The position numbers and the translations under genes were made by a program. A stretch of DNA of 64,000 nt, from assembly GCF_044704955.1 (NCBI RefSeq), contig NC_092003.1, positions 7,812,001-7,876,000 on the forward strand, written 5' to 3'. Each line of letters begins with the position of its first letter. Positions within the stretch are counted from its first letter, which is position 1. Origin of the DNA: Pristiophorus japonicus (lineage: Eukaryota). The notes beneath the pieces are model-generated. The model was not told the origin of the DNA and did no database searches. It saw only the letters and a list, made by a program, of their open reading frames with translations. Positions 1-64,000 of this stretch are shown here, one piece after another.

Positions 1-189
1 GGGCCTCGAACTTCCTCGACCCGTCTGACGGGCCTCAACTGAGCGCGTGGGAGCATCCAATATGGCGGGCTTGGCGCGTTACCGCGGCGTGGTGTCTGGG
101 AGCTTGCTGTGCACAAACTACACCTTTTCCGACATTGCCCCAGTGACGACACTTCAAGAGAAAGTACCTCAGTGGCTGTAAAGGTATTT

Positions 190-770
190 GGGATAACAAT
201 CACGCTACACATTACCGGTTCATCCACTGGGCTCACAACTGCATACCTCATCCCCCGAGCCCAACTGGCCGGGGTTTTATTGAGTCCTGTGAACGTCACG
301 TGACTGGCTAAGCCCCTCCCAACTCAACAGCTCTACAACTACTTTGGCTAACAGATAAAACCGAGTGCCCCCTTATTAAAGGGATACTAGAAGCCACAAC
401 TTAACAATTAAGGAACCTTAACCGATCAATTAAAATTTGGTTGCCGGGGGGGTGATGATGCACTCCAGTCCCTCCGGCGCCCACCTCTCGCGGAAGGCCC
501 GCGAGCGTACCGGTGGACACCGCGTGCTCCATCTCCAGGGACACCCGGGCTCGGATGTAACCGCGGGAGAGAGGCAGGCAGTCGGGCTGAACGATCCCCT
601 CGACCGCCCGCTGCCTGGACCGGCTGATGGCCCCCTTGGCCAGGGCCCAGGAGCAGGCCCACGAGGAGGCCCTCGGACCTGCCCGCTCCCCTCCGCACAG
701 GGTGCCCAAAGATCGGGAGCGTGGGGACTGAAGCGCAACCAGAAATTGAGGAGCGGTCTTAAACTGCAGG
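190..770 (-). mobile_element. 3' end of a Tx1/L1-like non-LTR retrotransposon (degenerate)
   Basis: Frameshifted LLGLAKGAISRSRQRAVEG..DCLPL.RGYIRARVSLE..AFRERW resembles a Tx1 ORF2 C-terminus. A second copy starts at 13423. Confidence 0.6.
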
Positions 771-1099
771 CCTCGCTGAGCAATTTGAGGGAAGGATTAG
801 TTCCCTTGGCTCCATCCCTTGGCTCTCCGCACACCCGGCTTGACACACCACCCCACGGCAGGCAGTGACGTGGTTCCGAACCGCCGCTGGCTCTCACTGC
901 GACGTATCACGAACCACAGGCGGGGAGACACACAGGGAGTGTTACACTGGCAGGAAGCCAGTCTATGCCCGAGCTGACATGCAAGTACAGACCAGCGCCT
1001 TCCCTATAATCAGCAGCTTACAGCTTTCGTCAGCACCCTGCTATACTGCTGTAGTATGCAATTTTACCCTTGTTTTCTTATATTTATCCCAGTCTTCGC

Positions 1100-1972
1100 A
1101 GGGCAGGTACAGCACGGGGTTAGATACAGAGTAAAGCTCCCTCTACACTGTCCCATCAAACACTCCCAGGGCAGGTACAGCACGGGGTTAGATACAGAGT
1201 AAAGCTCCCTCTACACTGTCCCATCAAACACTCCCAGGGCAGGTACAGCACGAGGTTAGATACAGAGTAAAGCTCCCTCTACACTGTCCCATCAAACACT
1301 CCCAGGGCAGGTACAGCACGGGGTTAGATACAGAGTAAAGCTCCCTCTACACTGTCCCATCAAACACTCCCAGGGCAGGTACAGCACAGGGTTAGATACA
1401 GATTAAAGCTCCCTCTACACTGCCCCATCAAACACTCCCAGGGCAGGTACAGCACGGGGTTAGATACAGAGTAAAGCTCCCTCTACACTGTCCCATCAAA
1501 CACTCCCAGGGCTGGTACAGTACGGGGTTAGATACAGAGTAAAGCTCCCTCTACACTGTCCCATCAAACACTCCCAGGGCTGGTACAGTACGGGGTTAGA
1601 TACAGAGTAAAGCTCCCTCTACACTGTCCCATCACACACTCCCAGGGCAGGTACAGCACGGGGTTAGATACAGAGTAAAGCTCCCTCTACACTGTCCCAT
1701 CAAACACTCCCAGGGCAGGTACAGCACGGGGTTAGATACAGAGTAAAGCTCCCTCTACACTGTCCCCCATCAAACACTCCCAGGGCAGGTACAGCACGGG
1801 GTTAGATACAGAGTAAAGCTCCCTCTACACTGTCCCCATCAAACACTCCCAGGGCAGGTGCAGCACGGGGTTAGATACAGAGTAAAGCTCCCTCTACACT
1901 GTCCCATCACACACTCCCAGGGCAGGTACACTACGGGGTTAGATACAGAGTAAAGCTCCCTCTACACTGTCC
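1100..1972 (+). repeat. 68 bp tandem repeat, ~13 units (GGGCAGGTACAGCACGGGGTTAGATACAGAGTAAAGCTCCCTCTACACTGTCCCATCAAACACTCCCA)
   Basis: Direct period 1101->1169. Confidence 0.95.
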
Positions 1973-2187
1973 AATGTTGGGATGAGCATTATTTGGTATG
2001 AGAAGCTTTTTGTAAATGTAAGCATTATCCTTGACGTGTGGACACTGTGTGTGGGACCTGTGTTCCAAACCCACGTGTCAGTGTGAGACAGCAGGTTACC
2101 AAGATCAGTCCCGCTCCCAGACCAATAGATTCTTATCCTTATCTTGACAGAGAGATGCTATCTTTAGTAAGAGAGTGTGTCGGCGAT

Positions 2188-2815
2188 GGCTCAGTGGGCA
2201 GCACTCTCACCTCTGAGTCAGAAGGTTGTGGATTCAAGTCCCACTTCAGGGACTGGAGCACATAAATCCAGGCCGACACTCCCAGTGCAGTACTGAGGGA
2301 GCGCCGCACTGTCGGAGGGGCAGTACTGAGGGAGTGCCGCACTGTCAGAGGGGCAGTACTGAGGGAGCGCCGCACTGTCGGAGGGGCAGTACTGAGGGAG
2401 CGCCGCACAGTCGGAGGGGCAGTACTGAGGGAGTGCCGCACTGTCGGAGGGGCAGTACTGAGGGAGCGACGCACTGTCGGAGGAGCCGTCTTTCGGATGA
2501 GACATTAAACCGAGGCTCCGTCTGCCCTCTCAGGTGGATGTAAAAGATCCCGGGGCCACTATTGGAAGAAGAGCAGGGGGAATTCTCCCTGGTGTCCTGG
2601 GGCCAATACTTATCCCTCAACCAACATCACTAAAACAGATGATCTGGGTCATTATCACATCGCTGTGTGTGGGAGCTTGCTGTGCGCAAATTGGCGTTTC
2701 CCACATTACAACAGCGAGCGCACTCCAAAAAAATACTTCATTGGCTGTAAAGCACTTTGGGACGTCCGGTGGTTGTGAAAGGCGCTATATAAATGCAATT
2801 CTTTTTTTTTTCTTT
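2188..2815 (+). mobile_element. tRNA-derived DeuSINE (SacSINE1-like), full length, with ~6 internal 33 bp units
   Basis: A/B-box head GGCTCAGTGG...GATTCAAGTCCC. Deu-like CCGTCTTTCGGATGAGACATTAAACCGAGG. L2-type tail GGCGCTATATAAATGCAA. Confidence 0.8.
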
Positions 2816-4210
2816 TTATCTTTACTAAGAGGTGATATATTTACTAAGAGGGAGATTATATATTTCTAAGAGAGAGATGATACCTCTAGAGGTTATACCT
2901 TTACTGAGAGAGATTATATATTTACTAAGAGAGAGATGATATCTTTACTAAGAGCTGGCGAGATGCAGAGAGAGGGCGGGGGGGTGCGAGTCTCCGTGTA
3001 TTACGTGCCAGTGTTATAGTCTCCGTCCACAAGGGCAGCGCTGTGCAGAAGGGAAGGATAAGTGGAGGTATTTAAACATGCAGCCAGCTCTAAGTACTAA
3101 ATGAGAGGGAGTCAGAGTAGGGTTTAGAAGAAGCTGTGCTGGTACAATATAATAGTTGTCCTTGCTGGCTGGCGCTGCAGTCTGAGGTGTGGTTATACCG
3201 TACACCATTCTCTCACCTTGCCCCGCATTCTTTGCAAGCGCTCAACCAGAACCGTCCTCACTCCAAACTTTCAAGGAGAAAAAAAAACCGTTTACCTCTC
3301 TGCTAACTTTTAGCAGCTGCCTCAAGCGATCCGGGTTCGCGTTGGAAAGACAAGCGTGTTTCTGTATAAGGTACTTACCCAGCCAAGGTTTGCAGAGTGA
3401 GTGGGTACAGCAGGCAGGACACGCTGCCCAGAGAACACCCTGACCGCCCTTCTCCCTGACAAATTACTCAGTTGAGCGAGAAGGGCTGCTTCGTGACCTG
3501 GTTCATGTAGATGTTTGGAAGAGGCTGGAGTGNNNNNNNNNNNNNNNNNNNNNNNNNNNNNNNNNNNNNNNNNNNNNNNNNNNNNNNNNNNNNNNNNNNN
3601 NNNNNNNNNNNNNNNNNNNNNNNNNNNNNNNNNNNNNNNNNNNNNNNNNNNNNNNNNNNNNNNNNNNNNNNNNNNNNNNNNNNNNNNNNNNNNNNNNNNN
3701 NNNNNNNNNNNNNNCCNNNNNNNNNNNNNNNNNNNNNNNNNNNNNNNNNNNNNNNNNNNNNNNNNNNNNNNNNNNNNNNNNNNNNNNNNNNNNNNNNNNN
3801 NNNNNNNNNNNNNNNNNNNNNNNNNNNNNNNNNNNNNNNNNNNNNNNNNNNNNNNNNNNNNNNNNNNNNNNNNNNNNNNNNNNNNNNNNNNNNNNNNNNN
3901 NNNNNNNNNNNNNNNNNNNNNNNNNNNNNNNNNNNNNNNNNNNNNNNNNNNNNNNNNNNNNNNNNNNNNNNNNNNNNNNNNNNNNNNNNNNNNNNNNNNN
4001 NNNNGTCGCTCTCACTCTCTCTGTCTCTCTGTCCCTCCCTCTCTATCTGTATCTCTCTCTCTCTCCCTCCCTCTGTCTCTGTCTCTCTCTCTCCCTCCCT
4101 TTACCTTCCTCTCTGTCTCTAACTCTGTCTTACTGTCTTTCTGTTTCTCAGTCTCAATCTTCCTTTCTGTCTCTCTCTCTCTCTCCGTCTCTCTGTGTCT
4201 GTCTGTCTCC

Positions 4211-4242
<32 letters not shown>

Positions 4243-4677
4243 CTCTCTCTCGGTCTCTCCTAATCCTTCCTCCCTCTCCCTCTTGCTCCAGCTCTGAATT
4301 CCTGTGTGTGTGCCAAAGAGCTGGGAGACTGCCGACTGCCACCTGGTTTAGCTTTAGCTCCCAGCTAATAACAGATGTCAAGCAGGCAGGGTTAACACGT
4401 TGGTGCCTGGGAGGTGGAGCAGGGAACGCTGTGTTTATACAGCTGTGTCAGATTCCCCACAGGCCATCGACAGAGAGAGAGAGAGAGAGAGAGGTTACCG
4501 AAGGCGGGTGGGCCTGGTCATTTCAGCCTCTGACACCAACCAAACATAACGTGGGGTGAAGGGCAGACTGCCACTGCCAAGTCGACGGGGAGTGAGTTAC
4601 AGGCCAGGAATTCAGTGCCGAGGTTATAGCGACAGACGGAAGATGGGGCCACTTACCATCTGTGCAACCGGCAGACA

Positions 4678-7470
4678 GACTTGCATTTATATAGCGCCTT
4701 TCACGACCACCGCACGTCTCCAGGCGCTTTACAGCCAATGAAGTACTTTTTGAAGTGTCGTCGCTGTTGTAATCATCATCGTAGGCAGTCCCTCGAATCG
4801 AGGATGACATAGAAAATAGGTGCAGGAGCAGGCCATTCGGCCCTTCGAGCCTGCACCACCATTCAATATGATCATGGCTGATCATTCACCTCAGTACCCC
4901 ATTCCTGCTTTCTCTCCATACCCCTTGATCCCTTTAGCCGGAAGGGCCACATCTAACTCCCTCTTGAATATATTTAGTGAATTGGCATCAACAACTTTCT
5001 GTGGTAGAGAATTCCACAGGTTCACAATTCTCTGGGTGAAGAAGTTTCTCCTCATCTCGGTCCTAAATGGCTTACCCCTTATCCTTAGACTGTGACCCCT
5101 GGTTCTGGACTTCCCCAACATCGGGAACATTCTTCCTGCATCTAACCTGTCCAATCCCATCAGAATTTTATATGTTTCTATGAGATCCCCCCTCATTCTT
5201 CTAAAAATTCCAGTGAATATAAGCTCAGTCGATCCAGTCTTTCTTCATATGTCAGTCCTGCCATCCCTGGAATCAGTCTGGTGAACCTTCACTGCACTCC
5301 CTCAATAGCAAGAATGTCCTTCCTCAGATTAGGAGACCAAAACTGAACACAATATTCCAGGTGAGGCCTCACCAAGGCCCTGTACAACTGCAGTAAGACC
5401 TCCCTGCTCCGATACTCAAATCCTCTCGCTATGAAGGCCAACATGCCATTTGCCTTCTTCACCGCCTGCTGTACCTGCATGCCAAATTTCAATGACTGAT
5501 GTACCATGACACCCAGGTCTCGTTGCACCTCCCCTTTTCCTAATCTGTCACCATTCAGATAATATTCTGCCTTCCTGTTTTTGCCACCAAAGTGGATAAC
5601 CTCAGACTTGCTTCAAAAAGTTCATCGTTGTTTCAATGAAGGACCTAATATTCCAGATCCCGAACTACATCCTGAAGGGTGGAAGATGCCTGTGCGTGGA
5701 TTTTTTTAACGTGGGGTGACCGTTGCACACCAGCCACCACACGGGCTTGACAGAGCGAGGTCTTGGTCCAGGGGCAAGGGTTAACCAGGACGACTGGAGA
5801 CCAGCTCTGCTGCACGGACCCAGTGCGCGCACATATCGCACACAGTGTGGGCTGGGCCCGTGCTGCCCCTGGGCCATCGACTCTCCTGGGCCCCGAACTC
5901 TCGCCTCTCCCGGGCCCCAATCACGTCTCTCTACAATCTCTCGCCGCTCCTTCGCCCCGACCCTCGCCGCTCCTGATGTACCTGCCCCACGCTCCAATCA
6001 CCGACCTGGGCCGTGGTGATGTCCCTCTTCACTGCCGTCGCTCTCCTGCTCCAACACGCGCTGCTCCCTGGGGCGGTACACCGCCACACTGCTCCTTCCA
6101 CTCCCCGGCCTGCTCCGATGGTGCTCACAGGCCAGGGGCCGCGCAGACTGCTTGTACCATGGGAAATGCGGCAGCCTGTTTGCGCACAGTAAGCTCCCAC
6201 ACACAGCAATGTGATAATGACCTGAGATAATCTGTTTTTTGTTATGCTAATTGAAGGATAAATATTGGCCCCAGGATATCGGGGAGAACTCCCCCTGCTC
6301 TTCTTCAAAATACTGGCCGTGGGATCTTTAACATCCACCTGAGAGGGCAGACGGGGCCTCGGTTTAATGTCTCATCTGAAAGACGGCACCTCCGACAGTG
6401 CGGGGCTCCCTCAGTACTGCCCCTCCGACAGTGAGGCGCTCCCTCAGTACTGCCCCTCCGACACTAAAGCGCTCCCTCAGTACTGCCCCTCTGACAGTGC
6501 GGCGCTCCCTCAGTACTGCCCCTCCGACACTAAAGCACTCCCTCAGTACTGCCCCTCCGACAGTGCGGCGCTCCCTCAGTACTGCCCCTCTGACACTAAA
6601 GCGCTCCCTCAGTACTGCCCCTCCGACAGTGCGGGGCTCCCTCAGTACTGCCCCTCCGACAGTGCGGCGCTCCCTCAGTACTGCACCTCCGACAGTGCAG
6701 CGCTCCCTCAGTACTGCCCCTCCGACAGTGCGGGGCTCCCTCAGTACTGCCCCTCCGACAGTGCGGGGCTCCCTCAGTACTGCCCCTCCGACAGTGCGGC
6801 GCTCCCTCAGTACTGCCCCTCCGACAGTGCGGCGCTCCCTCAGTACTGCCCCTCCGACAGTGCGGGGCTCCCTCAGTACTGCCCCTCCGACAGTGCGGCG
6901 CTCCCTCAGTACTGCCCCTCCGACAGTGCGGCGCTCCCTCAGTACTGCCCCTCCGACAGTGCGGGGCTCCCTCAGTACTGCCCCTCCGACACTAAAGCAC
7001 TCCCTCAGTACTGCCCCTCCGACAGTGCGGGGCTCCCTCAGTACTGCCCCTCCGACACTAAAGCACTCCCTCAGTACTGCCCCTCCGACAGTGCGGCGCT
7101 CCCTCAGTACTGCCCCTTCGACACTAAAGCGCTCCATCAGTACTGCCCCTCTGACAGTGCGGCGCTCCCTCAGTACTGCCCCTCCGACAGTGCGGCGCTC
7201 CCTCAGTACTGCCCCTCCGACAGTGCGGCGCTCCCTCAGTACTGCCCCTCCGACAGTGCGGGGCTCCCTCAGTACTGCCCCTCCGACAGTGCGGCGCTCC
7301 CTCAGTACTGCCCCTCCGACAGTGCGGCGCTCCCTCAGTACTGCACCTCCGACAGTGCGGGGCTCCCTCAGTACTGCCCCTCCGACAGTGCGGTACTCCC
7401 TCAGTACTGCACCTCCGACAGTGCGGGGCTCCCTCAGTACTGCACTGGGGTGTCAGCCTGGAATTTTGTC
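4678..7470 (-). mobile_element. DeuSINE with ~32 x 33 bp expansion (6385-7445), interrupted at 4772-6150 by an RTE-derived SINE and a CR1
   Basis: The tail at 4678-4771 continues at ~6152. Confidence 0.8.
4809..5604 (-). mobile_element. CR1 LINE 3' fragment
   Basis: [19 protein letters not shown]...RRNFFTQRIVNLWNSLP, plus a CR1-type 3' tail. Confidence 0.9.
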
Positions 7471-8029
7471 GCTGGACTGGGAAGTGAACCTACACCCAGA
7501 GGCGAGGTGCTGTCCTCTGGACCACGGTGGACTGACCACCAATTGCGTCAACTGCAGTGGCCTAGAAACCGGGCACGAGGCGATAATCTCTCTCGCGATA
7601 AATTGGGGTTAACGCCACCCCCGCCCCCCCCAAATGAAGTGGGGCGCTAAATCGGAGCGCGGGGTGCGGGCGGGGAGCGCGGCTCGAGAGCGTAACGCAC
7701 TGGGCCGCGCAGCGCTGTGGTGTAGGAGGGGCTCGTCCCTCAATTAAAGGGACAGGCCCGAGCTGCGTAGTGTGCAGGATAAAAATGCGTCTCAGCGGGG
7801 GAGGGGGGGTCACCCAGCGATCAGCCCCGCCCCTCGCACCTCGCGGCGAGACTGAGCAATCGCAGCGCCGATACCCCGTATCCGAACTGGCGGCAGAGCG
7901 GACAAGAAGAGCGGCCATTTTATCTCAGCAGCGGCCGCCCACATCCCCTTGATCTCTAGCGCCCCCTCCTGGGGGCTGCTCGCGGGAGGCGCCGTTGACC
8001 CCAACTTCTGCCACAATGGATTAGAATTC

Positions 8030-8485
8030 ATCATCATCATCATCGGCAGCCCCCTCGGAATCGAGGAAGACTTGCTTCCACTCTAAAAGTGAGTTCTCAG
8101 GTGGCTGAACAGTCCAATACGAGAGCCACAGTCCCTGTCACAGGTGGGACAGACAGTGGTTGAGGGAAGGGGAGGGTGGGACTGGTTTGCCGCACGCTCC
8201 TTCCGCTGCCTGCGCTTGGTTTCTGCACGCTCTCGGCGACGAGACTCGAGGTGCTCAGCGCCCTCCCGGATGCACTTCCTCCACTTAGGGCGGACTGGTC
8301 TTTGGACCAGGGACTCCCAGGTGTCAGTGGGGGATGTTGCACTTTATCAGGGAGGCTTTGAGGGTGTCCCTGTAATGTTTCCTCTGCCCACCTTTGGGCC
8401 CGTTTGCCGTGTAGGAGTTCCGAGTAGAGCGCTTGCTTTGGGAGTCTCGTGTCGGGGGCATGCGGACAATGTGGGCCTGCCCAGC
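8030..8485 (-). mobile_element. RTE-clade LINE 3' fragment
   Basis: KASLIKCNIP..KWRKCIREGAEHLESRR..CPTCDR zinc knuckle, with a (GAT)n tail. Confidence 0.8.
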
Positions 8486-9987
8486 TTTAAGGCAAAGGAT
8501 TAGAATGACCTTATACCTGGAGCACTGGGCACAGTTCTGGTCTCCTTATCTAAGGAAGGATATACTTGCCTTGGAGGCGGTACAAGAAGGTTCACCAGAC
8601 TGATTCCTGGGATGGTGGGATTGTCCTATGAGGAGAGATTGTGTAGACTGGGCCGATGCTCTCTGGAGTTTAGAAGAATGAGGTGATGTCATTGAAACAT
8701 AAGATTCTGAGGGGGCTTGGCAAGGTAGATGCAGGGAGGGTGTTTCCCCTGGGCTGGGGAGTCTAGAACCAGGGGTCACACAGTCTCAGGATAATGGGTC
8801 ATAAGAAATAGGAGCAGGAGTAGGCCATACGGCCCCTCGAGCCTGCTCCACCATTTAATACGATCATGGCTGATCCGATCATGGACTCAGCTCCACTTCC
8901 CCGCCCGCTCCCCATAACCCCTTAATCCACTATCTGTCCCACCTGTGACAGAGTCTGTGGTTCTCGTATTGGACTGTTCAGCCACCTAAGGACTCATGTT
9001 TAGAAGGAAGCAAGTCTTCCTCGATTCCGAGGGACTGCCTATGATGATGATCGGTTAAGAAACTGTCTATTTCTGTCTTAAATATATTCAATGACCCAGC
9101 CTCCACAGCTCTCTGGGGCAGAGAATTCCATAGATTTATACCCCTCAGAGAAGAAATTTCTCCTCATCTCAGTTTTAAATGGGCGGCCCCTTATTCTAAG
9201 ACCATGTCCCCTAGTTCTAGTCTCCCCCATCAGTGGAAACATCCTCTCTGCATCCACCTTGTCGAGCCCCCTCATAATCTTATACGTCTCGATAAGATCA
9301 CCTCTCATTCTTCTGAATTCCAATGAGTAGAGGCCCAACCTCCTCAACCTTTCCTCATAAGTCAACCCCCTCATCCCCGGAATCAACCGAGTGAACCTTC
9401 TCTGAACTGCCTCCAAAGCAAGTGTATCCTTTCGTAAATATTTAGGACTGAGATGAGGAGGAATTTCTTCACTCAGAGGGGGGTGAATCTTTGGAATTCT
9501 CTGCCCCAGAGGGCCGTGGAGGCCCAGTCTCTGAGTATATTCACGGCTGACATCGATAAGATTATTGGAGTCTCGGGTCATCGAGGGATACGGGCGGGAA
9601 GGTGGGGTTGAGGTCGAAGGTCGGCCATGATCTTAGTGAATGGCGGAGCAGGCTCGAGGGGCCGAATGGCCTACTCCTGCTCCTGTATCTTATCTTCTTG
9701 TCTTGGCACTCTTGGATTAAGGCTGCAACTGCGCGCGTGGCATCTTCCCCGCCCCTCCCGTTCGGACGGCTTGCACCAACGAGTGGGCTGGGGGTGTCCG
9801 GGCTATACTTAGGTGATGCCAAGGAAGAAACACAAAGCTGTAACCGGCGGGGGTATTGCAGGCTCGGTCTGCCCTCAACCGTAACCCTTCCAACAGCCGA
9901 CAGTCACAGAACTTAACTGAGAAAGGACTCTCAGTCACTGCAGCTCGGGTCGGGGCAGTGCCCAGATTGAATGCAAGGCTTGAAAGG

Positions 9988-10660
9988 CTTGCATTTATAT
10001 AGCGCCTTTCACGACCACCGCACGCCCCAAAGCGCTTTGCAGCCAACGAAGTACTTTTTTTGGAGCGCGCTCGCTGTTGTAACGTGGGAAACGCCAATTG
10101 GCGCACAGCAAGCTCCCACACACAGCAATGTGATAATGACCCGGATCGTCTGTTTCAGTGATGTTGGTTGAGGGATAAATATTGGCCCCAGGACACCGGG
10201 GAGAACTCCCCCTGCTCTTCTTCCAATACTGGCCGTGGGACCTTTTACATCCGCTTGAGGGGGCAGATGGGGCCTCGGTTTAACGTCTCATCTGAAAGAC
10301 GGCACCTCCGACAGTGCGGCGCTCCCTCAGTACTGCCCCTCCGACAGTGCGGCGCTCCCTCAGTACTGCCCCTCCGACAGTGCGGCGCTCCCTCAGTACC
10401 GCCCTTCCGACAGTGCGGCGCTCCCTCAGTACTGCCCCTCCGACAGTGCGGTGCTCCCTCAGTACCGCCCTTCCGACAGTGCGCCGCTCCCTCAGTACTG
10501 CCCCTCCGACAGTGCGGTGCTCCCTCAGTACCGCCCCTCCGACAGTGCGGCACTCCCTCAGCACCGCCCCTCCGACAGTGCGGCGCTCCCTCAGTACTGC
10601 CCCTCCGACAGTGCGGCGCTCCCTCAGTACTGCACTTGGAGTGTCAGCCTGGAATTTTGT
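9988..10660 (-). mobile_element. DeuSINE with ~10 x 33 bp units
   Basis: Same family as 2188-2815. Confidence 0.8.
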
Positions 10661-10714
10661 GTTGAGGGGTCGGGATTGTGCAGTGATGTTTGATGGTGCA
10701 GTGCCACACGGTCC

Positions 10715-13020
10715 ATAGAAACATAGACAATAGGTGCAGGAGTGGGCCATTCGGCCCTTCTAGCCTGCTCCACCATTCGATATGATCATGGCTGATCATT
10801 CAACTTCAGTACCCCATTCCTGCTTTCTCTCCATACCCACTGATCCCTTTAGCCGTAAGGGCCACATCTAACTCCCTTTTGAATATATCTAACGAACTGG
10901 CCTCAACAACTTTCTGTGGTAGACAATTCTCTGGGTGAAGAAGTTTCTCCTCATCTCGGTCCTAAATGGCTTACCCCTTATCCTTAGACTGTGTCCCCTG
11001 GTTATGGACTTCCCCAACATTGGGAACATTCTTCCTGCATCTAACCTGTCCAATCCCGTCAGAATTTTATATGTTTCTATGAGATCCCCTCTCATTCTTC
11101 TGAATTCCAGTGAATATAAGCCTAGTCGGTCCAGTCTTTCCTCATATGTCAGTCCTGCCATCCCGGGAATCAGTCTGGTGAACCTTCGCTGCACTCCCTC
11201 AATAGCAAGAACATCCTTCCTCAGATTAGGAGACCAAAACTGAACACAAAGGGCCCAAGTTTCCACATGATTTGCGCCTGATTTTTAGGAGCAACTGGTG
11301 GAGAACGGACTATCTTAGAAATCGCAATTCTCCACATTTTTTTTTCTGCAGTTCTAGTCAGGTAGATCAGTTCTAGTTTAGAACAGAATTTTTTCTTCAA
11401 AAGGGGGCGTGTCCGGCCACTGACGCCTGATTTGAAAGTTTCCACAGTGAAAACGTACTCCAAACTAAAGTAGAATGGAGCCAGTGAAGATTTTTGTAGA
11501 ACTGAAAAAACCTGTTCTACACATTAAAAAATCAGGCGCAGGTTACAAATTAGGCGTCCAGAACGAGGTGGGGGGGAGGGGGAGGGAACTCATTAAATTC
11601 GACAATAAATCCTTATTTATACTTCTACAAATATTATACAAATAAATCCAACCTGAATAAACATTTATAAGCAAAGAAAAGATTAAATAAACCATCTTCC
11701 TACCTGTGTGAAAGTTCTTCAGCCAGGGAGAATTGTGCAGCCGTTCGTGTCGCTGAGCGCGAGGGGGAGAGAGAGAGAGGGAGGGAGGGGGAGGGAGGGA
11801 GAGAGGGGGAAGGGAGGGAGAAAGGGGAGGGAGGGAGAGAGAGGGGGGGAGGGAGGGGGAGAGAGAGAGAGAGAAAGAGAGGGAGGGAGAGAAAGGGGGG
11901 GAGGGAGGGAGAGAGAGGGGGNNNNNNNNNNNNNNNNNNNNNNNNNNNNNNNNNNNNNNNNNNNNNNNNNNNNNNNNNNNNNNNNNNNNNNNNNNNNNNN
12001 NNNNNNNNNNNNNNNNNNNNNNNNNNNNNNNNNNNNNNNNNNNNNNNNNNNNNNNNNNNNNNNNNNNNNNNNNNNNNNNNNNNNNNNNNNNNNNNNNNNN
12101 NNNNNNNNNNNNNNNNNNNNNNNNNNNNNNNNNNNNNNNNNNNNNNNNNNNNNNNNNNNNNNNNNNNNNNNNNNNNNNNNNNNNNNNNNNNNNNNNNNNN
12201 NNNNNNNNNNNNNNNNNNNNNNNNNNNNNNNNNNNNNNNNNNNNNNNNNNNNNNNNNNNNNNNNNNNNNNNNNNNNNNNNNNNNNNNNNNNNNNNNNNNN
12301 NNNNNNNNNNGGTGTCAGGTCTTGTCGGGGGCGGGGAGCAGGAGCTGGCCGTGGGAGGAGCCTCATTCACGCAGCCCCAGTGAGGCCATTGGGCCAGGGC
12401 TAGGGGCTGCGTGCTTCGGGCCCCTCCCACACAGTTCGGTGCCTGGAGCTACTGCACTTGCGTGCCGACTGTAGCGCGCATGTGCAGAGGTCCCGGCACT
12501 GTTTTCAGCGCAGGGACCTGGCTCCGCCCCCCCACAGCTCGTGCCGGCTGCGCCGAGTGCCACAGGACCTGTAAGTCGGTGGAGAATACCGAGGATTTTT
12601 TTAGGCGCCGTTTTAGGCGCGAAAAACGGGCGCCCAGCTCGGAGGGGCGCCTGTTTTTTTTCTTGTGGAAACTTGGGTCCATAATTCCAGGTGAGGCCTC
12701 ACCAAGGCCCTGTACAACTGCAGTAAGACCTCCCTGCTCCTATACTCAAATCCCTTCGCTCTGAAGGCCAACATGCCATTTGCCTTCTTCACCGCCTGCT
12801 GTACCTGCATGCCAACTTTCAATGACTGATGTACCATGACACCCAGCTCTCGTTGCACCTCCCCTTTTCCTAATCTGCCGCCATTCAGATAATATTCTGC
12901 CTTCCTGTTTTTGCCACCAAAGTGGATAACCTCACATTTATCCACATTATACTGCATCTGCCATGCATTTGCGCACTCACCTAACCTGTCCAAGTCACCC
13001 TGCAGCCTCTTAGCGTCCTC
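10715..13020 (-). mobile_element. CR1 3' fragment split by a MITE (11251-12680)
   Basis: CR1 ORF2 sequence resumes in register across the insertion. Confidence 0.85.
11251..12680. mobile_element. Non-autonomous DNA transposon with 17 bp TIRs (PIF/Harbinger-like by GGGCC terminus)
   Basis: GGGCCCAAGTTTCCACA ... TGTGGAAACTTGGGTCC (1 mismatch). No transposase seen. Contains an N gap. Confidence 0.75.
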
Positions 13021-13422
13021 CAGTAGTCGGTCCCAGACCAAATTCACAAGCAGGTCCGAAATGGGTGTTGGCCCTGATTTGCATCTTGCCAATTCAGAGT
13101 GCCCTTTGACCTATCTGACGGGCATCGTAACTCCGGCGTGGAGTGAGTGTGCACGCCTCGCCAGTGCTATTGAACCCTGCCACGATCATTTCATCACACA
13201 GGTAGTCAAAAAGCTAGACCCCGCTCTCATAGAATCAGAGAAACTTACAGCAGGGAAGGAAGCCATTTCGGCCCATCGTGTCCGCGGCGGCCGACATAAG
13301 AGCTATCCAGCCTCACTCCACTTTCCAGCTCTTGGTCCGTAGCCCTGTCGGTTACGGCCCTTCATGTGTGTAGTGTATGCACCGGTGAGAAAGCTCACAG
13401 GTTTGCAGAGCTGTTGAAAGGG

Positions 13423-13945
13423 AGCCATCAGCCGGTCCAGGCAGCGGGCGGTCGAGGGGGTCGTTCAGCCCGACTGCCTGCCTCTCTTCCGCGGTTACAT
13501 CCGAGCCCAGGTGTCCCTGGAGATGGAGCACGCGGTGTCCACCGGTACGCTCGCGGCCTTCCGCGAGAGATGGGCGCCGGAAGGACTGGAGTGCATCATC
13601 ACCCCCGGTAAACAAATTTTAATTTGATTTGTTTACTGTCAAAAGTTTAATTTCTCAGTTTTAGTGCCCCTTTAATAAGGGGGCACTTGAATTATAGTTT
13701 TACCAAAATAGTTGTAGAGCTGTTGAGTTGGGAGGGGCTTAGCCAGTCACGTGATGTTCACAAGCCTCAATAAAACCCCGGCCAGTTGGGTTCGGGGGAA
13801 TCCACGATGGGGCAGGTGGTTGTGAGCCTGGTGGATGAACCGGTAATGTGTAGTGTGATTGTTAAAACCTTTGTTAATAAACCAATTAGTTCTTAATAGC
13901 AACATGTTGCTATGAATTCTTAAGCAAAGAACCCATGAAGGAAAT
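13423..13945 (+). mobile_element. Second copy of the Tx1-like 3' end
   Basis: Reverse-complement match to 190-630, including the 3' UTR. Confidence 0.6.
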
Positions 13946-13949
13946 ACAT

Positions 13950-14610
13950 TGCAAGTGCACATCCAGGTACTTTTTAAATGTGGTGAGGGTTTCTGCCTCT
14001 ACCACCCTTTCAGGCCGTGAGTTCTACCCCAGACCCCCACCACCCTCTGGGTGAAGACATTTCCCCTCAAATCCCCTCTAAACCTCCCCCCAATTACTTT
14101 AAATCTGTGCCCCCTGGTTGTTGACCCCTCTGCCAAGGGAAACAGGTCCGTCCTATCCACTCTATCCAGGCCTCTCATCATTTTATACACCTCAATCAGG
14201 TCTCCCCTCAGCCTCCTCTGTTGCAATTAAAACCACCCCAGTCTATCCAATCTTTCCTCATCGCTAAAGTTCTCCAGTCCTGGCAACATCCTCGTAAATC
14301 TCCTCTGTACCCTCCTCCAGTGCAATCACATCCTTCCTGTAATGCGGTGACCAGAACTGCACGCAGTACTCCAGCTGTGGCCTAACCACTGTTTTGTACA
14401 GTTCAAGGATAACCTCCCCTGCTCTTGTATTCCATGCCTCGACTAATAAAGGCAAGCATCCTGTAGGCCTTCTTAACCCCCTTATCGAGCTCGCCCACTA
14501 CCTTCTGGGATCTGTGGACCTGCACTCCAAGGTCCCTCTGTTCCTCTACACTTCTCAGTGTCCTACTGTTTATCGTGTGTTCCCTTGGCTTATCAGCCCT
14601 CCCCAAATGC
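13950..14610 (-). mobile_element. CR1 fragment (another subfamily)
   Basis: VVRPQLEYCVQFWSPHYRKD and RRLRGDLIEVYK. Confidence 0.85.
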
Positions 14611-15769
14611 ACTCTCAGTTGCAATTGCTTCGATTTTTGAACGATAGGGGAGTCGAGGGTTATGAGGAGCGGGCGGGGAAGTGGAGCTGGGGCCAAGATC
14701 AGATCAGCCGCGATCTTATTGAATGGCGGAGCAGGCTTGAGGGGCCGAATGGCCGAGTCCTGCTCCTGTTTCTTATGATCTTGGAACGTGGGACAGTCCA
14801 GCTCCCTCCCCCTCCGCCGGTGGCTCGTTTCGGACACAGGGCTTCCGGCCTGCACATCTGCAGAGGCCTGACTCAAGAGCCGGGTCCCCAAATAGGTTGC
14901 GGCAGCGCCCGTAATCATAGCCTGGACTAATCGCCGCCTTCCCTTCGCCTTGCTGTGCTCCTAAACACTGGGCGGAGACCACAAGGAGGGCGGGCGGCTG
15001 GAATTAAACAGAGCATCACCTCGCTCGGACATTGGCGTACGTGCATTCTGCCACACACCACTTGTATCTATATAGCGCCTGGGATTAGAGGGCTGTCCTA
15101 TGAGGAGAGATTGTGTAGAATGGGCCCATACTCTGGTGTTTAGAAGAATGGGAGGTGCTCTCATTGAAGCATACAAGATACTGAGGGGGTATTGAAAGGG
15201 TAGATGAGAGGCTATTTCCCAAACACCACAGTAGCCAGGTATGATATTTTTTTTTAAACTAAAAGCATGTTTTTTTTTGACGATCAGGAGACCACAAGAA
15301 GAACAAAGGAGCAGGAGTCGGCCATTCGGCCCCTCGAGCCTGCTCCGCCATTCAATACGATCATGGCTGATCCGATCATGGGCTCAGCTCCACTTCCCCG
15401 CCCGCTCCCCATAACCCTTCACTCCCTTATCGCTCAAAAATCTATCTCCGCCTTAAATATATTCCATGTCCCAGCCTCCACAGCTCTCTGGGGCAGAGAA
15501 TTCCACAGATTTACAACCCTCTGAGAGAAGAAATTCCTCCTCATCTCAGTTTTAAATGGGCGGCCCCTAATTCTGAAACTATGCCCCCTCGTTCTAGATT
15601 CCCCCATGAGGGGAAACACCCTCTCTGTATCTACCCTGTTGAGCCCCCTCATAATCTTATACGTTTCAATAAGATCACCCATCATTCTTCTAAACTCCAA
15701 TGTGTTTCAGCCCAAACTGCTTAATCTTTCTTCATAAGTCAACCCCTTCATCTCTGGAATCAACCTCGT

Positions 15770-16220
15770 CATTATAGGCGGTCCCACGAGCGAGGATGAC
15801 TTGTTTCCACGAGTTCACAGATGTTTCAATGAAGGACCCGATGTTCCAGGTCCTGAACTCGTGTTGAGGGAGTGGGAGATGCCTGTGGGTGGATCTTTTT
15901 AACGTGGGGTGACCGTTGCACACCAGCCACCACACGGGGCTTGACAGAGCGAGGTCTTGGTCCAGGGGCAAGGGTTAACCAGGACGACTGGAGACCAGCT
16001 CTGCTGCACGGACCCAGTGCGCGCACATATCGCACACAGTGTGGGGCTGGGCCCGTGCTGCCCCCTGGGCCCTCGCCTCTCCTGGGCCCCTGAACTCACG
16101 CCTCTCTGGGTCCCGTACCCTCATCTGTCGCACCTCCGCCACGATCCCTCGCCGCTCCTCCGCCCCGACCTTCCCACTCCTCTGCAGCTGGGCCCTGCCG
16201 ATGTTCCTGCCCGCGCTCCA
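15770..16220 (-). mobile_element. Short non-autonomous RTE-derived element
   Basis: Shares the RTE 3' tail and retains an APE-start-like EFRTWNIGSF. Confidence 0.65.
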
Positions 16221-16639
16221 AAACTGCCACCAGGGTTTTGATGACGCCACCCAGTCTCCCATCTCAAAATCGTCACACACTTGGAGCAGCTCGCGATCCA
16301 GCTCTTTTATAGCCCGACCTGCGGAGTTGTTCTCTCCCAGGTGGGGGGGGGGGGGGGGAACACCTAGTGAACCTTCTCTGAACAGCCTCCAATGCAAGTA
16401 TAAGTCGAAACCTTTCACCAGTTGCTGTTCTATGACTGTAGCAGTGACACCCCCATTTTTCTGCACTGGTTTTGTCCCCTTGTGTGGTGACCATTTGCGT
16501 GTGGTTGACATTAGCCTTTCACTCATTGGCTCTCCCTTAAGTCTCCTCCATAACGAGCAGGGTGGATAAAGAGGGAACCAATGGATGTGGTGTATTTGGA
16601 TTTCCAGAAGGCATTCGATACGGTGCCACATAAGCCATT

Positions 16640-17136
16640 CGGAGGGAGCAGCATGCGACGGTATACCAGTGCAGGGAGCAGCGTGTACTGCTGCAGGAGG
16701 GCAATGGCTACGAAGCCAGGTCGCTGATTGCAGTGCGGGCAGGAGGGGCGGAGGAGCGGCAAGGGATCGTAGAGGGACGTGACCGGGTCCCAGGGGAGGT
16801 GTGGGTTCGGGGCCTGGGGCCCGGGCCCTGGGGCAGCACGGGCCCAGCCCACACTGTGCGATATGTGCGCGCACTGAGTCCGTGCAGCAGAGCTGGTCTC
16901 CGGTCGTCCTGGTTAACCCTTGCCCCTGGACCAAGACCTCGCTCTGTCAAGCCCCGTGTGGTGGCTGGTGTGCAACGGTCACCCCACGTTAAAAAAAAAC
17001 ACCCACAGGCATCTTCCACCCTTCAGGATGTAGTTCGGGATCCGGAATATTAGGTCCTTCATTGGAACACCTGTGAACTCGTCCCTTTTTGGCCTGGAAG
17101 CAAGTCATCCTCGCTTCGAGGGACTGCCTATGATGA
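16640..17136 (+). mobile_element. Short non-autonomous RTE-derived element
   Basis: Same family. Ends GGAAGCAAGTCATCCTCG..GAGGGACTGCCTATGATGAT. Confidence 0.65.
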
Positions 17137-17616
17137 TCCTTCCTTAAATACGGGGACCAAAACTGCACGCAGTACTCCAGGTGTGGCCTCACCAATACCC
17201 TGTACAGTTGTGGCAGGACTTCCCTGCTTTTATTCTCCATCCCCCTTGCAATAAAGGCCAACATTCCAATTGCCTTCCTGATTATTTGCCGGAGCTGCAC
17301 ACTAACTTTTTTGTGTTTCATGTACACGGCCCCCAGATCCCTCTGTGCCGCAGCCTTCTATAGTCTCCATTTAAACAATAATTTGCTTTTTTACGCTTCA
17401 GGCCAAAGTCATATCTTCCCACGTTATACTCCAGCTGCCAGGGGAGAGGAGAGAAAAACACTTTGCATTTCTAGGACACTGTTCAAAACCTCAGGATGTT
17501 TCAAAGCGTTTCACAGCCAATGAACTACTTTTGAAGTGTGAGACACAAAATGATTCAACTCTCGTCGTCCAGAAGCGACAATATTCAGGTGGATTGAAAA
17601 GAAAAACATTGAAATA

Positions 17617-17622
17617 TTTACT
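17617..17622 (-). terminator. Candidate FIBP polyadenylation signal (AGTAAA variant)
   Basis: About 270 nt after the stop and followed by a U-rich tract on the minus strand. The hexamer is non-canonical. Confidence 0.35.
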
Positions 17623-17892
17623 GAATATTTTGGCCGGCAACAACGTGGCCCCTTGAACAATGCCGGAGAAGATGATGCCTGGGGAGGAGTTACTGTCCGC
17701 AGTGCCCTGGAAACAACGGCGTGTTGTTGGAGGGGGGGGGGGGGGGCGAGGGTAAGGAGCTGGGGGAGCATCGTAGTCTGCCGTCGGGAGGGCCGATGAG
17801 AGGTCTCTCTGTATCCGAAACACGTGACGCTGGGCCGGGCCGGGGCGGGGCGGGAACGGGTGACTGCTCTCAACGGGAGGCGTCCCAAGTCT

Positions 17893-17962
17893 TCAGTCGT
17901 GATACATCTTCAGGATGCAACTTTTCACGGTGCCCATGTACCGCTCCCACAGGCACTGGTGT
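17893..17962 (-). CDS. FIBP: FIBP coding exon 10 (70 nt including stop)
   Basis: HQCLWERYMGTVKSCILKMYHD* matches the FIBP C-terminus. Exons sum to 1074 nt = 357 aa + stop. Confidence 0.96.
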
Positions 17963-19539
17963 CTAGACAAACGGAATGCGACAGTAATCGATACTTGGTT
18001 AAAAAATGGACCCGGCCCCCCCGGAGGTTTGAACGCCAATTCTGTCCACAACCCCCTCTCCCGGTTAGGCTTCCGATTGCCAGTAACGCCCCCGGTTGGT
18101 GTACTGATAGCAACCGCCCCCCCCACACCCCCCCCTTAACAATGTTCCCACGGCCACGCAGACATCTGCATGGTCCGCGGGACACCCAGACCCCGCGTTA
18201 AAATGTGAATGGGCCGCGTGTTGGGGCGGGGCGCGCAGGAGGCAGTGTAGCTTCCTGGGGGGGGGGGGGGGGGGGGCGGTGTGGGGAGTCGCCCCTCATG
18301 TTTTTAAGTCGCAAATGGCCGTAACTCGATTAAAAACATTTGGCTGCAGTTCCACACTCTGGCCACCGGCTGGCACTGTCAAGCACATTCATTGAAACCC
18401 TTTGTCAGCCATTGTTTTTTTTTTCAGTAACTGAAATTTCTAATGTCTAAAGTATTTTTTTTAAATTACGTATTTACAGCAAACATTTTTTTTTAAATGA
18501 TCAATTGAATTGCTGCCTACAGTCTGTGTCTGTTTGATATGTAAAAAAAAAATGAAAATGATGCATTGTTTTAGATAAAAACAATTTTTCTTCATTTAAA
18601 AAAAAAAACTTTTTTCAAATTTAAAAAATAAATATGACTTTTTAAAAAGTACTTGGATGTGCTCTTGAAGTGCTGTGACCTACAAGGCTACAGTCCAAAA
18701 GCTGGAAAGTGGGATTAGGCTGGGTAACTCTTTTTGGGTCGGCACAGACACGATGGGCCGAATAGCCTCCTTCTGTGCCGTAAATTTTTATGATTTTTTA
18801 TTTATGATTCTACATAACAGTGACTACACTTCGAAAATTACTTAATTGGCTGTAAAGGCCTTTTGTGCGTCCCGAGGTTGTGAAGGGCGCTAGACAAACG
18901 CAAATTCCTCTTTCTTTTAATGCCTTCGCTAAAGTTTCTATTTGAAGGCCCCTGCCCGTCTCAAAAGCCAGGGACCGTGCCAGATCGGGCAATGGGGGCG
19001 ATCGCCAGGACGGATGAGTCTGGGGTACATCCCCTGCTCTTCCAAGCCCCGCAGGAAGGTGTTTTTTTTTAATAAGTTGCTGGTCACGGGGGCCGCGGAA
19101 GAATCCCGACGCCCCCCCCCACCCCGGCCTCGCTCGTCGGGGACATGTTCTGCAGAGGGCTTCGTCACCTGACGTTAGGGCTCCCCCTCGCTCACATAGT
19201 TCGATCCGGAGGGCAGTGCGCCGATTGACACCGGTGGAGGGGGTGGGATGGGCTTCCGATACTCAGCGAAGCGCTCGCCTACAAGTAGCCCCGTGTGATT
19301 CCCCGTGGGATAAGGCAGGCCGCAACTCCCCACCCATTCACCGGACAGGAGTCACTCCTTGAAGAGGGAGAGAGGGGGAACGTTGCCCCCACGTCTTTAA
19401 CTTGATTAAAACGTTTGGCTGCAGTTCCAAGCTCTGGCCACCGGCTGGCAGTGTCGAGCACATCCATTGCCAATCTTTTCGCCCGCCATTGCTTTTCTTC
19501 AGTAACTGAAATTTCTAATGTCCAAAATATCGTACTTAC

Positions 19540-19637
19540 TTAAAGGCGTCGAGAGCCCGGGCAGTGTTGGTGTACTGCGTAAGGAAAAGGCAGACGTCGT
19601 TGATGTTCCACCGGTCAGATTTACACGGCTCGATAAA
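19540..19637 (-). CDS. FIBP: FIBP coding exon 9 (98 nt)
   Basis: FIEPCKSDRWNINDVCLFLTQYTNTARALDAFK. Boundaries ggcag| and |gtaagt. Found by manual translation. Confidence 0.95.
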
Positions 19638-19849
19638 CTGCCCGAGACACAAGAGAGGGAGGAGAGTTAGTGGCGGCGAGCCTACAAGTCTGGAATCGGG
19701 TATGGCAGCAAGAGGGTAGAGTGTGCGGGGGGGGGGGGGTCACGTAGGGTACGTGGGAGGGCGGGGGTCCGCGTAGCGGCTTCCTGCAGTAGGGAACCCC
19801 TTGCGACTAGCCCCTCAGGCTGCCCTGTTTAGAAATGTTTCCGAAGCAA

Positions 19850-20815
19850 CAAGAGAACGTAAGAACGAGGGGCAGGAGGCCATTCGGCCCCTCGGGCCTG
19901 CTCCGCCATTCAATAAGATCATGGCTGACCTTCGACCTCAACTCCACTTTCCCGCCCGATCTCCATATCCCTGGAGACCCTTAATATCCAAAAATCTATT
20001 GATCCCAGCCTTGAATATACTCAGAGACTCAGCCTCCACAGCCCTCTGGGGCAGAGAATTCCAAAGATTCACCACCCTCTGAGTGAAGAAATTCCTCCTC
20101 ATCTCAGTCCTAAATGGCCGACCCCTTATCCTGAGACTGTGTGACCCCTGGTTCTAGACTCCCCAGCCCGGGGGGAAACACCCTCCCTGCATCTACCCTG
20201 TCAAGCCCTGTAAGAATTGTGTAGGTTTCAATGAGATCACCTCTCATTCTTCTAAACTCTACAGAATATCGGCCCAGTCTGCTCAATCTCTCCTCATAGG
20301 ACAATACCCACATCCCGGGAATCAGTCTGGTGAACCTTCGCTGCACTCCCTCTATGGCAAGTATATCCTTCCTTAGGGAAGGAGACCCGAACTGTACACA
20401 ATACTCCAGGTGTGGTCTCACCAGGGCCCTGTATAATTGTAGTAAGACGTCTTTACTCTTATTCTCAAATCCTCCTGTAATAAAGGCCAACATACCATTT
20501 GCTTTCCTAACTGCTTGCTGTACCTGCAGGTTAACTTTCAGTGATTGGTGTACAAGGACCCCCAGGTCCCTCTGAACACCGACACTTCCCAATCTCGCAC
20601 CGTTTATACAATACTCTGCTTTTCTATTTTTTCTCCCAAAGTGGATCACTTCACAATTCTCTACATCATATTCCATTTGCCACGTTCTTGTCCACTCACT
20701 TAGCCAGTGTCTAGATCCCCCTTTACATCCTCCTCACAACTTACATTCCCACCGAGCTTTGTATCATCAGCAAACTTGGGATATATTACACTCGGTCCCC
20801 TCATCCAAATCACTG
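19850..20815 (-). mobile_element. CR1 3' fragment
   Basis: KFADDTKLGG and RPHLEYCVQF. Confidence 0.9.
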
Positions 20816-21244
20816 ATGAAACACAAAAAGGGTTTCGGGGTTTGCATCGAATTCGCTGCTTTTTAAAAAAATCTTTAGGAAAATTTAAATGGTTTGCACT
20901 GAAAAAAAAAATTGGCTGTCGCTTTTCCAACATTACAACAGGGACTACACTTCAAAAGGACTTAATTGGCTGTAAAGCGCTTTGGGACGTCCTGAGAGAG
21001 TTCTTGTTCTCAGATCAGACATTCTGGAGATTAAATACAGGTGTTCCTGGGTACTCATTAAATAAAACACTGAGCTTGCATTTATATAGCTCCTTGCATG
21101 ACCTTAGGACGTGACTCACGACCAATGAAGTACTCTTGAAGTGTCGTCACAGTTCTAACATAGGATGCTTGGGGTTTGCAATGTGTTGAGGCTGATCTCT
21201 TCACTCTCCCCTCCCTCAGAAAGTACCCCCCCCCCCCCTTCTTA

Positions 21245-22640
21245 CATAGAAACATAGAAATAGGTGCAGGAGTAGGCCATTCGGCCCCTCGAGCCTGCTC
21301 CACCATTCAATACGATCATGGCTAATCAGGCAACTTCAGTACCCCATTCCTGCTTTCTCTCCATACCCCTTGATCCCTTTAGCCGTAAGGGCCACATCTA
21401 ACTCCCTTTAGAATATATCTAACGAACTGGCCTCAACAACTTTCTGTGGTAGAGAATTCCACAGGTTCACAATTCTCTGAGTGAAGAAGTTTCTCCTCAT
21501 CTCGGTCCTGAATGGCTTACCCCTTATCCTTAGACTGTGTGACCCCTGGTTCTGGACTTCCCCAACATCGGGAACATTCTTCCTGCATCTAATCTGTCCA
21601 GTCCCGTCAGAATGTTATATGTTTCTATGAGATCCCCTCTCATCCTTCTAAATTCCAGTGAATATAAGCCTAGTCGATCCAGTCTCTCCTCATATGTCAG
21701 TCCTGCCATCCCGGGAATCAGTCTGGTGAACCTTCGCTGCACTCCCTCAATAGCAAGAATGTCCTTCCTCAGATTAGGAGACCAAAACTGAACACAATAT
21801 TCCAGGTGTGGCCTCACCAAGGCCCTGTACAGCTGCAGCAAGACCTCCCTGCTCCTATACTCAAATCCCCTCGCTCTAAAGGCCAACATGCCATTTGCTT
21901 TCTTAACTGCCTCCCCCCATGATTGCAAGTCACTCTCGGTCAACATAACAGTGAGTGGGCAGAAATTTGGCACCTGGTGTATATAATGTGGGAAAATGTG
22001 AAGTTATCCACTTTGGTCAGAAAAATAAAAAAGCAAATTATAACTTAAATGGAGGGAAATTGCAAAGTGCCGCAGTACAGGCCACACCTGGAGTACTGCG
22101 TGCAGTTTTGGTCTCCTTATTTAAGGAGGGATATACTTGCATTGGAGGCAGTTCAGAGAAGGTTCACCAGGTTGATTCCTGAGATGAAGGGATTGTCTTA
22201 TGAAGAAAGGTTGAGCAGGTTGGGGCCTGTACTCATTGGAGTTTAGAAGAATGAGAGGTGATCTTATTGAAACATGTAAGATACTGAGGGGGCTGGACAG
22301 GGTAGATGCAGAGAGGATGTTTCCCCTCGTGGGGGAGACTAGAACTAGGGGGCATAATCTTAGAATAAGGGGCCGCCCATTTAAAACTGAGATGAGGAGA
22401 AATTTCTTCTCTCAGAGGGTTGTAAATCTGTGGAATTCGCTGCCTCAGAGAGCTGTGGAAGCTGGGACATTGAATATATTTAAGACAGAAATAGACAGTT
22501 TCTTAAATGATAAGGGAATAAGGGAGCGGGCAGGGAAGTGGAGCTGAGTCCTTGATCGAGTCAGTCACGGTCTTATTGAATGGCGGAGCAGGCTCGAGGG
22601 GCCGTATGGCCGACTCCTGCTCCTATTTCTTATGTTCTTA
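21245..22640. mobile_element. Two CR1 3' fragments (minus 21245-21910; plus 21980-22640)
   Basis: CR1 ORF2 C-terminal peptides and tails. Confidence 0.85.
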
Positions 22641-22725
22641 AACTGCGTGGACGCACTCGCGAGAGAATTCCTCAATCCCGGCGGAAGGATTCCCCCCCCC
22701 TCCCCAGATTGAACAGCGGACACAC

Positions 22726-22812
22726 CTTCTCCACCAGGTCAACGAAGAGATCACGAACGTCCTTCGTGTGGATGAGCTTGGTGGCAATGTTGATCAGACC
22801 CCGAGACAGATT
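22726..22812 (-). CDS. FIBP: FIBP coding exon 8 (87 nt)
   Basis: [29 protein letters not shown]. Boundaries ttccag| and |gtgtgt. Confidence 0.96.
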
Positions 22813-22967
22813 CTGGAAAGGACAGTTACAATCAGAGCAGGGGAAGAGAGTTTCAAGAAGGCATTTTGCCCCCATCTCAACTCACATACAATAACTTTGT
22901 TGCAATTGTCTTTGGAGGATTGAATGTGTGAAACTTAACACACTCGGAAATAAACCTTTGGCTTTAC

Positions 22968-23031
22968 CTTAAAGCTTGATTCCATTTCGGTGAAGATGGT
23001 GACCTTGCCCCTCAGTGCTGTGCACACCAGG
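22968..23031 (-). CDS. FIBP: FIBP coding exon 7 (64 nt)
   Basis: LVCTALRGKVTIFTEMESSFK. Boundaries catag| and |gtaaag. Confidence 0.95.
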
Positions 23032-23484
23032 CTATGTGAAGACACACACATGGGAGCACAATCAGAACCTTCTTTTGCTCACTTAAATGTAGTTAAAGGT
23101 CTAAACGACAATAACAACCGAGTGTAATGTAACCAAATTTACTGATGATACAAAGATGGGTGGGAAAGCAAATTGTGAGGAGGACACAAAAAATCTGCAA
23201 AGGGATATAGACAGGCTAAGTGAGTGGGTAAAAATTTGTGAGGTGGAGTATAATGTGGGAAAATGTGAGGTTATCCACTTAGGCAGAAAAAAATAGAAAA
23301 GCAAATTATAATTCAAATGGAGAAAAATTGCAAAGTGCCGCAGTACAGCGGGACCTGGGGGTACTTGTGCATGAAACACAAAAGGATAGTATGCAGGTAC
23401 AGCAAGTGATCAGGAAGGCCAATGGTATCTTGGCCTTTATTGCAAAGGGGATGGAGTATAAAAGCAGGGAAGTCTTGCTACAGC

Positions 23485-24130
23485 ATGCTGTACCTGCCCT
23501 GGGAGTGTTTGATGGGACAGTGTAGAGGGAGCTTTACTCTGTATCTAACCCCGTGCTGTACCTGCCCTGGGAGTGTTTGATGGGACAGTGTAGAGGGAGC
23601 TTTACTCTGTATCTAACCCCGTGCTGTACCTGCCCTGGGAGTGTTTGATGGGACAGTGTAGAGGGAGCTTTACTCTGTATCTAACACCCTGTACCTACCC
23701 TGGGAGTGTTTGATGGGACACTGTAGAGAGAGCTCTAACCCCGTGCTGTACCTGCCCTGGGAGTGTTTGATGGGACAGTGTAGAGGGAGCTTTACTCTGT
23801 ATCTAACCCTGTGCTGTACCTGCCCTGGGAGTGTTTGATGGGGACAGTGTAGAGGGAGCTTTACTCTGTATCTAACCCCGTGCTGTACCTGCCCTGGGAG
23901 TGTTTGATGGGACAGTGTAGAGGGAGCTTTACTCTGTATCTAACCCCGTGCTGTACCTGCCCTGGGAGTGTTTGATGGGACAGTGTAGAGGGAGCTTTAC
24001 TCTGTATCTAACCCCGTGCTGTACCTGCCCTGGGAGTGTTTGATGGGACAGTGTAGAGGGAGCTTTACTCTGTATCTAACCCCGTGCTGTACCTGCCCAG
24101 GGAGTGTGTGATGGGACAGTGTGGAGGGAG
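23485..24130 (-). repeat. 68 bp tandem repeat array, same family, in FIBP intron 6
   Basis: Reverse complement of the 1100-1972 unit. Confidence 0.95.
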
Positions 24131-24171
24131 TGTTGTCCTGTTGTGTGTGTGTAGACCGACAGCTCCTCTAC

Positions 24172-24280
24172 CTTTTGTGCTGATCTAGTAGATCCTTGTC
24201 AGTGATCAGCACTTTGAGATCTTTCAGATCCTGCAAGAATTCTCGGTCCAGGTCTACATCCATGTCGTCCGCCATGGAAT
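24172..24280 (-). CDS. FIBP: FIBP coding exon 6 (109 nt)
   Basis: [37 protein letters not shown]. Boundaries ttacag| and |gtagag. Confidence 0.96.
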
Positions 24281-24513
24281 CTGTAAGAGACGACATTGGC
24301 ATCGGTGAGTGTCTGCTCCATCAGGGGACCACTCCACTCTGAGTCGGGGTGGGGGGGGGGGATTGGAACCGACCATCCACAAGGGGGGGGGGGGGAGGGG
24401 GTAGATCTGGGAATATTAACTTGAAAATCTGGACTGGACACGGACTTTGGTTTCCGAGGTTCATTTTCTTGGTGATCGATATAACTCAAAGTGAACATTT
24501 AAGCCCACTGCAG

Positions 24514-24610
24514 CTGTGTCATCGGGATGTGTTGGCTAATTTATTCCAAGGCACTGCGCTGACGGACGTGGAACACCGCTACAAAGCCCTGCTATTGTGT
24601 TATTTCAACG
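24514..24610 (+). pseudogene. Putative upstream exon of the same antisense gene, abutting a CR1 insertion at its donor
   Basis: ctgcag| acceptor. The only open frame is LCHRDVLANLFQGTALTDVEHRYKALLLCYFN. CR1 starts immediately after it, and GTATGT follows the CR1 tail at 26647. Confidence 0.35.
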
Positions 24611-26647
24611 TACATCCCTGTCTGGCGTAAAAATATTACAGGAAAGGTGGCTCAACCGTGGCTAACAAGGGAAATTAGGGATAGTGTTAAATCCAAGGAA
24701 GAGGCATATAAATTGGCCAGAAAAAAGCAGCAAACCTGAGGACTGGGAGAAATTTAGAATTCAGCAGAGGAGGACAAAGGGTTTAATTAGGAGGGGGAAA
24801 TAGAGTATGAGAGGAAGCTTGCCGGGAACATAAAAACTGACTGCAAAAGCTTCTATAGATATGTGAAGAGAAAAAGATAATGAAGACAAACGTAGGTCCC
24901 TTGCAGTCAGAATCAGGCGAATTTATAATGGGGAACAAAGAAACGGCGGACCAGTTAAACAAATACTTTGGTTCTGTCTTCACTAAGTAAGACACAAATA
25001 ACCTTCCGGAAATACTAGGGAACCGAGGGTCTAGTGAGAAGGAGGAACTGAAGGAAATCCTTATTAATCAGCAAACTGTGTTCGGGAAATTGATGGGATT
25101 GAAGGCTGATAAATCCCCAGGGCCTGATAGTCTGCATCCCAGAGTACTTAAGGAAGTGGCCCTAGAAATAGTGGATGCATTGGTGGTCATTTTCCAACAT
25201 ACTATAGACTCTGGATCAGTTCCTATGGACTGGAGGGTAGCTAATGTAACTCCACTTTAAAAAAAAATGAGGGAGAGAGAAAACAGGGAATTATAGACCG
25301 GTTAGCCTGACATCGGTGGTGGGGAAAATGTTGGAATCAATTATTAAAGATGTAATAGCAGCGCATTTGGAAAGCAGTGACAGGATCGGTCCAAGTCAGC
25401 ATGGAGTTATGAAAGGGAAATCATGCTTGACAAATCTTATTGAATTTTTGAGGATGTAACAAGTAGAGTGGACAAGGGAGAACCAGTGGATGTGGTGTAT
25501 TTAGATTTTCAAAAGGCTTTTGACAAGGTCCCACACAAGAGATTAGTGTGCAAAATTAAAGCACATGGTATTGGGGGTAATGTACTGATGTGGATAGAGA
25601 ACTGGTTGGCAGACAGGAAGCAAAAAGTAGGAATAAACGGGTCCTTTTCAGAATGGCAGGCAGTGACTAGTGGGGTGCCACAGGGTTCAGTGCTGGGACC
25701 CCAGCTATTTACAATATACATTAATGATTTGGATGAAGGAATTGATTGTAATGTCTCCAAGTTTGCAGATGACACTAAGCTGGGTGGCGGTGTGAGCTGT
25801 GAGGGGGATGCTAAGAGGCTGCAGGGTGACTTGGACAGGTTAGGTGAGTGGGCAAATACATGGCAGATGAAGGATAAATGTGAGGTTATCCACTTTGGTG
25901 GTAAAAACAGGAAGGCAGATTATCTGAATGGTGACAGATTAGTAAAAGGGGAGGTGCAACGAGACCTGGGTGTCATGGTACATCAGTCACTGAAAGTTGG
26001 CATGCAGGTACAGCAGGCGGTGAAGAAGGCAAATGGCATGTTGGCCTTCATAGCTAGGAGATTTGAGTATAGGAGGAGGGAGGTCTTACTACAGCTGTAC
26101 TACAGTGAGGTCACACCTTGAATATTGTGTACAGTTTTGTTCTCCTAATCTGAAGAAGGATGCTCTTGCTATTGAGGGGGTGCAGCGAAGGTTCACCAGA
26201 CTGATTCCCGGGATGGCAGGACTGACATATGAAGAACGACTGGATCGACTGGGCTTATATTCTCTGGAATTTATAAGAATGAGAGGGGATCTCATAGAAA
26301 CATATAAAATTCTGATGGGATTGGACAGGTTAGATGCAGGAAGAATGTTCCCGATGTTGGGGAAGTCCAGAACCAGGGGTCACAGTCTAAGGATAAGAGG
26401 TAAGCCATTTAGGACCGAGATGAGGAGATACTTCTTCACCCAGAGAGTGGTGAACCTGTGGAATTCTCTACCACAGAAAGTTGTTGAGGCCAGTTCGTTA
26501 GATATATTCAAAGGGGAGTTAGATGTGGCCCTTACGGCTAAAGGGATCAATGGGTACGGAGAGAAAGCAGGAATGGGGTACTGAAGTTGCATGATCAGCC
26601 ATGATCATATTGAATGGTGGTGCAGGCTCGAAGGGCCTGTTTCTATG
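24611..26647 (+). mobile_element. 5'-truncated CR1 (~2 kb) with disrupted RT domain
   Basis: [37 protein letters not shown] and KFADDTK, with stops and frameshifts. Confidence 0.95.
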
Positions 26648-26763
26648 TATGTGTTGACTTTACTCTGTATCTAACCCCCTGTACCTGCCCTGGGAGTGTT
26701 TGATGGGACAGTGTAGAGGGAGCTTTACTCTGTATCTAACCCCGTGCTGTACTTGTGCTGTAG

Positions 26764-26930
26764 ATTACCACCGTCACCTGGGCAAGCAGCACAACCTGAC
26801 CCAGCAGATGAGGAATCGAATACAAGACCTGCGGCTGATGATTGATCGGAAGGGCATCCTCGACGAGGAGGCCAAAGGTCGCTGTCACCGCATCGTCGAG
26901 TTCTTCCGCCAATTCCTGGGAGCCACTTAG
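26764..26930 (+). CDS. Putative terminal coding exon of an unidentified gene antisense within FIBP intron 5
   Basis: Unique sequence with 54 codons at ~76% GC3 and vertebrate-type codon usage. TAG acceptor with CTAAC ~25 nt upstream, ends at a TAG stop. Family not recognised. Confidence 0.55.
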
Positions 26931-26934
26931 ACCC

Positions 26935-27425
26935 CGTCCCCTCCCCTCCCCCCCCCACCCCCAGACCCCCCCCACTCCCAGACCCCCCCCACCCCCAGAC
27001 CCCTCCTCCACTCCCAGACCCCCCCTCCACTCCCAGACCCCCCCCCACCCCTCCCCCTCCCCCAGGCCCCCCCTCCACTCCCAGACCCTCCCCACCCCCA
27101 GACCCCCCCCACCCCCAGACCCCTCCTCCACTCCCAGACCCCCCCCACCCCCAGACCCCTCCTCCACTCCCAGACCCCCCCTCCACTCCCAGACCCCCCC
27201 TCCACTCCCAGACCCCCCCTCCACTCCCAGACCCCCCCTCCACTCCCAGACCCCCCCCCACCCCCAGACCTCCCCCTTCCCCAGACCCCCCCTCCACTCC
27301 CAGACCTCCCCCTCCCCCAGACCCCCCCTCCACTCCCAGACCCCCCCCACCCCCAGACCCCCCCCTCCCCCAGACCTCCCCCCCCCCCAAAACTCCCCCT
27401 CCCCCAGACCTCCCCCTCCCCCAGA
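26935..27425. repeat. C-rich minisatellite (CCCAGACCCCCCCTCCACT-like), G4-prone on the minus strand
   Basis: Directly visible. Confidence 0.85.
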
Positions 27426-27779
27426 CTGAGTCCCGCTCACCCATCGCCCCCTGTGCTCGCCTCTCTCTCATTTAAGACGCTCCTTAAAACCTACCGAGAT
27501 TCTCTAGAAATTAGGTGATCTCATTGAAACAGACACAATTCTTACAGGGCTTGACAGGGTAGATGCAGGGAGGGTGTTTTCCCCCCCCCGGGCTGGGGAG
27601 TCTAGAACCAGGGGTCACACAGTCTCAGGATAAGGGGTCGGCCATTTAGGACTGAGATGAGGAGGAATTTCTTCACTCAGAGGGGGGGTGAATCTTTCGC
27701 ATTCTCTGCCCCAGAGGGCCGTGGAGGGTTATTAGGCATACAACCCAACTGTTAAAATCCTGTGGAGTTTAAAAAATAT

Positions 27780-28100
27780 ATATATTTGTTCCTGGGATGT
27801 GGGCGTCGCTGGCAGGGCCCAGCATTTATCGCCCGTCCCTAATCGCCCCTCGAGGAGGTGGTGGTGAGCCGCCTTCTTGAACCGCTGCAGTCCGTGTGGT
27901 GAAGGTGCTCCCACACAGTGCTGTTAGGGAGGGAGTTCCAGGATTGTGACCCAGCGACGATGGAGGAACGGCCGATATATTCCCAAGTCGGGATGGTGTG
28001 TGTGTGTGACTGGGAGGGGAACGTGGAGGTGGTGGTGTTCCCATGCGCCTGCTGCCCTTGTCCTTCTAGGCGGGTAGAGGTCGCGGGTTTGGGAAGTGCC
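27780..28100 (-). mobile_element. 3' end of a LINE (WNSLP..PHGLQRFKKAAHHHLL)
   Basis: LINE ORF2 C-terminal motif. Its tail resembles that of the SINE at 38470. Confidence 0.6.
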
Positions 28101-28557
28101 TTCGAATCAGTGGCCTGTGATAGCTTAAAAGGTTTCAGGTGTGTTACGCGAAACCTGCATGGAACCTGGGTCAGACCGCACTTGGAGCACTGCGCACAGT
28201 TCTGGTCGCCGTATTATAGAAAGGGTATCGAGGCACTGGAGAGGGCGCAGAGAAGATTTACAAGGACGATACCAGAAATGCGAGGGGATACCTATCGGGG
28301 AAAGGATGAACAGGCTCTTGAAAGAAGGCAGCTGAGGGGGTGGCCTAATAGAGGTCTTTAAAATGATGAAAGGTTTTGATAGAGTGGATACAAAAAGAGT
28401 GCTTCCACTTGTGGGGAAGGGCATAACTAGGGGCCATCGCTATAAGATAGTCACCCAGAAATCCAATGGGGAATTCAGAAGAAACTTCTTTACCCAGAGA
28501 GGGGTGAGAATGTGGGATTTGAGGTGGACGATCGGCCATGATCTCATTGAATAGCGG

Positions 28558-29005
28558 AACCGCATTGTCCGCATGCCCCCGACACGAGACTCCCAAAGCA
28601 AGCGCTCTACTCGGAACTCCTTCACGGCAAACAAGCCAGAGGCGGGCAGAGGAAACGTTACAAGGGACCACCCTCAAAGCCTCCCTGATAAAGTGCAACA
28701 TTCCCCACCGACACCTGGGAGTCCCTGGCCAAAGACCAGTCCGCCCTGAGTGGAGGAAGTGCATCCGGGAGGGCGCTGGGCACCTCGAGTCTCGTCGCCG
28801 AGAGCGTGCAGAGACCAAGCGCAGGCAGCGGAAGGAGCGTGCGGCAAACCAGTCCCCACCCTCCCCTTCCCTCAACCACTGTCTGTCCCCCCTGTGACAG
28901 GGACTGTGGCTCCCGTATTGGACTGTTCAGCTACCTAAGGACTCACTTTTAGAGTGGAAGCAAGTCTTCCTCGATTCCGAGGGACTGCCTGTGATGATGA
29001 TGGTG
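28558..29005 (+). mobile_element. RTE 3' fragment
   Basis: RMPDTRLPKQALYSEL-like peptide and a (GAT)n tail. Confidence 0.8.
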
Positions 29006-29108
29006 ATGATGAATGGCAGAGCAGGCTCGAGGGGCCAAATGGCCTACTCCTGCTCTTAATTCTTATGTTAACACACTACCGCATGAGTGGATACTGAGAA
29101 AATGTTTC

Positions 29109-29311
29109 TGTTACACTCATAATAAACGGCCAGACTGAGTACAGTGTGCAATGAGCAAGTGTGACCTTAGCTGCTTTATTAAGATTCCAGCGTGCAGGTA
29201 CCTCGTGGATGGCCTGCTTATATACTGTGCTCCCAAGGGATGCTGGGATCCCTTGGGAGGCCCTCTGGTGGTCAGGTGTGATGCCGGTTACACGGGGTTA
29301 AATACCCAACA
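29109..29311 (-). mobile_element. Solo LTR related to the Gypsy LTR at 44252, inserted in a CR1 fragment
   Basis: TGTT...AACA ends. Shared blocks GTGTGACC, CTTATATAC, GTGCTCCCAAGGGAT..TGGGATCCC and GCCCTCTGGTGG. Confidence 0.65.
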
Positions 29312-29865
29312 GTGGCCCCTTGTGGGGAAGGGCATAACTGGAGGCCATCAATCTGAGACAGTCACCCAGAAACCCAAGGGGGGAATTCAGGAGAAACTTC
29401 TTCACCCAGGGAGGGGTGAGAATGTGGAGCTCGCTGCCACAGGGAGGGCTCGAGGCTCTCCACTGTTGGTGGGTGGCGAGCTTTGCTGGGAAACGGCCGC
29501 CTTGCCTTTACGTGCCGCAACGCTGCCTCCTGGTGGCGGAGTGCAGTCGCACGGCACATTTAAGGGGAGGCTGGACAAACACATGAGGGAGAAGGGGACG
29601 GAGGGCAACGCTGACAGATTTAGGCGAGGAAAGACGAGAGGAGGCTCGAGTGGAGCATAAACGCCGGCACGGGCTGGTTGGGGCCCAATGGCCTGTTTCT
29701 GTGCCGTGTGTAATCCGACATACGCCCCAAGGGTTTGCCCATCTCCACGCTGCATTCGCGGACAGATCCCAACAGGCTGCACCCAGAATCTGACAGCGGG
29801 CAGCTCCCCGCTGACCATACCCCCACTCCCCCGGGCCGCAGACACCCCGCCCCCCCCTCGCTTAC

Positions 29866-29999
29866 CCACAGCTCCCAGCGTCCAGTTCTGAATCAGCTGT
29901 TCCGCACAGCAGGCAAAGTCCTCGAAGGTCAGGTATTGCAGCTTCTTCTTGCCGGTCTCGAACCGACTGTTGGCGAAGAACACCACGGCTGCGTAATCA
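29866..29999 (-). CDS. FIBP: FIBP coding exon 5 (134 nt)
   Basis: [44 protein letters not shown]. Boundaries ctgcag| and |gtaagc. Confidence 0.97.
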
Positions 30000-30089
30000 C
30001 TGCAGGGGGGGGGGGGGCGGGCACCGGCAGAGAGAGGGCACAAGAGAGAATTATACTGCCCGCCGGCACCTTACCAACCCCTCCCACCC

Positions 30090-30688
30090 CCCGCTGCTCC
30101 TCGTCCAATAGTGGCCGTGGGATTTCGCTCCCTCAGTACTGCCCCTCCGACAGTGCGGCGCTCCCTCAGTACTGCCCCTCCGACAGCGCGGTGCTCCCTC
30201 AGTACTGCCCCTCCGACAGCGTGGCACTCCCTCAGTACTGCCCCTCCGACAGTGCGGCGCTCCCTCAGTACTACCCCTCCGACAGTGCGGTGCTCCCTCA
30301 GTACTGCCCCTCCGACAGTGCGGCGCTCCCTCAGTACCGCCCCTCCGACAGTGCGGTGCTCCCTCAGTACTGCCCCTCCGACAGTGCGGTGCTCCCTCAG
30401 TACTGCCCCTCCGACAGTGCGGGGCTCCCTCAGTACTGCCCCTCCGACAGCGCAGTGCGGCGCTCCCTCAGTACCGCCCCTCCGACAGTGCGGTGCTCCC
30501 TCAGTACTGCCCCTCCGACAGTGCGGTGCTCCCTCAGTACTGCCCCTCCGACAGTGCGGTGCTCCCTCAGTACTACCCCTCCGACAGTGCGGCGCTCCCT
30601 CAGTACCGCCCCATGTGGTGCTCCCTCAGTACCGCCCCTCCGACAGTGCGGTGCTCCCTCAGTACTGCCCCGACAGTGCGGCGCTCCC
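30090..30688 (-). repeat. DeuSINE fragment with ~17 x 33 bp units
   Basis: Same 33 bp unit. Confidence 0.85.
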
Positions 30689-31119
30689 ACGGGGGAGGGG
30701 ATTTTTGGGCAGTTTCGGCGGAGCGACATTGCCACATCTGGCAAGGGACGGCTGGAGCAGCTGCACGCCAGAGCTGCCCTCCGACTCGAGGGAGCAAAGG
30801 TGGGACGAGGGTGACTAATCGCGCTGACAAGTAATGACCATGCTTTTATAGGCACCACATTGCCAATGGTGCGGAAACACAGTCCTGCTCTCCACTGTTG
30901 GTGGGTGGCGAGCTTTGCTGGGAAACGGCCGTCTGGCTTTACGTGATGTAACGCTGCCTCCTGGTGGCGGAGTGCAGTCGCACAACACACACTGCAACAA
31001 AGCACTGTGCCACTGGAGGTGGGCCACTCGGGCACCGTCATAACTGGACCGCGCTCAGTCCCCCGGCACGAACCGGTCTCCTTACACACGGCCTAGAAAA
31101 TGATTTCAATTATGAGGGT

Positions 31120-31640
31120 CGGGATGGAAGGGAGGGTGAGAGAGAGGGGGTGAGGGTGAGAGAGAGGGGGTGAGGGTGAGAGAGAGGGGGTGAGGGTGAG
31201 AGAGCGAGGGAGGTAGAGAGGTGAGGGAGCGAGGGAGGTAGAGAGGTGAGGGAGCGAGGGAGAGCGGGGAGGGAAGGAAGGAGAGAGCAGGAGGGGTGGG
31301 ATTGAGGGGAGGGACGGGGAGGGGGATTGAGGTGAGGGGACGGGGAGGGGGATTGAGGGGAGCAGATGGGGGGGATTGAGGGGAGGAGACGGGGGGGGGA
31401 TTGAGGGGAGGAGACGGGGAGGGGGATTGAGGGGAGCAGACGGGGGGGGATTGAGGGGAGCAGACGGGGGGTGATTGAGGGGAGCAGACGGGGGGGGATT
31501 GAGGGGAGCAGACGGGGGGGGATTGAGGTGAGGGGACGGGGAGGGGGATTGAGGGGAGGAGACGGGGGGGGGGATTGAGGGGAGGGGAGGGAGGATTGAG
31601 GGGAGGGTATAGGGGGGGTTGAGGGGAGGATTGAGGGGGA
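31120..31640. repeat. Purine-rich minisatellites (GGGGATTGAGGGGAG...) in FIBP intron 4
   Basis: Directly visible. Confidence 0.8.
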
Positions 31641-31651
31641 AGGGTATTTAC

Positions 31652-31752
31652 CCAGCCAGCCGGTCAGAAAGCAGGAAGTTCTGTTGAATGTTCTCCACCA
31701 GAGGTCCCTTCATCTCCTCGACCACCTTAAACACTCGCTTGAAGTTGTCAAA
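31652..31752 (-). CDS. FIBP: FIBP coding exon 4 (101 nt)
   Basis: [33 protein letters not shown]. Boundaries ctccag| and |gtaaat. Confidence 0.96.
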
Positions 31753-31865
31753 CTGGAGAGAGATTCACAGATGGGCAGCGTTAGACGGCCGGGGTCCTAA
31801 AGCAGGCTTCAACAGGCTGCGGATCTGCCCTGCCCCACCCACAGCTCCTCCCTACCCACGGAGAG

Positions 31866-32203
31866 TGGGGGGAGACATCGGTCGGTGTGATGAGCGCTGA
31901 CCGTAGCAATGGCCCACGCCCGTCAGTTAGAGGGGAGCGGGGGGGCGTGGGAGGGGCGTAGGGGCCGCTGCGAACTCTGTAGCCATATTAGTGGCAGCCA
32001 CTGGGAGAGTTTCGGCCAGGCCAGTGGCCCGGTACCCAAGAGGGGGTGCCAGGCTGCCCCACCAAACCCGGGGAGGCGGGGGGCACGTAACTGTCGGGCT
32101 CACCTTGGAGTCGGGCCGACAATTAAAATACAATGGCGACCACGGCAGGGCGCACTCCCCTTTGCGGACGAACACGAACCACACACACACAGCGTCCCGC
32201 CCA

Positions 32204-32238
<35 letters not shown>

Positions 32239-32329
32239 CGCCCCGCCCAGACACACACACACACACACACACAGCGCCCCGCCCAGACACACACAGCGCC
32301 CCGCCCAGACACACACAGCGCCCCGCCCA

Positions 32330-32364
<35 letters not shown>

Positions 32365-34140
32365 CGCCCCGCCCAGACNNNNNNNNNNNNNNNNNNNNNN
32401 NNNNNNNNNNNNNNNNNNNNNNNNNNNNNNNNNNNNNNNNNNNNNNNNNNNNNNNNNNNNNNNNNNNNNNNNNNNNNNNNNNNNNNNNNNNNNNNNNNNN
32501 NNNNNNNNNNNNNNNNNNNNNNNNNNNNNNNNNNNNNNNNNNNNNNNNNNNNNNNNNNNNNNNNNNNNNNNNNNNNNNNNNNNNNNNNNNNNNNNNNNNN
32601 NNNNNNNNNNNNNNNNNNNNNNNNNNNNNNNNNNNNNNNNNNNNNNNNNNNNNNNNNNNNNNNNNNNNNNNNNNNNNNNNNNNNNNNNNNNNNNNNNNNN
32701 NNNNNNNNNNNNNNNNNNNNNNNNNNNNNNNNNNNNNNNNNNNNNNNNNNNNNNNNNNNNNNNNNNNNNNNNNNNNNNNNNNNNNNNNNNNNNNNCACAN
32801 NNNNNNNNNNNNNNNNNNNNNNNNNNNNNNNNNNNNNNNNNNNNNNNNNNNNNNNNNNNNNNNNNNNNNNNNNNNNNNNNNNNNNNNNNNNNNNNNNNNN
32901 NNNNNNNNNNNNNNNNNNNNNNNNNNNNNNNNNNNNNNNNNCACNNNNNNNNNNNNNNNNNNNNNNNNNNNNNNNNNNNNNNNNNNNNNNNNNNNNNNNN
33001 NNNNNNNNNNNNNNNNNNNNNNNNNNNNNNNNNNNNNNNNNNNNNNNNNNNNNNNNNNNNNNNNNNNNNNNNNNNNNNNNNNNNNNNNNNNNNNNNNNNN
33101 NNNNNNNNNNNNACACACAGCGCCCCGCCCAGACACACACACACACACACACACACACAGCGTCCCACCCAGACACNNNNNNNNNNNNNNNNNNNNNNNN
33201 NNNNNNNNNNNNNNNNNNNNNNNNNNNNNNNNNNNNNNNNNNNNNNNNNNNNNNNNNNNNNNNNNNNNNNNNNNNNNNNNNNNNNNNNNNNNNNNNNNNN
33301 NNNNNNNNNNNNNNNNNNNNNNNNNNNNNNNNNNNNNNNNNNNNNNNNNNNNNNNNNNNNNNNNNNNNNNNNNNNNNNNNNNNNNNNNNNNNNNNNNNNN
33401 NNNNNNNNNNNNNNNNNNNNNNNNNNNNNNNNNNNNNNNNNNNNNNNNNNNNNNNNNNNNNNNNNNNNNNNNNNNNNNNNNNNNNNNNNNNCACANNNNN
33501 NNNNNNNNNNNNNNNNNNNNNNNNNNNNNNNNNNNNNNNNNNNNNNNNNNNNNNNNNNNNNNNNNNNNNNNNNNNNNNNNNNNNNNNNNNNNNNNNNNNN
33601 NNNNNNNNNNNNNNNNNNNNNNNNNNNNNNNNNNNNNNNNNNNNNNNNNNNNNNNNNNNNNNNNNNNNNNNNNNNNNNNNNNNNNNNNNNNNNNNNNNNN
33701 NNNNNNNNNNNNNNNNNNNNNNNNNNNNNNNNNGACACAAACACACACACAGCGTCCTGCCCAGACACACACACACACACACACACACAGCGCCCCGCCC
33801 AGACAGACACNNNNNNNNNNNNNNNNNNNNNNNNNNNNNNNNNNNNNNNNNNNNNNNNNNNNNNNNNNNNNNNNNNNNNNNNNNNNNNNNNNNNNNNNNN
33901 NNNNNNNNNNNNNNNNNNNNNNNNNNNNNNNNNNNNNNNNNNNNNNNNNNNNNNNNNNNNNNNNNNNNNNNNNNNNNNNNNNNNNNNNNNNNNNNNNGAC
34001 ACACACACAAAGGGGGGTCGACAAATGAGGGCAATGCCGCGATGGTCAGCGATCCTGCGCCCCACCGAGCGGCAAGTGCTTCCCCCACCATCGCCGCCTC
34101 GGTTAACGGCTCACCGCACAGGGGGAAATTTCGGCCCCCC
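31866..34140. mobile_element. MITE-like element containing a (CA)n/GCGCCCCGCCCAGA array, largely N-masked; related fragment at 35645-35950
   Basis: Internal blocks and the AATTTCGGCCCC end are shared with 35645-35950. Confidence 0.5.
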
Positions 34141-34793
34141 TTCAGAACTCTGCACAATTTGTGCCAAGTACAAAATGACGCCAATTTAAAAAAAAAAAGG
34201 GTTATAAACAGCCTTGTCTTTCTCTTCGGGGGATCGCTGTCGGTGTTTCTCAGCACTGGGGCAGGAGTGACGTGCACATTCCGTTGCCGAGGTTACGACT
34301 GCACCATAGCTGACCCATATTCCCAGTAACTTTGTCTCCCGTCTCCCGCTGATCACGTCGAGGTGAGTGCGTCCGACTGGAACTGGCTGGCTGAAGGTGA
34401 AGTCATTCACCTTGTTGCTCGCACGTGGATCCCGGAGACGATTGGTCGGTGACAACTGGGTCAGGTTACCGGACTTGCCAATTGGTGTCAGCCGTGGCTT
34501 AGGGGGGGCAGCCAGCTCACACACACTGTGTGCGATATGTGCGCGCACTGGGCCCGTGCGGCAGAGCTGGTCTCCAGTCGTCCTGGTTAACCCTTGCCCC
34601 TGGACCAAGACCTCGCTCTGTCAAGCCCCGTGTGGTGGCTGGTGTGCAACGGTCACCCCACGTTAAAACAATCCACCCACAGGCATCTTCCACCCTTCAG
34701 GTAGTTCGGGTCTTTCATTGAAACACCTGGGAACTCGTCCTTTATTGATGTGGAAGCAAGTCATCCTCGATACGAGGGGCCGCCTAAGAGAGA

Positions 34794-35403
34794 GTGGGCA
34801 GCACTCTCACCTCGGAGTCAGAAGGTTGTGGGTTCAAGTCCCACTCCAGAGACTTGAGCACAAAAAATCCAGGCCGACACTCGCAGTGCAGTACTGAGGG
34901 AGCGCCGCACTGTCGGAGGGGCAGTACTGAGGGAGTGCCGCACAGTTGGAGGGGCGGTGCTGAGGGAGCGCCGCACTGTCGGAGGGGCGGTACTGAGGGA
35001 GCGCCGCACTGTCGGAGGGGCGGTGCTGAGGGAGCGCCGCACTGTCGGAGGGGCGGTGCTGAGGGAGCGCCGCACTGTCGGAGGGGCGGTGCTGAGGGAG
35101 CGCCGCACTGTCGGAGGGGCGGTGCTGAGGGAGCGCCGCACTGTCGGAGGGGCGGTGCTGAGGGAGCGCCGCACTGTCGGAGGGGCGGTGCTGAGGGAGC
35201 GCCGCACTGTCGGAGGGGCGGTTCTGAGGGAGCGCCGCACTGTCGGAGGGGCGGTACTGAGGGAGCCCCGCACTGTCGGAGGGGCGGTGCTGAGGGAGCG
35301 CCGCACTGTCGGAGGGACGGTACTGAGGGAGCCCCGCACTGTCGGAGGGGCGGTACTGAGGGAGCCCCGCACTGTCGGAGGGGCGGTACTGAGGGAGTGC
35401 CGC
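34794..35403 (+). mobile_element. DeuSINE head plus ~15 x 33 bp units, 3'-truncated
   Basis: tRNA-like head with B box GTTCAAGTC. Confidence 0.8.
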
Positions 35404-35950
35404 AATGTGTTTATCCAACCTCCCCTTAAATGCATTGATACTATTCGCCTCAACCCCTCCTTGTGGCAGCGAGTTCCACATTCTCACCACCCTCTGGGTA
35501 AAGAAGTTTCTCCTGAATTCCCCATTGGATTTATTGGTGACTATCTTATATTGATGGCCACGAGTTCTGGTCTGCCCTACAAGTAGAAACACTTTCTCTA
35601 CATCTACCCTATTGAACACCTTCATAATCTTGAAGAACTCTTAGTGGGGCTCACTGGGCCACCAGGGAGGGTTTCGGCCGGGCCAGAGGCCTGATAGGCA
35701 AGAGGGACACAAGGACCCGGGGACATAACTGTTGGGCTGACTTCGCAGTCGGCCAACTATTAAAATAAAATGGCGGCCGCAGCAGTGCACCCTCCCCTTT
35801 AAGGGAGAAGGCGTCGCCCAGCCAGGGGAAGGTTGTCAGTAGCACCGACCGTCGGCCAATCCACTCCCACGGGGCAATTTCCCTCGCGGGGCGGAAAGGG
35901 GTCTTTGAGGCAGTAACAGGCTCTGAAAAAAAAAGGGTCAATTTCGGCCC

Positions 35951-36757
35951 CCAGAATGGTGCACAGTGCTCCAAGTGTGGTCTAGCCAAGGATTATGGAG
36001 ACCAGAACTGTGCACGGTGCTCCAAGTGTGGTCTAACCCAGGTATACAGAGACCAGAACTGTGCACGGTGCTCCAAGTGTGGTCTAACCAAGGTATACAG
36101 AGACCAGAACTGTGCACGGTGCTCCAAGTGTGGTCTAACCAAGGTATACAGAGACCAGAACTGTGCACGGTGCTCCAAGTGTGGTCTAACCAAGGTATAC
36201 AGAGACCAGAACTGTGCACGGTGCTCCAAGTGTGGTCTAGCCAAGGATTATGGAGACCAGAACTGTGCACAGTGCTCCAAGTGTGGTCTAGCCAAGGATT
36301 ATGGAGACCAGAACTGTGCACGGTGCTCCAAGTGTGGTCTAACCAAGGTATACAGAGACCAGAACTGTGCACGGTGCTCCAAGTGTGGTCTAACCAAGGT
36401 ATACAGAGACCAGAACTGTGCACGGTGCTCCAAGTGTGGTCTAACCAAGGTATACAGAGACCAGAACTGTGCACGGTGCTCCAAGTGTGGTCTAACCAAG
36501 GATTATGGAGACCAGAACTGTGCACGGTGCTCCAAGTGTGGTCTAACCAAGGTATATGGAGACCAGAACTGTGCACGGTGCTCCAAGTGTGGTCTAACCA
36601 AGGTATATGGAGACCAGAACTGTGCACGGTGCTCCAAGTGTGGTCTAACCCAGGTATATGGAGACCAGAACTGTGCACGGTGCTCCAAGTGTGGTCTAAC
36701 CAAGGTATATGGAGACCAGAACTGTGCACGGTGCTCCAAGTGTGGTCTAACCAAGGC
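35951..36757 (-). repeat. 51 bp tandem repeat (~16 units) derived from CR1 ORF2
   Basis: The unit translates as [16 protein letters not shown](P/L). Confidence 0.9.
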
Positions 36758-37004
36758 TCAACATAGAAAAATCCTTACTCTTCTTCAAATAGTGGCTCGG
36801 GATCTTTAGCATCACCTAAACATTCAGGCAAGAGAGAAACCAACGGCACCCAGAGGAGAATTTAATTTTGCGTTTGCAGGACGGAATTAAATCTTCCAAC
36901 GTTAAAAATAGGCCTTTCTTTCGAGTGTTCCTCACAAATCATTGCAAATTGTCAATGATTTAGACGCAGCCCTGGTCCGGTTCGTGAGCGAGCCTGGTCC
37001 CTAC

Positions 37005-37131
37005 CTGCCTGCGGCAGCTCTTCAGCGTGATGGCTGTCTTAGTGCTGACATCATCGAGGTCTTTCTTGGTGCCTTTCGACAGCTTCTTCCCCAGAACCTC
37101 CCGCACAAACGGCTCTTCAAAGGTGTAATAT
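37005..37131 (-). CDS. FIBP: FIBP coding exon 3 (127 nt)
   Basis: [42 protein letters not shown], with AG/GT boundaries in the correct phase. Confidence 0.97.
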
Positions 37132-37184
37132 CTGCCGGAGGGAAAGCCCTTATCATCATCTCTCCGCCCTGATAATTTTATACT

Positions 37185-38382
37185 GGTACAGCACGGGGTT
37201 AGATACAGAGTAAAGCTCCCTCTACACTGTCCCATCAAACACTCCCAGGGCAGGTACAGCACGGGGTTAGATACAGAGTAAAGCTCCCTCTACACTGTCC
37301 CCATCAAACACTCCCAGGGCAGGTACAGGGGGTTAGATACAGAGTAAAGCTCCCTCTACACTGTCCCATCAAACACTCCCAGGGCAGGTACAGGGGGTTA
37401 GATACAGAGTAAAGCTCCCTCTACACTGTCCCATCAAACACTCCCAGGGCAGGTACAGCACGGGGTTAGATACAGAGTAACGCTCCCTCTACACTGTCCC
37501 ATCACACACTCCCAGGGCAGGTACAGCACGGGGTTAGATACAGAGTAACGCTCCCTCTACACTGTCCCATCAAACACTCCCAGGGCAGGTAAAGCACGGG
37601 GTTAGATACAGAGTAAAGCTCCCTCTACACTGTCCCATCAAACACTCCCAGGGCAGGTACAGCATGGGGTTAGATACAGAGTAAAGCTCCCTCTACACTG
37701 TCCCATCAAACACTCCCAGGGTAGGTACAGCATGGGGTTAGATACAGAGTAAAGCTCCCTCTACACTGTCCCATCACACAGTCCCAGGGCAGGTACAGGG
37801 GGTTAGATACAGAGTAAAGCTCCCTCTACACTGTCCCATCAAACACTCCCAGGGCAGGTACAGCACGGGGTTAGATACAGAGTAACGCTCCCTCTACACT
37901 GTCCCATCAAACACTCCCAGGGCAGGTACAGGGGGTTAGATACAGAGTAACGCTCCCTCTACACTGTCCCATCACACACTCCCAGGGCAGGTACAGCACG
38001 GGTTAGATACAGAGTAAAGCTCCCTCTACACTGTCCCGTCAAACACTCCCAGGGCAGGTACAGCACGGGGTTAGATACAGAGTAACGCTCCCTCTACACT
38101 GTCCCATCAAACACTCGCAGGGCAGGTACAGCACGGGGTTAGATACAGAGTAACGCTCCCTCTACACTGTCCCATCACACACTCCCGGGGCAGGTACAGC
38201 ACGGGGTTAGATACAGAGTAAAGCTCCCTCTGCACTGTCCCATCAAACACTCCCAGGGCAGGTACAGCATGGGGTTAGATACAGAGTAAAGCTCCCTCTA
38301 CACTGTCCCATCAAACACTCCCAGGGCAGGTATAGCACGGGGTTAGATACAGAGTAAAGCTCCCTCTACTCTGTCCCGTCAA
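37185..38382 (+). repeat. 68 bp tandem repeat array, ~18 units, in FIBP intron 2
   Basis: Same unit as 1100-1972. Confidence 0.95.
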
Positions 38383-38469
38383 GACCAGACCGGGTAAGGG
38401 CAGCAGATTTCCTTCCTGCAAGGGCACAAGTGAACCAGTTGTTGGTAGTCATTTCCATTGCAAGGAGAG

Positions 38470-38808
38470 AACGGTAGCACAGTGGTAATGTCACTGGACC
38501 AGTAATCCTGACCCTGGACCAGATGATCTGGAGACACCAGTTCAAATCCCACCACGGCAGCTGGGGAACTTAAATTTAGCAAATTAAATAAATCTGGAAT
38601 TAAAGGCGCGTGTTGGTAACGGTGAATGTGGAACTATAGGATTGTAAAAACACATCAGGTTCACTAATGTCGTTGTGGGAAGGAAATCGACCGCCCTTAA
38701 CCCGGCCTGGCCGACATGTGACTCTAGACCCTTAACTAACCCTGTGGAATGGCCTAGCGAGACAATTAAGGATGGGCACTAAATGCTAGCCTTGCCAATG
38801 AATAAAAA
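38470..38808 (+). mobile_element. tRNA-derived SINE (second family)
   Basis: A box TAGCACAGTGG and B box GTTCAAATC. Tail ATTAAGGATGGGCACTAAATGCT resembles the LINE at 27780. Confidence 0.6.
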
Positions 38809-38897
38809 TCTTGCCTGAACGAATGGAAAAGATTCCAGGGCTCCTAAGAAGCCCCCACAATTTTTTTTCCAATGCAATTTGGACTAGTTTTGCTTAC

Positions 38898-39096
38898 TTC
38901 TCGATCAGCATGGCCTGCATGGGTGGGGGGATCTGGAAGAGGAGCTGGTTGATGAGCTTGGGAGGACTGTGCAGCAGCCTCTCCAACATCTGGAAGGCGC
39001 GGTAATGGTCCATCGTGTCGCTCTCCAGGACGTCCGGGGTGGTGCCGGCCTGCTCCAATATCCCGCTCTGCACCCGGATTGCCACGGCATCGTTGA
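38898..39096 (-). CDS. FIBP: FIBP coding exon 2 (199 nt)
   Basis: Acceptor ttccacag|, donor |gtaagc. Peptide [16 protein letters not shown]...[23 protein letters not shown]...MLIEK. Confidence 0.97.
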
Positions 39097-39384
39097 CTGT
39101 GGAAGGAAGACACGGCAAACGGTGAGAGGCAGCCGAGAGAATTCCACCGCCTGATAATCGGCCGCGAGACTATCTCCTCCCCAAACAAGCCGTCGGCTGG
39201 TCAGGGATTACAACTGCTGAGTGTCTCCCAATCAAATCTAGCAGTGGGGAATGTTACCTCGGGGCAGGATGTGCGAGCGACAAGATTCTGTCCAGGTTAC
39301 GTTTCCATTGTGTGTTATCATGATCCTCGGAAACATCTAAAAGCTCTACCCAGTGCGTTATGTAGGGCCTCCAGTTACATAGAT

Positions 39385-40095
39385 GCTACTACCGTAACAT
39401 CGCCCGTCTCCGCCCCTGCCTCAGCTCATCCATTGCGGAAGACCTCATCTATTCCTTTCTTACCTCTGTACTTGACTATTCCAGCGCACTCCTGGCCGGC
39501 CTCCCACACCTGTACCCCACGTAAACTAGAGGTGATCCAAAACTCGGCTGCCCCCGTGTCCTAACTCGCACCAAGTCCCGCTCACCCATCACCCCCTGTG
39601 CTCGCTGACCCCGTGTCCTAACTCGCACCGAGTCCCGCTCACCCATCGCCCCCTGAGCTCGCTGCCCCCGTGTCCTAACTCGCACCGAGTCCCGCTCACC
39701 CATCACCCACTGCACCATGTCCTAACTCGCACCGAGTCCCGCTCACCCATCACCCCATGTGCTCACTGACCTACATTGGCTCCCGGTCCGGCAACGCATC
39801 AATTTCAAAATTCCCATCCTTGTTTACAAATCCCTCCATGGCCCCTCCCTATCTCTGTAATCTCCTCAAGTTCCACACAACACCACCCCCCCCCCCCCCC
39901 CCCCCCCCCGAGATCTCTGCGCTCCTCTAATTCTGCCCTCCTGACCATCCCTGATTATAATCGCTCCACCATCGGTGGCCGTGCCTTCAGCTGCCTGGGC
40001 CCCAAGCTCTGGAACTCCCTCCCTAAACCTCTCTATCTCTCTCCCTCTCTTTCTTCAAGACACTCCTTAAAACCTCCTTCTTTGACCAAGCTTTC
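39385..40095 (+). mobile_element. L2 LINE 3' fragment with 4 x ~56 bp internal repeat
   Basis: KLEVIQNSAA..LHWLPV..FKI..GGRAFS..PKLWNSLP. Confidence 0.8.
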
Positions 40096-40161
40096 TGTGC
40101 TGTACACTCGATGTTAAGTGAGCGGGAGACAGATAGAGGTTAAGTTATGACCTTTCTCAGG

Positions 40162-40508
40162 CAGGTTAAAGGTTAACACTCCGGGTACAGGTTAAAGGTT
40201 AACACTCCGGGTACAGGTTAAAGATTAGCACTCCTGCCGCAGGTTAAAGGTTAGCACTCCTGCCGCAGGTTAAAGGTGAACACTCCTGCCGCAGGTTAAA
40301 GGTGAACACTCCGGGTACAGGTTAAAGGTTAACACTCCGGGTACAGGTTAAAGGTTAACACTCCTGCCGCAGGTTAAAGGTTAACACTCCGGGTACAGGT
40401 TAAAGGTTAACACTCCTGCCGCAGGTTAAAGGTTAACACTCCTGCCGCAGGTTAAAGGTGAGCACTCCGGGTACAGGTTATAGGTGAACACTCCTGCCGC
40501 AGGTTAAA
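40162..40508. repeat. 26 bp minisatellite, 13 units, CAGGTTAAAGGTTAACACTCC(GGGTA/TGCCG), in FIBP intron 1
   Basis: Directly visible, with two interspersed unit variants. Confidence 0.9.
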
Positions 40509-40603
40509 AAAGATGAACATCGAAGACACGTTTCACCGTGCGGGCCCACGCGGACCGGATCACGGCTCGGTCAGCAAACGGCGGCCGTGCCTCAGCCCTT
40601 TAC

Positions 40604-40688
40604 CTGAATAGCCATCGAGCCAGAGCTGATACACGTCCTTGTCGATCAGCGTCGTGTTCCCCACAAACACGTCCAGCTCCACCGCCAT
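40604..40688 (-). CDS. FIBP: FIBP coding exon 1 (85 nt), [28 protein letters not shown]
   Basis: Kozak GCCATGG. Peptide matches the vertebrate FIBP N-terminus. Donor G|GTAAAG, phase 1, fits exon 2. Confidence 0.97.
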
Positions 40689-40842
40689 GGCCCAGCCTCT
40701 CTGGTCGTCCGTCACCGGGTCACCGCCCGCTGCGGCTGGGAATAAACTCCCTGCCTCACCCCTCACCCCCCGGGTCACCGCCCGCTGCGGCTCGCACACA
40801 CTACCGCGGCCCACCGCCAATACTGCCGGCTAATGACCCACT

Positions 40843-41345
40843 TCGCCCCTGTTGCTATGGGATTTTCCCCCCAGCTCCTGTTGCTATGGGAACAGCCCCC
40901 CAGCTCCTGTTGCTATGGGAACAGCCCCCCCCAGCTCCTGTTGCTATGGGATTTTCCCCCCAGCCCCTGTTGCTATGGGATTTTCCCCCCAGCTCCTGTT
41001 GTTATGGGAACAGCCCCCCCCAGCTCCTGTTGCTATGGGAAAGCCCCCCCCCAGCTCCTGTTGCTATGGGAACAGCCCCCCAGATCCTGTTGCTATGGGA
41101 ACAGCCCCCCAGCTCCTGTTGCTATGGGAACAGTCCCCCCCCAGCTCCTGTTGCTATGGGAACAGCCCCCCAGCCCCTGTTGCTATGGGAACAGCCCCCC
41201 AGCTCCTGTTGCTATGCGAACAGCCCCCCCCAGCTCCTGTTGCTATGGGAACAGCCCCCCAGCTCCTGTTGCTATGCGAACAGCCCCCCCAGCTCCTGTT
41301 GCTATGGGAACAGCCCCCCCTCAGCTCCTGTTGCTATGGGAACCC
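40843..41345. repeat. 29-31 bp minisatellite, 17 units, core CTGTTGCTATGGGAACAG (RFX X-box-like)
   Basis: Units counted directly. Ten carry an intact GTTGCTATGGGAAC. Confidence 0.9.
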
Positions 41346-41399
41346 TCTGTGCCGGGCTCCCGGGCCACAATCCTCCCCCTGGAGCCTGTGTGAATCTGA

Positions 41400-41580
41400 A
41401 AAACACCACAACAACCGGGAGTCCGTCCGGGTCAAAGCCGCCCGCCAATCAGAGAGGCGAATGTCGGGTGACCTCGCGCACTTTGCGTCAGTGGGCGGGA
41501 CCTTCCGGTGAGGGCGACCCAATAACAACGCAGCGGCCCAGGCGCGTCACCGCGCATGCTCCGTCCCGCCTGAGGGAGCG
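41400..41580. promoter_or_regulatory. CpG-rich core promoter upstream of FIBP
   Basis: CCAAT at 41445 and 41519, CRE-like TGCGTCA at 41484, GC box at 41493, ETS TTCCGG at 41503, NRF1-like CGCGCATGC at 41551. Confidence 0.65.
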
Positions 41581-41870
41581 GGACACGCCCCTAGCAACTG
41601 GACCCAGCCCCTAGCAACTGGGACACGCCCCTAGCAACTGGACACAGCCCCTATCAACTGGACACGCCCCTAGCAACTGGACTCATGCCCCTAGCAACTG
41701 GACCCAGCCCCTAACAACTGGACCCAGCCCCTAGCAACTGGGACACGCACCTAGCAACTGGATCCAGCCCCTAGCAACTGGGACACGCACCTAGCAACTG
41801 TCTAGCAACTGGACCCAACTCCATGCAACGGGGTCCAACCCTTAGCAACGGGACCAGTCCCTAGCAACGG
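41581..41870. repeat. ~20 bp minisatellite, ~15 units, core CCCTAGCAACTGG (RFX5/X1-like)
   Basis: Directly visible tandem units. Confidence 0.9.
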
Positions 41871-42129
41871 GAGAAACTTCCTTGCTTGCTGGCCCAACGA
41901 TTAAGGGGAAGGAAGCCGGCGGCCCCCGACTCAGGGCGATACAACAGGAACCGAAACAAAGACTTGGCGGGAAACGTTATCAAATCAAACCCGCACCCTG
42001 CCGCCCTCCAGCCCTTCCGCCAGCTCCGTCCCCGGGGACACGGAGCCCCGGGTGGGCCTGTTGGCATCATGCGGCCCAGCGGGCCTGTGCCGGCCCTGTG
42101 AACGGGCGATCCCGTCAGTCCCACACTCC

Positions 42130-42969
42130 CTTTGGGCCCAGGGACTCCCAGGTGTCGGTGGGGGATGTTGCACTTTATCAGGGAGGCTTTGAGGGTGGTC
42201 CCTTGTAACGTTCCCTCTGCCCACCTTTGGCTCGTTGGCCCGTGAAGGAGTTCCGAGTAGAGCGCTCGCTTTGGGAGTCTCGTGTCTGGGGGACATGCGG
42301 ACAATGTGGCCCTGCCCAGCGGAGCTGGTCGAGTGTGTGGTCAGTGCTTCGATGCTGGGGATGTTGGCCTGGTCGAGGACGCTAACGTTGGTGCGTCTGT
42401 CCTCCCGGGGGATTTGTAGGATCTTGCGGAGACATCGCTGGTGGTATTTCTCCAGCGTCTTGAGGGGTCTACTGTACATGGTCCATGTACTCTGAGCCAT
42501 ACAGGAGGGCGGGTATCACTATGTAGAAAGGTGATTTTTCCCCGTTGCCTCCCCCCCCACCGCCTCCCCTTTCTAACACACGAGCATCAGAACGTAAGAA
42601 ATAGGAGCAGGAGTCGGCCATTTAGCCCCTCGAGCCTGCTCCGCCATTCAATAAGCTCATGGCTGATCTGTATTCACTGAAGTATATGAAATCATGGACC
42701 TTACAATAAACATCCGTAAGACAAAGGTCCTCCACCAGCCTGTCCTCGCCATACAGCACTGACCCCTCCCCCAGTCATCAAGATCCACGGTGCGGCCCTG
42801 GACAATGTGGACCATTTCCCATACCTCGGGAGCCTTCTGTCAACAAGGGCTGACATTGACGACGAGATCCAACACCGCCTCCAGTGCGCCAGTGCAGCCT
42901 TCGGCCGCCTGAGGAAAAGAGTGTTTGAAGACCAGGCCCTCAAACCCACCACCAGGCTCATGGTCTACA
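42130..42969. mobile_element. RTE fragments in opposite orientation (minus 42130-42527; plus 42690-42969)
   Basis: HFPYLGS..IDDEIQHRLQCASAAFGRL on plus, and IPALLYGSE..YHQRCLRKIL on minus. Confidence 0.8.
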
Positions 42970-44251
42970 GGAAGAATGAGAGGTGATCTTATCGAAACGT
43001 ATAAGATTATGAGGGGGCTTGACAAGGTGGATGCAGAGAGGATGTTTCCACTGATGGGGGAGACTAGAACTAGGGGGCACGATCTTAGAATAAGGGGCCG
43101 CCCATTTAAAACTGAAATGAGGAGGAATTTCTTCTCTCAGAGGGTTGTAAATCTGTGGAATTCGCTGCCTCAGAGAGCTGTGGACGCCGGGACATTGAAT
43201 AAATTTAAGTTGGAGATTGATTTTTGAGCAATAAGGGGATAAGGGGTTATGGGGAGCGGGCGGGGAAGTGGAGCTGAGTCCATGATCGGAGCTGCCATGA
43301 TCGTATTGAATGGCGGAGCAGGCTCGAGGGGTTGTATGGCCTACTCCTGCTCCTATTTCTTGTGTTCTTATGACGAGCGGGCATCAGGTAAAGATTAGAG
43401 CCAGACCTTTCAGGAGTGAAGTTGGGAAACATTTTTACACACAAAGAGGTTTGGAACTCTCTTCCGCAAACGGCCATTGGCGCTGGGGGTCAATTGTTAA
43501 TTGTAAATCGGAGTTAAATCTTGTTAGCCGAAGGTATTAAGGGATATGGGGTGATATATGGAGTTCCGGGGACGAGGGACTGCAGTTACGTGGAGAGACT
43601 GGAGAAGCTAGGCTTGTTCTCCTCGGAGCAGAGAAGGCTGAGAGGAGATTTGGTCGAGGTGTTCAAAACCACGAGGGATCTGAGAGTAGAGAGAGAGAAG
43701 CTGTTCCCAAGTGGGGGAAGGGTCGAGGACCAGAGGGACACACGGATTTAAGGTGATATGGGGCAAAGGCGGGTGGATGGAGTTAGGCCACAGATCAGCC
43801 GTGGTCTGCTTGAGTGACGGAGCAGGCTTGAGGGGGGCTCCTGCTCCTGTGCATCAGGGCGTCACTGCCAATGCTGCCAGAGCGGGCGTCTGCCTGGCCA
43901 ATCGGTCACCGCCGGCCGTGGTGGGTTCCTGCAAACTGCTCCGGCCTCCAGCCCCTCCAATCCAACAAATGAAATGGTCCACTCCACATCGTAACCGCGT
44001 CCCCTCCCCCCAGCCCCTGGGGCGGCCCCACCCGAGAATAAGCCCTCACCAATATGCGCACAACTCTTCCAAGTGACCCGCGCTGAAATTTCCCAATTGC
44101 AGAAAGAAAGAAAGACTTGCATTGATATAGCGCCTATCGCGGCCTCAAGATGGCCCCAAAGCGCTTCACAGGCCAGCTACAACAACAACAACAACCTGTA
44201 TTTATATAGCGCCTTTAACGTGGCGAAACGCCCCAAGGCGCTTCACAGGAG

Positions 44252-45640
44252 TGTTATTGTTTAGCCGTGAATAAAGCGTCAGACTAGATACTGCAAGCCC
44301 CACGTAAGGTGTGACCGTAGTCCCTTTATTACAGGTCTCAGAGTGCCTCTCCAGCCTATGAGGCCTCCTTATATACAGGTGCTCCCAAGGGATTGTGGGA
44401 TCCCATGGGACTCCAGGGGAAGAGCCCTCTGGTGGTTAGACATGGTATTTACAGGTTTACATACATAACAACACTCCCCACCCCCCCCCAAAAGTCAATA
44501 GTGTAACTATTTACAACGCGAGTCGATCTGGGGCCTTCCTTTCCCTGGTTGATCATCTCGGTGCAAATGCTGGTGTTGGTGAGTCGTTTGTTGGGCCCTC
44601 GCTGGGCTGCTGCGCAGTTGGCCTTGCTGGGCTGCTGGGGGTGGAGTCCTGCTGGGCTGCTGCGGGTGATGGGTTCTGCTTCGTGGTCAACCGCTGGGTC
44701 GGTTGCCACTTGTGTGTGTGTTGGAGGGTCGAAAAAGGTAGAGTCTATTGTGGGTTGTTCTGGATAGTCCGTAAATCTGAGTTGGGTTTGGTCCAAGTGT
44801 TTCCTGCAGGTGAGCCCATTTGAGAGTTTGACCACAAACATCCTACTCCCCTCTTTGGCCAAAACAGTGCCAGGAAGCCACTTGGGGCCTCGTCCATAGT
44901 TCAACACAAATACAGGATCATTTGTTACAATTTTGCGTGACACATTTGCGCGATCATGATATGTATTCTGTTGAAGCCGCCTGCTCTCTACCTGTTCGTG
45001 TAGATCAGGGTGGAATAACGAGAGCCTTGTCTTAAGTGCCCTTTTCATGAGGAAGGAACCCCAGTGAGGGAGTGGGGTCTTGTGCGGTAACTAAGCAGGA
45101 CTCGGGATAAGCGAGTCTGCAGTGAGCCTTCAGCTACTCTTTTAAAACTCTGCTTGATTGTTTGAACTGCTCATTCTGCCTGACCGTTGGACGCTGGTTT
45201 AAACGGGGCAGACATGACATGTTTGATCCCATTGCGGGTCATGAACTCCTTGAACTCGGCACTGGTAAAGCACAGCCCATTGTCACTCACAAGGACATCA
45301 GGCAGGCCGCGCGTGGCAAACATGGCCCGTAGGCTTTAAATGGTGGCAGCGGACGTGCTTGCCGGCATTATCTCACATTCAATCCATTTGGAGTACGCAT
45401 CTACAAACACTAAGAACATTTTTCCCAAGAACGGGCCTGCATAGTCGACATGGACCCTAGACCACGGTTTGGAGGGCCAGGACCATAAACTTAGTGGCGC
45501 CTCCCTGGGTGCATTGCTTAACTGGGAACATGTATTACATTTGTGCATGTAGGACTCTAAGTCTGCATCGATACTGGGCCACCACACGTGGAATCTGGCT
45601 ATCGCTTTCATCATTACGATGCCTGGGTGGGTGCTGTGGA
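44252..45640 (-). mobile_element. Truncated Ty3/Gypsy LTR retrotransposon: integrase, PPT and 3' LTR (44252-44470)
   Basis: HHCC motif (HSTHPGI..VWWP..CNTC), PWSRVHVDYAGP, VSDNG and SNGQAE, with stops. The LTR is bounded by TGTTAT/ATAACA and preceded by a G-rich PPT. Confidence 0.9.
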
Positions 45641-46560
45641 GATCAGAGCTTGGGGCCCTGGCAGCTGAAGGCACGGCCACCGATGGTGGAGCGATTATAA
45701 TCAGGGATGTTCAAGAGGGCAGAATTGGAGGAGCGTAAATATCCCAGGGGGTTGTGGGGCTGGAGGAGATTACAGAGATAGGGAGGGGCGAGGGCCATGG
45801 AGGGATTTGTAAACAAGGATGAGAATTTTGAAATCGAGGCGTTGCTTAACCGGGAGCGAGCGCGGGGGGGTGATGGGTGAGTGGGACTTGGTGCGAGTTA
45901 GGACACGGGGCAGTGAGCACAGGGAGTGATGGGTGAGCGGGACTTGGTGTGAGTTAGGACACGGGGCAGCGAGCACAGGGGGTGATGGGTGAGCGGGACT
46001 CGGTGCGAGTTAGGACACGGAGCAGTGAGCACAGGGGGTGATGGGTGAGCGGGACTCGGTGCGAGTTAGACACAGGGGCAGCGAGCACAGGGGGTGATGG
46101 GTGAGCGGGACTCGGTGCGAGTTAGGACAAGGGGCAGCGAGCACAGGGGGTGATGGGTGAGCGGGACTCGGTGCGAGTTAGGACACTGGGGCAGTGAGCA
46201 CAGGGGTTGATGGATGAGCAGGACTCGGTGCGAGTTAGGACACGGGGCAGTGAGCACAGGGGGTGATGGGTGAACGGGACTCGGTGCGAGTTAGGACACG
46301 GGGGCAGCGAGCACAGGGGGTGATGGGTGAGCGGGACTTGGTGCGAGTTAGGACACGGGGGGCAGCTGAGTTTTGGATCACCTCTAGTTTACGTGGAGTA
46401 GAATGTGGGAGGCCGGCCAGGAGTGCGTTGGAATAGTCAAGTCTGGAGGTAACAAAGGCACGGATGAGGGCTTCAGCAGCGGATGAGCTGAGGCAGGGGG
46501 CGGAGACGGGCGAGGTTACGGAGGTGGAAATAGGCGGGTTTAGTTATGCTGCGGATATGT
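45641..46560 (-). mobile_element. L2 3' fragment with ~9 x 56 bp expansion; its tail lies at 44180-44251
   Basis: Same L2 peptide and repeat unit as 39385-40095. Confidence 0.8.
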
Positions 46561-48539
46561 GGCTATAATTTCTACTTATGTGGCTCAGTGTTAAATGTTT
46601 ATCGCATAACGCTCCTGTGAAGCATCGTGGGACGTTTTGCCACATTGAAGGCGCTATATAAATACAGGTTGTTGTATTTCACCCAGGGGACTTATTTCAG
46701 TGATGGGGGGTGGGTTAGGATTTTCTGCCAATTCCAGGCTGACTAGCAAGGGTGCCTTTGTAATCCATGTCTGGTGCTCACCTCAAATAAGAAAGAAAGA
46801 CTTGAATTTGTATAGCGCCTTTCACGACCAAAGCGCTTTGCAGCCAACGACGTACTTTCTCGAAGTGCGGTCGCTGTTGTAACGTGGGAAACGCGGCAGA
46901 CAATTTGCGCACAGCAAGCTCCCACAAACGGCAATGTGATAATGACCCAGATCATCTGTGTGTGTGTGTGTGGGGGGGGGGGAGGGGGGGTTCATAGTCA
47001 GTCCCTCGAACAAGGATCACAGTCTAAGGATAAGGGGTAAGCCATTTCAGGACCGAGATGAGGAGAAACTTCTTCACTCAGAGAGTGGTGAACCTGTGGA
47101 ATTCTCGACCGCAGAGAGTTGTTGAGGCCAGTTCGTTGGATATATTCAAAAGGGAGTTAGATGTGGCCCTTACGGCTGAAAGGATCAAGGGGTATGGCGA
47201 GAAAGCAGGAAAAGGGGTACTGAAGTTGCCATGATCAGCCATGATCGTATTGAACGGTGGTGCAGGCTCGAAGGGCCGAATGGCCTGCTCCTGCACCTAT
47301 TGTCTATACGTTCAGAGATGTTTTACCGAGGTTGCAGTCCTGAACTCCAATTGAAGGGGTTGGAAGATGGATTTTTTTAATGTGCGGCAGGGGGTTGGTT
47401 AATGTTATGTTGATTGAGGGATTAAATATTTGGCCTCAGGACACCGGGCAGAACTCCCCCCAGCCTGCATCCTTGATCTTCCAAATCGTGGCCATGTGAT
47501 CTTTTACATCCACCGGTGGAAAGATATAACTAGAGAGAGGAGAGAGAGCAGTGTTGGACTGATTTCTGGGCGTCACAGTCCCTCCCCACCTCTCCAGTGC
47601 TGTGTTGCCTTGTGAAAGAGCGCTGAGGGGGACAAGAGGCTTTCATGGCTGAGATGAGAGCAGGAAGGATGTGCAGTATTGTTCTAGCGGGGGATCAGCA
47701 GTTGACGTAAGGTCTATTTTTTTTCTCCCCCCCTCTCTCTCTCGCTCTCTCTCTCGCTCTTCATTGAAACAGAAGCGAGCTGCAAAGCCGGAGAGAGAAT
47801 TACAGCTGCCTTGGCAGCGCCTGGCTAACCCTTTTGATTCAGGCTTCAATCCCCTCCCCACCCCTCCAGCCAAGAGGACCTCCAAGATTTCTCTGCCCGC
47901 TTGCTGCGGATGCCCGAGATGATTGCAGCCCCTGTGAGACGTTGGAATTAAAAACTCTTTTTGTATTTTTGCGAGAGGAAAGATTGTTCAAGAAAAAGCA
48001 AGAGGAATTGTGCCAGCGGGAGAGAGAGAGAGAGAAAGACCGTTGTTTTTGGCAGTCTGCGTGCAGAGATAAGGCAGCCGAGGAGGTCTGCAGGAGGAGT
48101 TCGGACGGAGCGAGGTGTCTGGGGAGAGGAGAGAGGGTCTCTGTCTCTCTCTCTGGGAGAAAAGGCAGCCGAGGAGATCTGCAGGAGGAGTTCGGACGGA
48201 GCGAGGTGTCGGGGGAGAGGAGGAGGCGGGGGTCTCTCGCTCTCTCATCAGAACATAAGAATTGGGAGCAGGTCATCGAGCCCCTCCAGCCCGCTCCGCC
48301 ACTCAACAAGATCGCGGCTGATCCGGCCGTGGACTCAGCTCCGCTTACCCGCCCGCTCCCCGTAATTAACCTTATTGGTTCAAAATCGATCGGATCTGTG
48401 ACTCGAACGCATTCAATGAGCTAGCCTCGACTGCGTCCCTTGGGCAGAGAATTCCACAGATCCGCAACCCGCTGGGAGACTCTCTGGGAGAAAAGGCAGC
48501 AGCCGAGGAGAGATCTGCGGGAGGAGTTTGGACGGGGCG

Positions 48540-49590
48540 AGGTGTCGGGGGAGAGAGGAGGAGAGAGGAGGAGGGGGATAGAGGAGGAGGAGGAGGAGGA
48601 GGGGGATAGAGGAGGAGGAGGGGGATAGAGGAGGAGGAGGAGGGGGATAGAGGAGGGGGAGAGAGGAGGAGGAGAGAGGAGGGGGGATAGAGGAGGAGGA
48701 GGAGGAGGGGGATAGAGGAGGAGGAGGAGGAGGAGGAGGAGGAGGGGGATAGAGGAGGAGGAGGAGGAGGGGGATAGAGGAGGAGGAGGAGGAGGGGGAT
48801 AGAGGAGGAGGAGAGAGGAGAGGAGGCGGAGGAGGAGGGAGGAGGAGGAGTGGGAGAGAGGAGGAGGAGGGAGGAGAGAGGAGGGGGACAGGAACAGGAG
48901 GGGGAGAGAGGAGGGGGACAGGAACAGGAGGGGGAGAGAGGAGGGNNNNNNNNNNNNNNNNNNNNNNNNNNNNNNNNNNNNNNNNNNNNNNNNNNNNNNN
49001 NNNNNNNNNNNNNNNNNNNNNNNNNNNNNNNNNNNNNNNNNNNNNNNNNNNNNNNNNNNNNNNNNNNNNNNNNNNNNNNNNNNNNNNNNNNNNNNNNNNN
49101 NNNNNNNNNNNNNNGAGGGAGGAGAGAGGAGGGGGAGGGAGGAGAGAGGAGGGGGAGGGAGGAGAGGAGGGGGACAGGNNNNNNNNNNNNNNNNNNNNNN
49201 NNNNNNNNNNNNNNNNNNNNNNNNNNNNNNNNNNNNNNNNNNNNNNNNNNNNNNNNNNNNNNNNNNNNNNNNNNNNNNNNNNNNNNNNNNNNNNNNNNNN
49301 NNNNNNNNNNNNNNNNNNNNNNNNNNNNNNNNNNNNNNNNNNNNNNNNNNNNNNNNNNNNNNNNNNNNNNNNNNNNNNNNNNNNNNNNNNNNNNNNNNNN
49401 NNNNNNNNNNNNNNNNNNNNNNNNNNNNNNNNNNNNNNNNNNNNNNNNNNNNNNNNNNNNNNNNNNNNNNNNNNNNNNNNNNNNNNNNNNNNNNNNNNNN
49501 NNNGGAACAGGAGGAGGAGGGGGAAGGGGGAGGGGGGAGAGAGGAGGGGGACAGGAGGAGGGAGGAGGAGGGAGGAGGAGGAGGAGGGGG
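48540..49590. repeat. ~1 kb polypurine (GGA/GA) tract directly upstream of the CCDC85B ATG, partly N
   Basis: Directly visible. Confidence 0.9.
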
Positions 49591-49621
49591 TCTCTCGCTC
49601 TCTCTGGGGGGCAGGCGGACG

Positions 49622-50272
49622 ATGAGCACGGGAGACCTCTCGCTCTCTGGGACGACGGGCGCAGCAGACGGTGAGACGCTGCCGCCGGACCTGGGCCGGG
49701 TGGCCCAGGAGGAGCTGCTGAGCTGGGGCAAAGTGCAGCTGGTGCAGCAGCTCCGCCGCGCCGAGGCGGACAAGGTGGCGGCGCTGGTGCAGCGGGGCCG
49801 GCTGATCCAGGAGGTGAACCGGCAGCTTGAGGGCCACCTGCTGGAGGTGCGCCAACTCAAGGCCGCCAACCAGCGCCTGCGGGACGAGAACCAGGAGCTG
49901 CGGCACCTCTGCTGCTTCCTGGACGAGGAGCGGCTGAAGGCGCGGCGCCTGGCCCGCCAGTGGCAGGGCTTCGGGCGCCACGCTGCGCGGGTGATGCGGG
50001 AGGACGTGGGCGGCTACCTGCGCAAGCTGGCCGAGCTGGAGCAGCTGCAGGGGGCCCTGGCCCAGGACAACCGGGACCTGCAGGAGCTGTGCCTCCTGGC
50101 GCTGGACGCGGCCGCCCAGGGGAACCCCGGCCAGGGCCCCGGCGCCAGCCCGGCCGGCTCGTCCGACCTCAACCTCCCCTGCGGGCCCCGGGACCTGGGC
50201 GACGGCAGCTCCAGCGCCGGCAGCGTGGGCAGCCCCGACCCACTGCAGCTGGCCTGCTCACCCGAGGATTAG
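49622..50272 (+). CDS. CCDC85B: Coiled-coil domain-containing protein 85B (DIPA), single coding exon, 216 aa
   Basis: ALVQRGRLIQEVNRQLEGHLLEVRQLK, ENQELRHLCCFLDEER and C-terminal CGPRDLGDGSSSAGSVGSPD..LACSPED match CCDC85B. Head-to-head with FIBP as in mammals. Confidence 0.95.
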   Translation: MSTGDLSLSGTTGAADGETLPPDLGRVAQEELLSWGKVQLVQQLRRAEADKVAALVQRGRLIQEVNRQLEGHLLEVRQLKAANQRLRDENQELRHLCCFLDEERLKARRLARQWQGFGRHAARVMREDVGGYLRKLAELEQLQGALAQDNRDLQELCLLALDAAAQGNPGQGPGASPAGSSDLNLPCGPRDLGDGSSSAGSVGSPDPLQLACSPED

Positions 50273-50304
50273 ACGCTGCCCCCTCCTCCTCCTCCTCCTC
50301 CTCC

Positions 50305-52946
50305 GGGGGTATATGTGACACTGCGTGACACCGGGGGGGTATATGTGACACTGCGTGACACCGGGGGGTATATGGGACTCTGTGTGGCCCAGTGGGTATA
50401 TGTGACACTGCGTGACACCGGGGGGGTATATGGGACACTGTGTGGCCCAGTGGGTATATGTGACACTGCGTGACACCGGGGGGTATATGGGACTCTGTGT
50501 GGCCCAGTGGGTATATGTGACACTGCGTGACACCGGGGGGTATATGGGACTCTGTGTGGCCCAGGGTATATAGAAACATAGAAACATAGAAAATAGGTGC
50601 AGGAGTAGGCCATTCGGCCCTTCGAGCCTGCACCGCCATTCAATGAGTTCATGGCTGAACATTCAACTTCAGTACCCCATTCCTGCTTTCTCGCCATACC
50701 CCTTGATCCCCCGAGTAGTAAGGACTTCATCTAACTCCTTTTTGAATATATTTAGTGAATTGGCCTCAACAACTTTCTGTGGTAGAGAATTCCACAGGTT
50801 CACCACTCTCTGGGTGAAGAAGTTCCTCCGCATCTCGGTCCTAAATGGCTTACCCCTTATCCTTAGACTGTGTGACCCCTGGTTCTGGACTTCCCCAACA
50901 TTGGGAACATTCTTCCTGCATCTAACCTGTCTAACCCCGTCAGAATTTTAAATGTTTCTATGAGGTCCCCTCTCATTCTTCTGAACTCCAGTGAATACAA
51001 GCCCAGTTGATCCAGTCTTTCTTGATAGGTCAGTCCCGCCATCCCGGGAATCAGTCTGGTGTACCTTCGCTGCACTCCCTCAATAGCAAGAATGTCCTTC
51101 CTCAGGTTAGGAGACCAAAACTGTACACAATACTCCAGGTGTGGCCTCACCAAGGCCCTGTACAACTGTAGCAACACCTCCCTGCCCCTGTACTCAAATC
51201 CCCTCGCTATGAAGGCCAACATGCCATTTGCTTTCTTAACCACCTGCTGCACCTGCATGCCAACCTTCAATGACTGATGTACCATGACACCCAGGTCTCT
51301 TTGCACCTCCCCTTTTCCTAATCTGTCACCATTCAGATAATAGTCTGTCTCTCTGTTTTTACCACCCAGGGGGTATATGTGACACTGTGTGACCCCGGGA
51401 GTATATGGGACTCATTGTGGCCCAGGGTATATGTGATTTAATGTGACCCACGTTATATGTGACTCACTGTGTGGTCTAGGGTATATGTGACGGGTTCTGG
51501 CCCAGGGTATATGTGACACTCTCTGGCCCAGGGGTATATGTAACAGACTGTGTGTCCAGGGTATATGTGATTCACTGTGACCCAGGGTATATGTGACATA
51601 CTGTGGCCCAGGGTATATGTGACACTGTGTGACCCCGGGGGTATATGTGACACTGTGTGACCCAGGGTATACGTGACACTGTGTGGCCCAGGGTATATGT
51701 GACACACTGTGACCCAGGGTATATGTGATTCACTGAGACCCAAGGTATATGTGACACACTGTGGCCCAGGGTATATGTGATTCACTGTGACCCAAGGTAC
51801 ATGTGACAGACTGTGTGGCCCAGGGTATATTTGACAGAATCTGGTCCAGAGTATATGTGATTCATTGTGACCCAGAGTATATGTGACACACTGTGGCCCA
51901 GGGTATATGTGACACACTGTGACCCAGGGTATATGTGACACACTGTGACCCAGGGTATATGTGACACACTGTGGCTCTGGGTATTTGTGATTCACTGTGG
52001 CCCAGGGTATATGTGACAGACTGTGATCCATGGTATATGTGATGCACTGTGATTCAGGGTATATGTGATGCACTGTGGCCCAGGGTATAGGTGACTCACT
52101 GCGGCTCAGGGTATATGTGATGCACTGTGACCCAGGGTATATGTGACTCACTGTGGCCCAGGGTATATGCGATGCACTGTGGCCCAGGGTATATGTGATG
52201 CACTGTGGCCCAGGGTATATGTGATGCACTGTGGCCCAGGGTATATGTGATGCACTGTGGCCCAGGGTATATGTGATGCACTGTGACCCAGGGTATATGT
52301 GACTCACTGTGGCCCAGGGTATATGTGATGCACTGTGGCCCAGGGTATATGTGATGCACTGTGGTCCAGGGTATATGTGATGCACTGTGGCCCAGGGTAT
52401 ATGTGAAGCACTGTGGCCCAGGGTATATGTGACTCACTGTGGCCCAGGGTATATGTGACTCACTGTGGCACAGGGTATATGTGATGCACTGTGGCACAGG
52501 TTATATGTGATGCACTGTGGCCCAGGGTATATGTGATGCACTGTGGCCCAGGGTATATGTGACAGACTGTGACCCATGGTATATGTGATGCACTGTGGCC
52601 CAGGGTATATGTGATGCACTGTGGTCCAGGGTATATGTGATGCACTGTGGCCCAGGGTATATGTGACGGACTGTGACCCATGGTATATGTGATGCACTGT
52701 GGCCCAGGGTATATGTGATGCACTGTGGTCCAGGGTATATGTGATGCACTGTGGCCCAGGGTATATGAGACTCACTGTGGCTCAGGGTATATGAGACTCA
52801 CTGTGGCTCAGGGCATGTGATGCACTGTGGCCCAGGGTATATGTGATGCACTGTGACCCAGGGTATATGTGATGCACTGTGACCCAGGGTATATGTGACT
52901 CACTGTGGCCCAGGGTATATGTGACTCACTGCGGCTCAGGGTATAT
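50305..52946. repeat. 26-28 bp minisatellite (GGGTATATGTGATGCACTGTGGCCCA) split by a CR1 (50571-51365, minus)
   Basis: Directly visible on both sides of the CR1. Confidence 0.9.
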
Positions 52947-54016
52947 CATTGAACCATACAATCACAGAAACTTACAGCACGGAAGGAGGCCATTCCGGCC
53001 CATTGTGTCCGCGCCGGCCGACCAAGAGCCACCCGGCCTAATCCCACTTCCCAGCTCTCGGTCTGTAGCCCTGTAGGTTACAAGCGCACATCCAAGTACT
53101 TTTTAAATGTGGTGAGGGTTTCTGCCTCTACCACCCTTTCAGGCAGTGAGTTCCGCCCCAGACCCTCTGGGTGAAGACATTTCCCCTCAAATGCCCTCTA
53201 AACCTCCCCCCAATTACTTTAAATCTATGCCCCCTGTTGAACCCTCTGCTCAGGGGAAACAGGTCTGTCCTATCCACTCTATCCAGGCCCCATATAATTT
53301 TATACACCACTATCAGGTCTCCCCTCAGCCTCCTCTGTTCCAAAGAAAACGACCCCAGCCTATCCAATCTTTCCTCGTCGCCAAAATTCTCCAGTCCCGG
53401 CAACATCCTGGTAAATCTCCTCTGTACCCTCCTCCTGTGCAATCACATCCTTCCTGCAATGTGGTGACCACAACTGCACACATATACAACTGTATACGGG
53501 GCAGGTTCCAGGCCTGGGTATATGTGCATCAGTTTACAAGCAGAATCGCACGTACTGTATAATAAGTTTAAACACTGCTCAGCGAATTATTGAGTGTTAT
53601 GAAATTTCCTGGGTCACTGCGCCACAAATGCCCGCCGTGATTGGTCGAGGGTGCTGAGAATCCGATGTAAAGTGGGACATTGAGAAATTCTTTGACCGTC
53701 CTCGTGAACTAATTTTCTGCTCGGCGACAGAGAACTGCACTGCCTCAAGCTCACTCCCGGGACAAATATCGACACACCTGAGCTCCTGGACCCCTTCTGA
53801 CGGGTAAAGAAACTTGCGGAATGCACACACCTCGTCACCGAAAGACGGTTCTGGTTTTCTGAGGTGAGGGAGGGTCGAGCGGGGAGCACTGAACAATCTG
53901 CGGGCCAATCACCATGTTTAATGCACTGACGATCATTTCTGGGAATAAGCTCACCATTGAATGGAACCCATGTCAACCCACAACTGGCACAAGAAGCAAT
54001 CTCTTTTATTATGAAA

Positions 54017-57000
54017 GCACTGAGGGAGTGCCGCACTGCGCTGTCGGAGGGGTAGTACTGAGGGAGCGCCGTACTGCACTGTCGGAAGGGCAGTGCTGAG
54101 GGAGCGCCGCACTGCGCTGTCGGAGGGGCAGTGCTGAGGGAGTGCCGCACTGTCGGAGGGGCGGTACTGAGGGAGCGCCGCACTGTCGGAGGGGCAGTAC
54201 TGAGGGAGCGGCGCACTGTCGGAGGGGCAGTACTGAGAGAGCGCCGCACTGCGCTGTCGGAGGGGTAGTACTGAGGGAGCGCCGTCCTGTCGGAGGGGCA
54301 TTGCTGAGGGAACGCCACACTGTCAGAGGGGCAGTACTGAGGAAGCACCGCACTGTCAGAGAGGCAGCACTGAGGGGGCGCCGCACTGTCGGAGGGGCAG
54401 TACTGAGGGAGTGCCGCATTGTCAGAGGGGCAGTACCGAGGGAGCGCCGCACTGTCGGAGGGGCAGTACTGAGGTAGCATCGTACCGCGCTGTCGGAGGG
54501 GTAGTACTGAGGGAGCGCCGTACTGCGCTGTCGGAGGGGCAACGCTGAGGGAGCGCCGTACCGCGCTGTCAGAGGGGTATTACTGAGGGAGCGCCGTACT
54601 GTCGGAGGGGCATTGCTGAGGGAACGCCACACTGTCGGAGGAGCTGTACTGAGGAAGCACCGCACTGTCGGAGGGGCAGTACTGAGGGAGCGCCGCACTG
54701 TCGGAGGGGCAGTGCTGAGGGAGCGCCGCACTGTCGGAGGGGCAGTACTGAGGGAACGCCGCACTGTCGGAGGGGCAGTACTGAGGGAGCGCCGCACTGT
54801 CGGAGGGGCAGTACTGAGGGAGGGCCGCACTGTCGGAGGGGCAGTACTGAGGGAACGCCGCACTGTCGGAGGGGCAGTACTGAGGGAGCGCCGCACTGTC
54901 GGAGGGGCAGTACTGAGGGAACGCCGCACTGTCGGAGGGGCATTACTGAGGGAGCGCCGCACTGTCGGAGGGGCAGTACTGAGGGAGGGCCGCACTGTCG
55001 GAGGGGCAGTACTGAGGGAACGCCGCACTGTCGGAAGGGCAGTACTGAGGGAGCGCCGCACTGTCGGAGGGGCAGTACTGAGGGAGGGCCGCACTGTCGG
55101 AGGGGCAGTACTGAGGGAGGGCCGCACTGTCGGAGGGGCAGTACTGAGGGAACGCCGCACTGTCGGAGGGGCAGTACTGAGGGAGCGCCGCACTGTCGGA
55201 GGGGCAGTACTGAGGGAACGCCGCACTGTCGGAGGGGCATTACTGAGGGAGCGCCGCACTGTCGGAGGGGCAGTACTGAGGGAACGCCGCACTGTCGGAG
55301 GGGCATTACTGAGGGAGCGCCGCACTGAGGGAGGGCCGCACTGTCGGAGGGGCAGTACTGAGGGAACGCCGCACTGTCGGAGGGGCAGTACTGAGGGAGC
55401 GCCGCACTGTCGGAGGGGCAGTACTGAGGGAACGCCGCACTGTCGGAGGAGCTGTACTGAGGAAGCACCGCACTGTCGGAGGGGCAGTACTGAGGGAGCG
55501 CCGCACTATCGGAGGGGCAGCACTGAGGGAGCGCCGCACTATTGGAGGGGCAGCACTGAGGGAGCGCCGCACTGTCAGAGGGGCAGCACTGAGGGAGCGC
55601 CGCACTGTCGGAGCGGCAGTACTGAGGGAACGCCGCACTGTCGGAAGGGCAGTACTGAGGGAGCGCCGCACTGTCGGAGGGGCAGTACTGAGGGAGGGCC
55701 GCACTGTCGGAGGGGCAGTACTGAGGGAACGCCGCACTGTCGGAGGGGCAGTACTGAGGGAGCGCCGCACTGTCGGAGGGGCAGTACTGAGGGAACGCCG
55801 CACTGTCGGAGGGGCATTACTGAGGGAGCGCCGCACTGTCGGAGGGGCAGTACTGAGGGAGGGCCGCACTGTCGGAGGGGCAGTACTGAGGGAACGCCGC
55901 ACTGTCGGAGGGGCAGTACTGAGGGAGCGCCGCACTGTCGGAGGGGCAGTACTGAGGGAGGGCCGCACTGTCGGAGGGGCAGTACTGAGGGAGGGCCGCA
56001 CTGTCGGAGGGGCAGTACTGAGGGAACGCCGCACTGTCGGAGGGGCAGTACTGAGGGAGCGCCGCACTGTCGGAGGGGCAGTACTGAGGGAACGCCGCAC
56101 TGTCGGAGGGGCATTACTGAGGGAGCGCCGCACTGTCGGAGGGGCAGTACTGAGGGAACGCCGCACTGTCGGAGGGGCATTACTGAGGGAGCGCCGCACT
56201 GAGGGAGGGCCGCACTGTCGGAGGGGCAGTACTGAGGGAACGCCGCACTGTCGGAGGGGCAGTACTGAGGGAGCGCCGCACTGTCGGAGGGGCAGTACTG
56301 AGGGAGCGCCGCACTGTCGGAGGGGCAGTACTGAGGGAGCGCCGCACTGTCGGAGGGGCAGTACTGAGGTAGCGCCGCACTGTCGGAGGGGCATTACTGA
56401 GGGAGCGCCGCACTGTCGGAGGGGCAGTACTGATGGAGGGCCGCACTGTCGGAGGGGCAGTACTGAGGGAAGGCCGCACTGTCGGAGGGGCAGTACTGAG
56501 GGAACGCCGCACTGTCGGAGGGGCAGTACTGAGGGAGCGCCGCACTGTCGGAGGGGCAGTACTGAGGGCACGCCGCACTGTCGGAGGGGCATTACTGAGG
56601 GAGCGCCGCACTGTCGGAGGGGCAGTACTGAGGGAGGGCTGCACTGTCGGAGGGGCAGTACTGAGGGAACGCCGCACTGTCGGAGGGGCGGTACTGAGGG
56701 AGCGCCGCACTGTCGGAGGGGCAGTACTGAGGGAACGCCGCACTGTCGGAGGGGCAGTACTGAGGGCACTGTCGGAGGGGCAGTACTGAGGGAACGCCGC
56801 ACTGTCGGAGGGGCAGTACTGAGGGCACTGTCGGAGGGGCAGTACTGAGGGAACGCCGCACTATCGGAGGGGCAGTACTGAGGTAGCGCCGCACTTTCGG
56901 AGAGGCAGTACTGAGGGAGCGCCGCACTGTCGGAGGGGCAGTACTGAGGGAGCGCCGCACTGTCGGAGGGGCAGTACTGAGGGAGCGCCGCACTGTCGGA

Positions 57001-57510
57001 GAGGCAGTACTGAGGGAGCGCTGCACTGTCGGAGGGGCAGTACTGAGGGAGCGCCGCACTGTCGGAGGGGCAGTACTGAGGGAGCGCCGCACTGTCGGAG
57101 GGTCAGTGCTGAGGGAGCGCCACACGGTCGGAGGGGCCGTACTGAGGGAGCGCCGCACTGTCGGAGGGGCAGTACTGAGGAGCGCCGCACTGTCGGAGGT
57201 GCCGTTTTTCAGATGAGACGTTAAACCGAGGCCCCATCTGCTCTCTCAGGTGGACGCAAAAGATCCCATGGCACCATTTCGAAGAAGCGCAGGGGGAGAT
57301 CTCCCCGGTGTCCTGGGACCAATACTTATTCCTCAGCCACCACTGAAACAGATTATCTGGGTCATTATCACATTGCTGTGTGTGGGATCCTGCTGTGCAC
57401 AAATCGGCTGCCGCGTTTCCCACATTACAACAGTGACCGCACTTCCAAAAAAAATTACTTCATTGGCTGTAAAGCGCTTTGGGAGGAACCTGGATGGGGA
57501 AAAGCAATAT
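54017..57510 (+). mobile_element. DeuSINE body with ~95 x 33 bp expansion
   Basis: The array at 54017-57198 runs into the Deu domain and tail. Confidence 0.85.
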
Positions 57511-58099
57511 ATAAAAGTCATGTTTATGAGTGCGCGTGGTTGTCAAGGCAAGGCCTAGTTGAGGAGACATGATGATAAATAAATGGCACTGTTTTCAGAC
57601 ACGTTGTTTGAATTCTGAAATCAGATGCTTCATTTTATTGACCGTCCGAGTGGATGTGCTGTGTCATTGCTGGGAGGGTGTGAATGGAATAATGACGGAG
57701 ATTTATACTGTGTGACACTCTGTGTATTGTTTGAGAACTGGGCCCGTTTCAATATCAAAGGCCCTCTCCTAGTAGATGCAACCCAACTGCCTGGATGCAC
57801 AGATCGCTTTATTATAACGGGTGTCCGTATCGTTTCTTAAATGCTCAATCTTGTGTTCAAATCCCTCCATGGCCCTCGCCCCCCCCCCACTCCCTATCTC
57901 TGTAACCCCCTCCAGCCCCCACAACCCCCCGAGATCTCTGCGCTCCTCCAATTCTGGTCATCCCACCCCCGCTTTCCATCGCTCCACCATCGGCGGCCGT
58001 GCCTTCAGTCGCCTGGGCCCCCAAGCTCTGGAACTCCCTCTCTAAACCTCCTCCGCCCCTCTTTTAAGATGCTCCTTGAAGCCTCCCTAAAGTTCCCAC

Positions 58100-58800
58100 A
58101 TTACATCAGTCGTTGAAAGTTGGCATGCAGGTATAGCAGGCGGTGAAGAAGGCAAATGGTATGTTGGCCTTCATAGCGAGAGGATTTGAGTATAGGAGCA
58201 GGGAGGTCTTACTGCAGTTGTACAGGGCCTTGGTGAGGCCTCACCTGGAATATTGTGTTCAGTTTTGGTCTCCTAATCTGAGGAAGGACATTCTTGCTAT
58301 TGAGGGAGTGCAGTGAAGGTTCACCAGACTGATTCCGGGATGGCAGGACTGACATATGAAGAAAGACTGGATCGACTCGGCTTATATTCTCTGGAATTTA
58401 GAAGGATGAGAGGGGATCTCATGGAAACATATAAAATTCTGACGGGATTGGACAGGTTAGATGCAGGAAGAATGTTCCCGATGTTGGGGATGTCCAGAAC
58501 CAGGGGTCACAGTCTAAGGATAAGGGGTAAGCCATTTAGGACTGAGATGAGGAGAAACTTCTTCACTCAGAGAATTGTGAACCTGTGGAATTCTCTACTG
58601 CAGAGAGTTGTTGAGGCCACTTCATTGGATATATTCAAAAGGGAGTTAGATGCGGCCCTTACGGCTAAAGGGATCAAGGGGTATGGAGAGAAAGCAGGAA
58701 AGGGGTACTGAAGTGAATGATCAGCCATGATCTTATTGAATGGTGGTGCAGGCTCGAAGGGCCTAATGACCTACTCCTGCACCTATTTTCTATGTTTCTA
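58100..58800 (+). mobile_element. CR1 3' fragment
   Basis: ORF2 C-terminus and (TTTCTATG)n tail. Confidence 0.9.
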
Positions 58801-60489
58801 TGACTACACATCAAAACGTACTTCATTGGCTGTGAAGTGCTTTGAGACGTCCGGTGGTCGTGAAAGGCGATANNNNNNNNNNNNNNNNNNNNNNNNNNNN
58901 NNNNNNNNNNNNNNNNNNNNNNNNNNNNNNNNNNNNNNNNNNNNNNNNNNNNNNNNNNNNNNNNNNNNNNNNNNNNNNNNNNNNNNNNNNNNNNNNNNNN
59001 NNNNNNNNNNNNNNNNNNNNNNNNNNNNNNNNNNNNNNNNNNNNNNNNNNNNNNNNNNNNNNNNNNNNNNNNNNNNNNNNNNNNNNNNNNNNNNNNNNNN
59101 NNNNNNNNNNNNNNNNNNNNNNNNNNNNNNNNNNNNNNNNNNNNNNNNNNNNNNNNNNNNNNNNNNNNNNNNNNNNNNNNNNNNNNNNNNNNNNNNNNNN
59201 NNNNNNNNNNNNNNNNNNNNNNNNNNNNNNNNNNNNNNNNNNNNNNNNNNNNNNNNNNNNNNNNNNNNNNNNNNNNNNNNNNNNNNNNNNNNNNNNNNNN
59301 NNNNNNNNNNNNNNNNNNNNNNNNNNNNNNNNNNNNNNNNNNNNTGTCACCTGTCCCGAGCACCTCCTTACAGGGCTCGGCGTTAAATCCTTGTCTGATT
59401 TATGCTCCTGCGAAGCGGCTCGGGGCGTTTTACGAACGTTAAAGGCGCCATCTGTTGTGGAGCTGTCTACAATCTGCAGACTGCAGGCAGACGTCCTCTC
59501 CAGCCACACAAAGCCCGGGATTCTCTGGGCTTCCTCTGCCTGAGCTTATTTTAGCCTCCCCACTACCCTTTTTCCTGTTGTTCCGAAACTGGGAAGAATA
59601 TCCACTTCCCCGAGCCCCTCGATAGTCACAGCCAGTCCACCTCTCGTCCTCTTCTGGCCCTTCCGGGAGCTCGAAATCTTTACACATGAGATAATATCTC
59701 TGCTCCTTTTACGGGAACATGCTTCGCCTAAAGCACATCAGCGGGGAAGTTGTGTAAAACTTATATCGAGCTTTAGTTAGACCGCACTTGGAGCACGGCG
59801 CGCAGTTCTGGTCCCCGGGTTATAATAAGGATATCGAGGCACTGGAGAGGGCGCAGAGAAAGATTTGCTGGAATTATACCAGAAATGCGAGGGTATACAT
59901 ATCAGGAAAGGCTGAACAGGCTGGATCTCTTTCCTCGGGGAAAGAGACGGCTGAGGGGGCGAGCCCGATAGGAGGTCTTTAAGATGATGAAGGGGTTCGA
60001 TCGGGTAGACGTAGAGAGGATGTTTCCCACTTGTGGGAGAGACCAGAACTCGGGGCCATCAATATCAGACAGTCACTGATAAACCCAATGGGGGAATTCA
60101 GGAGAAACCTCTTTACCCAGAGAGGGGTGAGAATGTGGAACTCGCTGCCACAGGGAGGGGTTGAGGCGAATAGTATCGATGCATTTAAGGGGAAGCTGGA
60201 TAAACACATGAGGGAGAAAGGAATAGAAGGATGGGGTGTTGGGGTGAGATGGAGAGGGGTGGGAGGGGGCTGGTGTGGTGTATAAACCACGGAGCGGTGG
60301 GGCCCAATGGCCTGTTTCTGTGTTTATCCAGCCTGCCCTTAAATACATCGATACAATTCGCCTCAACCCCTCCCTGTGACAGCGAGTTCCACATTCTCAC
60401 CGCTCTCTGGGTAAAGAAGTTTCTCCTGAATTCCCCATTGGATTTATCAGTGACTGTCTTATATTAATGGCCCCCCCACCCCCCCTAGT

Positions 60490-61076
60490 TCCGATCCACC
60501 AACGATGTCTCCGCAAGATCCTGCAAATCCCCCGGGAGGACAGACGCACCAACGTTAGCGTCCTCGACCAGGCCGACATCCCCAGCATCGAAGCACTGAC
60601 CACACTCGACCAGCTCCGCTGGGCAGGGCCACATTGTCCGCATGCCCCCCAGACACGAGACTCCCAAAGCAAGCGCTCTACTCGCAACTCCTTCACGGCA
60701 AACGAGCCCCAGGTGGGCAGAGGAAACGTTACAAGGGACACCCTCAAAGCCTCCCTGATAAAGTGCAACATCCCCACCGACACCTGGGAGCCCCCCTGGC
60801 CCAAAGACCAGTCCGCCCTAAGTGGAGGAAGTGCATCCGGGAGGGCGCTGAGCACCTCGAGTCTCGTCGCCGAGAGCGTGCAGAAACCAAGCGCAGGCAG
60901 CGGAAGGAGCGTGCGGCAAACCAGTCCCACCCTCCCCTTCCCTCAACCACTGTCTGTCTCACCTGTGACAGGGACTGTGGCTCTCGTATTGGGCTGTTCA
61001 GTCACCTAAGGACTCGTGTTTAGTGTGGAAGCAAGTCTTCCTCGATTCCGAGGGACAGCCTATGATGGTGATGATG
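60490..61076 (+). mobile_element. RTE 3' fragment
   Basis: HQRCLRKILQI..LRWAG..CLTCDRDCGSRIGLFSHLRT. Confidence 0.85.
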
Positions 61077-61334
61077 AGCTAGAAACATAGAAAATAGGTG
61101 CAGGAGTAGGCCATTCGGCCCTTCGAGCCTGCACCACCATTCAATATGGTCATGGTTGAACATGCAACTTCAGTACCCCATTCCTGCTTTCTCTCCAAAC
61201 CCCTTGATCCCTTTAGCCGTAAGGGCCACATCTAACTCCCTTTTGAATTTATCCAATGAACTGGTCTCAACAACTTTCTATGGTAGAGAATTCCACAGGT
61301 TCACAATTCTCTGAGTGATGAAGTTTCTCCTCAT

Positions 61335-63368
61335 AACATAAGAATTAGGAACAGGAGTAGGCCATCTAGCCCCTCGAGCCTGCTCCGCCATTCAACAAGA
61401 TCATGGCTGATCTGGCCGTGGACTCAGCTCCACTTACCCGCCCGCTCCCCATAACCCTTAATTCCCTTATTGGTTAAAAATCTATCTATCTGTGATTTGA
61501 ATACATTCAATGAGCTAGCCTCAACTGCTTCCCTGGGCAGAGAATTCCACAGATTCACAACCCTCTGGGAGAAGAAATTCCTTCTCAACTCGGTTTTAAA
61601 TTGGCTCCCCCCGTATTTTGAGGCTGTGCCCCCTAGTACTAGTCTCCCCGACCAGTGGAAACAACCTCTCTGCCTCTATCTTGTCTATCCCTTTCATTAT
61701 TTTAAATGTTTCTATAAGATCACCCCTCATCCTTCTGAACTCCAACGAGTAAAGACCCAGTCTACTCAATCTATCATCATAAGGTAACCCCCTCATCTCC
61801 GGAATCAGCCTAGTGAATCGTCTCTGTACCCCCTCCAAAGCTAGTATATCCTTCCTTAAGTAAGGTGACCAAAACTGCACGCAGTACTCCAGGTGTGGCC
61901 TCACCAATACCCTATACAGTTGCAGCAAGACCTCCCTGCTTTTGTACTCCATCCCTCTCGCAATGAAGGCCAACATTCCATTCGCCTTCCTGATTACCTG
62001 CTGTACCTGCAAACTAACCTTTTGGGATTCATGCACAAGGACCCCCAGATCCCTCTGCACCACAGCATGTTGTAATTTCTCCCCATTCAAATAATATTCC
62101 CTTTTACTGTTTTTTTTCCCCAAGGTGGCTGACCTCACACTTTCCGACATTGTATTCCATCTGCCAAACCTTAGCCCATTCGCTTAACCTATCCAAATCT
62201 CCTTGCAGCCTCTCTGTGTCCTCTACACACCCGCTTTCCCACTAATCTTAGTGTCATCTGCAAATTTTGTTACACTACACTCTGTCCCCTCTTCCAGGTC
62301 ATCTATGTATATTGTAAACAGTTGTGGTCCCAGCACTGATCCCTGTGGCACACCACTAACCACCGATTTCCAACCCGAAAAGGACCCATTTATTCCGACT
62401 CTCTGCTTTCTGTTCGCCAGCCAATTCTCGATCCATGCTAATACATTTCCACTGACTCTGCTTACCTTTATCTTCTGCAGTAACCTTTTGTGTGGCACCT
62501 TATCGAATGCCTTTTGGAAATCTAAATACACCACATCCATCGGTACACCTCTATCCACCATGCTCGTTATATCCTCAAAGAATTCCAGTAAGTTAGTTAA
62601 ACATGATTTCCCCTTCATGAATCCATATTGCGTCTGCTTGATTGCACTATTCCTATCTAGATGTCCCGCTATTTCTTCCTTAATAGTTTCAAGCATTTTC
62701 CCCACTACAGATGTTAAACTAACCGGCCTATAGTTACCTGCCTTTTGCCTGCCCCCTTTTTTAAACAGAGGCGTTACATTAGCTGCTTTCCAATCCGCTG
62801 GTACCTCCCCAGAGTCCAGAGAATTTTGGTAGATTATAACAAATGCATCTACTATAACTTCCGCCATCTCTTTTAATACCCTGGGATGCATTTCATCAGG
62901 ACCAGGGGACTTGTCTACCTTCAGTCCCATTAGCCTGTCCAGCACTACCCCCCTAGTGATAGTGATTGTCTCAAGGTCCTCCCTTCCCACATTCCTGTGG
63001 CCTGCAAATTGTGGCATGGTTTTTGTGTCTTCCACTGTGAAGACGGAAGCAAAATAATTGTTTATGGTCTCAGCCATTTCCACATTTCCCATTATTAAAT
63101 CCCCCTTTTCATCTTCTAAGGGACCAACATTTACTTTAGTCACTCTTTTCCGTTTTATATATCTGTAAAAGCTTTTACTATGTGTTTTTATGTTTTGCGC
63201 AAGTTTACCTTCGTAATCTATCTTCCCTTTCTTTATTGTTTTTTTAGTCATTCTTTGCTGTTGCTTAAAATTTTCCCAATCCTCTAGTTTCCCACTAATC
63301 TTGGCCACCTTATACACATTGGTCTTTGATTTGATACTTTCCTTTATTTCCTTGGTTATCCACGGTTA
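61335..63368 (-). mobile_element. Young 2 kb CR1 (364 aa open RT segment) nested in another CR1 (61080-64000), with a 7 bp TSD
   Basis: TCCTCAT is duplicated at 61328-61334 and 63369-63375. RT motifs are intact. Confidence 0.92.
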
Positions 63369-64000
63369 TCCTCATCTCGGTCCTAAATGGCTTACCCCTT
63401 ATCCTTAGACTGTGACCCCTGGTTCTGGACTTCCCCAACATCGGGAACATTCTTCCTGCATCTAACCTGTCCAATCCCGTCAGAATTTTATGTTTCAATG
63501 AGATCCCCTCTCATTCTTCTAAATTCCAGTGAATATAAGCCTAGTCGATCCAGTCTTTCTTCATATGTCAGTGCTGCCATCCCGGGAATCAGTCCGGTGA
63601 ACCTTCGCTGCACTCCCTCAGTAGCAAGAATGTCCTTCCTCAGATTAGGAGACCAAAACTGTACACAATATTCCAGGTGTGGCCTCACCAAGGCCCTGTA
63701 CAACTGCAGTAAGACCTCCCTGCTCCTATACTCAAATTCCCTTGCTATGAAGGCCAACATACCATTTGCCTTCTTCACCGCCTGCTGTACCTGCATGCCA
63801 ACTTTCAATGACTGATGTACCATGACACCCAGGTCTCGTTGCACCTCCCCTTTTTCTAATCTGTCACCATTCAGATAATAATCTGCCTACCTGTTTTTAC
63901 CACCAAAGTGGATAACCTCACATTTATCCACATTATACTGCATCTGCCATGCATTTGCCCACTCACCTAACCTGTCCAAGTCACCCTGCAGCCTCTTAGC

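Follow-up and report, generated by a model that had tools for sequence, protein, structure and literature searches.

A probable terminal exon of a shark CatSper-zeta gene, antisense within intron 5 of FIBP in Pristiophorus japonicus

CatSper-zeta, the product of CATSPERZ (TEX40), is presented in two papers as restricted to mammals and as a proposed late mammalian addition that helps sperm to navigate the female tract (PMC5362262, PMC8147001). In mouse, the protein is a cytosolic subunit, and its binding to the EF-hand protein EFCAB9 depends on Ca2+ and on pH (10.1101/459487). It binds by way of a C-terminal IQ-like motif (L174-Q175) described for therian mammals (PMC8147001), and it assembles with EFCAB9 and ARMH2 into a ternary complex (PMC12638846). 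Most CatSper subunits are reported to be retained in cartilaginous fishes (PMC7533707). According to the methods of Zhao et al. 2025 (PMC12638846), an HMM search recovered non-mammalian zeta sequences that BLAST had missed; like the shark gene described here, these lie outside mammals, and an ARMH2-EFCAB9-zeta complex is predicted for them. The source table of Fig. 3 in the same paper has Efcab9 and Armh2 entries for three cartilaginous fishes and lists zeta for none of Callorhinchus, Rhincodon and Amblyraja; since its eta and tau cells are empty too, the table is of low sensitivity in this respect. In human, TEX40 lies directly downstream of the potassium channel gene KCNK4 on the same strand, and a KCNK4-TEX40 readthrough is recorded at 11q13.1 (PMC5793191).

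The DNA analyzed here, referred to as the window, is a stretch of 64,000 nucleotides of the Pristiophorus japonicus genome (contig NC_092003.1, positions 7,812,001 to 7,876,000; C29 in the chromosomal coordinates below). A Pfam FIBP search of the whole genome gave eight exon matches in order, two of which, FIBP exon 6 (about 24162-24284, on the 3' side of intron 5) and FIBP exon 5 (29866-30001, on the 5' side), both on the minus strand, flank a plus-strand exon at 26764-26930; the proposal of an earlier note, made from the sequence alone, that FIBP intron 5 holds an antisense coding exon was thus borne out. The exon, which by homology and by its frame fit with exons on another contig is assigned as the last coding exon of a CatSper-zeta-like gene, begins in phase 1 and is open for 54 codons, 41 of them with G or C at the third position, between a TAG acceptor (26761-26763) and a TAG stop; its phase-0 reading meets a stop after 11 codons. 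All of these features had been listed in the earlier note and were seen again. The exon is single-copy, being the sole match in a search of the 5.9-Gb assembly, and a non-repeat island (26761-26928) coincides with it almost exactly.

The flanks of the exon are repetitive. On the upstream side, a short array of an intronic satellite with a unit of ~68 bp (26649-26755) separates it from a LINE, and supplies the CTAAC branch-point-like motif at 26736 in the 3' splice region (26736-26763, plus strand); use of the acceptor as a splice site is predicted from these motifs. On the downstream side, a C-rich satellite of the CCCCAGA type (26931-27426) directly follows the stop codon in place of a unique 3' UTR. 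The sole plus-strand AATAAA of the intron beyond the exon is found at 29121, in a stretch (29071-29330) that by inspection is probably solo-LTR-like.

In sequencing runs X4-X6, the piece 24172-24281 of FIBP exon 6 is contained in contigs of 1.1-1.4 kb that resemble spliced RNA, and 24417-24604 and 26767-26935 are uncovered, a blank that is neutral as evidence. An open stretch bounded by CAG and GTGAGT on the plus strand (24229-24306), antisense over FIBP exon 6, probably occurs by chance. Elsewhere in the window, a single-exon CCDC85B gene (49622-50272, plus strand) encodes 216 amino acids with 70% identity to horn shark CCDC85B, and ORF fragments at 44411-45710 resemble, by inspection, an LTR-retroelement integrase. 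A tandem array of ~58 kb, with about 1550 copies of a 37-base unit (C29:7879101-7936937), starts 3 kb to the right of the window.

When the exon peptide was compared with 1.84 billion proteins using HMMER, two matches under E = 0.001 were obtained. The best of these is XP_067877797.1, an uncharacterized protein of 210 amino acids from the horn shark Heterodontus francisci (68% identity over residues 157-209, E = 8.9 × 10−15), so that the exon is conserved in a second shark; the second match is to a trichohyalin-like protein of repetitive sequence. A word-index homologue search with the exon returned no match, and was insensitive, because it missed the horn shark protein too; when started from the horn shark protein, the search returned, among 58 candidates, only that protein itself. 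Compared with the PDB on its own, the exon matched ribosomal proteins only (E ≥ 0.49). A cytokine (IL-5/IL-10-like) reading was dropped once the horn shark homologue had been found. The helical character that the earlier note had attributed to the exon peptide was judged right.

A search of the P. japonicus genome with the horn shark protein gave four matches at E ≤ 10, with upstream exons on the minus strand of an unplaced 86-kb contig (C299); the fourth match is weak and contains stops. By inspection, the C299 exons were placed at 14739-14714 (carrying the ATG), 12726-12654, 5949-5858, 1814-1761 and 452-386 (last exon on the contig, with a phase-1 donor), all on the minus strand, together with a putative 7-nt microexon at 10269-10263 that has a strong T-rich acceptor and a GTGAGC donor and is needed for the N-terminal frame. 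All introns of this model are GT-AG, and the last donor is in phase 1, as exon 26764-26930 requires. Joined to that exon, the C299 exons yield seven coding exons and 161 codons with no stop, colinear with residues 54-208 of the horn shark protein; the first ~50 residues of the latter have no counterpart in the model. Identity to the horn shark protein over the four C-terminal exons is 58, 61 and 77% for those on C299 and about 69% (68% by HMMER) for the exon inside FIBP. The true phase-1 upstream exon lies on C299.

Through the horn shark homologue, the gene, which the earlier note could not assign to any family, was assigned to CatSper-zeta. Among PDB matches to the horn shark protein, only two fall under E = 0.001, both of them chains of mouse CatSper-zeta (E = 1.6 × 10−4 and 1.7 × 10−4), and three further matches, at E between 0.27 and 5.5, are to unrelated proteins. 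For a profile of the horn shark protein and the P. japonicus exons, both of two matches are zeta (E = 1.5 × 10−5), with nothing else at E ≤ 1, and for the 22-residue penultimate exon alone, zeta is the sole match at E ≤ 10 (E = 1.8). Residues 128-180 of the horn shark protein align to residues 131-183 of mouse zeta (chains 7eeb_K/9lwo and 9ubw_K/9ubx), and the sequences have in common an LPLPL segment followed by two helices over ~52 residues. Both the 161-residue model and mouse zeta (194 residues) are small, with a poorly conserved N-terminus. Neither the model nor the 210-residue homologue shows a long hydrophobic run by inspection, and the homologue has no Pfam match, consistent with a small, soluble-type protein that, like zeta, lacks a known domain. 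The shark model differs from mouse zeta in about 19 additional C-terminal residues, which may form a third helix (a low-confidence prediction), in the assembled position of its last exon inside FIBP intron 5, and in having seven modelled coding exons as opposed to the five exons, over ~3 kb, given in PMC5362262.

The genomic context on C299 points in the same direction. A gene for a two-pore potassium channel of the TREK/TRAAK group ends 3.3 kb upstream of the zeta-like exons, on the same strand. One of its exons matches KCNK2 best (90.8 bits), followed by KCNK4 (87.3) and KCNK10 (78.1). Two further close paralogues are present in the genome; they reach 103-107 bits with KCNK2 and 98-101 with KCNK10, compared with no more than 70.6 with KCNK4 (below the cut-off in one case). 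The C299 channel is the most KCNK4-like of the three and is taken, by exclusion, to be KCNK4, an assignment drawn from one exon and three TREK/TRAAK paralogues. The shark zeta-like gene would thus follow KCNK4 directly, on the same strand, just as TEX40 does in human. The sequence match and the KCNK4 synteny are independent and agree, and therefore support the CatSper-zeta identity; in our judgement, exon 26764-26930 is very probably the terminal exon of a shark CatSper-zeta orthologue. On the other side of the channel gene, upstream of it, a GC3-rich last exon with a hydrophobic tail and a stop was noted at C299:83733-83851 (minus strand), with no Pfam match.

In the alignment with mouse zeta, positions L174 and Q175, which are needed for EFCAB9 binding, fall in exon 26764-26930 and read M-R in both sharks. 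The alignment of the IQ-like helix is gap-free and retains a hydrophobic residue (M), whereas the glutamine is replaced by arginine, such that the literal therian motif is absent. ARMH2 is present in the P. japonicus genome, with matches that contain no stops. By analogy with mouse, the exon would encode the C-terminal helices that dock zeta on the calcium sensor EFCAB9, and shark zeta would be a small, cytosolic, sperm-specific protein in a zeta-EFCAB9-ARMH2 module under the CatSper pore, coupling pH and Ca2+ to channel opening; what it binds, where it is expressed and where in shark sperm it resides are predicted by the same analogy.

With regard to the position of the exon relative to C299, the reading that we place first, and hold weakly, at short of an even chance, is that of an intact, interleaved gene in which the exon is spliced across an intron of more than 50 kb. 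C299 and C29 are physically unlinked in the data examined: no overlap was found between C299 and either the 234 kb of C29 that surround the window or 200 kb around BAD, and C299 breaks off inside the last intron, 385 bases from its start, in a G-rich satellite that occurs once. An intact gene would put C299 in the scaffold gap 24 kb to the left of the window, with EFEMP2 and FIBP exons 6-10 contained, on the opposite strand, in the last intron. The nearest gap (C29:7788185-7788384, 200 N, 50.4 kb to the left of the exon) splits a fibulin gene that, from its position to the left of FIBP, we take to be EFEMP2, and whose 3' exons apparently lie on a 12.8-kb contig (C3112). To the left of the gap is a gene that we likewise assume to be MUS81-like, without 3' exons on C29; neither MUS81 3' exons nor TRMT112 were found in searches of the genome. 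MUS81 and EFEMP2, which here flank the gap, are direct neighbours in human, a point against the intact reading.

The exon itself is intact, is conserved like the other exons of the gene and has single-copy depth: in run X1, possibly the source sample, the depth of the contig that carries it is 6.8, compared with 6.56 for the contig with FIBP exon 6, and it carries no listed variant letters. On the other hand, an intact gene calls for more rearrangement than a simple copied exon, and BAD, next to KCNK4 in human, lies on C29 at a distance of 4.5 Mb. In the horn shark, the zeta-like protein and CCDC85B, the neighbour of FIBP in P. japonicus, are encoded on contigs of equal length (27,526,183 bases), which speaks for the main reading; adjacency of the two genes is not suggested, because their accessions are 153 apart, accession order being a rough guide.

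A possible, if doubtful, alternative keeps the CatSper-zeta identity and regards the exon inside FIBP as a displaced copy, produced by segmental duplication or by a move, with the working last exon unassembled just past the end of C299, or the gene broken. That C299 stops so soon after entering the last intron, within a satellite, fits this alternative, as does the fragmentation of the region, seen in the EFEMP2-like and MUS81 3' exons; moreover, a single event would be enough, whereas the intact gene requires KCNK4 and zeta to lie between MUS81 and EFEMP2 with an exon far downstream. However, a displaced copy does not readily account for an intact exon that is no more distant from the horn shark protein than the C299 exons are, or for the agreement in X1 depth and the lack of listed variant letters, and no target-site duplication that would mark a transduction block of the adjacent LINE was found.

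It is unlikely, in our estimate, that the placement is an assembly artefact, in which case C299 would belong beside the exon, separated from it by a collapse or misjoin at the LINE or at a satellite, and the zeta gene would be compact as in mammals. Read depth is low (about 6.5), the 86-kb contig was left unplaced, and the LINE is not bridged by X1 contigs, one of which covers 24135-24657 without a break and another of which begins at 26728. Nevertheless, FIBP exons 1-9 surround the exon on a single contig and follow one another in order, and therefore two misjoins or a nested block would be needed; furthermore, the identity of the LINE to its best matches in a sample of 31-47 copies stays at 92-96% throughout, without an abrupt change (a weak test).

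That the shark gene has no relation to CatSper-zeta, encoding instead some small helical protein that matches the PDB entries by chance, appears highly improbable. Such a reading can point to the lack of any Pfam match for either candidate exon or the horn shark protein; to the missing IQ-like glutamine; to the single-sequence AlphaFold2 model, with a pLDDT of 41.7 too poor for a fold search, for which Foldseek gave no match at E ≤ 0.001; and to the ESM Atlas scores, the best of which, 0.89 and 0.82, are under 0.9 and serve as leads only. The similarity to mouse zeta is likewise limited to ~52 residues, with modest E-values. Chance would nonetheless have to yield both PDB matches to zeta only and a same-strand position next to KCNK4 that is known from human.

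The plus-strand piece at 24514-24609, which the earlier note took for the exon preceding 26764, is most likely ordinary intron DNA and is rejected here as part of the gene. The CAG in front of it and its single open frame are present as described, but its status as an exon did not stand: given that 32 open codons follow 1601 of the 3969 YAG sites in the window (40%) and that its GC3 is only 19/32, the piece is no better than chance. It has no BLASTP alignment to the horn shark protein at E ≤ 100, and 1946 of 2000 shuffles score equally well against that protein.

The adjoining element (24610-26648, plus strand) is, by comparison of copies, a 5'-truncated and frameshifted LINE of the CR1 type, a label that we assume, following the earlier note, and it is viewed as a bystander intronic insertion. 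It contains a truncated reverse-transcriptase ORF, has a 3' tail of short tandem repeats and is present in high copy number; the genome contains its first 26 bases, counted from 24610, 8547 times. Its start lies at G24610, and not at 24611 as previously given, since GTACATCC is element sequence that is preceded by AATT or AACT in all 25 other copies examined. At the other end, its tail repeat TTTCTATG(T) spans G26647 and T26648. Consequently, the G and the GT that are both required to restore the phase-1 donor AAC G/GTATGT upon removal of the element match the element itself, and removal would more simply leave a phase-0 GT or no GT. No joint corresponding to an empty CR1 site was found among the read joints listed, and recent disruption of the gene by a CR1 insertion at a splice donor is unsupported. 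The model in which 24514-24610 and 26764-26930 are consecutive exons of a nested gene recently broken in this way, for which it can be said that both pieces are open, that they join in frame if both junction G's are host DNA and that the T-to-final-D spacing equals, by eye only, that of the homologue, is largely refuted and hardly credible, in that a C299 exon matches the same segment of the horn shark protein at 77% and in the right phase.

Our literature searches, two of them loose, found no paper on shark zeta or on KCNK4 synteny outside mammals, and PMC13674862 contains no relevant passage. In the passages of Zhao et al. 2025 (PMC12638846) that were consulted, no synteny argument is made; a shark zeta may already be among the sequences of Supplementary Fig. 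2b. Given the HMM search described in that paper, the statement that zeta is not confined to mammals is no longer new, which lessens the surprise. The shark gene would be a new member of a known family, a CatSper-zeta that synteny supports and whose IQ-like motif has changed.

The stranded last exon would represent a rare interleaved architecture, a recent displacement of an exon or an assembly fault. Tentatively, and with more doubt than belief, we propose a working shark CatSper-zeta at the ancestral KCNK4 locus, with a zeta-EFCAB9-ARMH2 sensor of pH and Ca2+ that is older than mammals and whose binding dispenses with the IQ glutamine, and with the exon for the binding helix, inside FIBP, still spliced across an intron of >50 kb that spans EFEMP2 and half of FIBP. 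The natural variant in which L-Q is replaced by M-R offers a test of what EFCAB9 recognises. A shark orthologue that has the support of sequence as well as of KCNK4 synteny would date the gene, together with its linkage to KCNK4, to the ancestor of jawed vertebrates.

Follow-up and report, generated by a model that had tools for sequence, protein, structure and literature searches.

Two minisatellites carrying RFX-type words flank a putative FIBP promoter core in Pristiophorus japonicus

FIBP, its transcripts and the two arrays

The window is the whole stretch of DNA that was analyzed, 64,000 nucleotides in length, from 7812001 to 7876000 on contig C29. A protein encoded in this genome is 100% identical to one labelled Pristiophorus japonicus, a shark. 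Its minus strand carries FIBP, which was identified by seven Pfam FIBP matches lying in exon order (Table 1). The match on exon 1 covers 40602-40688 (minus), and RNA contigs in three runs of one study are spliced from 40604 to exon 2 at 39096. Together these place the region at the FIBP promoter, as the original prediction had it. Runs X5-X7 were classed as RNA because they are spliced. A CCDC85-family gene lies on the opposite strand. We take it to be CCDC85B by human synteny, FIBP and CCDC85B presumably being head-to-head in human as well. The GA-rich segment 47600-48260 holds a CRE-like word as well as a duplication of 91 bp and is likely the CCDC85-family gene's own promoter or first exon.

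Table 1. Features of the FIBP locus (window positions) and RFX-word arrays at or near other gene starts
Feature	Position	Strand	Description
FIBP exon 2	38882..39096	-	range of Pfam match; acceptor end 39096
FIBP coding exon 1	40604..40688	-	ATG 40688, splice 40604; PF05427, E 2.4e-10; RNA contigs
Unique 5'UTR or proximal promoter	40689..40842	-	one CCAAT (40817), two CCGCCC
Left minisatellite	40843..41343		17 units of 29-32 bp, mean 29.9; 10 full X-box matches
Unique CpG-rich core	41344..41580		about 240 bp; two CCAAT, two CRE-like, GC, ETS and NRF1-like words
Core word CCAATCAG	41445		
Core word TGCGTCA	41484		
Core word GGGCGG	41493		
Core word TTCCGG	41503		
Core word CCAAT	41519		
Core word GCGTCA	41544		
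Core word GCGCATGC	41552		
Right minisatellite	41581..41871	+	15 units of about 20 bp; RFX5/7-type half-site
CCDC85-family single-exon ORF	49622..50272	+	PF10226, E 5e-70; head-to-head with FIBP, about 9 kb off
Array at ABI2-like gene			about 110 bp before ATG (first exon confirmed)
Array at DPY19L1-like gene			230 bp before ATG (N-terminus confirmed)
Array at NR2C2AP			in intron 1; exon confirmed, probably the first exon
Array at Ig-domain ORF			16 bp from ATG
Array at L040			30 bp into intron 1 of a gene
Arrays at L037 and L043			beside two unnamed first exons
Array at L036	L036:4154-5373 (contig C7:556.7-557.9 kb)		24 units of 38 bp, each with GC box and RFX half-site

The left array lies 155 bp and the right array about 900 bp upstream of the FIBP ATG. 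Unit counts given earlier (17 units of about 30 bp with 10 intact, and about 15 of 20 bp) were reproduced. In the left array GTTGCTATGGGAAC is exact in 10 units, GTTGCTA (the TAGCAAC half) is present in 16 of the 17, and the second half-site is altered in 6. The right array consists of about 11 regular 20-bp units followed by 4 degenerate ones; TAGCAAC is exact in 12 of its 15 half-site-like units and CCTAGCAAC in 10. By exact-word match the two arrays together hold 28 copies of TAGCAAC, on the minus strand at left and on the plus strand at right, so that the half-sites do point away from the core. Both arrays are tandem repeats at or near the transcription start, each with a factor word in most units. 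The core words were found at the places proposed, except that the Y-like CTGATTGG occurs only as its reverse complement. The names CRE-like, GC, ETS and NRF1-like are our own assignments. An X-box-like word is absent from the unique promoter DNA outside both arrays, 40689-40842 included. In the FIBP 5'UTR a stretch of 23 bp is directly duplicated (40717-40795), perhaps the first two copies of a third array.

RNA contigs from exon 1 extend to 40896 at a depth of about 200-230; the DNA contig breaks there too. The interior of the left array is covered by short RNA contig pieces (depth 2-12 per copy), and 41290-41424 by one RNA contig from one run. Cover is zero at 41425-42100 in X5-X7, which is uninformative on the right array or a divergent transcript. 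RNA contigs cannot show transcription starts or levels, and the safe reading is therefore that some transcripts cross the left array, coming from the core. The left array is thus likely to be transcribed, at least in part as 5'UTR, and not to lie wholly upstream. FIBP probably has starts in the core as well as near the gene-proximal edge of the left array, around 40850.

In DNA run X1 the depth of the left-array word is 2.3-fold (6 copies in the assembly) and that of two right-array words 1.5-fold (1 copy) and 3.3-fold (2 copies); no contig spans either array. One right-array unit in this run differs at 2 bases. These values at most hint at length polymorphism of the arrays.

TRF gave 73 rows for the window, in which minisatellite arrays number 22 and tandem repeats make up about 26% of the non-N bases. 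With 22 such arrays, two near one gene are not unusual; it is unusual that both of those near FIBP carry an RFX word. All 8 matches of a 21-mer from the left unit across the 5.9-Gb genome fall at the FIBP left array, and 3 of the 5 matches of a right-unit 17-mer fall at the right array, the other 2 being isolated singles. Both arrays therefore grew locally, in agreement with the proposed amplification by tandem duplication. A dispersed repeat or satellite family was rejected as their source, the units not being found at many loci. The stretch was located in a single organism, and a metagenome scan with FIBP exon 2 as the query returned no relative.

RFX-word arrays across the genome

Three tandem CC[A/C]TAGCAAC words gave 292 genome matches, and a shuffled word gave 1483. 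Up to contig C14:103 Mb, each of the two words marks 10 array loci. RFX-word arrays are therefore not over-abundant. The raw match count was rejected as a measure of enrichment: the reversed control, with 2 matches against 292, holds CpG, and the fair shuffle gave more matches. A third shuffled word gave one array among the matches listed.

Among the matches listed there are 28 other RFX-word loci (25 families), which served as the test set. The control set comprised 39 loci, of which 37 were usable (18 families); 18 of the usable loci are one 33-bp satellite, and L088 and L089 were dropped for lack of a 3-motif cluster. Triple TAGCAAC gave 3141 matches; of the 100 listed, most consist of one 15-bp unit in a dispersed element, and these we set aside.

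A CpG-island-like flank was found at 13/28 RFX-word loci and 6/37 controls (p=0.009) by a fixed rule that was drafted after most test flanks had been viewed. An island with at least 2 motif classes was present at 5/28 versus 1/37 loci (p=0.049), and the strictest rule, at least 3 motif classes, gave 2/28 versus 1/39 with no significance. Judged by eye and unblinded, 8/25 RFX-word families and 1/18 control families lie at gene 5' ends (p=0.038). The claim that RFX-word arrays occur at promoters thus gains support from an enrichment at p=0.04 that was not scored blind. The remaining 17 of the 25 families are intronic, coding, repeat-embedded or unclear. The gene at L040 is presumably EXOC7; PDB and Pfam searches on it returned no match. 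The L036 array ends exactly where the spliced first exon begins in RNA contigs, and among the arrays it is the most promising candidate for a promoter formed by the repeat itself.

Other tandem structures were seen at these loci. L043:5780-6270 is an 85-bp repeat with a YY1-like word just upstream of a promoter; the first intron there holds a 44-unit RFX half-site array, and the promoter core keeps one single half-site. At L077:1711-3500, in a gene that looks TGF-beta-like to us, an internal exon is flanked by an RFX-word array and about 15 GC boxes in a row. The sole control array at a promoter (L056:4350-5000) lies in the first intron of an unnamed gene; NRF1, CRE and GC words accompany it. 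L019:4740-5247 and L020/L009 are 44-bp tandem SINE/LINE tails with an X-box-like palindrome at the unit junction and a C/G switch from unit to unit.

The conservation of TAGCAAC was compared with that of the spacers, leaving out arrays of fewer than 5 units and duplicate family members. The median log2 ratio of word to spacer mismatch is -2.0 in 22 arrays versus +0.08 in 14 pattern controls (p=0.001). An in-silico null built on 37 other array families gave -0.67 and -1.04 (p=0.0006 and 0.006), and retention matched for divergence gave p=0.045. At FIBP, mismatches in word versus spacer number 1/119 versus 17/304 in the left array and 4/105 versus 14/127 in the right, the events being non-independent. 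With end units removed the controls are protected too (0.036 versus 0.078 in the spacer), and the test arrays show 0.030 versus 0.108. Inside the word, the gradient GCAAC < TA < CC is not significant (p=0.10). Promoter and non-promoter arrays retain the word equally well (-2.10 versus -1.97, p=0.49). There is, then, a modest extra constraint on TAGCAAC in arrays. It is compatible with binding at promoters or enhancers, or with array growth from pre-existing clusters of the word.

Origin and possible function of the FIBP arrays

The reading that we prefer, with a probability of about one in two, is that native X-box words to either side of the core multiplied where they stood, and that RFX likely still binds them. 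Two unrelated minisatellites, each on an RFX-type word, would then flank the FIBP promoter core, having grown in place from X-box words of the native promoter. RFX1-3 dimers would occupy the left palindromes and RFX5/7-type complexes the right half-sites. RFX on the arrays may add to FIBP promoter strength, and the gain would probably saturate well below 28 sites. As far as the sequence allows, tuning of FIBP by array length is plausible.

Both words match published X-box words, the RFX1-3 palindrome and the RFX5/RFX7 half-site, as had been proposed (PMC11344851; this and the other papers are cited from portions of their text). Functional X-boxes tend to lie no more than 500 bp from a start, upstream or downstream (PMC5838959), and given a start in the core, both FIBP arrays lie within or near this range of -500 to +500. 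In mouse-neuron reporters, promoter activity was obtained from tandem and from spaced RFX motifs (PMC4971761). The promoters of mouse Abi1, Abi2, Dpy19l1 and Dpy19l2 have RFX peaks (PMC7498320). Mouse Fibp, Exoc7, Nr2c2ap and Hps6 have 0 entries in the portions of the RFX1-3 tables searched (PMC7498320), and Xenopus fibp shows no induction by Multicilin in three tables (12 of 17 supplementary files of PMC5245798). For Fibp, these two results count against conservation of RFX control. No link between the arrays and cilia emerged from the mouse RFX1-3 tables or the Xenopus Multicilin data searched.

It is possible, though rather unlikely in our judgment, that the arrays are neutral swellings, that is, random duplications of promoter DNA in a repeat-rich genome whose extra copies are inert, the X-box words having been caught because they are promoter words. 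The tandem-repeat content of the window (22 minisatellites, 26%) agrees with this, as do the other promoter words that have become tandem (the GC-box run at L077 and the YY1-like repeat at L043), the lack of an excess of RFX-word arrays over the shuffled word, and the 6 of 17 left units without a second half-site. However, the retention of TAGCAAC relative to spacers exceeds what array selection explains, and two different RFX-word arrays lie at most 240 bp apart, though there are about 25 families among the matches listed. Assuming about 20,000 promoters, a rough estimate puts the chance of such a pairing well under 1%. A quite improbable origin for the left unit is the hairpin tail of a SINE or LINE, whose arms, joined by tandem duplication, would have formed an accidental X-box look-alike. 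The sole other loci with a tandem full X-box (2 among 10 genome matches) are indeed 44-bp tail arrays, which mix GTTCC and GTTGC units and lie off promoters, and the FIBP left unit agrees with these arrays at 20 of 21 bases, of which 7 lie outside the searched motif. Against this, the FIBP flanks and core have no match among 630 kb of repeat-rich loci, no remnant lies beside the array, and the 9-12-base middle of the left unit is unlike the tail loop. A tail origin is silent on the right array, and an accidental birth is compatible with RFX binding.

An MHC class II-like S-X-X2-Y module or a helically phased RFX array was also considered and is hardly credible. X1-, X2- and Y-like words are all present, and RFX5/7 sites are often near CCAAT boxes (PMC11344851). 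On the plus strand, however, the reversed Y at 41445 is followed by X2 at 41484 and the first X1 only at 41590, more than 100 bp on. The known module is 59-68 bp long and of fixed order (PMC4243378); the earlier X1/X2/Y reading thus fails on order, strands and spacing. The periods, taken originally as roughly 3 and 2 helical turns, measure 2.85 and 1.90 turns. The FIBP periods of 29.9 and 20.0 bp fit a 10.0-bp turn and not one of 10.5, and helical phasing was rejected because 25 array periods of 19-40 bp are unphased (Rayleigh p=0.26 and 0.37).

If RFX binds, as the preferred reading of in-place amplification holds, the arrays are natural multi-site versions of a motif that alone starts transcription in reporters, and they sit where ordinary genes begin, on DNA that mutates fast. 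They would be a ready source of heritable expression variation in sharks and offer about 25 loci for comparing site number, spacing and output. If the arrays are inert, the case would show how readily promoter words become tandem where a genome is rich in repeats, and that a motif array by itself is weak evidence.

Comparison with known systems

Promoter VNTRs that carry factor sites are known already (PMC8024321, PMC8594686). Human eVNTRs within 100 bp of a start are twice as likely to track expression, and 65% of eVNTRs show a positive correlation, which the authors read as added factor sites (PMC8024321). FIBP shares with them minisatellites near the start site; in the human cases both alleles and expression were measured, whereas the FIBP arrays are known from sequence, with a unit whose RFX word recurs across unrelated arrays. 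Judged by their layout, the FIBP arrays would work like an expression VNTR. The R6 minisatellite of apple MdMYB10 multiplies a promoter binding site, and output rises with copy number (PMC8594686). That system is a plant one, with a single array of an autoregulatory MYB site and a demonstrated function; at FIBP there are two arrays of RFX words.

The left units at FIBP are the X-box palindrome with one or two changes and the right units carry CCTAGCAAC (PMC11344851), near the start site and CCAAT boxes as X-boxes are (PMC11344851, PMC5838959). In the parts of these two papers used here X-boxes are single promoter boxes, whereas FIBP has arrays of 15-17 units with candidate sites. In synthetic reporters with neither TATA nor INR, repeats of the RFX motif are enough for promoter and enhancer activity (PMC4971761); those constructs are artificial, 87 bp long and assayed in mouse neurons, and FIBP presents a natural pair of 500 and 290 bp. 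The MHC class II enhanceosome has like kinds of words and an unlike order, strand and spacing (PMC4243378). No description of natural RFX-word arrays was found in the literature searched, mainly freely accessible titles and abstracts. New here are the two-sided FIBP case, a controlled sample from across the genome, and RNA support for two loci.

We propose, as an unlikely but distinct extension, that cartilaginous fish genomes have a class of minisatellites, independently born and nucleated on RFX words. RFX binding would keep the word, may favor growth in the germ line, and would give length-tunable promoters or new starts, with FIBP as the extreme case.

Some minor observations concern RFX words in other settings. 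Short tandem units of the GTTGCTAGG type lie inside the open HPS6 frame as a coding VNTR (L027:1401-1552), and a second RFX-word array is found about 2.4 kb upstream of that gene. In a Pfam scan of 112 flank ORFs, HPS6 alone was above the cut-off. The 15-bp TAGCAAC unit occurs in 3-5 copies at many genome loci, for example at C1:131314540 and 131320270 (L024). These units often form same-strand pairs about 5.5 kb apart and, judging from this spacing, resemble paired LTRs.
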